Both the position numbers and the translations under genes were made by a program. This document shows, one piece after another, positions 1-64,000 of a stretch of DNA of 64,000 nt. Source of the DNA: Mayamaea pseudoterrestris. Its lineage: Eukaryota. The first letter of the stretch is position 1; every line of letters starts with the position of its first letter. The notes beneath the pieces were generated by a model that worked only from the letters and a program-made list of their open reading frames with translations, had not been told where the DNA came from and searched no databases. The stretch lies in assembly GCA_027923505.1 (NCBI GenBank), contig BROI01000002.1, positions 434,001-498,000 on the forward strand, in the 5' to 3' direction.

Positions 1-3000
1 TCTTCCAGTGCCTCATGGGCAAGGTCACTGATTACTGCAAGAAACTGATTGCTGCAGGTCTTCCACCAAGTCAAGCAGCCTCCGGCGCCATGTATGTCAT
101 CAAGAATGTGATCGACGATCTCCTACTGCTCTCCAATGACCGTCACTACCTTTGCTACGTCTTTGACTGCCTCTGTCAAGCATTCATTCACTTCCGGCTC
201 ACCTTCAAGTTGAAGAAATGCGACTTCTTCTTCAATCGCCTGGAATGGCTTGGTCACGACTGGACTCCCTCTGGCAATGTTCCTGCCCAATCCAAGTTTG
301 ACTTGATCCGCAACTGGGCCTTGCCCACAACGTCGCAAGCCCTCAACTCCTTCGTCAGCTTCTGTGGCTTCTACCGCAATTACCTACCTTTCTTTGAATA
401 TATCATCACACCACTTCGCCAGCTTATCCGACAGCACAAGCACTCATCCATCCCTCATACCGCCTGGTCTCCAGTTCTCCTCAAGCTTTTCAACCAACTC
501 AAAGCCGCCATCACATCTTCTCCCTGCCTAGCCCGTGCCGATTCCTCTACACCCTTCTTCATCAAAACTGACTGGTCTGCCAAGAGTGTTGCCTCCATTC
601 TCATGCAACCAGACAACTCCGCTGCCTCTCGAGCTGCACTTCTCGCCATGGATGCTGGTGCAGCATGCGCCTTTGACAAAACCAAATCTGGTGCCCGCCT
701 GCGTCCTATCAGCTTCAACCAGCGGAATTGCTCGGAAATTGAGACCCACTATCATTCCTTTGTGGGAGAGGCCGCGGCTGGTCGCTACGGCATTCACATT
801 AACCGTCACTTCCTCTGGGGTAAGAAGTTTTACTGGCTCTGTGACTGCAATGCCATCTCTGCACTGCTTTCCTACGAGGGTGACAACCATCTCCTTCGGC
901 GCTGGGCCATGGACCTTCTTGGCTATACCTTCGAGATCATCCATCGTCCTGAACGCATGATGCAAGATGTTGACGCCTTGAGCCGCCATTACGCACACTG
1001 TGATCCCTTGGTCCGGCAATATAACCTGCAGAGTGATGCCTTGCGCGCCGCCAGCTTCACTGCCAACCCAAGTCAGTTTCTTCCCGTTCCCATGAGTGCA
1101 CTTTCTGCACGAGGCTCCTATATTCCACCAAGCCAGCCTCCCTCAGCTACCTCCACCGCTGCCTTCTCCATCATGGATCCCCTGCCCTCGCCTGCCACTG
1201 TGCCTTCTACGCTATCAACATTCAGCACCATTCTCTGCAGTCATGGCATTCGCTCCTCCGCACGTCAATCGCCTACCAGCGTCATACCAGCCAACCCAAC
1301 TGCACCTCCTACCCTTCAGCACCTCCTTCATTGCGGAGTCAATGTTTCCTCCCCTGTGCACTCCTCTCCCTTGCCCGTCTGCAGTGACTCCAGCGCCATT
1401 GCATCCCACCTTGTGCATCAGCACTATCTTCCCTGGTTATCCATCAATAGCCCACCTGGCGTCCATGCCCTCAGCCATGACTGCATTTTGCCATCAAATC
1501 TTCTTCTGCTCCATCAGTGTGATTCTCGCCGTCAACTCTGTCAGCGCCTCCACTCTGCAAGCATTCATCGCACCTACGACCCGACAGCCCCCATCTTGTC
1601 CGATGCATCAACCCTTGCTGGCTTCTCTTCCTTCGCTGGCTGCGACTCTACCTACTCACCACGTGACGGCCTTCTTTCCACATGGTTATCCTCAACTCTT
1701 GCCCTCTTCACTGGCCTCAGTCACTCCCATGCTCTGCGCCACTTTGTCATCATTATTCCAACGACCATGAGCCCTTCACCATCCTCTACATCAAGTCCAC
1801 CTGCCTACCCTGACTTTGTTGCACCATGTCTTCATCTCCATTCCTCCTCTTGGACAAGCCATGCCTCCATCTCCTGGAGCCAGGACTTTGGTGATCGCAT
1901 TTCTCGAGGCACTCTCTACATTTTTGGTGTCTCCACCTCGGTTGCCGACTGCTCTTCCTTGCTCTCTGCCATCAGCACATTGCCTACCCTCGGCGCGGAT
2001 GCACCAGCCTACGGCGTTTTTGTGGACCGTCACCTCCATCAACCTTGTGCCTCTACTTCCGCCTGCGCCTTTCCCGTCACTCCATCTCCAGTTCACCCAC
2101 ACATTGACAGTTTTTCACCTTGCGTCATGGGCACACTTGACTGTCTGGGCACTTCTGTGCCCATCCTTCATCCCAGCCATCCTGCCTACATTCTTCCTCT
2201 CCTACCTGATTCACCCTTCTCTGGTAGCTTCGCTATCCCCTTCTACTCGCCAAACGATGAGCTTCAATACCGACCTTGCGCACCATCCGAGCTTCTGTCT
2301 CTCCTGTCCTTCAACCATCACTCCGCGGGCTACATTCTTACTCAGCCACTCTTGGACCAGCATCTCATCATTCAAGAATGTGCCGGTGTCGTCAGTCTCT
2401 CTACCATACTGCACCATGTTATTTCCACTGTGGCAGCCTCCGTCATGTACCCACCTCCCGCGGGCAGCATTGCTTGTTACACCTCCCCAGTCTCCCTGAT
2501 TCACCCATCTCAAATTCCGACACTCCCTGAATGGACAGCTGCCTACGCCGCTGATCCCTGCTGCTCTGCCATCATTGCCAAGCTTGAGTCTCCTGCACCA
2601 TGGTCATCTTCCGAACTCTCCAAGATCAACTCCTGCTACCGTCAAATGGCTCGCCTTCAAGCCTTTTGCCTCTCCAATGGTCGCCTCACAGTCTACACGC
2701 ACACTACTGATTCCACTCGCGCCCTCCTGTTGATTGTGGTTCCAGAATCCCTGCGCCGTCGCGTCTTTGATGCATTTCACGGCTCTCCTTGCGCCGGACA
2801 TATGGGACCAAAAAAGGTCCTTCTGCGCTTGCGTTTGCTTTTCTTCTGGCCCAACATGAGCTCGTTTGTACACCACGCGTGCAAGGCTTGTCCTGAATGT
2901 CACTTGGCCAATGCAACCTCTCGCCCATCAAGCACTCTTCTTCATGGCACTATCTTACAGCAACCCATGGCCCTTCTTCACATTGATGCCTGGATGCCCG

Positions 3001-4775
3001 GCGTCACCACATCCTTCTTTGGCAAGTACACTGGTATTCTCACTGTCGTCTGTGATTTAACCGGTTTTGTCGTTGTGGTTCCATACACCAAGGCTACATC
3101 TGCCAACTTTGCCCGACTGCTTGTGTCCGACGTACTCCTTCTATATGGCTTCTGCTCTGGTGTGGTCATTGATGACGATAGCAAGTTCAAAGGATTCTTC
3201 AAGTCCATGTGCACTCAACTTGGCCTCGCTTATCACGTCCTCTCCAAAGGCAATCATCAGGCCATGCGCTGCGAACGTGTCCACCGTTATTTTAACAAGG
3301 TTGCCAAGATTGAGTGCGGCAAGCGTGAGACCAACAAGGTGTTTGTGGAAGCCGCTAAGCTTGCTGGATACGCCTGGAATTGCATGCCCATTGACGGCAC
3401 AGACATTGTCCGCAGCTTCGTGGTGACTGGTCGAGTGTTCAAGTTCCCTCTGGAGGTTGCCTTAGAGACGCTCCTTGCTCCTACTGATAACGCCAGTCTC
3501 AGTCTGCAACGCTTCCTTACCAGCATATCGGATACTCATATCTTCTCGCGGGAAATCCTCTCTATCCTTGTGGCCGACCGCCGCGCTGCCCACCGTGAAG
3601 CCATCAATGCTACCCGCACTCCAGTTCATTACCTTGTCGGTGATCTGGTAACAGCCAAGCGACAAGTCTCCAGTGACTCTACTCAAAACCGAGTTGGCAA
3701 ACTCTCCTACGATGTACAAGGACCTTTCAAAGTTGTTGAAGTGACCTCCCACGACTCCTACATGGTTCAAAAATGGGATGATCCCGCTGCCCCTCTGCTG
3801 CGCTTCAAAGGTGGGCTTTTACACCCTCTGCCGCCTGTCCTCCAACCCTGCCTGCCTATCGATACCATTGATTACCACTACCTCAACATTGATCGTGCCC
3901 CTGTCTTGCACCCTTTCAAGAACCACCTCGGTATTGATTCTTACAACTATCTCTGGCTGCATGGCACTCCTCCCCCAGCCCGCAATCCAAATGATCCACC
4001 TCCCGCCATCCCTGCTCCCATCTCTGCCATCAACCCTTCTGTCCCTCGCCTCTCCGATCTGCTTGGTACTTCAGCTACGCCTTCCAACCCCTCCATCCCC
4101 GATGTGGTGCTGCAGCCATCATGTGAAGCAAGACCTACCAGACCTACCAACTTTGTCCTACGACATACCGACCCGTCTGTCTGCTGCACCGATCCAGAAA
4201 GCCTCTGTCACGCTATCCAGCAGTCACGTGACAAGCTTTTCTTTGTGACCTACCTTGCCACTGGAACGATGGTGCCCTCCCTTCACATGGTCCAAGTTGA
4301 TCTCAACTCCTCTGCATTGAGTCGCGACTCGTCAAACTACCGCACTAATGGAACCTACTATTGCAACTTTCAGAAGCGGCCGGAAAGTGACTCTAGCTTA
4401 CCCTGGAGCCAAAGCCGGTGGCGTACACACTGGTGTGAATTTCACAAAAGTACGGATGACGAATTGCTTTACGGCAAGACCGTCGAGTTTCGCCGAGCAA
4501 TCAAGGCCCCAGACTACTCCAGATACACAGCCTTTGCAAATTTCTTCAACCTTACTGACCCAGACACATTTGTCTACGGGCCCTTTGAGTTTGCGGATGA
4601 AGGTATCTTGCCATCTGGAGGCGAGAAGAGCCGAGAACGAGTTGAGAAGCTTCACTGGCTACGTCTGCAGGAAATTATCAAGGACAGGCCAAGCATTCCC
4701 TTCCCAAATCTCCTTCCTACAGACATCCAAGAGCCTCAAGCTATCCCTCCCTCTCTCAAACGAAGAAAGCACTAG
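1..4775 (+). mobile_element. Ty3/Gypsy LTR-retrotransposon pol ORF (RT - RNase H - large insert - integrase - C-terminal extension); 5' end lies outside the window
   Basis: Frame is open from the window edge (FQCLM...). RT motifs VIDDLLLLS, KLKKCDFF, WLGH, FCGFYRNY; RNase H IKTDWS, YHSFVGE, WLCDCNAI, DVDALSR; integrase HHCC (HGSPCAGHMG...CKACPEC), core LHIDAW / VIDDDSKF / CERVH, and QGPF. RT-RH-INT order is Gypsy-type. Confidence 0.93.
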
Positions 4776-4909
4776 ATTAATCACTCGGATAGTCTATTTG
4801 TTAACTCAAGTCATTCATCCAAGCCTTATTCCCCTCCTGCCAAGTTAGCCTGTCAGCCGCCTTTCAACCATTCGACAGCCATCTGTCAACTCCGCCCTCG
4901 CCTGCCTAA

Positions 4910-5546
4910 GCATTCCCAGCGTCGCCTTATCAGCCATTTTATCCGGTTAAGCCAGTGTTGTGTGATCTTTGTTGTTTGCCAGTCTTGTTGTATGAAAAGC
5001 CTTGTTGTGTGAAAAGCCTTGTTGTGTGAAAAGCCAGCCATAAAGCCATAAAGCCAGCCATAAAGCCATTCAGCCAGCCATAAAGCCATAAAGCCAGCCA
5101 GCCATAAAGCCATTCAGCCAGCCATAAAGCCATAAAGCCATAAAGCCAGCCAGCCATTCAGCCAAAGCCAGCCAGCCTTGTTCTCCTTCCTTTACTCAGA
5201 TCTTTTGCTATTCAGCCCTTGTCTGTCTCAGCATTATCAGCGTCACCTTGTCAGCATTTTATCCGGTTAAGTCAGTCTGGTGTGATCTTTGTTGTTTGCC
5301 AGCCTTGTTGTGTGAAAAGCCTTGTTGTGTGAAAAGCCTTGTTGTGTGAAAAGCCAGCCATAAAGCCATAAAGCCAGCCATAAAGCCATTCAGCCAGCCA
5401 TAAAGCCAAAAGCCAAAAAGCCAGCCAGCCATAAAGCCATAAAGCCAGCCAGCCATAAAGCCATTCAGCCAGCCATAAAGCCATAAAGCCAGCCAGCCAT
5501 TCAGCCATAAGCCAGCCAGCCTTGTTCTCCTCCCTTTACTCAGATC
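4910..5546. repeat. Tandem duplicated ~320-bp block in the retrotransposon 3' UTR, with internal 17-bp and 4-8-bp repeats
   Basis: Anchor ATTTTATCCGGTTAAG at 4936 and 5256. Each copy has three CTTGTTGT(G/A)TGAAAAG units, then AGCC/ATAAAGCC/ATTCAGCC runs, and ends CTTGTTCTCC..TTTACTCAGATC. Confidence 0.95.
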
Positions 5547-5671
5547 CTCTGCTGGTCTTGCGTTCACCGGGCTTTCGCGGGGCTGCTTTGTATTTATACT
5601 TACTCAGCCCAAAATATGGCATTCCTATTCAGGTGGCCGCCCGGAACCCTCATTCATGATACTTGCGCCCC

Positions 5672-5682
5672 AGGAAGAAGGA
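5672..5682 (+). other. Putative polypurine tract of the Gypsy element
   Basis: AGGAAGAAGGA followed immediately by TG (TGTGAAG), downstream of pol. Confidence 0.6.
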
Positions 5683-6127
5683 TGTGAAGCAGCCTTTGGC
5701 ATTTGATGCTCGACACCCTGCCGCCCGGCGTTCGAGCGCGACGAGCCTCGCTAAGCAAGGCGTTCCGTCCTAACAAAGCCCTGCGTTTGCCTTGCGCGGT
5801 CGTGACAAGTGCGTCCTGCCTCTAAATAGACTTGGATACTTAGAGAAATGTCACTTGGCGAGCCAGTCACGCCAGCGTGTTGGCGACTCAACAGCTCCTT
5901 CCACGGTGCTGGTTTCGATCCTTTTTGCCTCACACCCCTTGACCGACGAGCATCTCCTGCCTCTTCTGTCTCCTTTTGTTGCTCCTTTGCTCCTTTAACC
6001 ATCTAAACAAGCCTTTATCATGTACTTTGGAAACGCTAGCCAGTCTCTAACTAGTAGCCGCTCGCTCGGAGCACCCCAAGCTTCAAACGAAGGGTGCGCC
6101 AATGCGCCAATGTTCGCAGTTCGCACA
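5683..6127 (+). mobile_element. Putative 3' LTR of the Gypsy element (right boundary uncertain)
   Basis: Starts with TG directly after the PPT. Candidate CA ends are 6127 (TTCGCACA) or 6508 (CTTCACA, 7-bp inverted match to TGTGAAG). The 5' LTR is not in the window for comparison. Confidence 0.4.
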
Positions 6128-6600
6128 AGTGGCATGGACGGAAAGTAACGCTTATGATTACAGCATCAAGTTGGTAGTATAGCATCAACAGATTGCTTCG
6201 CCTATTGTTAAAACTTTCTTTTCATGAAGAACGCAAGCGATGAAGTCGTGGGGATTATGATGTGAATCTCCATGGTCGCGCGTTGGCGATTCCTGTGAGT
6301 AATGCTGCGACATGATCAGCGACTTTAGCTATCCTGTCCAGACGTCAACAAGCTAGCGAGGCATACACTCAAGCAAGCATGGAAGCGCAACCAGTTTCAC
6401 TAACGAGTCAATATATCCCATTCTTCATTTTTTACATTCCAATGACAGGCTGGACATGCAAATAATTGCAGAAGAATGCAAATGATATTCTATCATGAAG
6501 TCTTCACAACTTTTTTCTAGTGCGCTGTTCGGTCCATTCACTCCAACCCATTTTGCGTGCCTCTATTCATTCACCTATTGCATTCCCCTACTACTCCATT

Positions 6601-7575
6601 TTAAATATTTTTTTTCGCCGCGCGCCTTGTCACATCTCGCTCTCTGGCTTGCTCCGCAAATTCCATGAGAGTCTTTTGACGCGCCAGCTCCTTCAACATT
6701 TGCATGCACAGTGGCACGTAGCTGTGGCGGCGCCGCTCATTCTCCAGTTTGTACTGCGCGCGCTTGCGTTGTTCGTGTTCCAATGCAAGTTGCAGCTCCT
6801 GCACGTGTTCCGGTGATGACGACTCGTCCAGCGACTCGAGCTCGCGCCGAAGCGCCACGCGCTTGTCCTGCACGACGGCCATGAGATTGAACTTGATGTG
6901 ACTATCGCCCGCCTGCCGCATGCGCTCCTGCAGCGCCGCCGTGGCAATTTCGAGCCAGGCCGCGTCATTGTTATTATCGTCGCTATCCGGCACGGTCCCA
7001 ACGACAATTGGTCCTTGCTGCAAGCCATCCAGTTCGTACACGACCTGATTGTGCGGCACGTACGCGACAAAGTGAAAGGCTTCCCCCTCGTCGCTACTGA
7101 CTGCCACTTTGTCACTGAGAATCAAGTCGGGCTTGCGAAAAACGTTGTGGGCCGCCTTGATGGTTTCGCTGCTGCTAATGGCCACTCCCTTGAGCTGCGG
7201 CGAAAAGCTTTCCGTGAACGACTTGAATTCCGTCAAGACTGGTCCCAAATCTAACGTATTGTTACTGTCGGCAGAGGACGCATTCATCAAAACACTGAGC
7301 ATGGCTTGCGTGGCGCAGGCGTTGGTGGTGACTTGATGCGCAAAGAATAGATTGGGTGGAATGGCCGACTCGTCGAGCGGTTCACGCGCATGACTTTTGC
7401 CCATGTACTGAAACAAGAATACCAATCCATAAATCTTGTTACTCGTGCTACTCAATTCGCCGAGACTGTAGACTTCGTCCAGCTCGACGCCTTGGACGCC
7501 GAGCGTTTCGAGGAGTTCGGTAAAGACGCCCGGATCACTTTCGATCAAGCACCAATCGTCTTCGCTACTTGACAT
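6601..7575 (-). CDS. UCHL5: Ubiquitin carboxyl-terminal hydrolase UCH37/UCHL5 (peptidase C12)
   Basis: WCLIESDPGVFTEL, YGLVFLF, FFAHQVTTNACATQA (catalytic Cys), AFHFVAYVP, YELDGL, FNLMAV, C-terminal ENERRRHSYVP. Start set at MSSSEDDW. Confidence 0.95.
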   Translation of the reverse strand: MSSSEDDWCLIESDPGVFTELLETLGVQGVELDEVYSLGELSSTSNKIYGLVFLFQYMGKSHAREPLDESAIPPNLFFAHQVTTNACATQAMLSVLMNASSADSNNTLDLGPVLTEFKSFTESFSPQLKGVAISSSETIKAAHNVFRKPDLILSDKVAVSSDEGEAFHFVAYVPHNQVVYELDGLQQGPIVVGTVPDSDDNNNDAAWLEIATAALQERMRQAGDSHIKFNLMAVVQDKRVALRRELESLDESSSPEHVQELQLALEHEQRKRAQYKLENERRRHSYVPLCMQMLKELARQKTLMEFAEQARERDVTRRAAKKNI

Positions 7576-7795
7576 GCTTTGTAATGATATTGACAGAGTG
7601 AGAGTGAGGAGCAAATTATGTTCTGCGTATATTATGATGGGACTTGCGCATTGTGATGAAAGTCCGCGGTCGAAGGATTGCAATGACGCGCGACGGACTG
7701 ACCGTTATATCTGTCGCATCGGTACACACACACATCAAACGTTCCGCCGCGCCGCGCCGCAGCACAAATCCATTGTCACGGCATGATAATGAAAC

Positions 7796-9427
7796 ATGAA
7801 TGACGAACCACTACTCACGTTAAAGGAGTTTGAACGTGAGTGGCGACTAGCCATTGCGTTGAGTGGTAGTAGTGAATCGTCATTCATTGATGACTTTGCA
7901 ATCAATCGACGCGGCGATCCTGCTGGCTACGATTCTTCCGATGCTTCCGCCTCCGACGATCCGTTCGACTGCAGTTCGCTGATCATTCCTCCCACGCATA
8001 AGCTCATTGACAAAGCCATTCAGCCATATGTGCAAGCATGGAGGGAACTGGATGAGCGAAGAATTCTTCATGCTGATACTGCAACAACTACGTCTGCTGA
8101 TGCGGCTGCTGCTGTGGACGAAGCCGATGATGATGCTGCAGACGACGACGAGGCAGATGCAAGCAGTAACGTGAATCGACGGCCACGCAAAATGACAAAG
8201 ACGACCAAGCTCCCCAAGTGGTACACGAATCGCGTGCGACTTCCGGAGCAATTCGACTACGCCTCCAGGCAATTGCATGCGCCGCCGGACGATGGATTCT
8301 CGGGCGATCGCGTCGTGTCGCTGACGGATGCATCGCAAACACTGTCGTACGAAACGGAACTGTGGAAGCTGTTTCAGTCCGTTCCAACGGCGCCGCAACT
8401 GGAAGCGAGGGCGACGCGAAATGTGCAACTGCCGCACATGCAGGAGTTATCCAAGCAACTGTCGGCAGCGAAACCATCGCCTGAATCACTCGACGCCCTG
8501 TCGCAGCTGCGCTACAGCGACCGACACGATCCAATACCGCAACCAACAAGTGACAAGACGACGACGGACACTACATCATTCGTGGCAACGATTCAGCTCG
8601 AGTGCTGGAGGAGGAAACTCAAGCGAGGAGCATCTCCAGAGTAAGTATTTTCTATGGACGCACTCACTTATTCACTGTGCGCCAACATGCTCTCTTTCTC
8701 ACTCTCTCTCTCTCTTTCTCTCTCTCTCTCTTGCAATAGTGCCAATCGCATGTCGATTGAGCTTCTCGGCTCGCAGACACTCCTGGACTTTCACTTGGCC
8801 ATTGTCGAGCTGACGGACGACGAACTTTGGTACAAGACACTAAATGACGACGAAAACAACCAATCCGCTGATGAATCGGGCTACTTTTTCGTCGAGGGAA
8901 TATTTTACACGCACGGCTCGGTCGACTACGTGACGCCGATTCAAACGTGGCTGGCGTCGGGGACCAAATCCCAGCGTCGCAAACGATACGAACATTTGGG
9001 CTTGGCATCCTTCTACAACGACCAACAACACGATTTGCCAGTGCAGAAAATGGCCGAGACTCGCTTGCAAGATGTATCCATGCGCTTGGGCTATCGCTAC
9101 CTGCACGTTTGTCACGGCGACGTGGAGTGCAGCGTCTTTGGCGTGGACCGCAAGCTTGGCTTGCCTGCAACGACGCCATATCCCGTGCTGCACGACGTTT
9201 GGACACCAAACTATGTACTACCCGACTGCGAAGCCTGCCGGAGCTGCCCCGCCACGATTGCCACATCGACCGACTGCGCAGCAACACTGGGACATGCGGC
9301 CGTTTGCGAAGCGTGCAGCCGGCAGTTGCAGCTGCAAACGCAGGCGCCGCGTGACATGGAGCGCTACACGATATGGCGGAGCCAGGGGGATTTGTCGAGT
9401 GGAGCGTCAAACGAAAAGTACTTTTGA
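7796..9427 (+). CDS. SNAPC3: snRNA-activating protein complex subunit 3 (SNAP50)-like; 2 exons (7796-8640, 8740-9427)
   Basis: IELLGSQTLLDF, SGYFFVEGIFY, RLGYRYLHVCHGDVEC and C-terminal CxxC...CxxC. GTAAGT donor at 8641 and AATAG acceptor at 8739 join the two ORFs in frame. Confidence 0.8.
8690..8731. repeat. (CT)n microsatellite / polypyrimidine tract in the SNAPC3 intron
   Basis: Imperfect CT dinucleotide run just upstream of the splice acceptor. Confidence 0.9.
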
Positions 9428-9788
9428 TACTATCATACGTCGTGGCATGTTTCACAAATTACTGTTTCCTGAAGGCGTTTGCGCGGCTGCTTAATTCTTT
9501 CACCGCTACTCGGTTGATGGATTCGACTATTCGCTCTCCTCTTGGAGTGGCAATGGTAAAAAATTCGATATGTCAGAGGGAGTAACTGATTAGTCATCCT
9601 TGACTTGCATTTGTGTGGCGACAACAATAGAGCAATCACTAGGCGATGATTTTCATACGACATCTTTTTCTATAGTATTATATTATTGGTACACGAGTAA
9701 CGTACTCGAAGCAGGGATCCGATACACACGACACATGGGCTTGAAGGTCAAAAAATCAAGCGAACAACAAGAACGTTTGCCGGTAGTT

Positions 9789-10367
9789 TTATGCCCGAGC
9801 GACTCGCAGCGTCAGCGCCCGCCGCTGCTGGCCTCCACCGCTGCCACTGACAGTCTCGCTCTTTGGTGCCTTGGTACCCTTTGTTTTCTTGCTGCCTCCC
9901 TTTGGCGCCTTGGTTGCTTTGGGGCCCTTGGTGCCCTTGGTTTTGCGTGACGGTACGACCAGTCCCTTGGAGCTCTGCTGCAGGTTGCGGCGCGTTGTAA
10001 ACTGCTCGGCGGACGTCGATCCCTTGGTCTTCTTGGATGATGGTGCCTTTGATGCTTTTGGAGCCTTTGTGCCCTTTGCCTTTTTGCTTGCTTTTGGCGC
10101 TTTGCTTGCCTTTGGTCCCTTGGTTCCCTTGACTTTGGAGGATGCCTTTGCTTGTGGAAGTGGCGAAAGTGGAGGTGAAACAGATCCACTAACCAAAGGT
10201 CCCTTGCGGTCTTGACGTTTGGTCATTAGCTTGCGGTTGTGTTGGTCGATTCTGAGTTTGGATAGTGTACCTGTTTGCTGTGACGAGTCACTGTCATTGG
10301 TAGATGCCGCACCAATGTGGGCCGACGACAGGAAAAGGCAGACGCATGATAGGATAAAGCTCTTCAT
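9789..10367 (-). CDS. Secreted Lys/Ser/Thr-rich silaffin-like precursor with KxxK repeats and RXL motifs
   Basis: Signal peptide MKSFILSCVCLFLSSAHIGA; two KxxK blocks (KGTKGPKASKAPKASKK..., KTKGTKGPKATKAPK...); RKL, RRNL and RRAL motifs delimit them. Confidence 0.65.
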   Translation of the reverse strand: MKSFILSCVCLFLSSAHIGAASTNDSDSSQQTGTLSKLRIDQHNRKLMTKRQDRKGPLVSGSVSPPLSPLPQAKASSKVKGTKGPKASKAPKASKKAKGTKAPKASKAPSSKKTKGSTSAEQFTTRRNLQQSSKGLVVPSRKTKGTKGPKATKAPKGGSKKTKGTKAPKSETVSGSGGGQQRRALTLRVARA

Positions 10368-10589
10368 CTTGATGTTTGATTGTTTGGACCTCGAAGCAAA
10401 TTGGAATTGTGAGACAATGAATGGATGAGCCACTGACGGCCAAGTTCATTTGCAAGAGCTACGAATCCTGTGGGGTCGGCAAAAAATCCCGCCGTCGCCA
10501 ATTTCCAAAAGATCGAATAGACGACTCGTCCAGCGAGAACGTCATTGAGTCGTAGCGGTACGGAAAAGCTGTCAACGCGCGCCTCCACC

Positions 10590-11798
10590 ATGGCGAAGTT
10601 GTGCGTTCATGACGAGCGAATAGTGCCTCGAACAACGATGCCAACAAGGTCGTTAAAATGCTTTCGCCTGATATTTTACCTTCCATTGTCATTTCTTGTC
10701 GTTCAATTGATCGTCTCGCCCTTTATGTCCGATTTCAAGTCGAACTTTCCTCGAGATGGAGATGTTGCAAGCATGCATGGGTCAATGTCATCAGCAGACG
10801 TACAAACACCTTTGCAGCAGGCAAGACCGTCATTGCCTTCGCTTCATGATCTAACAAGGTCATCTCGTGGAGAATATTCATGTCCCAATGGTTTAGTCTA
10901 CATAGAAGATATAATTCAACCTGCATCAGACGAAACAAACGTGCGATTTAAAGTCAAGCAACCATCAGCTGCTGCACCAAGCCACACTGCTGACATCAAG
11001 ACCATTCCGCGCATGATACATCAAACAAGCAAGTCTCGCTGCGTGACGCCTGAATTTGCGCGAGCCATTCACCAGTGGCAAGTTTTTGCCACGCGCCACA
11101 ACTACAGTTACTACATGCATGACGATGAGGCCGTCCTGAAACTGCTGCTGCATGATGTGACGGCAACTGAATTTTCCACCTTGCGGCAAATCGTTCAACA
11201 CTGCATTTTGCATGGCACTATGCGATCCGACCTGTGGCGCTACGTCGTCTTGTACTACTACGGCGGAATATACGCCGACCTTGACGCCGCGCCAACCGAA
11301 CGATTCCACAGCGACTTGATGCGCAACGCTTCCGGCGTCTTTGTCGTGGAGCAGTATCACTTGCTGTCGCAATACTTCATGGCGGTAGCTCCGCAGCACC
11401 CGCTCATGTGGTACGCGATTCAAGTGTCACTACACGCTTTGATGGGTGCATTTGACGTTGGGTCGGCGCCGGCGGCCATGACGACGGGCCCACACGCCCT
11501 GCACAAGGCGTTGATGGCGTTTTGCAACGACCATCCAAACGCTCCTGCCATTAGCGCGGCAGGTGCTGGGCGCAAGCCAGTCAAAGCGGGAGTGTATTTC
11601 GGTACGCGCAACTACAGTGTGGCAGTCTACGGCGTGGCGGAACGGCAAAACGAAATAGTCAACCGCGACGTGCTTGGTGGCATCGCCAAGAGGCAAGACT
11701 ACTTGAAGATGAAGATGCGACACTTTACCGAGGACAAGCGTTACGCCACTGGTCAATCGTGTCTCTCGGCCATGTACGCGGCGCAAATGAAGCAGTGA
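10590..11798 (+). CDS. Glycosyltransferase family 32 (DXD, OCH1/SUR1-like), type II membrane protein
   Basis: N-terminal TM LIFYLPLSFLVVQLIV; IPRMIHQT; RSDLWRYVVLYYYGGIYADLD; TTGP. Start could alternatively be 10638. Confidence 0.88.
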   Translation: MAKLCVHDERIVPRTTMPTRSLKCFRLIFYLPLSFLVVQLIVSPFMSDFKSNFPRDGDVASMHGSMSSADVQTPLQQARPSLPSLHDLTRSSRGEYSCPNGLVYIEDIIQPASDETNVRFKVKQPSAAAPSHTADIKTIPRMIHQTSKSRCVTPEFARAIHQWQVFATRHNYSYYMHDDEAVLKLLLHDVTATEFSTLRQIVQHCILHGTMRSDLWRYVVLYYYGGIYADLDAAPTERFHSDLMRNASGVFVVEQYHLLSQYFMAVAPQHPLMWYAIQVSLHALMGAFDVGSAPAAMTTGPHALHKALMAFCNDHPNAPAISAAGAGRKPVKAGVYFGTRNYSVAVYGVAERQNEIVNRDVLGGIAKRQDYLKMKMRHFTEDKRYATGQSCLSAMYAAQMKQ

Positions 11799-12024
11799 AT
11801 TGTAATGCTTGATGTTGCCTTTGCGTGCTAAATAGAAAGAGGACCTAGCAGTGAATTGCTACAACGCAATGAAAGCAAGCATTTACTTAAAGGATTTCAC
11901 CGCCAAAATTGCAAGAGCTATTCCATAATCTAGTTGTAAGCTTCATTGCTGACTTTTCTATTAATGCGGCGTCGTCGTCCCTAAAATGGTGAAGCGCGCC
12001 AATTCTATGATTTTGCTCGCTACT

Positions 12025-13714
12025 CTATACCGCTGCCGTTTGCGTGGCGCCAAGCATTTGGTTCGCCGGTGTCTTGCTGTCGTTGCGAATGGCGCCAATC
12101 TGACCCACTCTACCGCGTGACAGTGGTGCACCCGGCACGGCGTCCGCTTCGGCGACTTGCTTGTACAAGTCCCAATTCATTTTCAGAATCTCCCACTCGT
12201 CGCTTTCGCGGTATCCACCAGGAATGTTGTTGTCAGCGGCGAACTTGATGAGTCGCTCCCGCAGTTGCGGGTACTTGTTGCGGGGCATGCTTGGAAACAA
12301 GTGGTGCTCCAACTGGTACTGCATGCCGCCCCAGATCCACTCGGAGAATGGGTTTCGCGTCACGGCGTTGCGCGTCGACATGAACTGCGCCGTGACGAAA
12401 TCGGGTTGGTAGTCGTCAAACATGGCTTCCGACTGATGCGTCGGTGTGACAATCAAGGCGGACACTAATCCACTCACGAAAATGGCTGGAATCCATATTT
12501 GAACGGGAAACACGGTAAATAGAAACAAGTAATGCGCCAGCAAGGCGTAAAGTTCGTCCTTTGCATTTGGTCGCTTGTCTTCCACTGCCTTGATGGCAAC
12601 CACCATACTATCAAATCGCCATAGCGCAAAAAGAAAGGAAAATGGAACAAAGAAAATGTAATGCTGAATTTTGCGAAGTGGTGAGTCCTGGGATGGATCT
12701 GGGGCCCACATGAAGAGAAACGGATCCGTCGCCAAGTCTTCGTCGACGCCAACTTCGTTGGTGAGCGCATGGTGCTTGTTGTGCTTGTCGCTCCACCAGT
12801 TTGGACACAAGCCGGCTGTTATGCAAGACATAGCGCAAGTATAGAATGAGTAAGGACGCTGTGTACAATAGCATCTAGCCATGTGCCACTTTTCACTCAC
12901 CCGAGTAAGCTGCAAACAGTCGCCACTTGTTGGCAAACTCGTCGACGCCATGAATATAGTCATGTCCCAGCCAGCCAGCCGCACTCATGGAAATGGCCAA
13001 GCAACTCGTCGAGAGGAGTGGCATGTCTCTGGTGACAATGGCTGCCAAGACAAAGGATCCCCACAATCCAATCTGCGTCGCCTCATGCATCAAGTCTCGC
13101 TTCCAAAAGCCTTGATCCAACAGTTCCTTTCGTAGCTTGCGAAAGTTAATTTGCGTCTGCGAGTCTGGTTCCACCGTTTGCTTCAAATACACTTGCGTTT
13201 CCGGTTTCGTCTTTGGCAGTCGCTCCAACATTTTCATGGCGCGATCCGAGTGAAAGCCATCCATGACTTCGGTAGCGTCGCGGCCGTCGTACCAGTCGAT
13301 CCAGTGCGTGCCGGCGGGATGCGCCTTGCGCCAGCCGCTCAAATCGTACCACGTGTTGTGTATGCGCACGTCCAGGGATGTCCGACAGTTTTGGTCGTCG
13401 CAGGCGGAAACTTGGACGCAGTTGGCGTCGTCGTCGCAGTCCCAGGCAGTGGGGTTGCTCATGATTGACATGTTGTTGTGGCTTTCGTTGGTGGCAGTAG
13501 TTGATGCAGTTGGTGCTGCTGCTCCATTGATAGCTCCATTCACACTTGCAGCTCCATTGACGGCAGTCACTTCCTCTACTAGCGCCGAGAATCGACGTGA
13601 ATTTGACAACGTCTGGAAGGATCGAGGTGAAAATGCCGAAACTGATTGCTGCAGCGAAAATACCAAAAGTAGCAGAACTGACGCAGTGTTCATCATCATC
13701 GTGCGTGCTACCAT
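12025..13714 (-). CDS. Plastid-targeted cytochrome b5-fused (front-end) fatty acid desaturase; 2 exons (13714-12901, 12815-12025)
   Basis: Signal peptide + SVSAFSP cleavage motif; cytb5 HPAG; His boxes HDYIH, HNKHH, QLEHH. GTGAGT..AACAG intron at 12900-12816 gives YSAGLCPNWW in frame. Confidence 0.93.
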
Positions 13715-14624
13715 GATTAATCTCCGTGTTTCACGAAAAAAATCGAACAAGTACAGTGACAGACGACGTTCCAGCAGCAGTCAAACGACTGACTGCAACG
13801 AACAATGGGGAGGTGAGACAGATGAAGGGGTGGTGATGCCGATGAGTGTGTGTTTCAAAGAAAACGAAACGTCAGTCGGCCACATGGCAAGAAAGGTATC
13901 TTGAAGTCGCAGCGACACCGATTTAAGAAATAACGATACGACGCCATGACGTTTTTTACATTAGCGACCCGAATTGTTCCACCATGGCGCGCCACAACGA
14001 GCAGCCGTGCCGGTTGACCAGGTCATTTCGATAGCAGTGAATTGTTCCATGTAATCCGATAAGATATTGGTGCATCGCGAAAGAGTACATCATGTCATTG
14101 TCTAAAGTCCCAAAGCCATTGACAGCAGACAACAACAGCACCATTTTGTATCACGAGGAGGAGCGACCCTGGTGGCTTTGGATGCTTTTACTTGCCTTTC
14201 CGTTGATCCCAAGCTTTCGGTACGAAGCGACTGCTCGATGGAAGCATGCTGCTGATGAAAAATTTTGGTGTTTCAAATCACTTTCGCCTCGTGTCTAACG
14301 ACTCATGTTTCTCCATTGTGTCACTACAACTTTCGCTTCATTCAGCGATGGAACAAAATGTTACTATACCTTTAACGCGGAACAGCCGGAACGGTTTCGA
14401 AGGAATTACTGGAGGTGCCGGATGCGGCGGCTCGCAGCAAGGAGGATTAAACTACAGTACTTGCATTCACGAGCAGTTTGCTATGGCAAGTCAGTTCACC
14501 TTCTAGTACTGCTTGAGTAGAGCTCGATGATTCACGATTGGTAGCAGTGATGATAATGAAACTAGAACTATGTGTGCGTGCGTATCTATGCTATTCATTA
14601 TGGACAGTGCAGCAGCCCCTGTTT

Positions 14625-16292
14625 CTACACTGACCTGGATAGACTAATAGATGCCGTCGCCTCGGCCGTTGATGGTTGCGCCTGGAGCATTTCATCGCTC
14701 GGCACCGACTCAATGTCCAAGTCGTCATTGTGCCAAGCTAATGGCGACTTGACCTTGGATGTGCTTGGGACTTGCTCCAGTTCGGTAATTTCAATGGATA
14801 AAATGTTTTCATCCATTGGATGCTGTGCATCATCTTCGTTGCTGGGCTCGCCAATGATGCATTCCTTCATTGTCCTTGGCATTGTTGCAACTTGTTCGTC
14901 GCTAGTCTCGCCAATAATGTATTCTGTCATTGTATTTGGCTTTGTTTCTTCGTGGTCAGTCTCTAGCGTGACGATTGTAGGAGAAGTGGACGCCATTTGG
15001 TTTTCTCCATCTGCCTCCTCCCTGGCGGCGGCCTCGTCAGTGATAAATTCCGTCACTGTCTGTGGCCTCGTTGGATCCTCTTTAGTCTCTGGCGAGACGA
15101 TTGTGGGAAAAGTTGACGCCATTTCCTCCTCTCCATCTGCCTCCTCCTCGGCGACGGTCTCGCCAAAGATGCATTCCGTCAATGTCTGTGGCCTGGTTCC
15201 TTCCTCTTTAATCTCCGGCGCGACGACGGTCGGATCATTGGACGCCATTTGATCCTTTCCATCCGTATCCTCCTGGGCGACATCATTGTCATCAACACTT
15301 TCCGCTTCCACCAAACTAAAGGCTTCCGACGATGCGCAGCGACAGTCCAAAATTTCGTCATGAGCACTTGGCGAAAGTTCTTGTTGACAAGTGTCATCGT
15401 CGTCGTCATCACTCAGCAGGCTCTCACCCTCCTCCGGCACGGTGGGCAATGCACCAATCACCATGAGCTTGTTCGTGTCGAGTTCCATTTCCAGCTCGAG
15501 TCGCGTATTGTTGGGACCATAGGCATATATGACATCGTCGTCGTCGTCGTCATCCGTGTCGTTCGAATTGTTTCGCGGTGGACTGGTGGTTGTCGCATCA
15601 TTGTCAAAGCACAAGCCGCCGCCACTTGCATGCTGCGACGCTTTGGGCATCATGCAGTCGAGTGGTGACTCGTCGCCGCCGCCGCCAAGTGTTTCCATGA
15701 CGCAGCAGTACCAGGAGAGGGGTGGAACGCTCGTATAGTCTTCGCGCATCATGAGTTGTTGCTGCTGGTCAGGTGACTGCTTCTTCATCAACTGTCCGAC
15801 GCGCCATGTGGTCGTTGACGCAGTGGCCTTGAATGCTTTTGGAGTTGTCGCAGCAAAATGGTAATCGGTTGTAGCTTCTTGCTGCTGTTGCTCTCGCCTT
15901 GCGTCTCCATGATGCATTCGCTGGTCGTCTCCTGCAACATGAACATCAATCTCCCTTGCTTCACTCTCACATGCACCGCTAGCTGCTGCCATGGGACTGT
16001 GATAGTCGTCAAAGGTGAACTTTTTAGCCGAAACTCTTGGCGACGGTAGTTCACGGTAGCCGTTGCCATCATGGTGTTGCTGTTGCTGCTGCTGTTGCTG
16101 CAGTCGAATACTCAATCGTCGCTCGTCTGTCGGACACTCAAAGAACTTGACGGATGGCGGCGTTTCGCACGACTTTGATACCGTCATGATGGAGCGGTCG
16201 TCGTCGTCGTCTTCACGAACAAATATTTCGTGGGGAGGAAGGTGCGACTGTATTTGCTGCGGCTGCAGCGAAAATAGCGGGGAGGAGCTCAT
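14625..16292 (-). CDS. Hypothetical acidic, low-complexity protein with C-terminal ~42-aa repeats
   Basis: Long ORF (~555 aa from MSSSPLF) with polyQ/polyD tracts; no recognisable domain. Confidence 0.65.
   Translation of the reverse strand: MSSSPLFSLQPQQIQSHLPPHEIFVREDDDDDRSIMTVSKSCETPPSVKFFECPTDERRLSIRLQQQQQQQQHHDGNGYRELPSPRVSAKKFTFDDYHSPMAAASGACESEAREIDVHVAGDDQRMHHGDARREQQQQEATTDYHFAATTPKAFKATASTTTWRVGQLMKKQSPDQQQQLMMREDYTSVPPLSWYCCVMETLGGGGDESPLDCMMPKASQHASGGGLCFDNDATTTSPPRNNSNDTDDDDDDDVIYAYGPNNTRLELEMELDTNKLMVIGALPTVPEEGESLLSDDDDDDTCQQELSPSAHDEILDCRCASSEAFSLVEAESVDDNDVAQEDTDGKDQMASNDPTVVAPEIKEEGTRPQTLTECIFGETVAEEEADGEEEMASTFPTIVSPETKEDPTRPQTVTEFITDEAAAREEADGENQMASTSPTIVTLETDHEETKPNTMTEYIIGETSDEQVATMPRTMKECIIGEPSNEDDAQHPMDENILSIEITELEQVPSTSKVKSPLAWHNDDLDIESVPSDEMLQAQPSTAEATASISLSRSV
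14830..15255 (-). repeat. About three 126-bp coding tandem repeats plus a partial unit
   Basis: QMASNDPTVVAPEIKEEGTRPQTLTECIFGE / EMASTFPTIVSPETKEDPTRPQTVTEFITDE / QMASTSPTIVTLETDHEETKPNTMTEYIIGE; GACGCCATTT anchors 126 bp apart. Confidence 0.9.
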
Positions 16293-16643
16293 GGTGGTGG
16301 TGGTTGATTTCGTTGGTTCCGTCACTAATAGAATACACTTGCAGCTGGCTCCATGGAGTGCAACGTAGATAAAGGTGCCGCTGTTGCCGTAGTACGTCGG
16401 CTGCTAGTGTTGATTATCGATGTTTCTTCGTTTGGCGGCGGCGGCGGTTTCGACTGGCGAGCCTTCGGAAACGCAGTTGAGCGTTTCGGCGATGATGCGC
16501 GGTCGTGCGTCACATCAAGCGGTAATGAAAACACAAAAAGACTGCCATGCGCGCCAGCGACATGGCGTTGCAGGCGCGCGCAAGCGTCTCGTAATGGATT
16601 CCAATCACCCTCGACGAGTGCCATTGCAACTTCCTCGTTCGCC

Positions 16644-18783
16644 ATGATGGTTACAATATTATTGCGGCTACCTTTGCTGCTGACAGCGTTACTGTTATTA
16701 CTAGTAGCTGCTCATGGCCAATCTGAATCAACTGTTTCTGCTGCTGGAAGCAGCAGCGACGGCATCAGCGATACTACTAATACTGACAATTCGGAATGCG
16801 GCCTCTACTTGGCCGTCTCCTCCACATCCACGGACGACAATACGATATGGGGCATTTACGCGGGAAAACACTACGCGGAAGGCGAAACGGTGGGCGTCCC
16901 CGAGCTGGCCGTCAATACGCACAATTTACGCTTCAACGTGGTTTCGCTGCGCCATCCGCCGCAAACAAGTCTAATAAAGTCGCTGGGGTTTTTGGAGGAG
17001 TGAGTAGAGAGAGATTAAATAGAGAATGAATCATTTGAAAAATATTGATCACTGTCTCACTTCACAATCTTCTTTCAGAAACTTTTGGGTCGGAGAATTG
17101 GTGGGCGCCAAGTACGAATTGAGCAAGGGACGCTCCATTAGTTTAGTGAGTGGCAGCGGCTCGCTGGGCGCCGCCTCGCCCAAGGCGACCAACGCCAATT
17201 GGCATCAACAAAAAACGTGGCAGCGACAGCCGCTGGGGGAGCAAGCTGGAGTGGCGCATCCGTCGCGGGGAGCCATTTCGCCCTTTTATGGTATGTAGGC
17301 AGAGCTGCTCGAAGCAGAAGAAGCGATCGATCATGTAAATGACAACTCCCCTCTTGCACAAACTCACCAATATATAAACATCTCTTATACTTTAACAGAC
17401 GCTGTGTTGCGCACGCTGACGCCTGTCAAAGCAGGCTCGGAAATCTTTGTCGACTATGGCAATACCTTTGACGAAAAGTCGGAGGACGGAGAGGATGAAC
17501 TCACCAAGGACGACTACCTGAAACTGGATGAAACGGTGCAGCAAATGATTCACTTTTTCGACAAGCACAGAGCGGAGCTTGATCCAGATTCCAAGCGCGA
17601 AATTTACAGTTTCATTACGAAAAACGTCATGACAGCCGCCGTTGGCGCCACCAAGGCGCTCAAAATTGCAGCCATGTTGCCGCCTTCTGCGGACGAGCTT
17701 GCCGACGTTGTTTCCGCCGGCGGCGTCTTGCAATATGTCGCTCCAACGTCGTCGCAACCCACCGCGTGGCTGCAGGAGCATGGCAAGTGCATGGACAACT
17801 TGCGCGCTGGTGCTTCTACCATAGTCAACGCGGGACGCGGAGCCTTTGCCACACGACATATAAAACAAGCCAGTACGATTGTTCCAGTGCCCTTGCTGCA
17901 GATTCCAAACAAGTCGATTTTGAACATTTATCCACTCAAGCCAAATAGTTCCGGCGAACTATCGCGCATCAATGACACTGTGACTGGAACGCAGCTATTG
18001 ATGAACTACTGCTTTGGTCATCCCGACTCCACCATGCTTTTAGCGCCGACGGGAAGCAACGTTGGTTTAATCAATCACCACGAAACGCCAAACGCCAAGC
18101 TCGTTTGGTCGAATCACACGTTACACGAAAAGCACTGGCTGCAGCTGCCGCCGGAGCAACTGGTGACCAACGATTACGCCTACGTTGGTTTGGTGCTGGA
18201 AGTGGTGGCGCTGCGAGACATTGCGCAAGGAGAGGAGGTGTTTTTGGACTATGGCGTGGAGTGGGTCGAGGCATGGAACAAGCATGAACAAGTGTGGCAG
18301 GAGCGATTGGCATCGGGTGACTTGCCAAGCAAATGGCCACTTCGCGCGCTGGATATGAATGCCGCGTATGCCAATAAACCGTTTTTGACCAAGGAGGAGC
18401 TTGCACGTAGCCCCTATCCCAAAAATGTGGGGCTTGCTGTATTCTTAATGCTGGCAAACGACGGCGCGAGTGGAACCATCGACGATCCAAAGACTTGGAC
18501 GGCGCCAGCATCGAATCTAGCCTTTACGTGGGAGTACCTGGTGGAACCGGACTTTATCGAGAGCGTAGCAACAAATGCAGATGGCTCGTTTTCTTATACA
18601 ATTAAATGGACCAAGGACGAGAACGAGGCGTTTTACGTCAAGGACGTTCCGCACAGCGCCTTTGTGTTTGTGGATGCTTCCGAAACGTCGGACCAATTCA
18701 CCAAGGATCCGTTCCGCCACTACATTTCAATTCCAGATGATGTCTTTCCCCAAGGTCCTTGGCGTAATGCAAAGAAACAGTAA
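16644..18783 (+). CDS. Secreted protein with two SET-like domains (diatom-type putative protein-lysine methyltransferase); exons 16644-16999, 17079-17290, 17399-18783
   Basis: Signal peptide MMVTILLRLPLLLTALLLLLVAAHG. CGLYLAVS..WGIYAG and AGSEIFVDYG (SET-like 1); GRGAFATRHI, GLINHH, VVALRDIAQGEEVFLDYG (SET-like 2). Both GT-AG introns preserve frame. Confidence 0.85.
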
Positions 18784-18818
18784 CGTCATCTATTATATTT
18801 AAAAAGTTGCTCTTGCAT

Positions 18819-19834
18819 CGCTGGTGCTTCTACCATAGTCAACGCGGGACGCGGAGCCTTTGCCACACGACATATAAAACAAGCCAGTACGATTGTTCCA
18901 GTGCCCTTGCTGCAGATTCCAAACAAGTCGATTTTGAACATTTATCCACTCAAGCCAAATAGTTCCGGCGAACTATCGCGCATCAATGACACTGTGACTG
19001 GAACGCAGCTATTGATGAACTACTGCTTTGGTCATCCCGACTCCACCATGCTTTTAGCGCCGACGGGAAGCAACGTTGGTTTAATCAATCACCACGAAAC
19101 GCCAAACGCCAAGCTCGTTTGGTCGAATCACACGTTACACGAAAAGCACTGGCTGCAGCTGCCGCCGGAGCAACTGGTGACCAACGATTACGCCTACGTT
19201 GGTTTGGTGCTGGAAGTGGTGGCGCTGCGAGACATTGCGCAAGGAGAGGAGGTGTTTTTGGACTATGGCGTGGAGTGGGTCGAGGCATGGAACAAGCATG
19301 AACAAGTGTGGCAGGAGCGATTGGCATCGGGTGACTTGCCAAGCAAATGGCCACTTCGCGCGCTGGATATGAATGCCGCGTATGCCAATAAACCGTTTTT
19401 GACCAAGGAGGAGCTTGCACGTAGCCCCTATCCCAAAAATGTGGGGCTTGCTGTATTCTTAATGCTGGCAAACGACGGCGCGAGTGGAACCATCGACGAT
19501 CCAAAGACTTGGACGGCGCCAGCATCGAATCTAGCCTTTACGTGGGAGTACCTGGTGGAACCGGACTTTATCGAGAGCGTAGCAACAAATGCAGATGGCT
19601 CGTTTTCTTATACAATTAAATGGACCAAGGACGAGAACGAGGCGTTTTACGTCAAGGACGTTCCGCACAGCGCCTTTGTGTTTGTGGATGCTTCCGAAAC
19701 GTCGGACCAATTCACCAAGGATCCGTTCCGGCACTACATACAAATTCCAGATGATGTCTTTCCCCAAGGCCCTTGGCGTAACACCAAGAAACAGTAACAT
19801 AGTCTATTATATATTTGAAAAGATGCTCTTGCAT
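18819..19834 (+). pseudogene. Tandem partial duplicate (1014-bp offset) of the 3' half of the SET-domain gene
   Basis: 17805-18818 is repeated from 18819. It looks identical over ~900 bp, with substitutions only near the stop. No own signal peptide or canonical start region. Confidence 0.85.
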
Positions 19835-20377
19835 TTATCAAATTGTACCATTTTCTCAGCAGGTAATTTACGTCCGTGGTTTATGTATGGACACAATCAT
19901 ATTAAATAGGCGAATGCTTGCAGGCTCAGCCGGTGGCTGGTTGCGGTGTTGCTCCAATGTCCAGAAATTTGGCTCCAGCTCTCTGAAGTAGGGTTTATTC
20001 GTATATTCGTACATTGGCTCCAGGCGACCCGTTGCTAGCTAAGCAGCATCATATCGTAACGGTACTCGCAGTCAAGTTTGGCCGCGCCGTCGCGCCATCC
20101 ACAATTGCATCCGCAACTAACCTTTCGCCCCAACTTTTTTGAGACTCTGAAGCAATTCCCGCGTTAGCCCTTGTCCAACATTGTTACATTTCGACACTAC
20201 CGCGATTATTGCATCTTCGCTCTATTAGCTACGACGTTTCGACCTCCCGCCTCCGCTCGCTCGCTGTTGCTGCGATTGCATCGTCATCATCCATTCAACA
20301 CTATTGTGTGCCAAGGAAATCTGCGATTTGCTCCACGGCTAGAACATTCCGTCCACTACTGTTCCACTTATAGAACC

Positions 20378-21556
20378 ATGCCTCCGGACGAGAATGAATC
20401 GTCTGTAGCAGTTGTAGCAGCTGTCCCAGCTTCTGTGGAATCACCGATTGTCACGACGAAACAACATGACGACACAGACCAGCATCAGCAACAGCAAGTC
20501 AACGACAACGGCAATGATGATTCAGTCGAGGAAATCACTCAGCGAGTGCAAGGGATTCACATTGTCACTGATGAAAAGGATGATGACGACAAGGGCGACG
20601 ATGCAGTCAAGAATGGAGTGAAGGAACGCGACAAGATCAAGCCAACTGCTGCTGCAGCAGCAGCCACCAAGCCCAAGCCCACCATACGAAAAGAAATTCG
20701 TACACTTGCCGACTGGATCGACAAGGCCCAAAACATTTTAATCGTCACTGGCGCTGGCGTTTCCTGCGCCGCCGGCATTCCCGACTTTCGGTCGCCCGGC
20801 ACGGGTTTGTACGACAATTTGCAAACCTACGACTTGCCGTTTCCCGAGGCCGTCTTTGACTTGGACTTTTTTCGGCATAAGCCACTCCCCTTTGTGCAAC
20901 TGGCGCAGGCACTGTGGCCGTCGCAGCACTTGCCAACGTATACGCACTCGTTTCTCACGCTGCTGGCGAAGCGCTCTAAGCTGCTCCGCAACTACTCGCA
21001 GAATATCGATGGATTAGAGTATCTAGCGGGTTTGCCCGCGGAGCGACTGCTGGAATGCCACGGTCACTTTCGAACGTCCACCTGCATTGACTGCAGCAAG
21101 CAGCATCCACAGGAATTGGTCGAGGCGGATATTTTGGTGCATGCTCGTCCGACGCACTGTCTCAAGTGCCACGGCCTGGTCAAGCCGGACATTGTTTTCT
21201 TCGGCGAAGGCTTGCCGGATCGATTCCACAGTTTGGTGCACGGTGACGTGAAACAGGCGGACTTGTGCATTGTCATGGGAACCAGTCTGCAAGTGGCACC
21301 AGTCAGCATGATTCCCAACATGGTGGGACGTAAGACGAAAGTGGCGCTTGTGAATCGGGAGGCTGTTGCTGGAACCAAGATTGACTTGTTTTGTCGAGGC
21401 GACTGCGACGACATTGTGCAAGAGTTGGTGCAGGCGTTGGAGTGGCAGGTGGAGTTGGACGAGCAACATGAGGAAATGCTTCAATTGCGAAGGGAGGAAA
21501 GAAGCAAGTCGAAGCAGGGTAAAAATAAGAATGAAAAAGTAAATGGCAAAGCATAG
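20378..21556 (+). CDS. NAD-dependent deacetylase, class I sirtuin (SIRT2/Hst2-like)
   Basis: GAGVSCAAGIPDFRSPGTGLY, YSQNIDGLE, ECHGHF, CxxC...CxxC, KPDIVFFGE, GTSLQVAP, VNRE. Confidence 0.95.
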   Translation: MPPDENESSVAVVAAVPASVESPIVTTKQHDDTDQHQQQQVNDNGNDDSVEEITQRVQGIHIVTDEKDDDDKGDDAVKNGVKERDKIKPTAAAAAATKPKPTIRKEIRTLADWIDKAQNILIVTGAGVSCAAGIPDFRSPGTGLYDNLQTYDLPFPEAVFDLDFFRHKPLPFVQLAQALWPSQHLPTYTHSFLTLLAKRSKLLRNYSQNIDGLEYLAGLPAERLLECHGHFRTSTCIDCSKQHPQELVEADILVHARPTHCLKCHGLVKPDIVFFGEGLPDRFHSLVHGDVKQADLCIVMGTSLQVAPVSMIPNMVGRKTKVALVNREAVAGTKIDLFCRGDCDDIVQELVQALEWQVELDEQHEEMLQLRREERSKSKQGKNKNEKVNGKA

Positions 21557-22060
21557 TGTAACGCTTGGTGGTTTTAAGGAACCTGTACTGTTGTTGAAAT
21601 GGCTCTTACCATAATGAAGTAGGTTTCTTTATCCCCAAGCCTGTTGCTCAGAGCGCTACCCAAAGCCTGCTTACAAGCTCCTCGTTCAATTTGATCCGAA
21701 ACGAAATGAACATTTGTCGTTGTCGCGAGGCAGTACGGTTGTTGAACCTATCTTGATATCTTTGTTGTCCACTACTACTATCACACAGTGTTACATTGCT
21801 TGATCGTCATTGCAAAGCTTGATGACATCTCACTGGCATTAATTTTTGTCGCACCACGAATGACAAGCGTGACGATCTTCGATGGAACGGCTTCACATGA
21901 ACGACCCAAGGAAAAAGCCAACAAGAAAGCAGGACCACTTGACTCTCGCTCATCACGATAGCCATTGAACGACTCATACTTCATTGTCTAGCTGTATAGA
22001 TTGAAAGATAGAGAGACGAGGAAAGCAAGATAGGAGTTTAACTTCAATTACTACAGCATC

Positions 22061-25000
22061 ATGAAGCGACAAAATCAGCAGCCTCCACCATCACCAAGGA
22101 CTCCTCCTCGCTCCTCGCAAAGTTACCCCGTCACTCACTTGGCGCTGCACCAAGCTTCCAGTCGGGACGGCGACGAATCCTTCATGTCGGACATTACCGG
22201 AGACGTTGGCATGCACTCCACGCCGCCGCCCAAGCGCAAGCAGCAGCAGCAAGTCAGCATCAAGGCGACGTCAATCCTGAGTGGCGCGGCCAGCAACATT
22301 TATCAGGGAATACTAAACAAGAATACTAGTAACGGAGACGACTATGAAGACTATCATGACGACGACGATGATGCATCCAATGCACTCAACGTGAGCCACT
22401 ACCACGACGGCAACTCGTTCGTCACTGCGGATCAAACGGCCATGCCCAAGATTGCGGAACATGACGACGATGATGCCCGTCGCATGTCGCGCAAGTTTAG
22501 CCGCGGTTTCGACTTTTTGAACGACGCCACGACGGAAATGACGTATTCAAGGAGAATCGCGTTGCATCTCATGCGCCACTCGTGGTACTATCCCAAGCTC
22601 GAGCCGCCTCACGACGACGAACATGACGCTACGACGCCACCAATGAGCGAAAGCAAGGAAGCGGCGTTGCGCATGGAGGCCTATCCCTTTAGCGTCACCA
22701 AAAAGGAGTATCCGTCGCTCGAAAAGGCGTGGGTTTGTAAGTAGTCGTTTGTTGAGTTATGGGGCATTGTCGCTGTTTATGACATGACAATTTGATCTTT
22801 TCGTTTGCCATGTCAATTATCCAATCCATGCCTTGTTCCTCACTCTCTCTCTTTTGCAGACTTTGAGCACGTTGCCTTGCCGCGCCACTTGGTGCAACCA
22901 AAGGCCGACCTTGGTGTCCGCAAGAGCGTTTGCACCCGCATCGTACGGAAAATGACCAAGGCGAACAAGCAGCTATCGCGCGCCGAACCTGGCGAGCGCA
23001 ACCTACCCACCAAGCTCTACGACCATTGGACGCCGCACGCGCAGCTGGGTGACTTTGGATTAGGCATTGGCTTGTACTTTTCGACGTTGCGGGCGCTGAC
23101 TATATTGACGCTGCTGGCGGGCTTGATGAATATTACCAACATTCAATACTTTGCGTCGCTCGAGTACAGCAACGGCCAGGAGGAGGTTTCCCGCAATTTG
23201 ATTCGCGGGTCCACCATTTGCACCAATGTGGCGTGGGTGATTTGCGAATCCTGCACGGTCGACTTGTTTCCCGCCGATCGACTGGCGATTGGCACCAACG
23301 TTGCCACGGGTCAAAACGTGACGTTGGGACGCAAAAACTTGTGCGACGCGGCGACCATGGAGCAAGGGTTTGTCAATTATGCGACGCTGCTCTTTATCAT
23401 TATTGGAATATTCTTTTTGAACATTTACTTGAAGCGCATGGAGGTGGCGTTTGATGAGGATGAGCAAACAGCACAAGACTATTCCATTGTCGTTACCAAT
23501 CCACCGGCCGACGCCAAGGACCCCCAAGAGTGGAAGGATTACTTTGGCGCGGCGTTTGGTGCGCACGTGACGGCGTGCACGGTTGCCGTTGACAATGACT
23601 TGCTGGTGCGTAGCTTGGTGGAGCGACGAGAGGTTTTGCGTCGGATTGAAATGATGGTGGAACCTGGAACGTCGCTGGACAAGCTCACACTGACGCGGCT
23701 TGGTGCCAAGGAGGAACGGGAGCGACGGCTGCTGAACCGTATCATTGCCATGGTGTCGCCTGGTATTCCCGAGTTTGTGGCGCGACTAGTGGTCTTGACT
23801 GCCCGCGTGCAAGGTTTGGCGCAGCAGAATTTTCCAGTCACCAATGTGTTTATCACGTTTGAAACGGAGGCTGATCAGCGCAAGGTGCTTTCGGAGCTGT
23901 CGTTGGGCAGCTTGGATGTGTCACGCAACAATCTAAATGCATTGGCGAGCAGAGATTACGCATTTCGAGGAAATCAAGTCCTGGCTGTGGCGGAACCAGA
24001 TGAACCAAACACTATTAGATGGCAGGATCTTAATGAAACTTTCATGGCGCGCCTGAAGCAGCAATTCATGACGTTTTTGGCTACGATTGCTGCAATTGCG
24101 GTCATTGCTGTTATCATTGCTATTATCAACGGATCGGAGAGTGCTGCAGCTAGTGCGTTTGCCATTTCAATATCCAATGCAATCTTTCCCATGTTTGCCA
24201 AGTTATTAAATAGTTTGGAGTCGCATTCCTCTGAGGGTAGCAAGCAGCGTTCGCTATTTAGCAAAATTGCATTGTTTCGATGGGTACGTTTTGTGAGACA
24301 AGTGCTTGGAACTGTTATTTGACTGGGTGATCTGAACATGTAGCTCATCTCCGCTCATTCAACAACAGTTTAACACGGCGATTGTGTTGACAATTATTAC
24401 TCCCTTTACGCACACCATTTCAAACCGAGAAGGTTTAATTAACAAGGTATATGCGCTCTTCTATGCGGAAATTGTTACAACGAATGTCATTCTTCTAGCA
24501 GATCCCATGGGCCATATCAAGCGCCACTACTTTGCTCCGCGAGCAAAATCTCAGGATGCCATGAACACGAATTTTAGTGGAACGGAGATGGAACTGGCAG
24601 AGCGTTATACAAACATGACCAAGATTCTTTTCTTAGCACTTTGGTACTGCTCAATTTATCCGGCTGCCTTGTTCATGTGTTCGGCCACTTTGCTGATTGC
24701 TTATTATGTCGACAAGTTCGCCCTCATGCGCATTTGGAAGCGTCAGCCTCATTTGGGCGCAACCATTTCGGAATTTAGTCGTCACTACTTCTTTTCGCTT
24801 GCCATTGTGGCTATGGCTATTGCTAGTTCATATTATTGGAGCGCATTTCCGTTTGACAATATTTGCGAGGCCGGAAGCTCTTTGGATGGGGGCCTCGTTG
24901 GTACCTACACTGTCACTTATGCATTGAATAGTCAAGCGCTACCACCGGAGTCCTTTCCGTCTGATACTCCAGCATATAAGTACTGTAATCAAGACTTTAT

Positions 25001-25478
25001 CCGCTACGATACCCGGAGTTTTCCATTCATTCCAAGCTTGCAGGCGCCTGGCGCCGAATGGATGACACCCGAGCAGGAGCAATTGACCGCTGTTTACGGG
25101 TGGAGCGTTGTTGGAGTTGTTGGCTTTATTCTACTGCAGTTCATCTGGGGCTGGATTGGTAGCATTAGAAACATGTTCCGGTCTTCGTACAAGCCCAACG
25201 GGGACGACCAAGGAATTAACTTTAGCGATGTTCCTTCCATTAGCACCTACGTGCCGCAAATCGAAAGCAAGATTTACTCCTATCCGCTACTTGCCTGCAA
25301 CGTGGATAAAATTGACATGGAGCTGCTCGATTGGACGGATCCTGATCGTCCGCATTCGTTTTACGATCTCTCAAAGGATGCCAAAATTTTGATCCAAGGC
25401 ATGGACGTTTCGGCTAATACAGTCTTTTCCCAAGTTGCTCACTGGCCGCCAGCGACGACGAAAAATCAGTATCGATAA
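22061..25478 (+). CDS. Multi-pass membrane protein, OSCA/TMEM63-TMC-like channel superfamily; exons 22061-22736, 22860-24283, 24369-25478
   Basis: Splicing gives KAWVYFEHVALPR and ALFRWFNTAIV. LGDFGLGIGLYFSTLR, DEDEQTAQDYSIVV, VFITFETE, EPDEPNTIRWQDL, LAERYTNMTK, YYVDKFALMR, and many hydrophobic helices. Family assignment is by resemblance. Confidence 0.75.
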
Positions 25479-25703
25479 GATGCCTATTAAAGTCTGACTA
25501 TGAAAATAAACATCTCGTCATGTTTTAAGTCAATGCAAATAAAGAAACAATACATTTAATAGATTGCAAATAAATTGTGCCCATGGCAAAAACAGATATG
25601 TCAAGCTCCTTTATTAGTGCAGCTACCTTGCTCAGCTCCATTCGCAAACAATCATTCCGTCATCAATCCCTTTCTCATCATCAGCCCATCATCAACATCA
25701 ACA

Positions 25704-27260
25704 TTACTTTGCCTGAAGCGTCGCCTTGACTTGATCCGCATCATGCTTCAACTTGCGCACCGCCGCTTCCAGCTCCGCCAAGCTAGCATTGTGCTGGTTC
25801 AACGTTTTGCAAATTGTAGCCACTTCTCCAAACAGCAGTTTCTCCTGCGCCTCATCCAACTCGCGCAAACTAGTCTGCAGCTGCTCCTGCACTTGCTGCA
25901 GCTTGTACTCCGTGGCTTCGGCTTGGCGGTAGGCGGCTTCGCGCGTCGCGTCGGCATCCATCACAGCCAAGTGCGACTGCGAATGAAACAACTCATCCAC
26001 TTGCGTCTCGACGGCTTGCAGCTTGGATTCCATTTCCTCCTGCATGTTTGAAATCGACGCGAGCGCTTGTTCCGCCTCGAGTTGCTCCGCCATGTACAAG
26101 GATGTTTGCAGCGTGAGCTGCGAAATGTCTCTCTGCGTGTCGCGCAAAGTAGCGTCGTAGTGAGAGACGCGCTGGGCCTGCTGCACGTAATGGAGTGCGT
26201 CCTGCTCGAGCTCGCGCTGGAAGCGGTTCAAGATTTGTTCGACTGTCAATGATTGGTAGTCGAGCGGAATGGGTTCTTTGAATGAGGGAGTTGTTGTTGT
26301 AGCAGCTGGAGCTGGAGCTGCAGTAGTAGTGGTGGCAGCTGGAGCTGGAGCTGCTGTTCCCGTTGTGACAGGAGCTTGCGTCGTTGTAGTTCCAGTGCGA
26401 AAGGGCGTGGAAACGGGAGGCGGCTGCGTCCCCGGCGTTGGCGCCGCAGGAGTCGTTGTTGTTGTTGTTGGAGTCGGCGACATGAACGAAAAGTTGCTCG
26501 ACTTATTTTCATTAGCTGGAGTTGTAGGTGCAGTCGTAGTTGTGGAGGCCGCCGGTCCTGCGGCAGGAGTAGGAGTTGCGCCAAAGCTGAAGCCTCCAGG
26601 CGCCGCTGAAGCAGTCGCTGTCGTCGTGGCTGAAGCAGTTGCACCAAAGACTGGAGCAATGGGAGGTTTCGTCGCCGATGCATTCGCAGGCGCCGCCGTG
26701 GAACTTCCAAAGCTAAATGCTCCAGTAGCAGGTGCGGCAGGGGCTGTAGATGGAGCGGCAGCACCAAAAGCTCCAGCCGCAGGAGCAGCTGTACCACCAA
26801 AAGCAAACCCTCCAGGCGCTGAAGCCGCGCTAGCAGCTGTCGTGGCCGGAGCGGCAGAGGCTCCAGCCGCCGGAGCTGCTGCAGTACCACCAAAATTAAA
26901 CCCTCCAGCCGCTGGAGCAGTCGCCGCGGCTGGAGCGTTTCCTCCAAATCCGGCAAACGAAACAGCTGGAGCTGGAGTGGTTGCCGGTGCAGCCGCAGTC
27001 GCTGGCGGACTACCAAAGGCTGGCGTCGTTCCTGCAGCAGTGGAAGCAGCGGCTGCCGCTGGTCCACCAAATCCAGTGGCCGCAGGCGCTGGCGCCATGG
27101 AAAATCCTCCTCCTCCAAACGTTGCCGGCGCCGCGGCAGTAGAAGGAGGACTTCCAAACGACAGTGGCGCTCCGGTTGTTGGTGCGCCGAAAGTGAATCC
27201 TCCGCCAGGAGCAGGAGCGGCTCCGCCCGTCGCATTAGTTTGTCCGAAATTGAATGACAT
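25704..27260 (-). CDS. NUP62: FG-nucleoporin Nup62/Nsp1
   Basis: N-terminal FxFG repeats, Thr/Ala/Pro linker, and C-terminal coiled coil starting LTVEQILNRF..EL, with DATREAAYRQAE and ICKTLNQHNASL. Confidence 0.9.
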   Translation of the reverse strand: MSFNFGQTNATGGAAPAPGGGFTFGAPTTGAPLSFGSPPSTAAAPATFGGGGFSMAPAPAATGFGGPAAAAASTAAGTTPAFGSPPATAAAPATTPAPAVSFAGFGGNAPAAATAPAAGGFNFGGTAAAPAAGASAAPATTAASAASAPGGFAFGGTAAPAAGAFGAAAPSTAPAAPATGAFSFGSSTAAPANASATKPPIAPVFGATASATTTATASAAPGGFSFGATPTPAAGPAASTTTTAPTTPANENKSSNFSFMSPTPTTTTTTPAAPTPGTQPPPVSTPFRTGTTTTQAPVTTGTAAPAPAATTTTAAPAPAATTTTPSFKEPIPLDYQSLTVEQILNRFQRELEQDALHYVQQAQRVSHYDATLRDTQRDISQLTLQTSLYMAEQLEAEQALASISNMQEEMESKLQAVETQVDELFHSQSHLAVMDADATREAAYRQAEATEYKLQQVQEQLQTSLRELDEAQEKLLFGEVATICKTLNQHNASLAELEAAVRKLKHDADQVKATLQAK

Positions 27261-27554
27261 GATATTGTTCGATTGTTAATTAATTTAATTAAGAATGAAA
27301 ATTCTACCGGTAATTGCAGCAAGGAATGAGAGGAGGCGCTGCTGCTGCTGCAAGTCGATGGTCCATTGTGGATTTCACGGTGGCGAAGCGCTGCAGCGAA
27401 AACGTCGTACCACGACTCAGATGGCGTCTCACGAGGAGCTGGGTAGCTAACAAATGGGACATTTAGTTGTCGCAAGGAAACTGAGGTGGTACTAACCAAA
27501 GTCTTGCCCAACATGACAGATAATTTCACTGCCTTGGTAGGCAATTCTTATGAT

Positions 27555-29066
27555 TCCTGATGCCAAAAAATGGGGCACTGCTGGCACATTCAACAACTTG
27601 TTGAATGTGCTCCGTCTCTTGGCATATTGATGGGTTCTGCACACATTTTGTGAACTCTATTGGTCCATTACATACATAAGCTTCAATCATGTTTGTTTTG
27701 GATGCTTGTCAGGCCACTCTGGCAGTCTAGGTGCCAACTGGGGTGCGTTGCTTGCAGATTCAACAAGTTGTTGGATAGTCTCACCATGACTGCCATGCAT
27801 GGAGATGGATACAAAGGTACTACTGACCCAACTGCTGCCTTCCAAATGACATAAAATATCAATTGAAAGTCATTGACTGTCTTGGTAGGCCATTCTAAGG
27901 ATCCCTGCTGCCAAAAATGGGGCACTGCTGGCACATTCAACCTTTTGTTGAATGTGCTCAGACTCTTGGCATAATGATGGGTTCTGCATACATTTTGTGA
28001 ACTCTATTGGTCCAGTGCATACATGAACTTCAATCATGATTGTTTTAGAAGCTTGTCAGGCTACATGGGCAGTCTGGGTGCCAACTGGGGTGCACCGCTA
28101 GCAGATCCAGCAAGTTGTTGGATCTGCTCAGTCTCACCGTGGCGTACATGGTGATGGATGCTGAGGTGCAACTGACCAACTTATGGCCCATCATTAACAG
28201 CAAACATTATTTGAATGAAATTGGAGTGCTCAGCGGGCAATGCTGATGATCCCTGTAGCCAAAATGGGAGCAGGGATGGCACATTCAACCATTGGATGAA
28301 TGTGCGGAGTTTCATTGCAAGGTGTTGGCTTTCACGCCCAAATGGACAAGTCTATGAGTCCCAATCAATGTTCAAGTCCATATTGATGGTATTATGGGGT
28401 CTGCAGGACATTTTTGAAGTCCCCTTGTCACTTGAGGTGCACTGCTAGCAGATCCAACAAGTTGTTGGATGTGCTCAGTCTCACCGTGGCGTACATGGTA
28501 ATGGATGCTGAGGTGCAACTGACCAACTTATGGCCCATCATTGACAACAAACATGATTTGAAAGAAATTGGAGGGCTCAGCCGGCAATGCTGATGATCCC
28601 TGCAGCCAAAATGGGAGCAGGGCTAGCATTTTCAACCATTGGTTGAATGTGTGCAGTCTCAGGGCATGGTGATGGCTTCCACACCCAAATGGACAAGTCT
28701 ATGAGTCCCAATCAATGTTCAAGTCCATATTGGTTGTATTATGGGGTCTGCAGGACATTTTTGAAGTCTCCCTTGCCAGTTGAGGTGCACCGCTAGCAGA
28801 TCCAACAAGTTGTTGGATGTGCTCAGTTCAGTCTCACCGTGGCGTACATGGTGATGGATGCTGAGGTGCAACTGACCAACTTATGGCCCATCATTGACAA
28901 CAAACATGATTTGAAAGAAATTGGAGGGCTCAGCGGGCAATGCTGATGATCCATGCAGCCAAAAAGGGAGCAGGGCTGGCACATTCAACCATTGGTTGGA
29001 TGTGCGGAGTCTCAGAGCATGGTGATGGCTTCCACACCCAAATAAACAAGTCTTTGAGTCCCATTG
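27555..29066. repeat. Satellite-like array, ~348-bp dimeric unit (2 x ~174 bp), each half carrying a 27-bp palindrome
   Basis: Palindromes begin at 27584, 27754, 27931, 28101, 28279, 28448, 28626, 28796 and 28979. Alternate units are closely homologous. Confidence 0.93.
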
Positions 29067-29068
29067 CA

Positions 29069-29720
29069 TGGCATGAATATGGGCAATTGAATGTCAAGGC
29101 GTCTGCAAGCTGAGACTGGTAGTAAGTTTAACAACTTGTTGAATCTGCCGAGTCACACCATGCCATGAATGGGATGGATACTGGTACTGACCTAATTGTT
29201 TGTTTACTGAGCAACTACATCATTATCAATTCATAGTTTTATTTGCGTTGTTAACTGCTTTGGAATAATTTGACCCAGGCAGAAAATCGAATTAGGGTAG
29301 CCGCGGAAATCCTGCAACAGCTGTAACGATGATAATGATTTCATAATCTATGTAAAAGCTTTTTGAAAGCACAAACACTTTCATTTCATTCGTTTACGGT
29401 TAGTGCAAACTATTTTCCTCAATCAGTCCCAGTTTGGGACCGTGGTAGGTTGGTCGCACGCGCACACTGGCACTGCGGTGCATCAAGCTGCGTCGGTTGC
29501 CGGCGGCGAAACTGTTGTTGTTGGTGGCACCTGCATGATTGCTGTTGCTTGTACTAGTATTGCTACTCGCCATGATCATATCCTTATCTTGGCGCGGACC
29601 GTCAAAGAGTTTTTGAAAGGCTTGCTTTTGCAGCATCAAGTCGGCGTCATTGTCATTGTTGTCATCGTCATGATCATGGTGATGCAAATAGTCGCCACTT
29701 GCATTGCCATGCTCATCCTC
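29069..29720 (-). pseudogene. Diverged duplicate of 30661-31306 (flank plus 3' part of the 30995-31759 ORF)
   Basis: Shares NASGDYLHHHDHDDDN..DADLMLQKQAFQKLFDGPRQDKDMIMAS...GLIEENSLH and the downstream flank. Its 5' end is fused to a satellite unit at 29720/29721. Confidence 0.88.
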
Positions 29721-30388
29721 CGTCTCTTGGCATAGTGATGAATTCTGCATATGTTTTGTGACTCTTTTGGTCCAGTACATACATAAACTTTATTCATGAT
29801 TGTTTTGGATGCTTGGCAGGCCAGTCTGACAGTCTGGGTGCCAACTGGGGTGCGCACATTCAACCATTGGTTGAATGTGCGGAGTTTCATGGCATGGTGA
29901 TGGCTTCCACGCGCAAATCTATGAGTCCCATTCAATGTTCAAGTCCATACTGAGTGTACTATGGGGTCTGCAGGCCATTTTGGATGTCTCACTCACCACT
30001 TAAGGTGCACCACTAGCAGATCCAGCAAGTTGTTGGATCTGCTCTGTCTTACCGTGGCGTACATGGTGATGGATGCTAAGGTGCATCTGACCATCATATG
30101 GCCCATCATTGACAACAAACATGATTTGAAAGAAATTGGAGGGCTCAGCGGGCAATGCTGATGATCCCTGCAGCCAAAATGGGACCAGGGCTGGCACATT
30201 CAACCATTGGTTGAATGTGCGGAATCTCAGGGCATGGTGATGGCTTCCACAACCAAATGGACAAGTCAATGAGTCCCAATCAATGTCCAAGTCCGTATTG
30301 GTTGTATTATGGGGTCTGCAGGCCATTTTGATGTCTCACTCGCCACTTGAGGTGCACCGCTAGCAGATCCAGCAAGTTGTTGGATCTA
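29721..30388. repeat. Second block of the palindrome-bearing satellite
   Basis: Palindromes at 29854, 30016, 30194 and 30363; same unit sequences as 27555-29066. Confidence 0.9.
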
Positions 30389-30725
30389 CCAGTCACATTG
30401 CTGTCTACTAAGACTCCAGCCCGGCATACCATCTTGTAGCGCAGCCTAAATTATTATGTTGGCACCATGCTTGTGTAATGTGGATGTATACATGGCATGA
30501 TATATGGGCAATGAATGTCAAGGCATCTGTGGGCTGAGACTGGTGAGAAGTTCTCACCAGTCACATTGCAGTCCGCTGTGACTCCAGCCAGGCATACCAT
30601 CTTGTAGCGCAGCCTAAATAATGATGTTGGCACCATTCTGGTGTGATTTGGGTGTATAAATGGCATGCTATATGGGCAATTGAATGTCAAGGCATCTGCG
30701 GGCTGAGACTGGTGACAAGTTCAAC
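30389..30725. repeat. Two tandem ~168-bp units of a different, palindrome-free repeat
   Basis: CCAGTCACATTGC...GGCATACCATCTTGTAGCGCAGCCTAAAT...GCTGAGACTGGTGA at 30389 and 30557. Confidence 0.9.
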
Positions 30726-30994
30726 AACTTGAATCTGCCGAGTCGCACCATGCCATGCATGGGATGGATCTTATTACTAACGTTATTTGTTGTCTGAGCA
30801 ACTGCATCATTTTCAATTCATAGCTTCATTACAGCCTTTGGAATAATTCGACCCAGGCAGAACATCAAAATTACGGTAGCCGCTGACAAACTGCAGCAGC
30901 TGTAACAAAGATAATGATTTCATAATCTATAATATATACTACCACCATCGTAAAAGCTTTTTTGAAAGCACAAACACCTTCATTTCGTTGACTG

Positions 30995-31759
30995 TTAATG
31001 CAAACTATTCTCCTCAATCAATCCCAGTTTGGGACCGTGGTAGGTTGGTCGCACGCGCACACTGGCGCTGCGGTGCATCAAGCTGCGTCGGTTGCCAGCG
31101 GCAAAACTGTTGTTGGCGGCAGCTGCATGATTGCTGTTGCTTGTATTGCTAGTGCTAGCCATGATCATATCCTTGTCTTGGCGCGGACCGTCAAAAAGTT
31201 TTTGAAAGGCTTGCTTTTGCAGCATCAAGTCGGCGTCATTGTCGTCGTTATCATCGTCATGATCATGGTGATGCAGATAGTCGCCACTTGCATTATTGCC
31301 ATCCTCGGATCCGCCAAAGGTGCTGGTGGAATTGTCCAGCAAGCACGAGGAGGATGACGAGTCATTGTGATCACCTGCATGACTGTAGTAGTTGCTGTTG
31401 CTGTGCACCGACGACAAGTCGTTCCAGGTGCGAGTCGCCTCGTGCGCCGATAGACTTGATATAGTATGACTTGCCACTGCCCTTTGCGTGTAGTGGCTAC
31501 TGCTGCCGCCGGCAAGGTTGCTGGTGCGGCTGTGGTTGGAGTTGAGGAGCTCGGCCAAGTAAGGGTCATTGGCAAGATATGCCTCGTCCTCTGCCTCGGA
31601 GTGAGTCTCGACGCTTGTATAAGAGCCGTCGTTGCTCTTTGTGGCTGCTCGAGGATTCATGAATAAACTGCTGGATGGTTGCTGGCTGGCGCTTTCCGCC
31701 ATGATGCGGCGATGGTGCGAGGAGGAGGAAAGGTTTTCCATGTCGTCCGTCACTGCCAT
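30995..31759 (-). CDS. Hypothetical Ser/His/Asp-rich protein
   Basis: 254-aa ATG-initiated ORF, low complexity, no recognisable domain; frame is conserved in the partial duplicate. Confidence 0.6.
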   Translation of the reverse strand: MAVTDDMENLSSSSHHRRIMAESASQQPSSSLFMNPRAATKSNDGSYTSVETHSEAEDEAYLANDPYLAELLNSNHSRTSNLAGGSSSHYTQRAVASHTISSLSAHEATRTWNDLSSVHSNSNYYSHAGDHNDSSSSSCLLDNSTSTFGGSEDGNNASGDYLHHHDHDDDNDDNDADLMLQKQAFQKLFDGPRQDKDMIMASTSNTSNSNHAAAANNSFAAGNRRSLMHRSASVRVRPTYHGPKLGLIEENSLH

Positions 31760-32801
31760 TGCCGTGTATGAAAGTGCTCCTTACAGTTATTCCCCTTGAC
31801 TAGACGCAAAGGAAGACGACTGCTGCTATTAGACGTATAAAGGCGTCGATGAGGGATCAAACCAACGAGAGTCTCTCATCGTCGTCAGTCGCGGAGGGAG
31901 GAAGGCTTCTCAGTCTCGGCGACGACGCGTCGACCCTTGCTGTGGCGTGCATTTCCGTGACGCACCCAACGCGCTTGTTTGAAAACTTCAAGAATGACCG
32001 CATTGACAGTTCTTTTGGCACGACTCGAAGTCAAGCGACGAATTTGACGGGACTCGTGACCATTGCGTGTGTTCGCTAGCTGACCAGCTATCAGACCAAA
32101 GAAAAAAGATCATATCAGCAGTACAAGTAGCACAATACAACTATATCATATTTGCAGCCTCACTGACTTAGCTATGTAGAGTATGCTACAATGGCACTAT
32201 GAGATTGATAAAGTCTCGCGTCGCGACAAGCATTCTGAAACATTTGGACAGTTGAGCAATTTTGGCGAGGTCATTGGCAACCATGAGGCTCCAAAACTTG
32301 AATCTGCACTTCATACGTAAGCTTGGAGAAGCAGTTCGTCGTCTTTTGCCTCTCGTCTTTTATTCGCTTGTTGGAAATCTGTGCCGTCATTGCCGCGGCA
32401 GATTTCTTGCGGCTTCGAGGCTTTGCGATGCGTTTACTACAACGCATGCGTGAGTAGATAAGTCCCTTCTTCTATGAGACTGCTACTTTTACGTAAGGTC
32501 GGATCCTTCTTCTCGCTTGCATGAGGCTGGTGCTTTCATGTTCGCTAGTCGTAAATCTTTGCAGTATTAATATTCACTAACTGGCTTCTATCGCATGATA
32601 CAAGCGCGGTTCTACCGGTACGATTACAAGATACTCTTAGCAATCTACAGCCATTCAACGCATATCAATGTACTTGAAAGATTAAAGTACGTGCGCGTAT
32701 ACGGTATGTATTTCATGGTGGTGGCTTCCTTCCGCATTAAATTACTTGCATGCCGCTATTCATTCATGCATTCATTTCACACTCACACTCTATCATAAAA
32801 T

Positions 32802-33895
32802 CTACCTCGTCAAATTGGACGCATAAGAAACCTTGGCTGTGATATCCTGCGCCAAGACCTCGTCGTAGCCCGATCTAAACTCTATGGCAGCACTAGGATC
32901 ATTGGTGTTGGGTTTGGCAAACTCAATTTTGAGAATCAAATGGTCGTAGCCTGAAGCGCGCGCGCAAGTGGTGAAATAAGAATGCAAGTTAGAACAAGTA
33001 ATAAGGTATGCATGAGGACAGCATACATATGTAAATGCATACCATGTCCCTGCAAACCCTCCATAGCTCGCTCCGCATCCTCCTTATTGACAAATGACAC
33101 GAAGGCAAACCCTCTACTTTCCATCGTTTCCTTATCCTTGATTAAGTAGACGCGCAAAATGGGTCCGTAGCGCGCAAACAGGTCTTGAATGTCCGACTCG
33201 GTGGTGCTCGTCGACAAATTGGTGACCCGCAACGTGTTCAAGTCATCCGTCTGGCGAAAGCCGCCAGTGTCGGGATTGACGAGTTCAACCCGCTGCGTCG
33301 GCGTCATGTACTCGCCGGGGCCAGCAGAGCCTGCTGCACCTGGCGTGGAACCTCCGCCGCTGGCCAATGAATTTTCAACCTGCGTCCAACCCTCGTTGCT
33401 GCCTCCTCCTTCCGCTCCAGGAGTACCGCCAACGTCATACTTGCGCTCCAACTGCCGGCGCTTCTGCTTGGCCCAAAAGGCATTCAAGTTTTCGGCAATG
33501 GCGGCGTCCGCATCCTGATCCTGCAAATCCGTGTTGGCGCGCGGATCCTCCAGTAGAGTTTCCTCCTTGCTTCGCACTGTGTTTTGGTTCTTTTCCTTTG
33601 TGTCAATCGCCGCTTGACCAAACTCCCTCCACTGCCCACGCTCCTGCATACGCTCGGCGTCCTTGGCGGTGACGGTATCCATGTTGCTCTTGGTGATTGT
33701 TTTGATCAATTGGCGCGAGTGCTTGGAGTGACGCTTGTAGGTGGTGGTGGTTTGAATTCCCTGGCTGACGAACCAAGACTCGATTGTGGGTGGCACGACA
33801 TCTTGTTCGTTGGCGTTACTGGAGGAGCCGCGCATTTCCTCGTCATCGGAATCGTCCACGTTTTCGCCCCAGCGGGGAGGAGTAGCTGATACCAT
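32802..33895 (-). CDS. EIF3G: Eukaryotic translation initiation factor 3 subunit G; 2 exons (33895-33043, 32950-32802)
   Basis: N-terminal RWGE..DD, ERGQWREFG, and RRM NTLRVTNLS..SRGFAFVSF. GTATGC..TTCAG intron restores LQGHGYDHLILKIEFAKP. Confidence 0.9.
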
Positions 33896-34298
33896 GTTTC
33901 TTGCTGGCTTGCTTATCTCGTTAAGAGAGAAACGCGAGCTTGAGAGAAAAGAAACGCCATGGCAGAGGCTCGCAATAAGAACGGTTCGCAAGAAAATCGA
34001 GACTCGTGATGGATGCGTGACCGAAGCAGTGTCATTCCCGTATGACGGTTTCCATGCTCATGTTGAGAACGACCAATGCATGCGAACATGCAAGCATGCT
34101 TACTTAACAAAATGACTGGATTGACATTAAGCGATCTTGCTTGACCAAGGTAAAAGTATCAGGCTTAACTAGATGACTGGATGGATTGGAGTCAAGATTG
34201 AAATAGGTGACCGCGAGAAATGGCAACAGCCTCGAGCGCGATTACAAAAACAAACTCGAGCAAGTCGGCACAAAACAAACGTTTTTGTAAACAATAAC

Positions 34299-34820
34299 AT
34301 GATCCAACGATTACCCAACATTCTCCTCGTTGCACTTTGTGCCATTTGCAGCAGCACCTTTCTTCCGTCGGTTGCAGCTGCAGCGACGACGGAACCGGAT
34401 GTTTGGATGCTTACGCTGCTGGGCAAGAATGATGAGGACGGCAACTGCAAAGCCCAAGCCGACGAGATTGGAACCTACGTGCAAGACACCTTCAACGCTG
34501 CCATTCCCGGAATCACTCCCTACGATCCAGTCGTTGACGATACAACCAATAGTAATCGCTTTCTGCGCAGCAGCAGTCGCCGCCAGCTTGCCATTAAGCT
34601 ATGCGCCCGCACCTACTGCTCCAAGCCACGCAACTGGGACGAGTGCTACTTTTCCGGATGCTCCTGCAGCTGCGGACGAAGCAGGCAATTGGCGGTCAGT
34701 GCCAGCAGCGACATGGCCCAAGTGCTGAAAGCCAAGCGCGACTTGGACAAGTGGGTGACGGCCAAGGGAGTGGAACTTGGATGTGAGCTTGGACTGGTCA
34801 TGGAGAAAATGAGGGGATAG
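34299..34820 (+). CDS. Secreted precursor with internal 6-Cys peptide (family member 1)
   Basis: Signal peptide; RFLR..RRQL-AIKLCARTYCSKPRNWDECYFSGCSCSCG-RSRQL. Confidence 0.85.
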   Translation: MIQRLPNILLVALCAICSSTFLPSVAAAATTEPDVWMLTLLGKNDEDGNCKAQADEIGTYVQDTFNAAIPGITPYDPVVDDTTNSNRFLRSSSRRQLAIKLCARTYCSKPRNWDECYFSGCSCSCGRSRQLAVSASSDMAQVLKAKRDLDKWVTAKGVELGCELGLVMEKMRG

Positions 34821-35362
34821 CTACTGGAGATGAGGATATTGAGACTCGCGTTTAGTCGGTCTCGGGCGCTGTGTACTTTCATAGCTCGCGCGAAGCGTTC
34901 CTGCGATGCGACCGTTGCTGGACGTTCATCTTTGGAAAGTGCTTAACGTTTGTGGCCTCTTTCAAGCTCGAGTGACTGAAACTTTTAATAACGGCGTTTT
35001 GCCATTGATGATAGATTTACATTATGTATATATGCCATCTTTCATCTAGGTAGCGACAACCATTCATCCTGACTGTCCATAGTTCCAGACAACTTGCTTC
35101 GCGTTGTGTAGCAATTTTGCATACTATTCCGTAGTGATCATCCATGCACTCATTCACTACTCGAGTACGTCTTTTGTGATGTACTGTACCTATGTACTTT
35201 CATAAAATAAAGAGTTAATATGACTGCGATAATTCTATCAGCAAGCGGCTTTGTAGCCTTGTTAAGTCTACGTATGAATTGGAAATGCAAGCGGCAACGA
35301 GCGAAGGGATCGTCATGGCCGAGGAAAGAAGGAATAAAAGGTGTTGCATGCATTCTCGTCTC

Positions 35363-35842
35363 CTAGGTCACCTTTTTCAACACCAATCCAAGCTCACAGC
35401 CGAGCTCCACACCCTTGGTGACAAGCATGGCATCGAGAATTCGCTTGGCTTCCAGAATTTTCGCCTGGTCGCTGGCATTTTCTGACACTAGCTCACGTCC
35501 TCGGCCGCACGTGCATGAGCAACCACTAAAGATGCAAACGTCCCAGTTGCGTGGCTTTGAGCAGTAGGTGCGGTCGCAAACGTTAATGGTGGTAAGCTCG
35601 CGGTGGACGCTGCGTAGAAAGCGGCCAGCATTGTCATCTGGATAGTAGGTGGTAAAGCCAGGGACGGCGGCGTTGAATACATCCTGGACTTGCTGACCTA
35701 TCGCATCGGCTTGGGCGAGGCAAGCACCGTTTACATCGTTTCGCCCGAGAACGTTGAGCGCCCAAAGGTTGGCCGGTTTGGCGGCAGAAACCGAATGAAC
35801 GCAGGCAAATGCAGCAAGGAGGAGTGACAGGATTTGGATCAT
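35363..35842 (-). CDS. Secreted precursor with internal 6-Cys peptide (family member 2)
   Basis: Signal peptide MIQILSLLLAAFACVHSVSA; RFLR..HREL-TTINVCDRTYCSKPRNWDVCIFSGCSCTCG-RGREL. Confidence 0.87.
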   Translation of the reverse strand: MIQILSLLLAAFACVHSVSAAKPANLWALNVLGRNDVNGACLAQADAIGQQVQDVFNAAVPGFTTYYPDDNAGRFLRSVHRELTTINVCDRTYCSKPRNWDVCIFSGCSCTCGRGRELVSENASDQAKILEAKRILDAMLVTKGVELGCELGLVLKKVT

Positions 35843-36642
35843 GTTGAAAGTCTGGAGGTGAATGGCTTGGACAATTTTGTCGAATTATGAGAGCTTGGAG
35901 ATTGGCGATTGTCGGGAGGCGTTTGATGAGTTTGTGAGTGCATTGCGCAGCATGGCGCCCGGCGAAAGTTTTTAATCGTCGAATCATCGTCGGAAATGGC
36001 CAGTGACTTGAAGGGCCTATTCGTCAATGACCACCGAAACCGTTCGACTGGTTAATTTAAGTAGGCAATGAATCAGTCAAAGTTCCGGTGAAATATCTGT
36101 CTTGAACTGTCGTCATTAAGGCTTAAGCGAGGCAATACACTGACTCCTAATCGTAAAATCTCGACGCCAAGGAATACGAACAATCAAACGAGTATTCCAA
36201 TGGCCTGGCGATCTCTAGCCATTTTGATTGGATCAAAGTCAATGGCACTCTGACATGCACGACTGACCGGCTTAGTCAGTAGAATGAAAACCACTGTTCA
36301 AGCGGACCTGCGAGGCATGTTGACACTTTTGACGAACCAACCTTCGGATACTCCGCGTGGCGCGCCAGCAGGAATTAAATCCATCGTAGCGGTACTAATA
36401 TTTAGCTATTTTATATTCACCGGTACAACCTACCGGTATGGACGATCGTCGCTTATGTTAGCTGATACATGATGAATGCCACGTACAGTGTAAAGTATCA
36501 TTATCGTAATACACTGCTTATGAACAACATTACTACAACGCGGTATCTAGTTAGGCTGGTTGTGGACCTTTTTTAGCATTTTCCTTGTCGTGCGACTCCA
36601 CACAAACTTGATTCACAAGCATTGCGCGTTATCAGATTTGCC

Positions 36643-37140
36643 TTATATGCCCAAGTCATTTATCGAGACTTGAGATAAAGTCACTCCAAGTATGCAGCCC
36701 GGAATAGATGCGGTAGCATTAGCCACAAACGTCATCAAAGCTTCGCGGGCAACTCGAATGTCTCCTCCACTCGCTTGGCCTTGTACAATTAACCGCCTCT
36801 TGCCACATGAGCACTTGCATCCGCTATAGTAGCAATAGTCGTAATTGGCAGGCTTAGAGCAGTAGCTTGCAGTGCAAACTTTTACTTGAAGTTCGCGACC
36901 CTTTGAATGCTTTAGATAACGTCGTCGCCCGGAGGCCCCAGTGTAGTCGCTTAATCCAGGAACAAGGCGCCCGAGCTTAGCCATCAAAGTGGGTCCTATG
37001 GAGTCACCCAAAGCGGCACAACGTGATGTTCCTGGAGCATCATTTCCGGCGACTGTAAGCTGGTATACTTCCGCGTCCTTTGCGACAGCAAGGCTCGTGA
37101 CTACAGATAAGAGGATGGCAACTATCTGAAATATGTTCAT
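36643..37140 (-). CDS. Secreted precursor with internal 6-Cys peptide (family member 3)
   Basis: Signal peptide MNIFQIVAILLSVVTSLAVA; RRRYLK..GREL-QVKVCTASYCSKPANYDYCYYSGCKCSCG-KRRL. Confidence 0.87.
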   Translation of the reverse strand: MNIFQIVAILLSVVTSLAVAKDAEVYQLTVAGNDAPGTSRCAALGDSIGPTLMAKLGRLVPGLSDYTGASGRRRYLKHSKGRELQVKVCTASYCSKPANYDYCYYSGCKCSCGKRRLIVQGQASGGDIRVAREALMTFVANATASIPGCILGVTLSQVSINDLGI

Positions 37141-37877
37141 TGTGTTCAAGTGTGATGTTGCCTTTGCGTAGATTTGAAGTCCGACCTTCACTTTCCGAAA
37201 GATAATGGTTGCATTCTACCGGTAGGCTGGTCGGCTGGTCCTACTTATTCTTTCGCTGTCACTGGCCGAACTGCTTTTACTCGTAGAATGAATCGCGCCC
37301 AAAGAAGCAAAGTACGGAGTAACTCCAGTACAGTACGTATGTACAGTAGGGCAGTGTCGAACCATCCGAGGAACAATGACAAGAGTCCATGTGTCTGGGC
37401 GTGGTATCTTTTCAGGCCGCCCTCCATTTTTCTCCTCACGTAGTCCTAAAAGACTATTGTGTGTACCCTTGCCCAGTGCCAACAATTCAATTCATGCCTT
37501 CCCAAGATTTTGAGGCTGAATTTTTAAATCTCGAGTATATGCTAACGGAACTCGTACAAATAGCTGTTACCGTATTGGCATTGCGTTTTGCGTGATTTAG
37601 TGCATTGTACATTGTAGCGGTTAAAGGCCTCGAGGCAATCGCAGCGCTATCACACCTAAGTTCAGGAAACCACCGGATTTTAGGCTAGTAGGTGTGATAT
37701 CAGACGTTTAATTTTATTAGTAATTCTAAAATGTCTCACAGCAGCTTTCGGTCGGCGCGGGTCGCACTCAATGTGCTCAATCTTGTTTTTCGGTTGGCCT
37801 TAACATTACACGTTTGCAATGCCCATGAGTATCGTCTGTCGAGCATCCAAAGCCTCGCAACGTTAGAGTCCTGGAAG

Positions 37878-38378
37878 TTACAAGCCAAACTCGTCAGAGT
37901 CCAGTTCCGTCATGACCATTTCCAACGTACAATCTGGAACCGTCGCGGCCGATGTTTTGACCAATTGTTCCATTGCCTTTCGCGCCACTTGAACGTCTCC
38001 TCCGTTGAGCTCCTTCGGTGCGAGCATGCGACCTCTGCCGCACGAGCATTTGCAACCAGAAAAGTAGCAGTAGTCATAGTTTTGCGGCTTGGAGCAGTAC
38101 GTTTTCGTGCAGACTTTTGTTTGCAGCTGGCGGTGCGTCTTTGATTTAGGTTCCTTCAAGTGGCGGCGGCGACGACGAGCGTTATAGTCACTCAGCCACG
38201 AAGCAAGGTTTTGAAAGGTTTCCATCACTTGCGGACCAAGGTTTGCTCCCAAGGTGGCGCACTTTGTTCCGGGTGCAGCGTTCCCGACGATGGACACTTC
38301 GTAGACGTCCACCTTTGCGGCGTCAGTCGCAAGTAGAAGCGACAGGAAACAGACAATGGCAAAGTGCTTGGTCATCAT
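37878..38378 (-). CDS. Secreted precursor with internal 6-Cys peptide (family member 4)
   Basis: Signal peptide MMTKHFAIVCFLSLLLATDA; RRRHLK..HRQL-QTKVCTKTYCSKPQNYDYCYFSGCKCSCG-RGRML. Confidence 0.87.
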   Translation of the reverse strand: MMTKHFAIVCFLSLLLATDAAKVDVYEVSIVGNAAPGTKCATLGANLGPQVMETFQNLASWLSDYNARRRRRHLKEPKSKTHRQLQTKVCTKTYCSKPQNYDYCYFSGCKCSCGRGRMLAPKELNGGDVQVARKAMEQLVKTSAATVPDCTLEMVMTELDSDEFGL

Positions 38379-39186
38379 ATTCGAGCATATGGATATGCAA
38401 GGAGAATGTCGCGGATTATAACAAGTTGCGACAGCAAGATCAAAAGTTGACCACCTGCTAAATTGACGAACAGAAACGGCGCTTGTCATTGGGGCATCAA
38501 ACGAGGGGCTAATGACTGTTGGGCTTCCTTTTGATACGCCGAAAAGGCCTTTCGCAATATCAGGCAATATATATGAAGCTTGCAATGAAAGTCACATGAC
38601 TTTTTCCTATGCTTCGAATTCGGAAGCTTTCGTCTTTGGATGACTCACCGATTGAGTACTCATGTCCCGTTGCAAGGAACGCCAAGCAATTCGGTCGGCT
38701 GCTCGACTGCCATGGCGGCGGCTTTCTTCTCGAGCGTTGTACTCCATGTACAGTACTTCCCTTGCCATCGTAGTTATGACACTTCTACCGTATCTTTAAG
38801 CGCTATCCTCTTAGGTATGTCTAGGAATGTGCAAGTTGTCTCCCGGCTGCTGCCACTGTCCCCCTTGCTTCGGCGATGAATCCAAATTGCAATATACCAT
38901 CTTTCGACTGATCGAACTTAACACGTTCATGAAAGAGTAGCACCCAACATGTACTGAGAAGCAAGTGAAGTCTCTCTTTAGAACGTTGATAAATGTTACA
39001 ACCATTTTATTGACCGTGCCCTCACTTTTCTTTCGCAGGGCGCTTGCAGTAAGCAGTCATCATGGCACATGGCACGGTCACCAGGTCATTTTATCGCATC
39101 AATCGGGAGAACCTTGGCCCTGCTCGTCCAGTCCCTTTATGGACCATTGCTAGTGAGTGATCAAACAAATTTAGACACGAAATCGC

Positions 39187-40431
39187 ATGTTTTCATCCGA
39201 CAAGTCGACATCCATTATGAACAAGCCTTGCAGTCAATCATCCTTTGAAACGAGCTGCAGTGACGACGATGACAATGAGATTCTGACGAATGATTTATGC
39301 ATGCATCGCTCAATTACGTTCCGAGGAAGATACATGTTTGCGACAATGCTCGTCTTGATCTTGGGTGCCTTTGGAACGACAACCTTTCAGCAATACGCAG
39401 CAGATAGTCAAAAAAGTAACATCATGCGTTCCTCCGATGCATCGATTTCATCATTCACGTCTCTGGAGCTGACAGACGATGGAAAGGTGACTTGGACGAC
39501 GCGGCCGTCGCCTCCCGCAGGTTCCTTGCTTGATCCAGTGATTGAAGCGTTTCGACAAGGAATGACGATTGATGCCGCAAGCATTGCCATTCACGCTCCT
39601 CGTGCCTCCTCCGACTGCTCCTGCTATAATACTACGATAAAATCACCCGATCCATGCTGCGGTCGCTTTTACATTCGCGGCCACAAAATGGGTATTCAGT
39701 TGGTTTCGCTGCTGTTTCCAACCTTCCACTTTGACAATCGCTATTTACCACTCAACGCGAAGCATTACGTTGACTCGGACTTGCGCGTGGCGGTCGTGTT
39801 GCGAAACGTTTACGAGTCCATCGTGTCGGGCTATCTCTATCACAGGCAGGGCCGCGAGTGCTACACGGATCCCAATGGTTTGCCGCTGCGCGACAAGGCG
39901 ACGCATCAGCCAAAAATTGGAAACACTGACTTTGTCAAGTATACAACTTTTCTCAATGATACGACATTAGCAGCATTTAGTAGTAGCAACCAAACAATCA
40001 TTGCTGGCAATCTGTGTCAGTTCATCATGGACGAGCCGGTGGAACGTGGCATGCGCGCCTACATTGACTTTGTCTTTCGCGGCGACTACTACAAAAGCAG
40101 TCTGTTGGCTTGGCGTGCCTTGTCGCAGCACATTGACTGGATTGGCGACTTAACCCACGTTGCGTGCTACGAAGACCTCATGACGAATCGAACGGAAACG
40201 TTGCACGAGCTACTACATTTTTACTATCCATCCGGCGTTCCGCCGGCAATGGCAGCCAAAGTTGGCAGCAAGCTTGCGTCGCGATCAAATGTTACTTACA
40301 GTGGACCGCACGCGACCAACCACGATGCTGACTTGAGGGCGAGCTTGGTGAATGTTGTCAAGGCGCTTGACAGTGAATTCTACCATGGGCAGATTGCTTA
40401 CGAGGATTCCATGACTCCTTGCGGCAAGTGA
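39187..40431 (+). CDS. Type II membrane sulfotransferase-like protein
   Basis: TM MFATMLVLILGAFG. GHKMG resembles the 5'-PSB loop, VVLRNVYESIVSGYLYH resembles the 3'-PB motif (RxxxxxxxS), and CYEDL follows. Confidence 0.65.
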   Translation: MFSSDKSTSIMNKPCSQSSFETSCSDDDDNEILTNDLCMHRSITFRGRYMFATMLVLILGAFGTTTFQQYAADSQKSNIMRSSDASISSFTSLELTDDGKVTWTTRPSPPAGSLLDPVIEAFRQGMTIDAASIAIHAPRASSDCSCYNTTIKSPDPCCGRFYIRGHKMGIQLVSLLFPTFHFDNRYLPLNAKHYVDSDLRVAVVLRNVYESIVSGYLYHRQGRECYTDPNGLPLRDKATHQPKIGNTDFVKYTTFLNDTTLAAFSSSNQTIIAGNLCQFIMDEPVERGMRAYIDFVFRGDYYKSSLLAWRALSQHIDWIGDLTHVACYEDLMTNRTETLHELLHFYYPSGVPPAMAAKVGSKLASRSNVTYSGPHATNHDADLRASLVNVVKALDSEFYHGQIAYEDSMTPCGK

Positions 40432-41209
40432 AAGGTTTCTTCAAGCTTGTACGACCAGCAGTAACAGTCAGGAGTAACGGAAATAAAGTCGGAAGCTCCG
40501 GTGTAGTGGCAGCGAATTTCTTGCTTGCAATGTTGCCTCACTCGTGTGGCTCGTTGCATGTTGGCGACAGCGGCGCGGGTGTAGGTAGGATGAATTGTAG
40601 GTATAACGTCAACAATTTGAAGCTTGTGTATAGTATAAAATTGAGGATATCACGTTACGAGTCGTTGATCGATGAGATGCAGCTACTCTACACGAATTTC
40701 CGCGCAAGTCATTGTTGCGGCGGAGTCTCGTCCTCGTTTGCCTAAAGGCACGTAGAGAGTCGACAGCTCGCAAGGGCAAAAACAGTCCGTGCAATCACCC
40801 TTTAATCATGCGCCTTGTTCAATCGAGACGCACTTTCGTCGTTAATCGTTGCGGAGGACCAAGAGCGCCCTCGTTAGTTTGTCGAGCATTGCGGCAAACT
40901 TGGCAATGATCACGCGCATGAAGCTGTCAGTACAGGTCCGATCTGTGAACCAATGCGACAATCGATTCCAGATCGACGCCCGTCCTCCACCATGAGCAAA
41001 AAATTACCCTTGCCATTGCAACTTTAACTGCAACCAGTCTTTGCTATACAACATATTATATCATCTTGGAATCTACTTACTGGGCTCTTGCTATAGTTTA
41101 TAAAGTATTTACGGAAGAAAGTAGAAGTTGAACCGCAGCGAAATACGTGTTCGATTTTCAAGCCATCAAGCGAGCAGCCATCAATCAGTTAACATCAAGT
41201 TTACCAACA

Positions 41210-44200
41210 ATGAACTTTGTCCAAACACTGGAGGAATCCCTCCGCGACTTGGCATCCGAGGCTCGCAAAAAGCATCCGGGCGTCAAGGAGGCTTCCGAGC
41301 GCGCCACCTTGCGGCTGCGAATGCTTCAAACGCAATACGTTAGCAAGGTGCGGCAAGCGAACAGTAGTAGTCAAGCCAGTGCGAATGGTTCGAATGATGC
41401 AGCAAAGACGACGACGACGACAAATCACCCAACGACGCAACTATTTGCTCATTCCGAAATTCTTCATCCCTTTCTACTCGCTGCCAATTATCCGAACGCA
41501 TCGGCCGAACTATTGAACATTTCCTTCAACAGCATGCAGCTACTCATGCGCGCCAATGCCGTTCAACCATCCGACGCCATTCAAATGCTGCGGGTATGGA
41601 TGATTCAGGCGCAGAATGTCGTCTCGTGTTACGAAAAGCTGTACGCCAAGGAAATTTACTTGCAGACCGAGTCGCAGCAACATGAATCGGCGGCGGCAAC
41701 CAATCACGCAGCAGGCAGTACCACCAGCAGCTCGTCGTGGTTCTCCTGGGGATCATCCAGTGCAGCAGCGACAACGGATCCAAGCAGCAGCAACTATAAG
41801 CAGTCGAGTAACAATCAGATTCAATCCACAAAGTCATCCTCCACAACACTATCATCCCAGCAGTCGCCGCTACAAATGGAGCATTGCGCCAAGCAAATTC
41901 TCAGTTGTTTACTGCAGCTGCTGGAACTGTTGAAGGAGCACTACGCAAAACACTTGACGGTGGAACTGTGGACCAATGCCATGGCACTTGCCTGCGTCTG
42001 GCTGCACTACACGCCAATCAAGCACACCGTGCACCAGGCGGCAGTGTCAACCTTGAAGCAAGTCATGAATTTATTGTATTCCGCAGCAGCAGCAAACGAC
42101 AAGTTGCTGCAGTCCACCTGGGACGATTTACTGCAATTATGCGACGTGAATATACAAGCAAATATCAACTTGACGGGAGCCTTTTCACTCTGCCAGCGCA
42201 GCGTGGCGCACAATGCCACTGTGTATCCGCCGTGCGCGGAACTGGCGCTGCAACTACTGACGCGACTTGAGCGTGAACACGATGTAGCATTGCCACCAAG
42301 GTTGCTGCAAAAGACGTTTGGGATATCCGTGCAGCTCCTATTGCAACTAGACAAACGCGGCACGTCGTTGGAAAAGTGTTTGCGCATTGCGCAGTGGACG
42401 ACGGTGCTCTTTCAAAAATACTTTGTCAGCTACTCGGGCGAATGTTTGGAACTGCTAGAGTTGCTGTTAAAACCGATTGCAGCGGCCACGGATATTTGTC
42501 GGAGTCATGATGACTTTGAGGATGGTTACGTGTATACGGCGAGTGATGCGGATATAGTGTTGCTGGCGGAACAACATGCATCGAGCGACGGAAAGAAATT
42601 GTCGTCGACGCGAACATTGACGACGTTGATTCCACCGAGTGTGTTGTGGAAGGCGGTGTTTAGCTTGGAGGCAATTTACGTTATATTTGATAGAGATGAT
42701 CCGATGGAACTGTCAGTGATTTTGGAGGATGCAAGGATAGTTTTGGCGCTGTCGGAAACGCTGAGTGACTTTGCAACAATAGGAGCAAGCTGCATGGACC
42801 ATTTGCTGCAGTTCGTCAGCTTCGGCAAGTCGCTTCCGTTTTCTGGCAATGAAGTGTTTGCCAAGTCGTTGACCAAGGTGAAACCAACATTTTTTCGAAC
42901 GGCGGAGCAAGCATGCACGAGTGGAAACGCGCAGTCTCTGCTAGTGGATGGTGCGTCGACCGACAAGTCGACATCGTCTCCAAGCTCTGGGGTTCTTGGT
43001 GAAGCGCTATGGATTACTTTACAAAATTTGTTGCGGCTACCAGAGTGTATGATTGGTTTGAATGGCGTGGAGCAAATGCTGGAGCAAACGTTTGCTCCAT
43101 CTTTGGCAGTTCTGCAACATTATCTAAAGCGATGCATCGGCTCAAGCGATTTGGTGCAACTTTCACTCAAGGGTTTTGCAAATCTTGCTGACGTGTGTCT
43201 ACCACTGGGTACGATACATCGAAAGGCGCTGCTCCTCTCACTTTGTAAGCTTTCGCTGCCAACCTGGGGGCAGCGCGACTCCACTGCTCAGCTACAGGAT
43301 CATCATGTCATGACATTGCTTTATCTATGTCGCATTATTCATACACACTACGAATTCATTATTGATGATTGGGAAATAATTCTTCGGACATTCGACGAAC
43401 TATCCGATATTTCAATTGCATCGAAGCAACTTTCTGACGAGTCTTACCACGCGGCGCTTGCGGTCTCCAACCTTTTCAGTCGCCTGGCCCCTTTTTCGAC
43501 GTGTTTCTCGTCCTCATCCTTGTTAAGATTGGCAGAAGCTCTCACAGAAATCACCAAGACGAGATTAGAGGGCTTGGATGTAGTTGGAAGCAACGATACC
43601 GTGCTAGCACAGCGAACGAAACCAGTCGATGCTCTTGCACGGCAGTCATCGGATGGAGGCGAAAGCAGTAGCATTAGCTCGAAAATAATGAACATTGGCG
43701 TTAGAGCCATTTATGGAAACGAATCGGAAATACAACAAAAGACGGAAGGCTCGAAAGGAACAAGGATAGTCGGCACTTTCTGTGGTGACTACCGACATGA
43801 ATATGTAAAACGGATATCTTCGGCAAAATCAACGATGCGAGTGAACGCTGTCGGCGACATTCCGTACGTTTTGGCTGTACTCACGGATTTGGTCATGGCC
43901 AATTCCTTTCGTTTCGAGAAATGCGGAGATCAGCTTTCAGAACAGCTATCGCGCTTGGCATCAATTTCTCCAGCCGTCCGACCATTCATCATGGATGTCT
44001 TGTCAGTGCTGGCAATGTCCCATTTGTCCAGTGAAAGAGCTCTTCCGGCTCCGTTTGTAGGACCTGGAAGGTCTATTTTTGAGGATCCAATGCAGAGCCA
44101 GCTGTGGGCCGTGGAAGAGTGTAGCGACAAACAAAGTTCTACGGAAGGTGGCATTCAAACCTATGAGTTTGGCGCCAAGTCGCAGTCCGATTTACTCTCG

Positions 44201-45925
44201 CCGCTATGTCTGAGAATTCAATCAGCAGAAAAGCCTGATATGGCCGAATCATCCCTTGGTGCTCTAAGCACTATCATTGAAGGCGTTGGTCATAACATGA
44301 CGGGCGATGTATGGTGCCATGTGATTGACGCTGTGGCTTCCTTGTCGGGTGACCCAACTTACACGGCAGTAGATCGAACTCATGCTCCTTGGATAAACTG
44401 TTCATCATTGGCTTTTCGATGCCTTAAGTTCATTGTCGACGACTTTAGAGACCAGCTTACGCAGTCAGAATCCGCCTCGAAGACATTGACCTCGCTTCTT
44501 GATTGCTGTACTTCTTTTGGGCGATCCAAACATGATGTAAATATTTCATTGACGGCAATAACACTGCTATGGACCATCGCAGACCAAGACCCGGACTCAG
44601 ACTCGGTCGACAGAGCACTATCAAGGCTGTTGGACTTGGCTGCGGATGTTCGAGCAGAGATTCGGAATGCCGCTGTAAACACACTGTTCTCCTGCATTAT
44701 CGGACGCGGCAGTGGCTTCACGCCTGCGCGCTGGAAATCTTGTTTCTTGGATACTATTTTTGGAGTCTATGACATGGTTGCGAATTATGCTGGTACAGAT
44801 GTTGCTAGTGGAGACAGTGGCGCGGGATCGGGAAAGCGATACAGGGTTTCGCTCCACCATTCGCGAGATTCAAGCCAAAAGCAATGGCTTGAAACACAAT
44901 CACTTGTTCTCCGTGGTCTGATCAGGTTGCTTCGGAGTTATTTCTCGCTACTACTCGACGAAGCCGATCACCAAAGCATGACTGTCACAGGACAACCGCC
45001 ACGAACATGGTTTGAGGATGCTTGGTTAAGAATTCTAGACTACAGTTTTGACGCTGCTACCTACGAAGGTGGACGGGATACTTTGGCTATGCGGACAACT
45101 GGGCTTGAGCTAATGGTGCTCTGCTGTCAGCTAGCCAGCAATGATGGAGTTGAAGCAGCGACTGCTCCTGCTCGTGTTTCGACTAATATGGAAGTAATTA
45201 ATGGTGCGCTCCGTACTGTTCGTGAACCACAGTCGGTCAAGATGTTGGAAGAGAGAGTTCTTTCAGTGTCCACTAACGACAGACGGAAGCAGCTGTATGT
45301 TGATGCTTTCGAGGCAATTGAAGCATATAATGAAGCCGTTTCAAAAACGATATCGCAAGGTGGAAATGGTGACGAGACGACGGTCCAGGTGATCCACTCA
45401 TTTGTAACAAGCTTACGTCACTTATACGATTGTTCGATGAGCAGCGAGCTCTCTTCTGATAATGCCAAGGTACTGCACTCGCTCGACCGCTCGGAGGAAA
45501 CGTCAGGTATAGATGTTGGTGTTGGAGATTTGGAGCCTCGGTTTGTTCAAATCGTTAGCGACATGTTGAAAGCAGCTGGTAATTACTCGTCATCACGGTT
45601 TTTGAATCAAGGACAACGTGTCTCGCTCAATTTGTTGCGGACGATAGCGTCGAACGGTTCTGCTGTGGCGTTTACTGCGTTGGTCGATATGGCTGGTAAA
45701 TCTCTTTTCGTACATTCGTCTGAACAGGCGGACGACAAGGGCAGCCAAACCGCTTTGCGCAATGAAGCGTCCGACGCTATCTCGCAAGAGATTGTAAAGG
45801 ATACTGTTTCTTGTGAATGCAAATCCTTAATTCTTTACCGAGTGCTGAATGTCTTTCTTGGACACTGCCTCGCAGATACGACCAATCGTTGCCGACGTCA
45901 GCTGCCCACAGTTCCAGACCGTTGA
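41210..45925 (+). CDS. MON2: MON2 homolog (Arf-GEF-like Golgi/endosome scaffold); last ~12 codons derive from antisense Copia RT sequence
   Basis: LRDLASEARKKHPGVKEASE, LHPFLLA, DVNISLTAITLLWTIAD, DVRAEIRNAAVNTLF, HHSRDSSQKQWLET. Confidence 0.9.
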   Translation: MNFVQTLEESLRDLASEARKKHPGVKEASERATLRLRMLQTQYVSKVRQANSSSQASANGSNDAAKTTTTTNHPTTQLFAHSEILHPFLLAANYPNASAELLNISFNSMQLLMRANAVQPSDAIQMLRVWMIQAQNVVSCYEKLYAKEIYLQTESQQHESAAATNHAAGSTTSSSSWFSWGSSSAAATTDPSSSNYKQSSNNQIQSTKSSSTTLSSQQSPLQMEHCAKQILSCLLQLLELLKEHYAKHLTVELWTNAMALACVWLHYTPIKHTVHQAAVSTLKQVMNLLYSAAAANDKLLQSTWDDLLQLCDVNIQANINLTGAFSLCQRSVAHNATVYPPCAELALQLLTRLEREHDVALPPRLLQKTFGISVQLLLQLDKRGTSLEKCLRIAQWTTVLFQKYFVSYSGECLELLELLLKPIAAATDICRSHDDFEDGYVYTASDADIVLLAEQHASSDGKKLSSTRTLTTLIPPSVLWKAVFSLEAIYVIFDRDDPMELSVILEDARIVLALSETLSDFATIGASCMDHLLQFVSFGKSLPFSGNEVFAKSLTKVKPTFFRTAEQACTSGNAQSLLVDGASTDKSTSSPSSGVLGEALWITLQNLLRLPECMIGLNGVEQMLEQTFAPSLAVLQHYLKRCIGSSDLVQLSLKGFANLADVCLPLGTIHRKALLLSLCKLSLPTWGQRDSTAQLQDHHVMTLLYLCRIIHTHYEFIIDDWEIILRTFDELSDISIASKQLSDESYHAALAVSNLFSRLAPFSTCFSSSSLLRLAEALTEITKTRLEGLDVVGSNDTVLAQRTKPVDALARQSSDGGESSSISSKIMNIGVRAIYGNESEIQQKTEGSKGTRIVGTFCGDYRHEYVKRISSAKSTMRVNAVGDIPYVLAVLTDLVMANSFRFEKCGDQLSEQLSRLASISPAVRPFIMDVLSVLAMSHLSSERALPAPFVGPGRSIFEDPMQSQLWAVEECSDKQSSTEGGIQTYEFGAKSQSDLLSPLCLRIQSAEKPDMAESSLGALSTIIEGVGHNMTGDVWCHVIDAVASLSGDPTYTAVDRTHAPWINCSSLAFRCLKFIVDDFRDQLTQSESASKTLTSLLDCCTSFGRSKHDVNISLTAITLLWTIADQDPDSDSVDRALSRLLDLAADVRAEIRNAAVNTLFSCIIGRGSGFTPARWKSCFLDTIFGVYDMVANYAGTDVASGDSGAGSGKRYRVSLHHSRDSSQKQWLETQSLVLRGLIRLLRSYFSLLLDEADHQSMTVTGQPPRTWFEDAWLRILDYSFDAATYEGGRDTLAMRTTGLELMVLCCQLASNDGVEAATAPARVSTNMEVINGALRTVREPQSVKMLEERVLSVSTNDRRKQLYVDAFEAIEAYNEAVSKTISQGGNGDETTVQVIHSFVTSLRHLYDCSMSSELSSDNAKVLHSLDRSEETSGIDVGVGDLEPRFVQIVSDMLKAAGNYSSSRFLNQGQRVSLNLLRTIASNGSAVAFTALVDMAGKSLFVHSSEQADDKGSQTALRNEASDAISQEIVKDTVSCECKSLILYRVLNVFLGHCLADTTNRCRRQLPTVPDR

Positions 45926-48461
45926 GTTCCGCTAACATCGCTACCATTCGTAGACTTCGCAATGACACAACGCCCGAGTAAACTGAATCCTTCGGCGGCT
46001 CTGTCATATGTCCTCCTGCAACGAGTCGTGCTTTCCGTCGCAAATCGTGCTTGACATCGAATATCATGTGCACGTTTATTCGTTTCCACGGCGCCGGCAT
46101 AACCTTACCGACTCCTTGATCTGCGAACGTGTCGTAATCATTTATCTGATTTAATTCCGTTCGAATCGCATCCGTCCACAGCGTGTTGCCGTTGATCTCG
46201 TCGAGAGCTTTCGCATCTTTATAATTGCGCGGCAACCTTACGCCGAATTTGTAGCGTACGCCGTTTGCTTTCGATTTTCGTTTCGCCGCTGTTACCATCT
46301 GTCGAAACTTCTTTCGCTTCCGAGTGTAATGCTCCAGCGCTGCTTCCATCCTGGCTTGTCGAGTAAGCCGTGCTTGAGTCCATACTCTGCGATCGTTATC
46401 GGATCGTCCTTCTTCATGATCGCGAGAGGCTCCCACGTCGTCGTTCCGTCAGTCCATTCGACGAGAACGTTACTTGAACTTCCTTTGTATGTCGGATCGT
46501 TCGGTTTCAAATTAAGCTCGTGTCCGATTACCTTCGTGAATACCCACTGAGTCGCCGGATCGTTTCGTATATCTTCGTCCATCTGTCGTTCGATTAAATC
46601 CGACAGTTCGTTGTAACTTATTAAGTCTTTCGCTGGCTCCTCTCCCATTTGGATTAGGAAACCTTTCGTCGTTTCCGAGTAGCTCGTTATCGCGTACTTC
46701 GATATATTCGCATACAGTCGCTCGCATTTTCTGACCGTTTTCGTGTTCCACCCTTACGAACGTGCGTCCGATGAGTTCGCTTGGAGAGAACAGAGGGCAT
46801 TTATTCCCTGATTCTTGCTCAGCCCTTCTGAAGAACTTCGCTGGTACGTTGGCGTGGTTCGCCATCGGAATTGTTTCGTCGTCGTTTCCTTCGTAGTTGT
46901 CGTGACTACTTTCTGTCACATGCGTGCTATGGTAGCGTCCTGTCGCGAGATCTGGAGTTTCAAAATTTCGCTCGCTTGCGCGTGTAGCTTCTTCAGAAAT
47001 CTCCCCCTCCAGACTCAGGGAAGGAAGGCAACTCGTGGTAACAAGTAGCTGCGCGAGACCACGTTGGAGCGCGGAATCGCCTGAAGCGTGTCGTCCGTCA
47101 GAACGAGAAAAGTCATGCGGACCGCTATTCTCTGCGATGCCCACGAATCGGCCGTTGCCAGATCGTACCGCCGAGGGAAAGCTCCCCTGCGCCTCAAACG
47201 TGACCGGTTCCCACCACTTGAAATGTAACAAAGGCGGAAATATCCGGCAGATTTCCGAACGCAACTTCCGTTGGCGCGTCGCCATCCCAGCGATTTCGTC
47301 GCGAGGACGTTCAGTATCATGATTACGAATTTAATCAGCAAAACCCAGCAATGGCCTGGCGAACCCGAATCTCGTTGGAGGTTCTCCATCATTATTTAAT
47401 GTGCGACGTGTGACGTTCGCATGGATTTTGTTCTGGATGACCCGGTTCTGTGGTCACTTGAGGAATATTGTACATCCGACAGAGATCCCTCACAGCCTTG
47501 CCAGTCTCCGACTCGGCATTGTCGCTGAGCAGTCCGTTAGGAGCGCCCACTTCGCGGATAAAATCCTCTAACGCGTTTGACATTTCGCTCTCCGACTTCA
47601 TCGGGTAGCCGCGCGTGTAAAAACTTTCTCGTCCAACAAAGAGCTGCATCTTAGTAGCTCCCCATGCCCTAGAAATTCCATCATCCAAAGCTGGCGTGTC
47701 AGAGTGTATCGTGTCCGTGGCGAATAGTTCGCGCAACCGCTGAACGTTCGCGGCCGGAAATCGTGATTTCGTGAGGTGTCGAAATGGTAATCGCGGGTGT
47801 GCGCTGAGATGATACCATGCTTCCGTGTGACGTAAAGTCTGTTGAACGCGCTCAGTCGGGACCCATCCGAGGTAACGGGCCGAAGAGCATTATAGTCCGG
47901 TTCCTTGCTTCTTAGCTTCCGCAAATTAACGCGTGAAAACTGAGCGTGTCGCACGCACCGATTGATCAGTACGTCAAGTTCGTCGCCAGTGCGTGTCGGC
48001 GTGTGACGATTGCGGTGCGTGATACCGTCATCATCGAATCGTTCGTCGAAAGATCCATAATCATGATCTCGTTCGTCGAAATCGTCGTGCGCGTGCTCGA
48101 CATCGTAAACAGTCGAGTCCCACGGCACGTCCGACGTCATGATGACAGTCGGATACTTATCCAAATCATCGAACGTGGGTTTCGTCACGTCCAAGTACAC
48201 CAGGCCATCGCGAATTGCCAATGGCAAAACGTAGCCTCCAATGTTCGTCGTAATTCGTTGCGTTCCGCCAAACATGGTCGGAATATCGTCGACGCGATGT
48301 CCCATTGCGCGCAATTGATTCGGGCAATGAATCGTCGGTCCGTCTCGCTTTAAAAGCATACTGGTGACACAGAAGCAGAATGGTTTCGCCACTAAGGGTC
48401 TTTGCCAGTCCAGCTGCAGTGCCAATCTTGAGAGCTGGGACAATATGATCGTCAATACCAG

Positions 48462-50372
48462 TCACATCCACCTCGGCGTTCGTTTCCGAAACGACGAGCA
48501 TGTCTCCTCCGCATAAGCCTCCGTTCGCGCCGCTGTCGATGAGCGCGCCTTCGTTGATCCGCTCGTAGTGTGCGCGATTGACGCGCAACGACGATGCATG
48601 TTGAAGCTGAATGTACCTCGTCCGGTGTTATCAGTCGTCAACGATCCTGTCACTTGCTGAGTTGTAGTACTCGCATTGTTCGCTTGCAGAACCGATCGTG
48701 CAGCCGTTTGGACTGACATTCCACTATTGCCGGGCTGAATATTAATCGTGCCAGGAACGCTTGCGTGATCGTTCGCTACAGATTCCGTCGCGTGACGCTC
48801 TTGATGCGCCGCGTTGACTTGCGTCTGCGTCGTAGCCGTGCCTCGTTGGTTGCGCGGTCGCCATCCGTTTTCGGGTGTCTTGGGCGCCGTCGCACGCTTG
48901 TCCTTCAACTGCTTTCGCTGATCAAACTTCATCTCCAACCAGACTTCATCCTTCACGCTCGCGTGAGGTTTCTTCATGATCGCTGCAAATCGTTCCGCCG
49001 ATAAGCCGCTTGGAGTCGCGCCGCCATTGCCGCCGCCGCCTCCTTTCGTTCCACTAGACTGCGCTTGATTGATTGTGCGCTTAGTCTTCGTCGTCGATGG
49101 GTGTTTCTTGTCATACTTGATGCAGCACTCTTCTAAGTGCGCGTACAACTGCGCGAAATTGTCTTCCGAGTCGTGTTGCCCCATGTGTTTCTTGATGGCA
49201 ATCATTCCGTCAAAACCTGCTAGTGATGCGCTGAATCCTGTGTGCTCGGAGAAAGCGTCGCGTAGCATGTCGTATCGTTGTAAACCTGTCAGAGCTTCTG
49301 CGTCCATTTCGAGCAGCCAGATGACTTTCTTGTAGAACAGTGCGAGAAATTCGATCGTCGGCCGTGACCACTTCTCGGTCAGCCGCATTCCCTGCAGTTC
49401 CGTTCGCGCGCGTTCCTTCTCGATGTGAGCAGTAGCGCCTTCTTCGTATCGCGTTCGCAATCGTTGGTAGACTTCGCGTCCGTCCATCGTCTTCTTGAAC
49501 TGCTGTACTGCGAGTGATGCAGACGGAGTTCGACAGTGCGTGAGAAAGATCCTGTATACAAACACATTCTTCTTTGCATACGCCTTCTGTTCTTTCGGTC
49601 CCTTTTCCTTCGGGTCATAATCGTCGTCAAAGACTTCGTGGAAGTCATGCAATGTAGCGATGACTTTCAACTCGGAAATCCACTGTTTCCACGAGGAATC
49701 CAGCTTCATTTCTTTACAATCCCTCGCCGAGAACTTGATAGACTTCGTAAATTGGTCTGAATACTTCTCGTCGTCTTCGTCGTCGCCGAGGTCCAGTACG
49801 GATGTCGGTGACTGCTTCGTGTCCACGTCCACACTCGTCGGTGGCACCTTGTCGGCCGAGTCAGGCTTCGACTCGTTGCCTTCGTTCGTTAGCGTGGAGT
49901 CCTTGGATTCGTCCTTCTTGGATTCCGTTTCGCTTTCCTTCGCTGGAGGTTTCGCTCCGCTTCCGCTGCCCACGCTCGCAATGTTGCGCGCTTGGACTCG
50001 TTCCTTCGCTCGTGCTGTGACGAACGTCGCCAGCGTTTCGGTGGTCAGTTGCGACCATGTCTTGATGTCCGGCGACTCTTGCGCCAAATACCATTCGATC
50101 GCGTTCGTGATCGTGCGTTGTTTCATCTTCGTTAGCGAGTGTTCGCTCGTTTCCTGCGTGACATTGTCGCCATCGTCAGTCGTCGTCGTTGTCGTCGTCG
50201 TGACGTTCCACTTCGTCGCGAAATCGTCGTACTCCATCTCGATCAGTTGCGTAAGCGATTCTACTCCGAGTTCGTCGAATAACTCCTTGAACTGAGGATC
50301 TTGGAAAACGCCTACGTTCTCTTCGTAAACATGCGCAAACGCCGCGTCTTTCTGCGCGCGAGTTTCCGCCAT
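48462..50372 (-). CDS. Gag-like ORF of the Copia element
   Basis: Uninterrupted ORF from MAETRAQKD with DGREVYQRLRTRY. The native frame probably continued into protease near 48590. Confidence 0.75.
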   Translation of the reverse strand: MAETRAQKDAAFAHVYEENVGVFQDPQFKELFDELGVESLTQLIEMEYDDFATKWNVTTTTTTTTDDGDNVTQETSEHSLTKMKQRTITNAIEWYLAQESPDIKTWSQLTTETLATFVTARAKERVQARNIASVGSGSGAKPPAKESETESKKDESKDSTLTNEGNESKPDSADKVPPTSVDVDTKQSPTSVLDLGDDEDDEKYSDQFTKSIKFSARDCKEMKLDSSWKQWISELKVIATLHDFHEVFDDDYDPKEKGPKEQKAYAKKNVFVYRIFLTHCRTPSASLAVQQFKKTMDGREVYQRLRTRYEEGATAHIEKERARTELQGMRLTEKWSRPTIEFLALFYKKVIWLLEMDAEALTGLQRYDMLRDAFSEHTGFSASLAGFDGMIAIKKHMGQHDSEDNFAQLYAHLEECCIKYDKKHPSTTKTKRTINQAQSSGTKGGGGGNGGATPSGLSAERFAAIMKKPHASVKDEVWLEMKFDQRKQLKDKRATAPKTPENGWRPRNQRGTATTQTQVNAAHQERHATESVANDHASVPGTINIQPGNSGMSVQTAARSVLQANNASTTTQQVTGSLTTDNTGRGTFSFNMHRRCASIAHTTSGSTKARSSTAARTEAYAEETCSSFRKRTPRWM

Positions 50373-50513
50373 CGTTGTCGTCGTGACAATGTTCTTGCTA
50401 TCACCTGCGGAACTTTCCGGGCCAAGAACCAACGTGCGTCCACGTTACTTCGTAAATCAATAGTACTCTTCGTCGATAAAGTCTCTATGCCGAGGCAATG
50501 AGTCTCAAGACAG

Positions 50514-50833
50514 TGTTAATCTTGTAACTTGTAAATCAAATCGTTGCACCTTTCGCTTGTAGCTGTCCTTGGATGGCCAATCCAAGCTTGCAGTTGCTAC
50601 AATACGAGAGACGAATAAATCGCTTTCTTAACTCTTCAAGCTTAGTAAGTCTGCTTGTTTCTACTCTATATCGCACTAGTTTCAGCAATATACTTGTTGA
50701 ATCGCTTCGAAGCCGTCGCTGCCACGCATCACGCGATCGTGAGGCTGTGGTGAGCCGCGAGTGCCGCTGTGTCACCCTATCGGACATTCGGTGTGACTTG
50801 CCCGATTTTCGCTGTTTTCGTTCGCATCCTGCA
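50514..50833 (-). mobile_element. Putative 5' LTR of the minus-strand Copia (inner boundary uncertain)
   Basis: On the minus strand it begins TGCAGGATG exactly where the plus-strand RNase H homology starts. Candidate end ...ATTAACA at 50514. No second LTR for comparison. Confidence 0.45.
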
Positions 50834-51017
50834 ATTCGGTACTTCTTTGTGAAGGATCGCGTGGCTGCTGGTGAAGTCAACATTGAGCATTGCCCGACCG
50901 GAGACATGGTCGCGGATTTCTTTACGAAACCATTGCAGGGAGCCCAGTTTGGAAAGCTCCGCAACCTGGTTATGAATCTGGCCTCGAGCAGTAAATACTA
51001 CTCGGACCAAAGGAGTG
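50834..51017 (+). mobile_element. 3' end of a second, opposite-orientation Copia: RNase H C-terminus and PPT
   Basis: IRYFFVKDRVAAGEVNIEHCPTGDMVADFFTKPLQG is the Copia RNase H end; purine tract AAAGGAGTG lies directly before TGTTG. Confidence 0.92.
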
Positions 51018-51228
51018 TGTTGAGCATGGATGAGAACCCAAACCGAAGCGACAGCGGTGACGTCACGAAGACGGTCACGTTTAAGTAAGCGCGGTAAGCG
51101 GCAACCGAAGGAGTGGATCGAGGACGATCACTTCTTGGAGAAAATAAGTAAAGTGGTTTTATTGACTCTGTTCTGCTTAATCATTAGTGTCGCTTCAAGG
51201 GCGCGCAAGATATATTCTAGATCCAACA
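51018..51228 (+). mobile_element. 3' LTR of the plus-strand Copia (211 bp)
   Basis: TGTTG...CAACA terminal inverted repeats, directly after the PPT. Confidence 0.75.
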
Positions 51229-51309
51229 CTTGGAAACACTTCTTGTTCGACGAGACCATGTCGTACAATATATAAATCACGAGGCAAGTCGATTCGATCT
51301 GCTCGAGTC

Positions 51310-51945
51310 ATGAAATCGTCACCAAATGGCTCAACGAAGAAGGATGATTTGTTATCGCCGAGACGCAGAGTTGCATTCTCGCCTTCGAGCCAGCAACGAT
51401 GGCGAAGGCCCCTCCTCATCGGCATACTGATCGGAGCTGCCATGACGACGTGCATCCAGTCCATCATCTGGTCGATTCGACATGCCAATGAATCATCCAA
51501 AAGTATGTCTTCCTTGTTGATGGCCTTGGAGGAATCCAAACAAAAACATTTACGGTTGACGCGACGAGCAGCGGAAGACTCGCCATATCGACGACGCCGA
51601 CGCGCACTGCCATTGTCACGACACGACGAGAGCGTCAAAAAGATACACACGAAAGCAAACAATGCAACATACAATAACGAAACAGTAACAGACGAGTCTG
51701 CTCCTGACGACGATGACTTGTTGAAGAAGCTTCGAGCATCATCAGTGCACCTTCAAATACAACATGGACGCGTAACCACGTCCTTTCAGCAGCGCATGGC
51801 GGCGCACCAGGAACGATTGCGGCTCGTGCGAGAGCAGCAGCAGCGAAACGTTGCGGAAAACTACGGCCAAAGTAGTAGTAGTGACCAAGCTATTTTCGTA
51901 CTGGCGAGCAGAGCAATGGAAGCACTCGTTCGTGTACACAAGTAA
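51310..51945 (+). CDS. Hypothetical single-TM protein
   Basis: ATG-initiated 211-aa ORF with basic N-terminus and hydrophobic LLIGILIGAAMTTCIQSIIW. Confidence 0.55.
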   Translation: MKSSPNGSTKKDDLLSPRRRVAFSPSSQQRWRRPLLIGILIGAAMTTCIQSIIWSIRHANESSKSMSSLLMALEESKQKHLRLTRRAAEDSPYRRRRRALPLSRHDESVKKIHTKANNATYNNETVTDESAPDDDDLLKKLRASSVHLQIQHGRVTTSFQQRMAAHQERLRLVREQQQRNVAENYGQSSSSDQAIFVLASRAMEALVRVHK

Positions 51946-52209
51946 AATGGGAGAAAACGCCATGCAGAACTTGTGCGTACGAAAGCTTTGACTCAAACGT
52001 CGTATTTCCTCAATGCGCCTGCCTCGCCGATGCATGTCCGCAAGATTCACCTTTACTGCTTAATGGTTTGCGCCTTTGCGGGCTACGGTACGACTGACTG
52101 TAAGAATAATTGCTTGTCAAACGCAACATAATATAATTCGTGGTAAAAAAGTGTAGTAAGACGTTTCATATCCCATGTGGAGCAAGTGCTTGTATCAATA
52201 ACATGGCGC

Positions 52210-53595
52210 CTACGGAAAGACCCATTCCTTGCTCAATCCCTGTCGTTGCTCGTTGCGCTGCGACTGGAGCATAATCGTTCGCAACTGCTGCTGGCTGAGA
52301 GCTTGAGCAGCGGCAAAGCCAGCCGCAAAGTGAGCAGCTCCTGGCTGCTGCATCAAGTTTGGTGGCTGCTGCATCAAGTTTGGTGGCTGCTGCGGCGGCG
52401 ACGGAGGCTGCTGCGGCGGCGACGGAGGCTGCTGCTGACTGCGGTGAACCCCAAAGGCCAACTGATTCGCAGCCGCCAAGGCAGAAACCTTGCTATTGAC
52501 CTGAAAGTGCAAGCCACTTCCTCCATGGTTGTTGTTATTGATGCTGTTCATGGCCATCATATTCTTGTTGACAAGAGCCGGGATGGGAATCGGCTCAAAG
52601 CAGTCAAGGTTGAGCCCAGCTGACGCACCATAGTTGAAGTTTCGCAACTGGCTCTCGGCCGCTCCAAGACTCTGGTGAAACGCATTGAGCGCATCATGGT
52701 CACGCGGCGTGAGTCCTGAGCTCGCCACCGGTTTGGTGCTCAAGGTTGGCTTGACCGCGTTCTGGTAGGAACCAGAGTAAATGGGCATGCGCGCCTTTGG
52801 TCCGTGCTGGAGCGTAAAGTGGAGCAACACCGAGTCGTCTTCGACTGGCTTTTCCGGAGTCGGGTACATTTCCGAAATCTTGTAAAAGTCCGGCTCTTGT
52901 TCGGGGTCGGCGGCTTGCTTCTCAGAGACACCCGGACGCTTCATCTCCTTGCACAAGTGGGGAATCCCACGCAAAAAGAGAGGGTGGTAGTACGAGTTGC
53001 GGTCGCGTCCTTGGGTGCTGCAAAAGGTTCAAAGTGAAAGATCGTCAGTAAATCAATCATGGTTTGGACAAATAGACGATAAAGTTAATCAAACTTACAT
53101 TCGGCGAAATCCCCATCCATTCGCTTGACGAATGAAACTGCTAAACTTGGAATGCTCAAAGAAGCGGGGAATCACGCGAACCTCAAACTCACGCGGCTTG
53201 AGGACCCTCCAGCTGCGGCCATGCGGCATCCAAGCAACCACGTCAACAAGCTCCGGCATGCTCAAGATGCAATGCATCTTTGCCACAAAATTCGCAACTC
53301 GGCCAGGCGGAGTCAGCGGAATCAACGGGTCATTGTCCTTGACGCGAGAATAGTCGCGGTAGTAAAAGAACGGATACGGCTTGAGCTCCGTCTCTTCCGT
53401 CGGGTTAGGATCATGCTGCGGCTCGGCCGCAGGAGGGAGCGGCAAAGAATCAAAGAAATCGTGACTGGTTGGTTTAGGCCTCTTGGAATAGGCCTCGTCC
53501 CCTGCAAGCTCGACTGGGCTGTCGCGGTTGCGCTTGTAGGCGAGCGCCGCGAAGGCAGACGCCGCTTCATGCTCGTCCGCGTTAAAGATATCCAT
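52210..53595 (-). CDS. HSF-type DNA-binding transcription factor; 2 exons (53595-53099, 53017-52210)
   Basis: NFVAKMHCIL, VAWMPHGRSWRV, FFEHSKFSSFIRQANGWGFRR; splice yields ITQGRDRNSYYHPLFLRG. Q/P-rich tail with 21-bp repeats. Confidence 0.95.
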
Positions 53596-54257
53596 GGTCA
53601 GTCTACAACGATTGTCTCCGGATCAACAAGCGTAATGTTGAAAGAAAGGATGCGAGCCGCTCACACGTCGACCTCTCTCTCCTTGGGTTTGTGCGAGATC
53701 ATCGCTGTCCGGAGGTGCCGGAATTCGCGGAGTACCACGCGTTTCAACATTGACAAATTTAGCTTACAAATCCTAAAGAATGCAAATTCGACTTCCGGGT
53801 ATTCTAGTCACGCCTGGAAAAGAAAGATGCTTGGTTCTTGAAGTTGGCTGGACGAATGGCAAGCGGCGAATCGTCTGCCAGCTCAAAGAACTGGTTCGGT
53901 CATTGGGTCACAGTTGTGTCACGCTCTTCATCACGCTCGCGCGAGTCAAGTCGTCGGATGGTTCAAGGAAGCGATAACCGAAGGGGGAAACGCACGAGAA
54001 GGAATCCCGTCGAAGCGGCCTTGATGCGCGAAACCGCAAGGAAGGATGATCAAGATGCATTCTTTCCATCCTGGTCTATGCTTGGGCGAATTCTGTCTAC
54101 GATTGAATGGGTCCCCTTAAATTGAGCGCCCAATGGATGGTTCGATCGAAGTACAATAGTGAATGACGCCACTGCAACAGCACGTTTAGCTATGTGCTTC
54201 TACAAAGGTGAGCAATGCACTGGATCAACGTGCTATGCAGGTGGTGACGTTTAGCAG

Positions 54258-55322
54258 TCATGGTCTGGTCTCGTCTGCCAGATACACAAAATCATCTGGC
54301 AAGCCAAGAGGTGGAGGTACGCGACTTGTTCGTCCAAACATTTGAACGATCCACTTGGTACCTTGCGGCGGGAGTGATTCGTGTATAGTTCGGTCGTCCG
54401 CGACTGCAGACAGCGAGTCGGCGGGAAAGAATATGAGCGCCTTGCCCGGCTCCGGTTCGACGCCAAACTTTAACACATTAAAGTAGGTTTCTCCTCCACC
54501 TTCAACAATGTCATTCAAGTAGCAAATGCAGGTAATGACACGCTGTCCACCCGCATCCATCCATTCACTTCCGCGCGTTGGCGAGGCATCGCCATGCTTA
54601 GCAAAGACTGCTCCCGGATCATACCGCGTTATTACGGGAGCCTCCCACTTGTCCCATGCATGATTCGTACTGGTTGAAACGCGATTTACCAAATCCTTTA
54701 CAAACATCATATCATCTGGTTGATTGAGTGCAACAGCAACGCTGGTGCGAGATGAGTGATTTGCTTGGAAGCGAACTAAGGGAAGTATGAACCCGAAAGC
54801 GAGTAGTAGGCTCGTCGATAGTGCAATGCCAATGTTTGGGAGAGCTGCTTGTGCAATGATCTGCATGGAATGATCAGCACTGCCTCCATCCTGCAGGACT
54901 CGAGCAACTGGTGGGACTCCGGCTAACATAGAGAGAATTGAAAGCGGCCATAGCTTGCCAATGTCCAAGCTCACTTCTGGTGGATTCGATCTTGTCATGG
55001 GTCGATTGATCTTTTCGGCATATTGCTGGTATGCTCGGCATTCTTTTGCTGAGAGCAAGTGGTGGATTGTGTAGATCAACGGATCTTGGGACAAGACATT
55101 CGTTCGTGGATCTTTTAAAGTCTCTGCTTGCATGGCAACTAAATTGTATGACTCATTTGTAGCTATTTTGGTGCTGGAGGAGACAGTAGCGTATAGAGAC
55201 GTCGTCGATGCCGTCCATCCTTTGACAGTTGTTCGAGGCAAACAGAACCCACCAGTCTTGCGCGCAGTAGTGATAAGGATTATAAGCGTAAGGCTAAGAT
55301 CTACGTATACCGTCCATTTCAT
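54258..55322 (-). CDS. Prolyl 4-hydroxylase-like 2OG-Fe(II) oxygenase with two inserted hydrophobic segments, likely plastid-targeted
   Basis: LSQDPLIYTIHHLLSAKEC, RYDPG..FAKHGD, RVITCICYLND..GGETYF, GKALIFFP, TIHESLP, KWIVQ; signal peptide + GF. Confidence 0.85.
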   Translation of the reverse strand: MKWTVYVDLSLTLIILITTARKTGGFCLPRTTVKGWTASTTSLYATVSSSTKIATNESYNLVAMQAETLKDPRTNVLSQDPLIYTIHHLLSAKECRAYQQYAEKINRPMTRSNPPEVSLDIGKLWPLSILSMLAGVPPVARVLQDGGSADHSMQIIAQAALPNIGIALSTSLLLAFGFILPLVRFQANHSSRTSVAVALNQPDDMMFVKDLVNRVSTSTNHAWDKWEAPVITRYDPGAVFAKHGDASPTRGSEWMDAGGQRVITCICYLNDIVEGGGETYFNVLKFGVEPEPGKALIFFPADSLSAVADDRTIHESLPPQGTKWIVQMFGRTSRVPPPLGLPDDFVYLADETRP

Positions 55323-55539
55323 GTCAGGTTTGAATGCATTTCTAAAGTAGAATGAGTGAGCCAGAGACGCGGCGGAAGATCATGGCCTCGTGGCAAATCG
55401 TCGCAATCCTGCGAGTACCGGTACGATTTTGACAACCATCATTTTTGCGACCGACTCGGCACATTGCCAATCGAGCGACTTTAATTACCCGTTATTACAA
55501 AGACAACTGCGACGATAGTTTGTGCCAGTATCAAGGGTC

Positions 55540-56502
55540 ATGTTAAGGTGGAATAGTGCAGTCCTAGTTTTAATTTCTCTGCATCAAATACAGAATGGAC
55601 TTGCGTTCACACTGGCATCATCGTTCGCTCGCCCAACTTGGCTGCATTCACATCTCGAGTCAGCAGAAGCACCTGATGATGCCGAAAAACAAGGTGCCAT
55701 AAGAGATATCGATGTATTAAGCTCCGAACCAATTCGCACCCGAGAGCTGACACCGAATGAAATGATGAAGGCACTCAACACGTCTCCACGAAGGATACTT
55801 CTTTCTGGACTCGCTTCCACCACCATTGCACTGTCTGCCAACTTTCTAGGAGTTACTAGTAAAATACTGGAAGCTTTTCCAGAATCTGCGGTTGAAGCTT
55901 CTGGTCTAGAAGCATTGTATCCGAGAGGCAACTACAAGCGGTTTCGTGGCCAAGGCTACACTTTTCTATTTCCAAAGGAATGGGTGGCCGATAGTGCGCT
56001 GGAGCTGGCAAAAGCCACTCGACGAACGGCGAGTCTGGATTATCAAATGAACAAGAGGAGGAGTTCCGATGCTGCTAATAATGTCGTTCCTGATGCAGCA
56101 TTAGGGCCACCTGGCCGCTTGGATGGGCGTGGCGTTTCTCAAGCCGACACGAACGTTTCTGTCGTCTTATCGACTCTGCTACCGGGGTTTTCCTTGAGAG
56201 GGACCTTGGGAACTCCGACTGTGGCGGCAGAGACATTTTTGCGTGTCTCGCTGGCTCCCGAAGGATTGGGCAGAACTGCTTCCTTAATTGACGCATCTGA
56301 AGACGAGAGCCGACAGGTCTACGAGTTTGAGTATACCATTGATCGAGGCGATAAGGGACCTCCGTTGCGGGCTATTTCAATCATTGCCAGTATGCCGGGA
56401 GATACCCTGTTGACTCTGACTGTTGTGGCACCAGTCGAGGCATGGGCAACGAGTGACAAAAAGTTGCGGAAGATTGCGTCAAGCTTCCATTCAACCTATT
56501 AA
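55540..56502 (+). CDS. PsbP-domain thylakoid lumen protein
   Basis: Signal peptide + LAF, twin-Arg plus hydrophobic stretch, YTFLFPKEWVAD, TNVSVV, LGTPTVAAE, YEFEY, LLTLTV, IASSF. Confidence 0.8.
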   Translation: MLRWNSAVLVLISLHQIQNGLAFTLASSFARPTWLHSHLESAEAPDDAEKQGAIRDIDVLSSEPIRTRELTPNEMMKALNTSPRRILLSGLASTTIALSANFLGVTSKILEAFPESAVEASGLEALYPRGNYKRFRGQGYTFLFPKEWVADSALELAKATRRTASLDYQMNKRRSSDAANNVVPDAALGPPGRLDGRGVSQADTNVSVVLSTLLPGFSLRGTLGTPTVAAETFLRVSLAPEGLGRTASLIDASEDESRQVYEFEYTIDRGDKGPPLRAISIIASMPGDTLLTLTVVAPVEAWATSDKKLRKIASSFHSTY

Positions 56503-57011
56503 CTGCTATGTATGCTAACTTTCACCCATTACTATTCTGTATCAGTAGTTACGAACGCTTACAGTAGCAATTGGAAACTTGATGTTTATCGCAAACAGAT
56601 CTTACGATAGATGCTGCCGTGTCGGGGAATCTATCGTCACAAGCGATAGGGACAGCAAACCGCAAACGTCGCATGGTGCATCATCACAGCCCATCGCATG
56701 CGTCAATCAGTCAGTCGTCTGTAATTTCTGGAACTGAGTAAGCGAGGCAATATATAAACGAAACCCTTGACGCGTTTGATATTTACTCATGACAACACTG
56801 GCATAGTTCAAGGATGACATCATCCACGTCAACCTTGTTTCCACTTAAACCACTTATAGTGCTCTATGATGAAAGCAGTATTTGTGACACGTTGGTCATC
56901 GGCTTCTGACGTACTGAATCTTTTTCGTCAAGTTGCCGATTGGCCTTCCTATATTCGCCCGCAGCTCCATAATCTGCATCCAGATAAGCAACAACTGCAT
57001 CAAACGAGAAA

Positions 57012-57776
57012 ATGATGTGCAAGGCTGGATCCCAGAGTTTACTGGCCAAGGGCTCGTCCATCAGCTCTCTAAAATCTCTGTCTCCGTCATCCTCCGTTTC
57101 CGAATCTGGCGGACGACGACTTGGCCAAGGTCTGTCGCGGATGCAACGATCGTCATCATCGCTGTATTTGCATGGCATGTCCTTTGAATCATCGGCTTCG
57201 AGCAGAGGCAACTCATTCTCATCACAGCTACAGTCCAGTAACAAGTTTAAGCTACAAAGCGATGCTTCCGACACCAAGAAAAATCACTCGATATTTCACG
57301 AAGCAGGAGGAGCCAAATTGGCACCATACATCCTTCTACTGGCACTGGCAATTCAGATTCCGACAATCTTTGACGAGCTCGTTGAAGCCATTGACCAGCA
57401 TCTCCACTCAATCCCACTTCTTGTCATGTTTGGAATTGTTCCTTCAGTGTTTTGGATGCGAGGAAAGAAGCATTCGTCAATGAATGCGGAAGACGATGCA
57501 CCAAGGTCACGAGAGGAATTCTTGTCCATGATCCGGTCCATGGCTTCTGTAGAATCTGTCAACCAATACGAGGAAACTCAACCAACACCGAGGTTTCGGC
57601 CGTCCTCGGACGCTCCCGCATTTGACGAATGGGGCCATTTTGCCGAGCTCGACGAGACCGCATTGGAGGAGAAGGATGTTTGCTTCATCATGAGCCCATC
57701 ATCCAGTCGTCGCTCCTCCACAAGCCTTGGCACCCTTCCCGAAGAGCTTGACGAGGAGGACGACTTTAGTTTCTGA
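57012..57776 (+). CDS. Hypothetical Ser-rich protein with two hydrophobic segments
   Basis: 254-aa ATG ORF with DEWGHFAELD motif and acidic tail. Confidence 0.6.
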   Translation: MMCKAGSQSLLAKGSSISSLKSLSPSSSVSESGGRRLGQGLSRMQRSSSSLYLHGMSFESSASSRGNSFSSQLQSSNKFKLQSDASDTKKNHSIFHEAGGAKLAPYILLLALAIQIPTIFDELVEAIDQHLHSIPLLVMFGIVPSVFWMRGKKHSSMNAEDDAPRSREEFLSMIRSMASVESVNQYEETQPTPRFRPSSDAPAFDEWGHFAELDETALEEKDVCFIMSPSSSRRSSTSLGTLPEELDEEDDFSF

Positions 57777-58203
57777 GTCAACTTTTGACCTCTGCTGCCA
57801 CAAACGAAATACTTCCTTGCAACGATCCACTTGTTGCTGCCAAGTACACTGCACATACACTACCAACTGCACAAATTGCTACTCCATTTTCGCTATAACT
57901 GTACATACATAATCAGCTACGCTATAAAATACGTTTTTTACTTCTTTGTGAGCATTGCAAAGGGCCGGTCAACACAGTACAAGTTCCGGTACCGTAGCTA
58001 TTCAATCGTGTACGATTAACCAACCAAAAGCCGATGCGATGTCTATCGGATATTTATGCGACATGGCATGTGAGGGCAGCGCAGTCGCGCACCGATCAAC
58101 AAGCTGACCACGATGAACCCGCAGATCTTCGAATGCAAGCAAACTAATCAGCACGTAATAATGTACAGACAGACAGCAAGGTTATAAAGGGTTTGGGGAT
58201 ATA

Positions 58204-59625
58204 ATGCGATCCATGCAACTGCCACATCGACTTCAAAAGGAGACAAATCCAAGCATTCGAATTCTCGCCATTGCATCCATGATAATTTCCTCCTCCCAGT
58301 CCTTTACTGTTCTGAGTCACTATCGACAACGTCTATCTCTGCTTGCTCGGTCGCTTTCGTCCGATATGGACGAGTTAATGAATGACGTTCTGAACGGCAA
58401 TAATTTGATGAACATGAACGAGCAAGCGCAGATTGATTCAGATAGTGGTAAGGGATGGATGACCATTGATTGGGAAAAGGCTTCGACGGCAATGAATCAG
58501 CAATTCACGAAACCATCTCCAGTGGAAGCACTCATGATTGACGATCGACTCGTGCACCTCAAGCGCGACGACCAGTTGCGGCTGCCGGGTTCGCAAATTT
58601 CAGGCAACAAGGCACGAAAGATGCTGGCTCTCAGCAATTTGGCATCAACAGACTTTCCTCAATGCATTGTGAGCTACGGAGGTCCTCAAAGTAACGCCAT
58701 GGTGGCTCTCGCCGCCGTGGTTCGCTATCGAAACGATGAAGATCGTGGAATCGGCTTGGATCCAAAAAGGTTCGTCTACTACACCAAGAAACTTCCTCGA
58801 TTTCTAAAGAATCAACCGAGCGGGAATCTATTTCGGGCCATGTCTTTAGGAATGGAGCTTGTGGAGCTTTCACCATCTGATTACAATCAACTGTTTGGTG
58901 GCGAGTGGGGAGGCCGTCAGAGCGCACCGCAAGCGTTGAATCCACCCGTTCCAGGCAAGTCACTTTGGATACCACAGGGAGGCGCATCAATCATGGCACT
59001 GGATGGAGCCCGGCAGCTTGCAACGGAGATTCGAGATTTTTGGTCAAGGCGAGGAGAAGGCCAGCCGCTCTTGGTGTTTGTTCCTGGGGGTACATGCTCG
59101 ACGGGCGTGCTGCTTCATCGAGCGATCAAGCAGCAATCGAAGGAGCACGGCGACACGGAATGTGACATTGAGGTGGTAGTTGTTCCGTGCGTCGGTGATG
59201 AAGAATACGCCCGCCGTCAAATGATGATGCTGAATGCTGCAATAACTGCGGAATCGGCGGATGACATACCAATCATTTTGCCACCCACTCCCATTCCATC
59301 AATTTGCAATGATGAACCTGCACTATCTACCTCTGATAGTCAGTATTTTCAGTTTGGAGAGCCTCATGCTTCAATTCTCGAAACTTTTCGCCGCATGGAG
59401 GAGGAGCATGAGGTTCCTGTTGACCTCCTCTACAACGCACCAGCGCTGACCATCATGTTTCGTCACTGGCGCACTACTTTTGCCTCGGATGCAAGATATG
59501 CAAACAAGGCCATTATGTACGTGCATAGTGGCGGATTGGAAGGCGTCAACAGCCAATTGCTGCGTTACCGACACAAGGGTTTAGTGGAACTTGACGACAT
59601 TCAACTCCCAGGACGCAAACAATGA
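58204..59625 (+). CDS. PLP-dependent ACC deaminase / D-cysteine desulfhydrase-like enzyme
   Basis: HLKRDDQL, SGNKARK (PLP Lys), SYGGPQSNAM, WIPQGGA, PGGTCSTG, VDLLY, YVHSGGLEG. The N-terminus may be a targeting peptide and the start is uncertain. Confidence 0.88.
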   Translation: MRSMQLPHRLQKETNPSIRILAIASMIISSSQSFTVLSHYRQRLSLLARSLSSDMDELMNDVLNGNNLMNMNEQAQIDSDSGKGWMTIDWEKASTAMNQQFTKPSPVEALMIDDRLVHLKRDDQLRLPGSQISGNKARKMLALSNLASTDFPQCIVSYGGPQSNAMVALAAVVRYRNDEDRGIGLDPKRFVYYTKKLPRFLKNQPSGNLFRAMSLGMELVELSPSDYNQLFGGEWGGRQSAPQALNPPVPGKSLWIPQGGASIMALDGARQLATEIRDFWSRRGEGQPLLVFVPGGTCSTGVLLHRAIKQQSKEHGDTECDIEVVVVPCVGDEEYARRQMMMLNAAITAESADDIPIILPPTPIPSICNDEPALSTSDSQYFQFGEPHASILETFRRMEEEHEVPVDLLYNAPALTIMFRHWRTTFASDARYANKAIMYVHSGGLEGVNSQLLRYRHKGLVELDDIQLPGRKQ

Positions 59626-60259
59626 GCGAGAGGTGCGCTGCCTTCTTCTAAACCCTTTTTTGTGCAGTTGTACATCATGTTGATTTGCAATTAGAATGGT
59701 GGCAGGCTTGCAATAGTCCATCTCACTTTGGCAATTATTACGTCGTATTCTCGATGTTTGCGAGATGAACGATTGGTGCAGCGGCGGGAGAATGTTCTGC
59801 GCCGCGGTTGCAAAAAGTCGGTGAATGTTGGCTTGATTCGCACTTGGCTTACCTACCACCTGTTCGTTCCGTATGTACATAGGCAATTTGTGCAAATCCT
59901 GTATGCAGTGTATACAACGATTAGATAACCGACTAAACAATCCAGTGAAGACAGCGTAGTCGCATTGGTCATTGAAATGAGTCATTCTTTGTTCAGTCGG
60001 TCATAGAAAAGCACGACACTGAAACAAAGTGTACACATCTATGATGTTGCACGTGACTCAACGAACAGCTTCAAGTGGCAAGGACGACATCGAGTGACCG
60101 GAGTTGCGCCGTCAACGATGATGATCACACCGAAGGCCAAACTGCCTGAAGAAACAACTGTTAGCCTTGCAATCAAATACATCTCTGTAGAGACTAGTTG
60201 AAGGGGTTGGTATTTGCCTGCAAAAGTTAGCTACCATAACGTCACGGTCCGGTTCCACC

Positions 60260-61865
60260 ATGATTCTTCTCCCAGAGGATTTTCAGCCTGGCGAAGATGA
60301 TGGTGCGTCGTCGCATGTGTTCCATTGGCATCATTTTGTTGAAGTTTCGTCATCATATTTTCACTTGTGTGTTGACACCGACATTGCGTGAATGATGAGC
60401 TTATTGCATTCCTGTTTCTTACGCTGTCTGAACTGCTTTGCCGTCACATTCAACAGTGATCTGCGGTCGCGGAAAGAAATGTTACAACCACCTTGGCAAC
60501 GAACGATTTCGTATACACGTCATGGGTATGCTGGATGAGTACTCGAGAGCAAAGTCGAAACTCGACAAGTCGGGCGTTCTTGCGACAGTCGTTGCTCAAA
60601 TAAGATCCAAGACGCCGAATGGGGGATTTGTAAAGCAAGATCAGTATGATCGATGGTATGAAGTAGGAGATTTCTTGGCCAAGGAGAAAACATCGCAAGC
60701 TTTTCGCGATGCTTTGCATGAGCGATACAAGTCCAGTAACGTTTCGAAAAAGAAGCGACGACAGGAGGAACAGACGCGAGCGATCGATCGATTCAGAGGG
60801 ATTTCGCGGTCACACTCCGACGGCCCGGGGATCGAATGGCTAGCTCTTTCGGGAAGTGGCGATGGATCCATGTCTACTAGTAAGTCAACGTACGGTTTGT
60901 GTTGGTCTTGTTTGTTAATCATTGGCATTACGCATGATGCTCAGCTGCTGTCTTGTAACTATCGAGCAGGAACAACAGGTGCCGACATGTATCAGACCGC
61001 AAACATGGAAGCTTTAGCCCGGCTTAACAGAATGAACGATCTTAGCTTGTCGGCAAATCGTTTAGACAGACCCCAAGCACCCATGCGCGCACACAGCTCG
61101 TTAGGCTTCAGTAGTAGTTTTTACTCGGAAACAATTGGAAGTAACAGCGATCCTCTCATTGGCGATTTCGCGCAAAACAACTCATATTTGCCCAGCATGG
61201 CATTCTCAAGCGGTAGCTTGACACAATCACATGCATCGTCGTCATCTGTTCCTCCTTCGCCAATGATGTATGGGTCAATGCCAAGCAGCAGAAACGTTGG
61301 ATCGCAGGAGCCTTTGGATGCCTACCAGACATCAACGGCGCAGAATGATTTGGAAATGTTTGACATAATCTCACCACCAAGCAGGGCAACACAATTTGTT
61401 GGTCGATCCTTTTCTGACCAGTCGCATCATTCCATGCCCGACTTGACTCGGTCTTCCGACTGGGGCCCGACGGAACCGCGACCCGGAAATCGAAAGCGAC
61501 ACAACTCGGCGCCAGACTTGAATTACACTGGCGACGATGATGACTCGATTGACGACGTGGAGCTTGATCCCATTCCTTATGAGGAGTTTACCCCGCGGCC
61601 ACCGTCGCCGAGAAAGACAATCGGCATGGAGCAGTTCAAGAAACCAATCTCCATGACGCTCAGTCCAACGTCTCCATCCGTGGCTGTTTCGGCTGACCTT
61701 TTGGCATGTTTAGAGAAGCTGAATGGTTCCGCCATTACCGACAATAATCCATTTGAACCAATGCCCATGAGAAATGATCGCAGTACAGGAATGATGGATG
61801 AAGAAAAGGTGAACAGGAAAATGCATCAGTCGGCCTTTGACAGGCTCCAGCCGCCACTTACCTAA
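60260..61865 (+). CDS. DUF6824-like diatom protein; exons 60260-60302, 60457-60879, ~60970-61865
   Basis: Splice gives PGEDDVICGRGKKCYNHLGNERFR...KLDKS...GGFVK..WYEVGD.LAKEKTSQAFRD. A probable second intron (GTAAGT 60880 to CAG 60969 or 60978) is in frame and stop-free. Confidence 0.85.
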
Positions 61866-62046
61866 TGGCTGTGATATTTATAATAAGAGTAAAAAGTAGG
61901 TTTTTTCACATAGACGAATTGTTCATCCATCTACCGGTATGGGTATTTGCTTTCCTGCCAACACCTTGATACGTCCTCGGCAGGAATCACATAGCGTGTC
62001 GCATCGGTCTCATTTTATCCATCGACGTCGCTGCAAAAATGTGACC

Positions 62047-63465
62047 ATGGCACAAACTTGCATTCAGCGACTTCCATCTGGAGCAGGCATGAACCATCCT
62101 TCGCCAAACGATATTGTCAGTGATGATGAAGGAGAAGAGCTCGTGCTGGTCGCAATGAAAGAAATACATTTAGACAGCCAAAACGGCAACATCAGCGTAA
62201 CGAACGCCTCTGAAACTGTCACTGATAATGCGCAGCATTTCGTTCTTCCGCCTTGTCCGGTCACAATCCTCAGCGGCTTTCTCGGCAGCGGCAAGACGAC
62301 GCTCATTAGCTACATTTTAAAGTCGCCAGATCATGGGAAACGGATTGCTGTCATTGAGAACGAATTTGGAGACGGCCTCGACGTTGAATCCATGATTGCG
62401 CGCGATGGTTCGCAAAACAATGCCAGTCTTCAGGAACTGATCGAGTTACCAAATGGATGCGTTTGCTGCACTGTCAAGGATTCTTTGGTGTCTTGTCTTG
62501 AAAATTTGATTACGAAACGCAAGGATCTGGATTATATTCTAATTGAATGTTCCGGAATGGCGAATCCCGGTCCGATCGCGAGCTTGTTTTGGTTGGATGA
62601 TGCTCTCGAGTCAAGGCTGCGCCTGGACGGCATTGTCACCTTGGTGGACGCCAAGCATATAAAGCAGCAGTTACAAGAAACGGAGGAAGCGGCGCAGCAA
62701 ATTGCGTTTGCGGATCGAGTGCTTCTGAACAAGACGGATCTTGTCGAGTCGACGAGTGAGGTGCGAGTCGCGATTGAAAAAATACACCCCACAGCTAACA
62801 TAAAAGAGACGACTTATTCGCAGGTCCCAGATCTTGACTGGATATTGGACGCCAACTGCTACTCGGCGGATCGTTTGGAGGAACTGGAGCGTGCATCCGG
62901 TGCGTTGCATGCAGGTCAACATCATGGCAGCAATGGGCACCATCACTCGCATGACCACGATGATGCAGCTTGTAGCATTTGCATGACACATGGCCATCGA
63001 CATACATCCGATATATCAACCATATCGCTGGTAGAGTCTGGAACCATTGTTTTGATACGCCTTGACCGGTGGCTGGGCTCGATTCTTTGGCCCAATCAGG
63101 ATGAGCAAGTAAGCAGCTCGGATGATGGTTCCAAAGGCAAGTATTCCTCTAATACTAGCCAGCAAGTCTCAGCGCATTTCAAACAAACAGGTCCACAAAT
63201 CTATCGCATCAAGGGTATACTATCTGTCAAGCACTGTCACGGCTACGATCACGAAGATGAAAGTTCCGAGTACATTGATGCGGCAACTGGAATCGATTCG
63301 AGGCGACACATTGTCCAAGCCGTGCATGACTTGTGGGAAGTTCGTCCAGCAAGTGATGCTTTGCAATGGAGCAAAAACGAGGAACGAGTCTGCAAGCTTG
63401 TCGTGATTGGGAAGCGCTTGGAGAAGGAGAACTTGCGGAAAGGGTTTCGAGCGTGCTTTGATTAA
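62047..63465 (+). CDS. COBW/COG0523 G3E GTPase metallochaperone (ZNG1/CBWD-like)
   Basis: VTILSGFLGSGKTT, IENEFG, NGCVCCT, IECSGMANP, LNKTD, His-rich linker, YRIKG, KLVVIG. Confidence 0.95.
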   Translation: MAQTCIQRLPSGAGMNHPSPNDIVSDDEGEELVLVAMKEIHLDSQNGNISVTNASETVTDNAQHFVLPPCPVTILSGFLGSGKTTLISYILKSPDHGKRIAVIENEFGDGLDVESMIARDGSQNNASLQELIELPNGCVCCTVKDSLVSCLENLITKRKDLDYILIECSGMANPGPIASLFWLDDALESRLRLDGIVTLVDAKHIKQQLQETEEAAQQIAFADRVLLNKTDLVESTSEVRVAIEKIHPTANIKETTYSQVPDLDWILDANCYSADRLEELERASGALHAGQHHGSNGHHHSHDHDDAACSICMTHGHRHTSDISTISLVESGTIVLIRLDRWLGSILWPNQDEQVSSSDDGSKGKYSSNTSQQVSAHFKQTGPQIYRIKGILSVKHCHGYDHEDESSEYIDAATGIDSRRHIVQAVHDLWEVRPASDALQWSKNEERVCKLVVIGKRLEKENLRKGFRACFD

Positions 63466-63687
63466 CTTTTACTGTGGACAATAAATTATCAGACGATCGG
63501 ACAAACAACATCATGACTACATGGCAACAGTTGGACTGTATTTAATGCAGAGTTTCAGCAGCAGCGGGTGAAACTCCTCAACAGATTTGTTTAAAGTGAC
63601 GATTAAGAAGTGTTTATATTTATACTTCTAGCTTGCCCAAGCATATTCTGTGGCGGCGAGACAACTGCACGTTACTTTTTGCACTCA

Positions 63688-64000
63688 TCAATGGTTTAAT
63701 TTCTTTACATAGTAGCTAATGTTAGCCGAGTTTCCCGCCCAGAATGGCCGCCAGCGAAATCCAGCATCCTTGTATCCCAGGCTTGCGTAAAGTTTCACAG
63801 CCGCCTCATTGTCCGGATCAACGTGAAGGTAAAGCCGGGATGCCTTCCAACGCGTCGCTGCAATGGACTCGACACACTGTACCAGCGCTCGACCAATACC
63901 CTTTCCGCGAATCGTTTCGTCCACGGCAAGGTTGCTCAAGTAAGGTTGCAAAATGTCATTTTGATGCGAGTCACGGCCTATTCCAAACGTTTTTGCAAGC
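63688..64000 (-). CDS. GNAT N-acetyltransferase, C-terminal part (gene runs off the window)
   Basis: PYLSNLAVDETIRGKGIGRALV, LYLHV..DNEAAVKLYASLGY. Confidence 0.9.
   Translation of the reverse strand, partial: LAKTFGIGRDSHQNDILQPYLSNLAVDETIRGKGIGRALVQCVESIAATRWKASRLYLHVDPDNEAAVKLYASLGYKDAGFRWRPFWAGNSANISYYVKKLNH

What the first reader, a model, noticed from the sequence alone, without database searches (positions are those of the whole stretch)
1428..2440. Degenerate C5 cytosine-methyltransferase-like domain embedded in a Gypsy pol between RNase H and integrase
Seen: a ~500-aa in-frame insert where Gypsy pol usually has a short linker. Within it, segments resemble C5-MTase motifs in the correct order: WLSINSPPG (motif I position, FxGxG lost), LRHFVIIIP (motif VI position, ENV lost), SQDFGDRISRGTLYIFG (motif VIII, cf. 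xdfGxPQxRxRxfivg), YRPCAPSELLSLLSF (motif IX, cf. RxltxxExxrlxgF), and a motif-X-like helix. No catalytic PC is evident at motif IV. Known: DNMT domains captured by retrotransposons are described in dinoflagellates and a charophyte alga. Inference: a catalytically dead DNMT fold kept in an intact ORF, perhaps reused for DNA binding, target-site choice or evasion of host methylation.
Basis: partly seen in the sequence, partly recalled or inferred. Interest (0 to 1): 0.82.

Follow-up and report, generated by a model that had tools for sequence, protein, structure and literature searches.

The report
Dead cytosine-methyltransferase fold inside retrotransposon pol
A Gypsy-type jumping gene carries, between its RNase H and integrase, a conserved protein domain shaped like a DNA cytosine methyltransferase but lacking the residues needed to methylate, so it probably works as a non-enzymatic module.

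Summary
Window 3-4775(+) is one open pol frame, cut at its 5' end. About 600 residues lie between RNase H (aa 155-308) and the integrase zinc finger (aa 913-971). An AlphaFold2 model of aa 465-840 (pLDDT 61, pTM 0.65) matches C5 cytosine methyltransferases over their whole length. VIA gives Z 16.4 to M.HhaI with 287 of 327 residues aligned, and all 18 chains with Z>=8 are C5-MTases. Foldseek ranks 1-44 are all this family. Protein-language-model features of the window and of its most distant relative also point to PF00145. Sequence methods see nothing. None of 10 relatives has FxGxG, ENV, QxRxR or GN; only the motif IX Arg/Glu pair survives. The domain is collinear in every relative found. Its listed variants are mostly synonymous: 8 of 13, omega about 0.28. 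It is acidic and lysine-poor. Verdict: a captured DNMT turned pseudoenzyme. Its function is inferred to be non-catalytic, more likely protein binding than DNA binding. It is a new variant of the known DNMT-carrying retrotransposons.

The parts
3..4775 (+). pol open reading frame of a Ty3/Gypsy-like retroelement, 1590 codons, cut at its 5' end by the window edge (RT tail, RNase H, insert, integrase, C-terminal region)
   Evidence: It is 50% identical over 1507 columns to P0002. 29 of the 38 listed variants are synonymous.
465..926 (+). RNase H domain (aa 155-308)
   Evidence: Pfam RT_RNaseH_2 at 1e-13 and RT_RNaseH at 8e-11
1020..1415 (+). Ser/Pro/Ala/Thr-rich linker (aa 340-471), probably disordered
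   Evidence: Composition S20 P14 A11, with no Lys. It is 18-40% identical to relatives, with indels.
1416..2450 (+). DNMT-like pseudoenzyme domain (aa 472-816): Rossmann-type catalytic-domain remnant plus target-recognition/small domain
   Evidence: AF2 model. Foldseek E 4e-6 to 7e-6 against 8yf3 and M.HhaI. VIA Z 16.4, model range 8-352. ESM features point to PF00145.
1434..1460 (+). Motif I position: strand beta1 WLSI followed by NSPPG in place of FxGxG
   Evidence: mapping inferred from the model's secondary structure
1632..1658 (+). Motif IV position: strand beta4 (FA)GCDST followed by YS in place of PC. Three relatives have a Cys here but none has the Pro.
1734..1760 (+). Motif VI position: strand beta5 HFVIIIP, with IIP in place of ENV
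   Evidence: 0 of 8 members aligned here have E-N
1878..1928 (+). Motif VIII remnant: DFGDRISRGTLYIFG
   Evidence: It is the only hhalign local alignment to true DNMTs, E 0.58. The [FY]GD triplet is kept in 7 of 7 members.
2268..2312 (+). Motif IX: YRPCAPSELLSLLSF, with Arg757 and Glu763 spaced as in RxxTPxE of true DNMTs
   Evidence: R and E are nearly invariant in A2 and present in 9 of 9 members. In true DNMTs R399 and E405 are invariant with the same spacing.
2367..2393 (+). Motif X position: IIQECAGVV, with the GN of Q.GN.V lost
2514..2738 (+). Conserved stretch just before the integrase zinc finger (aa 838-912), read as the integrase N-terminal extension
   Evidence: Conserved in all relatives, including short fragments. 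The name is from general knowledge of Ty3/Gypsy integrases and was not tested.
2739..2915 (+). Integrase H2C2 zinc-binding domain (aa 913-971)
   Evidence: Pfam PF17921, 1.5e-16

Best explanation
A Ty3/Gypsy-like retroelement lineage once captured a C5 cytosine DNA methyltransferase into the RNase H-integrase junction of pol. Other retrotransposons carry active methyltransferases in this same slot. In this lineage the domain has kept the two-lobed DNMT fold. It has lost the SAM-binding glycine loop (motif I), the catalytic Pro-Cys (IV), Glu-Asn-Val (VI), Gln-x-Arg-x-Arg (VIII) and Gly-Asn (X). It therefore cannot methylate and is a pseudoenzyme. It is still translated as part of pol and held under purifying selection. 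Three things are shown: the fold, the loss of motifs, and conservation across about 10 diverged element clusters. The mechanism is inferred. The domain probably acts through binding rather than catalysis, most likely as a protein-interaction or scaffold module that travels with the adjacent integrase. That would be comparable to DNMT3L, an inactive DNMT paralogue that works by binding partners. The partner could be the host's methylation machinery or the element's own integration complex. Direct DNA binding is less likely because the domain is net acidic and almost free of lysine. My odds: DNMT-derived fold 0.9; catalytically inactive 0.85; under selection 0.75; protein-binding rather than DNA-binding role 0.35. 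The overall confidence given refers to the pseudoenzyme core of the statement (DNMT-derived, inactive, retained), not to the specific partner.
For: FOLD. The AF2 model has pTM 0.65 and a core pLDDT of 77-90. In VIA against 48,161 chains, all 18 with Z>=8 are C5-MTase family members: 8yf3 16.4, M.HhaI 10mh 16.4 with 287 of 327 residues aligned, M.MpeI 16.3, DNMT5 13.8, DNMT2 13.4, DNMT1 12.8, DNMT3A 12.3. The best unrelated methyltransferase is METTL16 at Z 7.2, covering model residues 9-198 only. In Foldseek every listed row of ranks 1-44 (E<1e-3) is a C5-MTase family chain.

LANGUAGE-MODEL FEATURES. For the window domain, 28 of 30 hits fall in clusters carrying PF00145. For the most distant relative, P0009, the top three clusters are 100% PF00145, at score 0.85.

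LOSS OF MOTIFS. 0 of 10 members contain F.G.G, EN[VILA], Q.R.R or GN.[VI]. The aligned blocks read NSPPG, T-Y-S, I-I-P and QECAG. The nine true DNMTs of A3 have G94/G96/G97, P175/C176, E223/N224/V225, Q273/R275/R277 and G434/N435 invariant. The N-terminal 80 model residues, which form the cofactor half, are the least confident: pLDDT 24-59.

CONSERVATION. The domain is collinear at 23-37% identity with only 10-32 inserted residues in five longer relatives. RVT_1-RNaseH-gap-H2C2 architecture is seen in the two relatives scanned that cover all three domains, P0133 and P0009; P0002 (no RT part) has RNaseH-gap-H2C2, and P0007 ends before the integrase. Of the listed variants, 8 of 13 in the domain are synonymous against an expected 0.25-0.31, giving p 0.006-0.024 and omega about 0.28. 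For the whole insert the count is 13 of 20. Relatives in the P0005 cluster are intact 1907-aa ORFs that are almost identical on several contigs.

SLOT. Adenine methyltransferase domains in LTR elements are described as lying between RT and integrase (passage read in bioRxiv 10.64898/2026.05.21.726589).

CHARGE. All 10 members have net charge -1 to -19 and 0-10 Lys. Eight of the nine true DNMTs have +4 to +9 and 17-38 Lys.
Against: No sequence method supports the homology. Pfam finds PF00145 in 0 of 10 members at E<=10. phmmer and a family HMM against PDB sequences return nothing. hhalign against true DNMTs gives E 0.58, and global mode finds nothing. The model rests on an alignment of only 11 sequences, and 121 of 376 residues are below pLDDT 50. 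The motif-to-residue mapping is inferred from the order of secondary-structure elements, not from a superposition. The language-model hits share only 131-153 of 256 features, which is below the level typical of true family members. The selection estimate uses only the 38 in-ORF variants among the 40 the tool listed (99 more were not shown). They come from collapsed contigs of two samples. The domain is the fastest-evolving part of pol and its composition follows the pyrimidine-rich strand. Nothing here tests any binding partner.
Confidence: 0.75

Rival explanations
1. The domain is a decaying relic. A once-captured DNMT is now only a tolerated spacer between RNase H and integrase. It is kept in frame because a stop or frameshift would kill the integrase downstream, not because the domain itself does anything.
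For: It is the least conserved part of pol: 23-37% identity, against 48-71% for RNase H and 36-59% for integrase in the relatives that span it. A third of the model is low-confidence. The S/P/L/H-rich composition tracks a 64-68% pyrimidine strand on which all three frames stay open. Every catalytic motif is gone.
Against: A mere spacer would not keep length, collinearity and a predictable two-lobed fold across elements whose RNase H is only 48-71% identical. Listed variants in the domain are biased to synonymous changes, 8 of 13, omega about 0.28. Blocks such as [FY]GD, FSGSFGIPF and RPxxxxEL are kept even in fragments.
Confidence: 0.15
2. The domain is a non-catalytic DNA or chromatin reader that steers integration, for example towards methylated, transposon-rich DNA. 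This would be analogous to the chromodomain of chromoviruses.
For: It sits directly upstream of the integrase N-terminus. The target-recognition lobe of the DNMT fold is retained in the model, which aligns to the whole of M.HhaI. Capture of epigenetic domains for targeting is discussed for other retroelements (passage in 10.64898/2026.05.21.726589).
Against: The net charge is -10 with 0 Lys in the window copy, and -1 to -19 in all 10 members. True DNMTs other than the halophile are net positive. The QxRxR and GN residues, which in true DNMTs line the DNA and target-base site (recalled knowledge), are lost.
Confidence: 0.2
3. The domain is still an active but highly unorthodox methyltransferase, acting on DNA or another substrate.
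For: The overall fold is retained. Three relatives keep a Cys at the position mapped to the catalytic Cys. Other retrotransposon DNMTs are active (PMC5890265, passages read).
Against: The SAM-binding glycine loop, ENV, QxRxR and GN are absent in all members. The window copy has Tyr-Ser at the PC position. The cofactor-binding half is the worst-predicted and least conserved part.
Confidence: 0.04
4. The domain is not DNMT-derived. The AF2 model is an artefact of a shallow alignment, or a convergent Rossmann-like fold.
For: All sequence-based tests are negative. Mean pLDDT is only 61. ESMFold2, run within complex prediction, gave an uncertain fold for the chain.
Against: The match covers both lobes of C5-MTases and stands 9 Z units above generic Rossmann methyltransferases. 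Independent language-model features of two members only 23% identical both point to PF00145. The single best hhalign segment falls on motif VIII, and the R-x5-E spacing of motif IX is kept.
Confidence: 0.06

Closest known systems
KnitGypsy-Dnmt3 of Klebsormidium nitens, together with SymbioLINE-DNMT and SymbioDIRS-Dnmt3 of Symbiodinium (de Mendoza et al. 2018, PMC5890265; passages read)
   Same: A C5-MTase domain sits in frame inside the pol polyprotein of a retrotransposon, here too a Gypsy-type element. The domain is kept under purifying selection.
   Different: [quoted passage not shown] Here motifs I, IV, VI, VIII and X are lost in all 10 members, and Pfam PF00145 does not detect the domain. 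The host lineage also differs and was not identified here.
DNMT3L, the catalytically inactive DNMT3 paralogue of mammals
   Same: It has a DNMT fold without working catalytic motifs. DNMT3L chains appear among the structural matches at Z 6.6 and 5.8. The working model proposed here, action by binding, is borrowed from it.
   Different: DNMT3L is a host gene with a reduced C-terminal lobe, and its partner (DNMT3A/B) is known. Here the whole two-lobed fold is retained, the domain is part of a transposon polyprotein, and no partner is known. The account of DNMT3L's mechanism is recalled, not taken from a call.
Bacterial and phage C5-MTases such as M.HhaI (PDB 10mh), M.MpeI, and the C5-carboxymethyltransferase 8yf3
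   Same: These are the best structural matches: Z 16.3-16.4, 282-302 residues aligned, full-length coverage.
   Different: Sequence identity is 7-12%. None of their invariant catalytic residues is kept except the motif IX Arg/Glu pair. The charge is opposite.
DAM-LTR and EpiLTR retrotransposons (bioRxiv 10.64898/2026.05.21.726589; passages read)
   Same: A DNA methyltransferase domain is inserted in Ty3/Gypsy-like pol, flanked by RT and integrase. This shows the junction repeatedly accepts such modules.
   Different: Those carry adenine methyltransferases, and in EpiLTRs a DNMT4-like domain at the 3' end of pol, and are presented there as methyltransferase domains. None is described in the passages I read as a degenerate pseudoenzyme.

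Membership tests
C5 cytosine DNA methyltransferase (Pfam PF00145) | Two-lobed fold: Rossmann-type catalytic domain plus target-recognition/small domain, with motifs IX-X returning to the large domain | tested here: met
   VIA Z 16.4 to M.HhaI with 287 of 327 residues aligned. All 18 chains with Z>=8 belong to this family. Foldseek ranks 1-44 are all this family.
C5 cytosine DNA methyltransferase (Pfam PF00145) | Match to the family's sequence profile | tested here: not met
   0 of 10 members match PF00145 at E<=10. hhalign against nine true DNMTs gives E 0.58. PDB sequence searches are empty.
C5 cytosine DNA methyltransferase (Pfam PF00145) | Motif I FxGxG (SAM-binding loop) | tested here: not met
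   The aligned blocks read NSPPG, NSPPG, NSTLG, HAPLA and ESQTG in 5 of 5 members covering it. No F.G.G occurs in any of 10 members. The position is inferred from strand beta1 of the model.
C5 cytosine DNA methyltransferase (Pfam PF00145) | Motif IV Pro-Cys (catalytic nucleophile) | tested here: not met
   The window has T-Y-S after strand beta4. Four of 7 members have Tyr and three of 7 have Cys, and none has the Pro. The only conserved PC lies in motif IX. The mapping is inferred.
C5 cytosine DNA methyltransferase (Pfam PF00145) | Motif VI Glu-Asn-Val | tested here: not met
   The aligned triplets are IIP, YIP, IVP, LLP, FLP, ILP, MIP and LLP. None of 8 members has E-N.
C5 cytosine DNA methyltransferase (Pfam PF00145) | Motif VIII QxRxR and motif X GN | tested here: not met
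   0 of 10 members have Q.R.R or GN.[VI]. One Arg at the first-Arg position is kept in 4 of 7 members.
C5 cytosine DNA methyltransferase (Pfam PF00145) | Motif IX Arg...Glu (RxxTPxE) | tested here: met
   R757 and E763, six residues apart, are present in 9 of 9 members. The spacing is the same as the invariant R399/E405 of true DNMTs.
C5 cytosine DNA methyltransferase (Pfam PF00145) | SAM-dependent methyl transfer to cytosine C5 | not testable with these tools
   This needs a biochemical or in vivo assay.
Retrotransposon-encoded DNMTs (de Mendoza 2018 type) | DNMT domain in frame within the retrotransposon polyprotein | tested here: met
   A single ORF, 3-4775, contains RNase H, the DNMT-like fold and the integrase.
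Retrotransposon-encoded DNMTs (de Mendoza 2018 type) | Conserved key catalytic residues and activity | tested here: not met
   See the motif rows above. For contrast see the passage in PMC5890265.
Retrotransposon-encoded DNMTs (de Mendoza 2018 type) | Purifying selection on the DNMT domain across copies | tested here: inconclusive
   8 synonymous and 5 non-synonymous among the 13 listed variants, omega about 0.28, p 0.006-0.024. The sample is small, comes from contigs, and 99 variants were not shown.
Ty3/Gypsy LTR retrotransposon | pol domain order RT - RNase H - integrase | tested here: met
   The window has RNase H and then Integrase_H2C2. Relatives P0133 and P0009 have RVT_1, then RNase H, then H2C2.
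Ty3/Gypsy LTR retrotransposon | Flanking long terminal repeats | tested here: inconclusive
   The 5' end lies outside the window. Downstream of the ORF there is a tandem duplication, 4891-5209 and 5212-5553 at 87% identity, rather than a demonstrable LTR pair.
DNMT3L-type pseudo-methyltransferase | Works by binding an active DNMT or another protein partner | not tested
   No partner was tested. The homodimer job gave no verdict (see Tried and rejected).

The most novel reading that the evidence does not exclude
The dead DNMT domain is an anti-silencing or targeting device. Delivered with the integrase, it engages the host's cytosine-methylation machinery in the manner of an inverted DNMT3L. 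It either blocks methylation of new insertions or tethers the integration complex to chromatin that is being methylated. If so, a retrotransposon would have turned a captured silencing enzyme into a non-catalytic decoy or adaptor.
Probability: 0.15. Interest if true: 0.85.

Novelty: new variant of a known kind. Interest (0 to 1): 0.62.

Why it matters
Retrotransposons that carry active cytosine or adenine methyltransferases are known from dinoflagellates, a charophyte, green algae, euglenids and others (PMC5890265; bioRxiv 10.64898/2026.05.21.726589). This element family shows a later stage or a different outcome. The methyltransferase fold is kept for a long time after every catalytic motif has gone, and ordinary domain searches cannot see it.

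Two things follow. First, surveys based on Pfam hits undercount captured epigenetic domains in transposons. Second, the case gives a concrete, testable example of a transposon-borne pseudoenzyme whose partner could reveal how such elements deal with host DNA methylation.

I found no description of such a domain in three full-text searches or in the passages read from four papers. Supplements were not consulted.

Tried and rejected
- Whole genome: none is held for this window. Copy counts and genome-wide dN/dS were therefore impossible, and the window holds only this one copy.
- Sequence searches for DNMT homology: Pfam, PDB phmmer and family HMM, and hhalign local and global were all non-significant.
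- More relatives:
  - The word-indexed search found 1 protein with the single query and 1 with the alignment in 'longer' mode.
  - The exhaustive representative search found 10.
  - Two metagenome scans found no confirmed locus: 71 and 261 pattern matches, none confirmed.
  - As a result no DNA of relatives was obtained.
- Dcm homologue search: it returned only proteins at least 74% identical to E. coli Dcm. Two of them were used, and phage and archaeal-virus DNMTs were fetched instead for diversity. L007 had no annotation and was not used.
- Homodimer prediction of the domain: no verdict. The score was 0.00, the chain's own fold was uncertain in ESMFold2, and the alignment was not used.
- RNA evidence: no RNA holder is listed among the sequencing runs.
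- Fold of the C-terminal conserved region, aa 1380-1590: pLDDT 37, unusable.
- Cluster members of P0005: nearly identical, so uninformative for relative rates.
- Source names: all relatives are 'hypothetical protein' or unnamed.
- Organism: it was not determined. I did not use the Atlas for taxonomy, because its description advises against that.
- Origin among DNMT classes: I rejected reading one from the Z ranking (bacterial types 16, DNMT5 13.8, DNMT3 12.3), because the differences may only reflect the size of the recognition lobe.
Full report
WHAT IS THERE. Window 3-4775 on the + strand is a single open frame of 1590 codons that runs off the 5' edge of the window. Pfam recognises the RNase H of LTR-retroelement reverse transcriptases at aa 155-308. 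It also recognises the integrase H2C2 zinc finger at aa 913-971. Nothing is recognised in between, even at E<=10. Two full-length relatives, P0133 and P0009, have RVT_1, RNase H, a gap of 577-629 residues and then H2C2. So this is a Ty3/Gypsy-type pol with a large insert at the RNase H-integrase junction.

A CAUTION ABOUT THE OPEN FRAME. The + strand between about 1000 and 2700 is 64-68% pyrimidine. The other two + frames are also open for 224-242 codons here. Openness by itself therefore says little.

RELATIVES. A word-indexed search found one protein, P0002. It is 50% identical over 1507 columns and 35% identical and collinear across the insert. The exhaustive search of 1.84 billion cluster representatives found 10 proteins with E<=1e-3. 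Four are long pol proteins and six are fragments. Identity to the window by region:
- RNase H: 48-71%
- integrase: 36-59% in the four relatives that span it (P0007 ends after 52 aligned residues, 35%)
- C-terminal region: 32-44%
- DNMT-like domain: 23-37%, with only 10-32 inserted residues per 365

Conserved blocks include W[LV]S, G[YF]DCT, a hydrophobic strand ending in Pro, [FY]GD, APAYG, FSGSFGIPF, RPxxxxEL and QECxG. One relative cluster holds intact 1907-aa ORFs that are nearly identical on several contigs. That suggests recent activity with the domain in place.

FOLD. An AlphaFold2 model of aa 465-840 was built on the 11-sequence alignment. It has mean pLDDT 61 and pTM 0.65, with core blocks at 77-90. 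The first 80 residues and several loops are low.
- Foldseek against the PDB gave 44 matches with E<=1e-3. Every listed row of ranks 1-44 is a C5-MTase family chain: 8yf3 at 4.4e-6, then M.HhaI, M.MpeI, DNMT2, DNMT1, M.HaeIII and MET1. The first other protein is at rank 45.
- VIA-align against 48,161 representative chains, independent of Foldseek, gave 18 chains with Z>=8, all of them C5-MTases. They are 8yf3 at 16.4, M.HhaI 10mh at 16.4 (rmsd 4.0, 287 of 327 residues), M.MpeI 16.3, 3g7u 15.7, M.HaeIII 14.8, DNMT5 13.8, DNMT2 13.2-13.4, DNMT1 12.8, ZMET2 12.6, DNMT3A 12.3 and DIM2 9.3.
- The best non-family methyltransferase, METTL16, has Z 7.2 and covers model residues 9-198 only.

The match is therefore specific to the two-lobed C5-MTase architecture and not to Rossmann folds in general.

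INDEPENDENT LEAD. Protein-language-model features of the window domain gave 28 of 30 nearest clusters in the set carrying PF00145. In those clusters 13-20% of members carry it; the score was 0.91, with 131-135 of 256 features shared. The most distant relative is P0009, 23% identical. Its three nearest clusters are 100% PF00145, at score 0.85 with 150-153 features shared. By the tool's own calibration these are leads, not proof. Both nevertheless point to the same family that the fold search found.

SEQUENCE-LEVEL TESTS ARE NEGATIVE. None of the following detects the homology:
- PF00145 matches 0 of 10 members at E<=10.
- phmmer and a family HMM against PDB sequences find nothing.
- hhalign of the family alignment (A2) against nine true DNMTs (A3) gives E 0.58. 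A3 holds E. coli Dcm, two close homologues, five phage enzymes and one archaeal-virus enzyme.
- Global hhalign mode finds nothing.

MOTIF STATUS. In A3 the classical residues are invariant: G94/G96/G97 (I), P175/C176/Q177 (IV), E223/N224/V225 (VI), Q273/R275/R277 (VIII), R399/T402/P403/E405 (IX) and Q432/G434/N435/V437 (X). I placed the family's blocks on the model's secondary structure. This mapping is inference, not a superposition.
- Strand beta1, WLSI, is followed by NSPPG where FxGxG should be.
- Strand beta4, GCDST, is followed by Tyr-Ser where Pro-Cys should be. Three more distant relatives have a Cys there, but without the Pro.
- Strand beta5, HFVIIIP, ends in Ile-Ile-Pro where Glu-Asn-Val should be.
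- Motif VIII keeps [FY]GD and, in 4 of 7 members, one Arg.
- Motif IX keeps Arg757 and Glu763 with the canonical spacing in 9 of 9 members.
- Motif X reads QECAG.

No member of 10 contains F.G.G, EN[VILA], Q.R.R or GN.[VI] anywhere. The cofactor-binding half is also the least conserved and the worst predicted. I conclude that the domain cannot bind SAM or catalyse methyl transfer in the canonical way.

SELECTION. Two public runs from two studies hold 85% and 72% of the sampled words of this stretch. Their contigs laid on window 1-5600 differ from it at scattered places. The tool listed 40 substitutions and withheld 99 more. Of the 40, 38 lie in the ORF. Counts by region:
- Whole ORF: 29 of the 38 are at third codon positions, and 29 are synonymous.
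- Whole insert: 13 of 20 are synonymous.
- DNMT-like domain: 8 of 13 are synonymous, and the five replacements are V>I twice, D>E, S>P and T>A.

The expected synonymous fraction is 0.25 under uniform mutation or 0.31 when weighted by the observed spectrum. That gives p of 0.006 and 0.024 for the domain and omega of about 0.28. The whole ORF gives omega of about 0.14. The sample is small and comes from collapsed contigs, so this is supportive rather than conclusive. Together with collinear conservation at a divergence where RNase H is only 48-71% identical, it argues that the domain is translated in this frame and constrained.

WHAT IT MIGHT DO. The domain has net charge -10 and no lysine at all in 365 residues. 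All 10 family members are net acidic (-1 to -19) and have 0-10 Lys. Eight of the nine true DNMTs are net positive (+4 to +9) and have 17-38 Lys; the exception is the enzyme of the halophilic virus. This speaks against a conventional DNA-binding role. It favours action through protein contacts, in the way that DNMT3L works (that mechanism is recalled, not tested here). DNMT3L chains are among the structural matches at Z 6.6 and 5.8. The position directly upstream of the conserved integrase N-terminal stretch (aa 838-912) suggests that the domain travels with integrase. The cleavage sites are unknown. A homodimer prediction gave no verdict (see Tried and rejected). The specific function is therefore inference.

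COMPARISON WITH THE KNOWN. I read passages, not whole papers.
- PMC5890265 describes active DNMTs in SymbioLINE, SymbioDIRS and the Gypsy element KnitGypsy-Dnmt3. They have conserved functional residues, Ka/Ks below 0.2 and CG methylation in yeast.
- The preprint 10.64898/2026.05.21.726589 describes adenine methyltransferase domains lying between RT and integrase in Ty3/Gypsy-like elements. It also describes EpiLTRs with an added DNMT4-like domain.
- PMC9998398 surveys host DNMTs of diatoms and other microalgae. The passages returned for my terms do not mention a transposon-borne DNMT.
- PMC2806351 describes diatom GyDi elements as having typical PR-RT-RH-IN order, and the word methyltransferase does not occur in it.
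- Three full-text searches found no paper describing an inactive DNMT fold in a retrotransposon. I did not open any supplements, which might hold domain tables.
- An earlier AI note of this scan (e1-2850094) reports the same kind of domain in another genome. It agrees with my reading but is not independent evidence.

VERDICT. The domain shares the fold of C5-MTases. It fails the membership tests that define an active enzyme or a Pfam family member. It is best filed as a new, degenerate variant of the known retrotransposon-captured DNMTs. The organism was not identified by any of my calls.

Noticed in passing
window 4155-4727 (+), pol aa 1385-1575: A conserved region of about 190 residues lies after the integrase and a proline-rich stretch. 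It is 32-44% identical in the four relatives that reach it, with 34 invariant columns in alignment A4. It has no Pfam family. Its AF2 model was unusable, pLDDT 37. It may be a second unrecognised domain of this element family.
   Followed up: partly
window 4891-5553: Just downstream of the pol stop there is a tandem duplication, 4891-5209 and 5212-5553 at 87% identity. It is full of short CCATAAAGCC / AGCCAGCC repeats. Contig depth roughly doubles here. Contigs of two runs leave the window sequence at about 5472, suggesting the element's end and other insertion sites. No LTR pair could be shown because the 5' end is outside the window.
   Followed up: partly
window 1020-2522 (+): The insert has extreme strand composition. 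It is 64-68% pyrimidine and only 14-19% A, and all three + frames are open for 224-242 codons. There is no lysine in 501 consecutive residues (aa 340-840). I do not know whether composition drives the protein or the reverse.
   Followed up: partly
window 836 to 3165, and 4740 to 5416: Contigs in runs X1 and X2 join 836 to 3165, skipping 2328 bases. That is an in-frame loss of the RNase H end, the DNMT-like domain and the integrase start. Only 25 letters lie on the shorter side, so it may be a repeat artefact. A second joint skips 675 bases, from 4740 to 5416, in all three runs.
   Followed up: no
window 2900-3900 (+), integrase core: No Pfam rve (integrase core) match appears at E<=1 in the window protein or at E<=0.01 in four relatives. 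Yet the region is 36-59% conserved among the four relatives that span it. The catalytic core of this integrase lineage seems unusually divergent.
   Followed up: no
window 6601-7704 (-): A 367-codon open frame lies next to the element. By eye it looks like a host ubiquitin C-terminal hydrolase. That is my recollection of the family and was not tested by any search (the sequence is).
   Followed up: no

What the first reader, a model, noticed from the sequence alone, without database searches (positions are those of the whole stretch)
34299..38378. Cluster of four prepropeptide-like genes encoding an excisable 6-Cys, possibly amidated ~29-aa peptide
Seen: four intronless paralogs, each with a signal peptide and a central core C-x4-C-x8-C-x4-C-x-C-x-C-G (invariant YCSKPxNxDxCxxSGCxCxCG) that is much more conserved than the flanks. 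Each core is preceded by two RXL motifs (RFL..RQL, RFL..REL, RYL..REL, RHL..RQL) and followed by Gly + basic residues + RXL (G-RSRQL, G-RGREL, G-KRRL, G-RGRML). Known: RXL is a described processing motif in diatom secreted precursors, and Gly followed by basic residues is the classic PAM amidation signal. Inference: an undescribed family of ribosomally made, disulfide-rich secreted peptides (defensin/toxin/pheromone-like), in two subtypes (NWD in members 1-2, NYDY in members 3-4).
Basis: partly seen in the sequence, partly recalled or inferred. Interest (0 to 1): 0.9.

Follow-up and report, generated by a model that had tools for sequence, protein, structure and literature searches.

The report
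Diatom cysteine-rich peptide precursor gene cluster
Four neighbouring diatom genes encode small secreted proteins in which a six-cysteine segment, bracketed by the diatom cleavage motif Arg-x-Leu, sits inside a folded carrier domain, so they look like precursors of an undescribed secreted peptide, though cleavage is not shown and amidation is unlikely.

Summary
Four intronless paralogs (159-173 aa) lie at 34299-38378, each with a hydrophobic N-terminus and the core C-x4-C-x8-C-x4-C-x-C-x-C-G. Two RxL motifs precede each core and G-basic-RxL follows it.

The family is real but rare. About 25 relatives turned up among billions of proteins. None hits Pfam or the PDB by sequence, and the only named one is a hypothetical protein of the diatom Mayamaea pseudoterrestris.

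Across 19 members, only 12 columns are invariant: the six core Cys, the Gly after them, and five Arg/Leu of the bracketing RxL motifs. In the AlphaFold2 model these motifs lie in the only low-confidence linkers.

They carry a covarying Cys pair and fold confidently (pLDDT above 90) into one ferredoxin-like alpha/beta unit, with the core inserted in it.

Best reading (about 0.5): a precursor cut at RxL, as in silaffins, that frees a peptide of about 29-35 aa with three disulfides.

Amidation is unlikely, because a review states that diatoms lack PAM. Cleavage, expression and function remain unproven.

The parts
34299..34820 (+). M1: 173-aa prepro-protein (P0001), subtype A. The ATG at 34299 is preferred over the upstream in-frame ATG at 34173.
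   Evidence: ORF. Homologs start at the equivalent Met. Groups with P0008 (support 94/94) in the tree.
34581..34691 (+). M1 core with its brackets: RQL, then a 29-aa six-Cys segment ending in CG, then RSRQL (residues 95-131).
   Evidence: Predicted peptide is residues 98-126, 3244.31 Da with 3 S-S.
35363..35842 (-). M2: 159-aa prepro-protein (P0002), subtype A.
   Evidence: Closest relative is P0005, 63% identity.
35489..35602 (-). M2 core with brackets: REL, a 30-aa core, then RGREL (residues 81-118).
36643..37140 (-). M3: 165-aa prepro-protein (P0003), subtype B.
   Evidence: Lies in the subtype-B clade, 7 rows, support 93/96.
36790..36897 (-). M3 core with brackets: REL, a 29-aa core, then KRRL (residues 82-117).
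37878..38378 (-). M4: 166-aa prepro-protein (P0004), subtype B. The longer ORF reaching 38489 is probably not used.
   Evidence: P0010 is a named hypothetical protein of Mayamaea pseudoterrestris. It differs from M4 at 8 alignment columns and starts at the second Met of M4.
38022..38132 (-). M4 core with brackets: RQL, a 29-aa core, then RGRML (residues 83-119).

Best explanation
Each gene encodes a secretory precursor with this order: signal peptide; strand and helix (N-flank); flexible linker with two RxL motifs; compact six-Cys core; Gly, basic residues and RxL; helix and strand (C-flank).

The two flanks fold together into one small ferredoxin-like alpha/beta unit. In most members a disulfide of their own probably staples them together. 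The core sits as an insertion between the two halves.

I propose that the still unidentified diatom endoprotease that cuts after RxL in silaffin, silacidin, cingulin and frustulin precursors cuts on both sides of the core. By analogy with silaffins, which lose their C-terminal RRIL/RRNL, the basic tail would then be trimmed.

The products would be a free, mildly basic, aromatic-rich peptide of about 29-35 aa with three internal disulfides (3.2-3.9 kDa), plus a two-chain carrier. The carrier would act as a folding scaffold or pro-domain. The peptide would be the conserved extracellular effector, acting in signalling or in defence against microbes; which of these is unknown.

Shown: gene structure, family, conservation pattern, predicted fold.
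Inferred: secretion, disulfide pairing, cleavage, trimming, function.
C-terminal amidation is not part of this model.
For: 1. In the 19-sequence alignment (mean column identity 32%) only 12 columns are invariant: six core Cys, G126, and R87, L89, R95, L97, R129 of the RxL brackets. No flank residue is invariant.
2. Within the linkers, the R and L columns score 1.00 pairwise identity while their neighbours score 0.09-0.42. That is the signature of a short linear motif.
3. All 21 full-length members have two RxL upstream of the core, the proximal one 3-5 residues before Cys1 in 20 of 21. All 21 also have an RxL starting 0-5 residues after the C-G.
4. In the AlphaFold2 model (19-row alignment, mean pLDDT 72, pTM 0.53) the only segments with pLDDT<50 are residues 80-98 and 125-130. 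These are exactly the stretches holding the brackets. The flank elements have block means of 82-97, and 91 or more across residues 41-70 and 141-170.
5. The core is self-sufficient in Cys. P0022 and P0029 have no flank Cys but keep all six core Cys. Flank Cys numbers are always even: 1+1 in 18, 0+0 in 2 and 0+2 in 1 of 21. This fits three intra-core disulfides plus a separate flank-flank bond.
6. The core is the most conserved part: pN 0.16 against 0.29-0.37, and column identity 0.53 against 0.26-0.28.
7. Precedent from papers. [quoted passage not shown] RXL domains are removed proteolytically (PMC5525289 passages).
8. Weak hint of transcription. Two runs of unrecorded library type, with about 16 Mb of contigs each, cover the gene bodies of M1, M3 and part of M4, and M2 at depth about 1-2 in one run.
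Against: - No cleavage product has been observed, and no proteomic data exist for this organism as far as I could see.
- The flanks are under purifying selection and fold confidently, so the intact protein could be the functional form.
- If the flank Cys pair with each other, the 'pro' parts stay together as a stable product. That is unusual for a disposable propeptide.
- In P0015, and in the fragment P0020, about 20 extra residues lie between the proximal RxL and Cys1. Excision there would give a longer or differently cut peptide.
- RXL cleavage has so far been reported only for biosilica-associated proteins (PMC5647440 passage), and that paper says its role in precursor processing 'remains to be proven'.
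- The core folded alone gave a poor model (pLDDT 58), so an autonomous fold is not demonstrated.
- RxL also occurs inside the C-flank helix of several members, so the tripeptide alone is not specific.
- The library type of the runs that hint at transcription is not on record.
Confidence: 0.5

Rival explanations
1. The proteins are not cut around the core. After signal-peptide removal they act as intact small secreted or cell-surface proteins of about 135-145 aa. These would be a ferredoxin-like alpha/beta domain carrying a disulfide-rich finger in the loop between its two halves. The conserved RxL residues would serve another role, such as sorting, partner binding or hinge contacts.
For: - The flanks are predicted with pLDDT>90 and form one domain with N- and C-terminal halves. 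Structure comparison gives only generic ferredoxin-like alpha+beta matches (best Z 7.3, rmsd 3.0 over 80 residues).
- The flanks are under purifying selection (pN 0.29-0.37 against pS about 0.79).
- The flank Cys covary.
- The core scores higher in the full-length model (block means 66-75) than alone (58).
Against: - It does not explain why the only invariant non-Cys/Gly residues of the family are three R(x)L motifs placed symmetrically around the core, in otherwise variable and low-confidence linkers.
- It does not explain why an insertion of about 20 residues is tolerated next to one of them.
- No flank residue is invariant.
Confidence: 0.3
2. The family belongs to the diatom cell-wall (biosilica or frustule) protein set. 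RxL cleavage would remove only an N-terminal 'RXL domain' propeptide, as in silicanin or cingulins. The remainder (core plus C-flank) would be built into, or act at, the silica deposition vesicle or frustule.
For: - 'Signal peptide + RXL domain' is the hallmark used for biosilica-associated proteins (PMC5525289 passages).
- RXL sites have so far been reported only in such proteins (PMC5647440 passage).
Against: - The composition is ordinary: S+K 9-14% and D+E 6-13% of the mature protein. There are no repeats or low-complexity tracts typical of silaffins, silacidins or cingulins.
- The RxL after the core is as conserved as those before it.
- A flank-flank disulfide would keep the 'removed' N-piece attached.
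- The family was found in few organisms, about 25 sequences in all, whereas silica formation is universal in diatoms.
Confidence: 0.12
3. One reading: the excised peptide ends in Cys-amide, made by PAM from the conserved Gly followed by basic residues.
For: G126 is invariant and is followed by basic residues in all members. This is formally the consensus for amidation precursors; that consensus is recalled from general knowledge.
Against: - A review states that stramenopiles, naming diatoms, oomycetes and brown algae, 'completely lack PAM' (PMC6529398 passage).
- The basic residues are explained as part of the RxL site (R-x-L with upstream R/K), as in silaffin RRIL/RRNL.
- I could not search the organism's genome for PHM/PAL domains, because no genome is held.
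Confidence: 0.04

Closest known systems
Diatom RXL-processed secretory precursors (silaffin Sil1p, silacidins, cingulins, frustulins; RXL domain of silicanin-1)
   Same: N-terminal ER signal. RxL motifs mark the ends of the unit to be released. Basic residues lie just upstream of the Leu (K/R-R-x-L), like the RRIL/RRNL that is absent from mature silaffins (PMC4557024 passage; PMC5525289 passages).
   Different: Those proteins are repetitive, low-complexity, lysine/serine-rich or acidic, and associated with biosilica. Here the released unit would be a single, non-repetitive six-Cys module embedded in a folded domain, with ordinary composition. No sequence similarity to them was detected; Pfam gave nothing.
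Oomycete RXLR effectors (another stramenopile lineage)
   Same: A signal peptide is followed at some distance by R-x-L-R/K. Here the distal motif is R-x-L-[RK] in 16 of 19 members. RXLR is proteolytically processed before secretion (PMC11754927, title and start of the abstract only).
   Different: No host-translocation context, and no WY/LWY effector domain (Pfam blank). The motif is 55-70 residues into the protein and is one of three. A free-living diatom has no known host.
Peptides carried inside a larger folded precursor (proinsulin; sunflower PawS1 albumin with the embedded trypsin inhibitor SFTI-1).
   Same: An internal segment bracketed by protease sites is excised, while the remaining chains stay linked by disulfides.
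   Different: Unrelated sequences, proteases (dibasic convertases, asparaginyl endopeptidase) and organisms. Here the disulfide-rich part is the excised one, and the carrier is a split ferredoxin-like unit.
Small cysteine-rich secreted peptides with six Cys (knottins, CS-alpha-beta defensins, hevein-like peptides, oomycete PcF/SCR proteins). The frameworks are recalled from general knowledge.
   Same: Size about 30 aa, six Cys, mildly cationic and aromatic-rich, secretory precursor with pro-regions.
   Different: The Cys framework C-x(2-4)-C-x8-C-x4-C-x-C-x(1-2)-C has no CxxxC pair (defensins), no adjacent CC (hevein-like), and a final loop of only 1-2 residues (knottins usually have 4 or more). 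There was no Pfam or PDB sequence match to whole proteins or to the core.

Membership tests
Diatom RXL-processed secretory precursors | N-terminal ER signal peptide | tested here: met
   18 of 19 aligned members have a hydrophobic N-terminal stretch (maximum Kyte-Doolittle 11-mer mean 2.0-3.85). P0023 (1.65) looks 5'-truncated. This is a heuristic only, since SignalP was not available. No plastid-type ASAFAP-like motif is seen by eye.
Diatom RXL-processed secretory precursors | R-x-L motif at the boundary of the released unit(s) | tested here: met
   21 of 21 full-length members have two RxL before the core and one after it. R87, L89, R95, L97 and R129 are invariant in 19 of 19.
Diatom RXL-processed secretory precursors | Demonstrated proteolytic cleavage at RXL | not testable with these tools
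   Needs N-terminal sequencing or MS of the native products.
Diatom RXL-processed secretory precursors | Biosilica association or low-complexity K/S-rich or acidic composition | tested here: not met
   S+K is 9.0-14.3% and D+E 5.7-12.8% of the mature proteins, with no repeats. A folded domain is predicted. Localisation itself is not testable here.
PAM-amidated peptide precursors | Gly directly after the last peptide residue, followed by basic cleavage residues | tested here: met
   C125-G126 is invariant and R129 is invariant.
PAM-amidated peptide precursors | The organism encodes PAM (PHM + PAL) | not testable with these tools
   No genome is held for this window. A review passage says diatoms completely lack PAM (PMC6529398).
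CS-alpha-beta defensins | CxxxC ... CxC cysteine framework (recalled) | tested here: not met
   The spacing in 21 of 21 members is 2-4, 8, 4, 1, 1-2. No pair of Cys is three residues apart.
Inhibitor cystine knot (knottin) | Six Cys with loop lengths compatible with the knot, and a knotted 1-4, 2-5, 3-6 connectivity (recalled) | tested here: inconclusive
   The last loop is only 1-2 residues. The core-only model was too poor to judge (pLDDT 58), and connectivity is not obtainable here. There are no Pfam or PDB sequence matches.
Ferredoxin-like alpha+beta sandwich (fold of the flanks only) | beta-alpha-beta-beta-alpha-beta topology with a four-stranded antiparallel sheet | tested here: inconclusive
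   The model has E34-43, H49-68, a 2-residue strand near 73-74, E130-133, H138-160 and E163-171. The best VIA-align matches are ferredoxin-like domains at Z 7.3-5.4, which the tool says is within the range of common arrangements. Foldseek found no match with E<=0.001.

The most novel reading that the evidence does not exclude
A split ferredoxin-like carrier domain presents an inserted cystine-rich module to the diatom RXL protease, which cuts on both sides and frees a peptide of about 3.2-3.9 kDa with three disulfides. If so, this would be the first ribosomally made, disulfide-rich secreted peptide family described in diatoms, a candidate pheromone, allelopathic or antimicrobial signal. It would also be the first RXL substrate outside biosilica proteins, showing that RXL processing is a general prohormone-convertase-like pathway of diatoms. 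The four retained paralog lineages, two of which predate the split from other species, would then encode distinct ligands.
Probability: 0.4. Interest if true: 0.8.

Novelty: new variant of a known kind. Interest (0 to 1): 0.6.

Why it matters
Diatoms are major primary producers, yet almost nothing is known about peptide signals or peptide defences in them. Their known pheromones and allelochemicals are small molecules, or factors of unknown identity (recalled from general knowledge).

RXL cleavage has been tied only to cell-wall proteins, and the protease is unknown (PMC5647440 and PMC5525289 passages). A compact, easily assayed substrate with three invariant RxL sites would give two things:
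- a handle to identify that protease;
- a defined set of predicted peptide masses to look for in culture medium.

If the peptide exists, its unusual Cys framework and its 'peptide inside a folded carrier' precursor design would be new to peptide biology.

Tried and rejected
- Whole-genome access: none is held for this window. I therefore could not search for PAM, for the RXL protease, or for further paralogs outside the 64 kb.
- The search for related loci on metagenome contigs failed with A2 because it has no conserved stretch. With the narrower A3 it returned one locus, L001. This is a chance FCQKPRNWDE match inside a 691-aa unrelated protein. So no DNA of relatives was obtained, and there is no dN/dS on orthologs.
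- dN/dS among the four paralogs: synonymous sites are saturated (pS 0.7-0.8, many Jukes-Cantor values undefined). Only pN is usable.
- The core-only AlphaFold2 model (4-row alignment) had mean pLDDT 58.3 and pTM 0.26. It is too poor for a fold search, so none was run on it.
- Foldseek against the PDB with the full model gave no match with E<=0.001. VIA-align wide gave a best Z of 7.3, within the tool's stated background.
- Pfam on whole proteins, on 19 members and on the four cores gave nothing above threshold. PDB sequence searches gave a best E of 0.38 and 1.2.
- The ESM Atlas gave no usable hit for M1 or for the M3 core.
- RNA evidence: no RNA holder was listed for the stretch. The four holders have no recorded library type and are kept as contigs. 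Parts without cover in X2/X4, and the depths, cannot be used.
- Supplementary tables of the Mayamaea genome paper (2 files searched) do not mention the M4 ortholog or the five neighbouring gene numbers I tried, except an unrelated GTPase. A full differential-expression table was not among the files held.
- P0021 and P0024 from the HMM search (E 5e-5 and 6e-4) are long repetitive proteins without the core. I dropped them as spurious. The fragments P0017, P0018 and P0020 stop at the start of the core, so I left them out of the alignment, the tree and the counts.
- Neighbouring genes (eIF3g-like, Nsp1-like, Mon2-like and four without a Pfam hit) give no functional link.
- Earlier findings of the scan: three look-ups found nothing.
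- Literature searches for diatom cysteine-rich secreted peptides and for RXL + diatom + propeptide (0 papers) found no description of this family. These searches cover only the held open-access library.


Full report
**What is there.** Between 34299 and 38378 lie four uninterrupted ORFs (translations):
- M1, 34299-34820 (+), 173 aa
- M2, 35363-35842 (-), 159 aa
- M3, 36643-37140 (-), 165 aa
- M4, 37878-38378 (-), 166 aa

tblastn of nine family proteins against the whole 64-kb window finds these four copies and nothing else; the next best hit has E 0.12. The four align over their full length, at 57%, 35% and 34% identity to M1. Thirty columns are invariant, among them eight Cys: one in the N-terminal part (C50 in M1 numbering), six in the core (C102, C107, C116, C121, C123, C125) and one near the C-terminus (C162).

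So are the RxL motifs before the core, the G-basic-RxL after it, and the NWD / NYDY subtypes. The N-termini are hydrophobic; SignalP was not available.

The genes are real coding genes. In the mature region pN is 0.28 against pS 0.70 (M1-M2) and 0.33 against 0.83 (M3-M4).

**Organism and family.** One relative, P0010, is GKY94559.1, 'hypothetical protein MPSEU_000421500 [Mayamaea pseudoterrestris]'. It differs from M4 at 8 alignment columns, including a one-residue change in the length of an Arg run. The window therefore comes from this raphid pennate diatom or a very close relative. Neighbouring genes are ordinary eukaryotic housekeeping genes: eIF3g-like, Nsp1-like and Mon2-like.

The family is small.
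- A profile search of 1.84 billion representative proteins gave 16 hits at E<=1e-3 and 9 at E<=1e-10. I rejected two of them (P0021, P0024) as repetitive false positives.
- Word-indexed searches of 5.8 billion clusters added a few more. The M3 query found only itself.
- Apart from P0010, every named hit is just 'hypothetical protein', and most come from unnamed assemblies.
- No member hits Pfam above threshold. A profile of the family has no PDB sequence match better than E 0.38.
- My literature searches found no description of the family. These cover only the held open-access library.

A maximum-likelihood tree of 21 full-length members was built, with three fragments and two false positives left out. 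It shows a subtype-B clade of 7 rows, including M3 and M4 (support 93/96). M1 pairs with P0008 (94/94) and M2 with P0005 (86/83). P0007 and P0008 come from contigs of identical length, 5782 bp, and probably lie on one contig. So the M1/M2 duplication, and probably the tandem arrangement, predate the split from at least one other species.

**The conservation pattern.** In the 19-sequence alignment A2 (mean column identity 32%) exactly 12 columns are invariant. They are R87 and L89 (distal RxL), R95 and L97 (proximal RxL), the six core Cys, G126, and R129 of the RxL after the core. N112 is nearly invariant. No residue of either flank is invariant.

Column by column, the R and L positions score 1.00. 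Their neighbours in the linkers score 0.09-0.42. L131 scores 0.63, because the downstream motif shifts by one to three residues in some members.

Counted directly on 21 full-length members:
- 21 of 21 have two RxL upstream of the core.
- The proximal one lies 3-5 residues before Cys1 in 20 of 21. In P0015 it lies 26 residues before, because of an insertion.
- 21 of 21 have an RxL starting 0-5 residues after the C-G.

Mean pairwise column identity by region is: signal region 0.20, N-flank 0.28, first linker 0.37, core 0.53, second linker 0.42, C-flank 0.26.

**The flanks are a domain, not spacers.** AlphaFold2 with the 19-row alignment gave mean pLDDT 72 and pTM 0.53.
- Predicted elements are a strand at 34-43 and a helix at 49-68, then a helix at 138-160 and a strand at 163-171. 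Ten-residue block means there are 82-97, and 91 or more across residues 41-70 and 141-170.
- The only segments below pLDDT 50 are 80-98 and 125-130, the stretches that hold the three RxL motifs.
- The core itself scores 66-75.

Foldseek found no PDB match at E<=0.001. An exhaustive VIA-align comparison gave only ferredoxin-like alpha+beta domains, for example the aIF2-alpha C-terminal segment (Z 7.3, rmsd 3.0, 80 residues) and M20-peptidase dimerisation domains (Z about 6-7). The tool itself places these values within the range of common arrangements. So the flanks look like a generic split beta-alpha ... alpha-beta sandwich, with the core inserted where the central hairpin would be. I claim no more than that.

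The flank Cys covary. Numbers in the N-flank plus the C-flank are 1+1 in 18 members (at other positions in P0023), 0+0 in P0022 and P0029, and 0+2 in P0019; they are never odd. This fits a flank-to-flank disulfide plus three disulfides confined to the core. The pairing itself is inferred, since I had no coordinates to measure.

**How it most likely works.** RXL is the documented processing motif of diatom secretory precursors.
- RXL domains are removed 'by a yet unknown protease' (PMC5525289 passages).
- Another paper cautions that RXL sites have so far been found only in biosilica-associated proteins, and that their role in precursor processing 'remains to be proven' (PMC5647440 passages).
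- In oomycetes, a related lineage, RXLR motifs are also processed proteolytically (PMC11754927; title and start of the abstract only).

Three invariant RxL motifs placed symmetrically around the most conserved segment, in variable and predicted-flexible linkers, are best explained as cleavage sites. Cutting after the proximal upstream Leu and after the downstream Leu would give peptides of 33-35 aa (3740.61-3936.70 Da with three disulfides). Silaffin-like trimming of the basic tail would give 29-30 aa ending in C-G (3187.23-3325.35 Da). These forms would have net charge +1 to +3 and 3-5 aromatic residues. The N- and C-flanks would remain as a two-chain carrier.

I put this model at about 0.5. 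The function of the peptide, whether signal or antimicrobial, is conjecture.

**Against the amidation part.** The invariant Gly followed by basic residues formally fits an amidation signal. [quoted passage not shown] The basic residues are accounted for by the RxL site itself. I could not check the genome directly.

**Rivals.**
1. The intact protein is the functional form (0.3). The flanks are well folded and under selection, and the core scores better in context (66-75) than alone (58). This reading does not explain the invariant R/L islands.
2. A biosilica-related protein in which only the N-terminal propeptide is removed (0.12). The hallmark 'signal peptide + RXL' fits. The composition does not (S+K 9-14%, D+E 6-13%, no repeats), and the downstream RxL is equally conserved.
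3. An amidated peptide (0.04), as discussed above.

**Expression.** No RNA holder was listed. When the four holders were laid on 33800-38800, one run covered the whole stretch. Two runs of unrecorded library type, each with about 16 Mb of contigs, have contig pieces at 34257-34994 (all of M1), 36539-37237 (all of M3) and 37701-38070 (3' part of M4). One of them also has a piece at 35540-35742 (M2, depth 2). This is compatible with transcripts but is not proof.

The supplementary tables of the species' genome and copper-response paper that I could read do not list these genes. A full expression table was not among the files held and could bear on this.

**Verdict.** Within known biology this is a new variant of a known kind, a cysteine-rich secretory peptide precursor using the diatom RXL route, with an unusual 'peptide inside a split carrier domain' design.

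Noticed in passing
window 15-4775 (+): A 1586-aa ORF with RT_RNaseH, RT_RNaseH_2 and Integrase_H2C2 domains, i.e. the pol region of an LTR retrotransposon that runs off the window start. The region has a strong strand composition bias: GC skew -0.33 to -0.21 and AT skew -0.17 over 1-6000.
   Followed up: partly
window 34591-34679 and 35501-35589: The core-coding DNA of M1 and M2 is the longest conserved stretch between paralogs, 89 nt at 81% identity. Its synonymous difference is about half that of the flanks, pS 0.39 against 0.79. This could be local gene conversion, codon or RNA constraint, or small-sample noise (29 codons).
   Followed up: no
window 38118-38244 (M4), especially 38170: A second contig of the run that holds the whole stretch carries 7 substitutions and a 3-nt deletion here. 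The deletion shortens the Arg run before the distal RxL by one residue, which is the same difference as between M4 and the named Mayamaea protein P0010. It is probably the other haplotype of a diploid.
   Followed up: partly
P0015 and P0020 (relatives, not in the window): One lineage has an acidic insertion of about 20 residues between the proximal RxL and Cys1 of the core. It would lengthen the released peptide, or it implies a further, different cut there.
   Followed up: no
window 46000-50000, including ORF 48462-50372 (-): A second region with marked AT skew (-0.17 to -0.22). The 636-aa ORF in it has no Pfam hit.
   Followed up: no
window 39187-40431 (+): The 414-aa ORF next to the cluster has no Pfam match. 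By eye it has one hydrophobic segment near residue 50 and many Cys, and is possibly another lineage-specific secretory or membrane protein.
   Followed up: no
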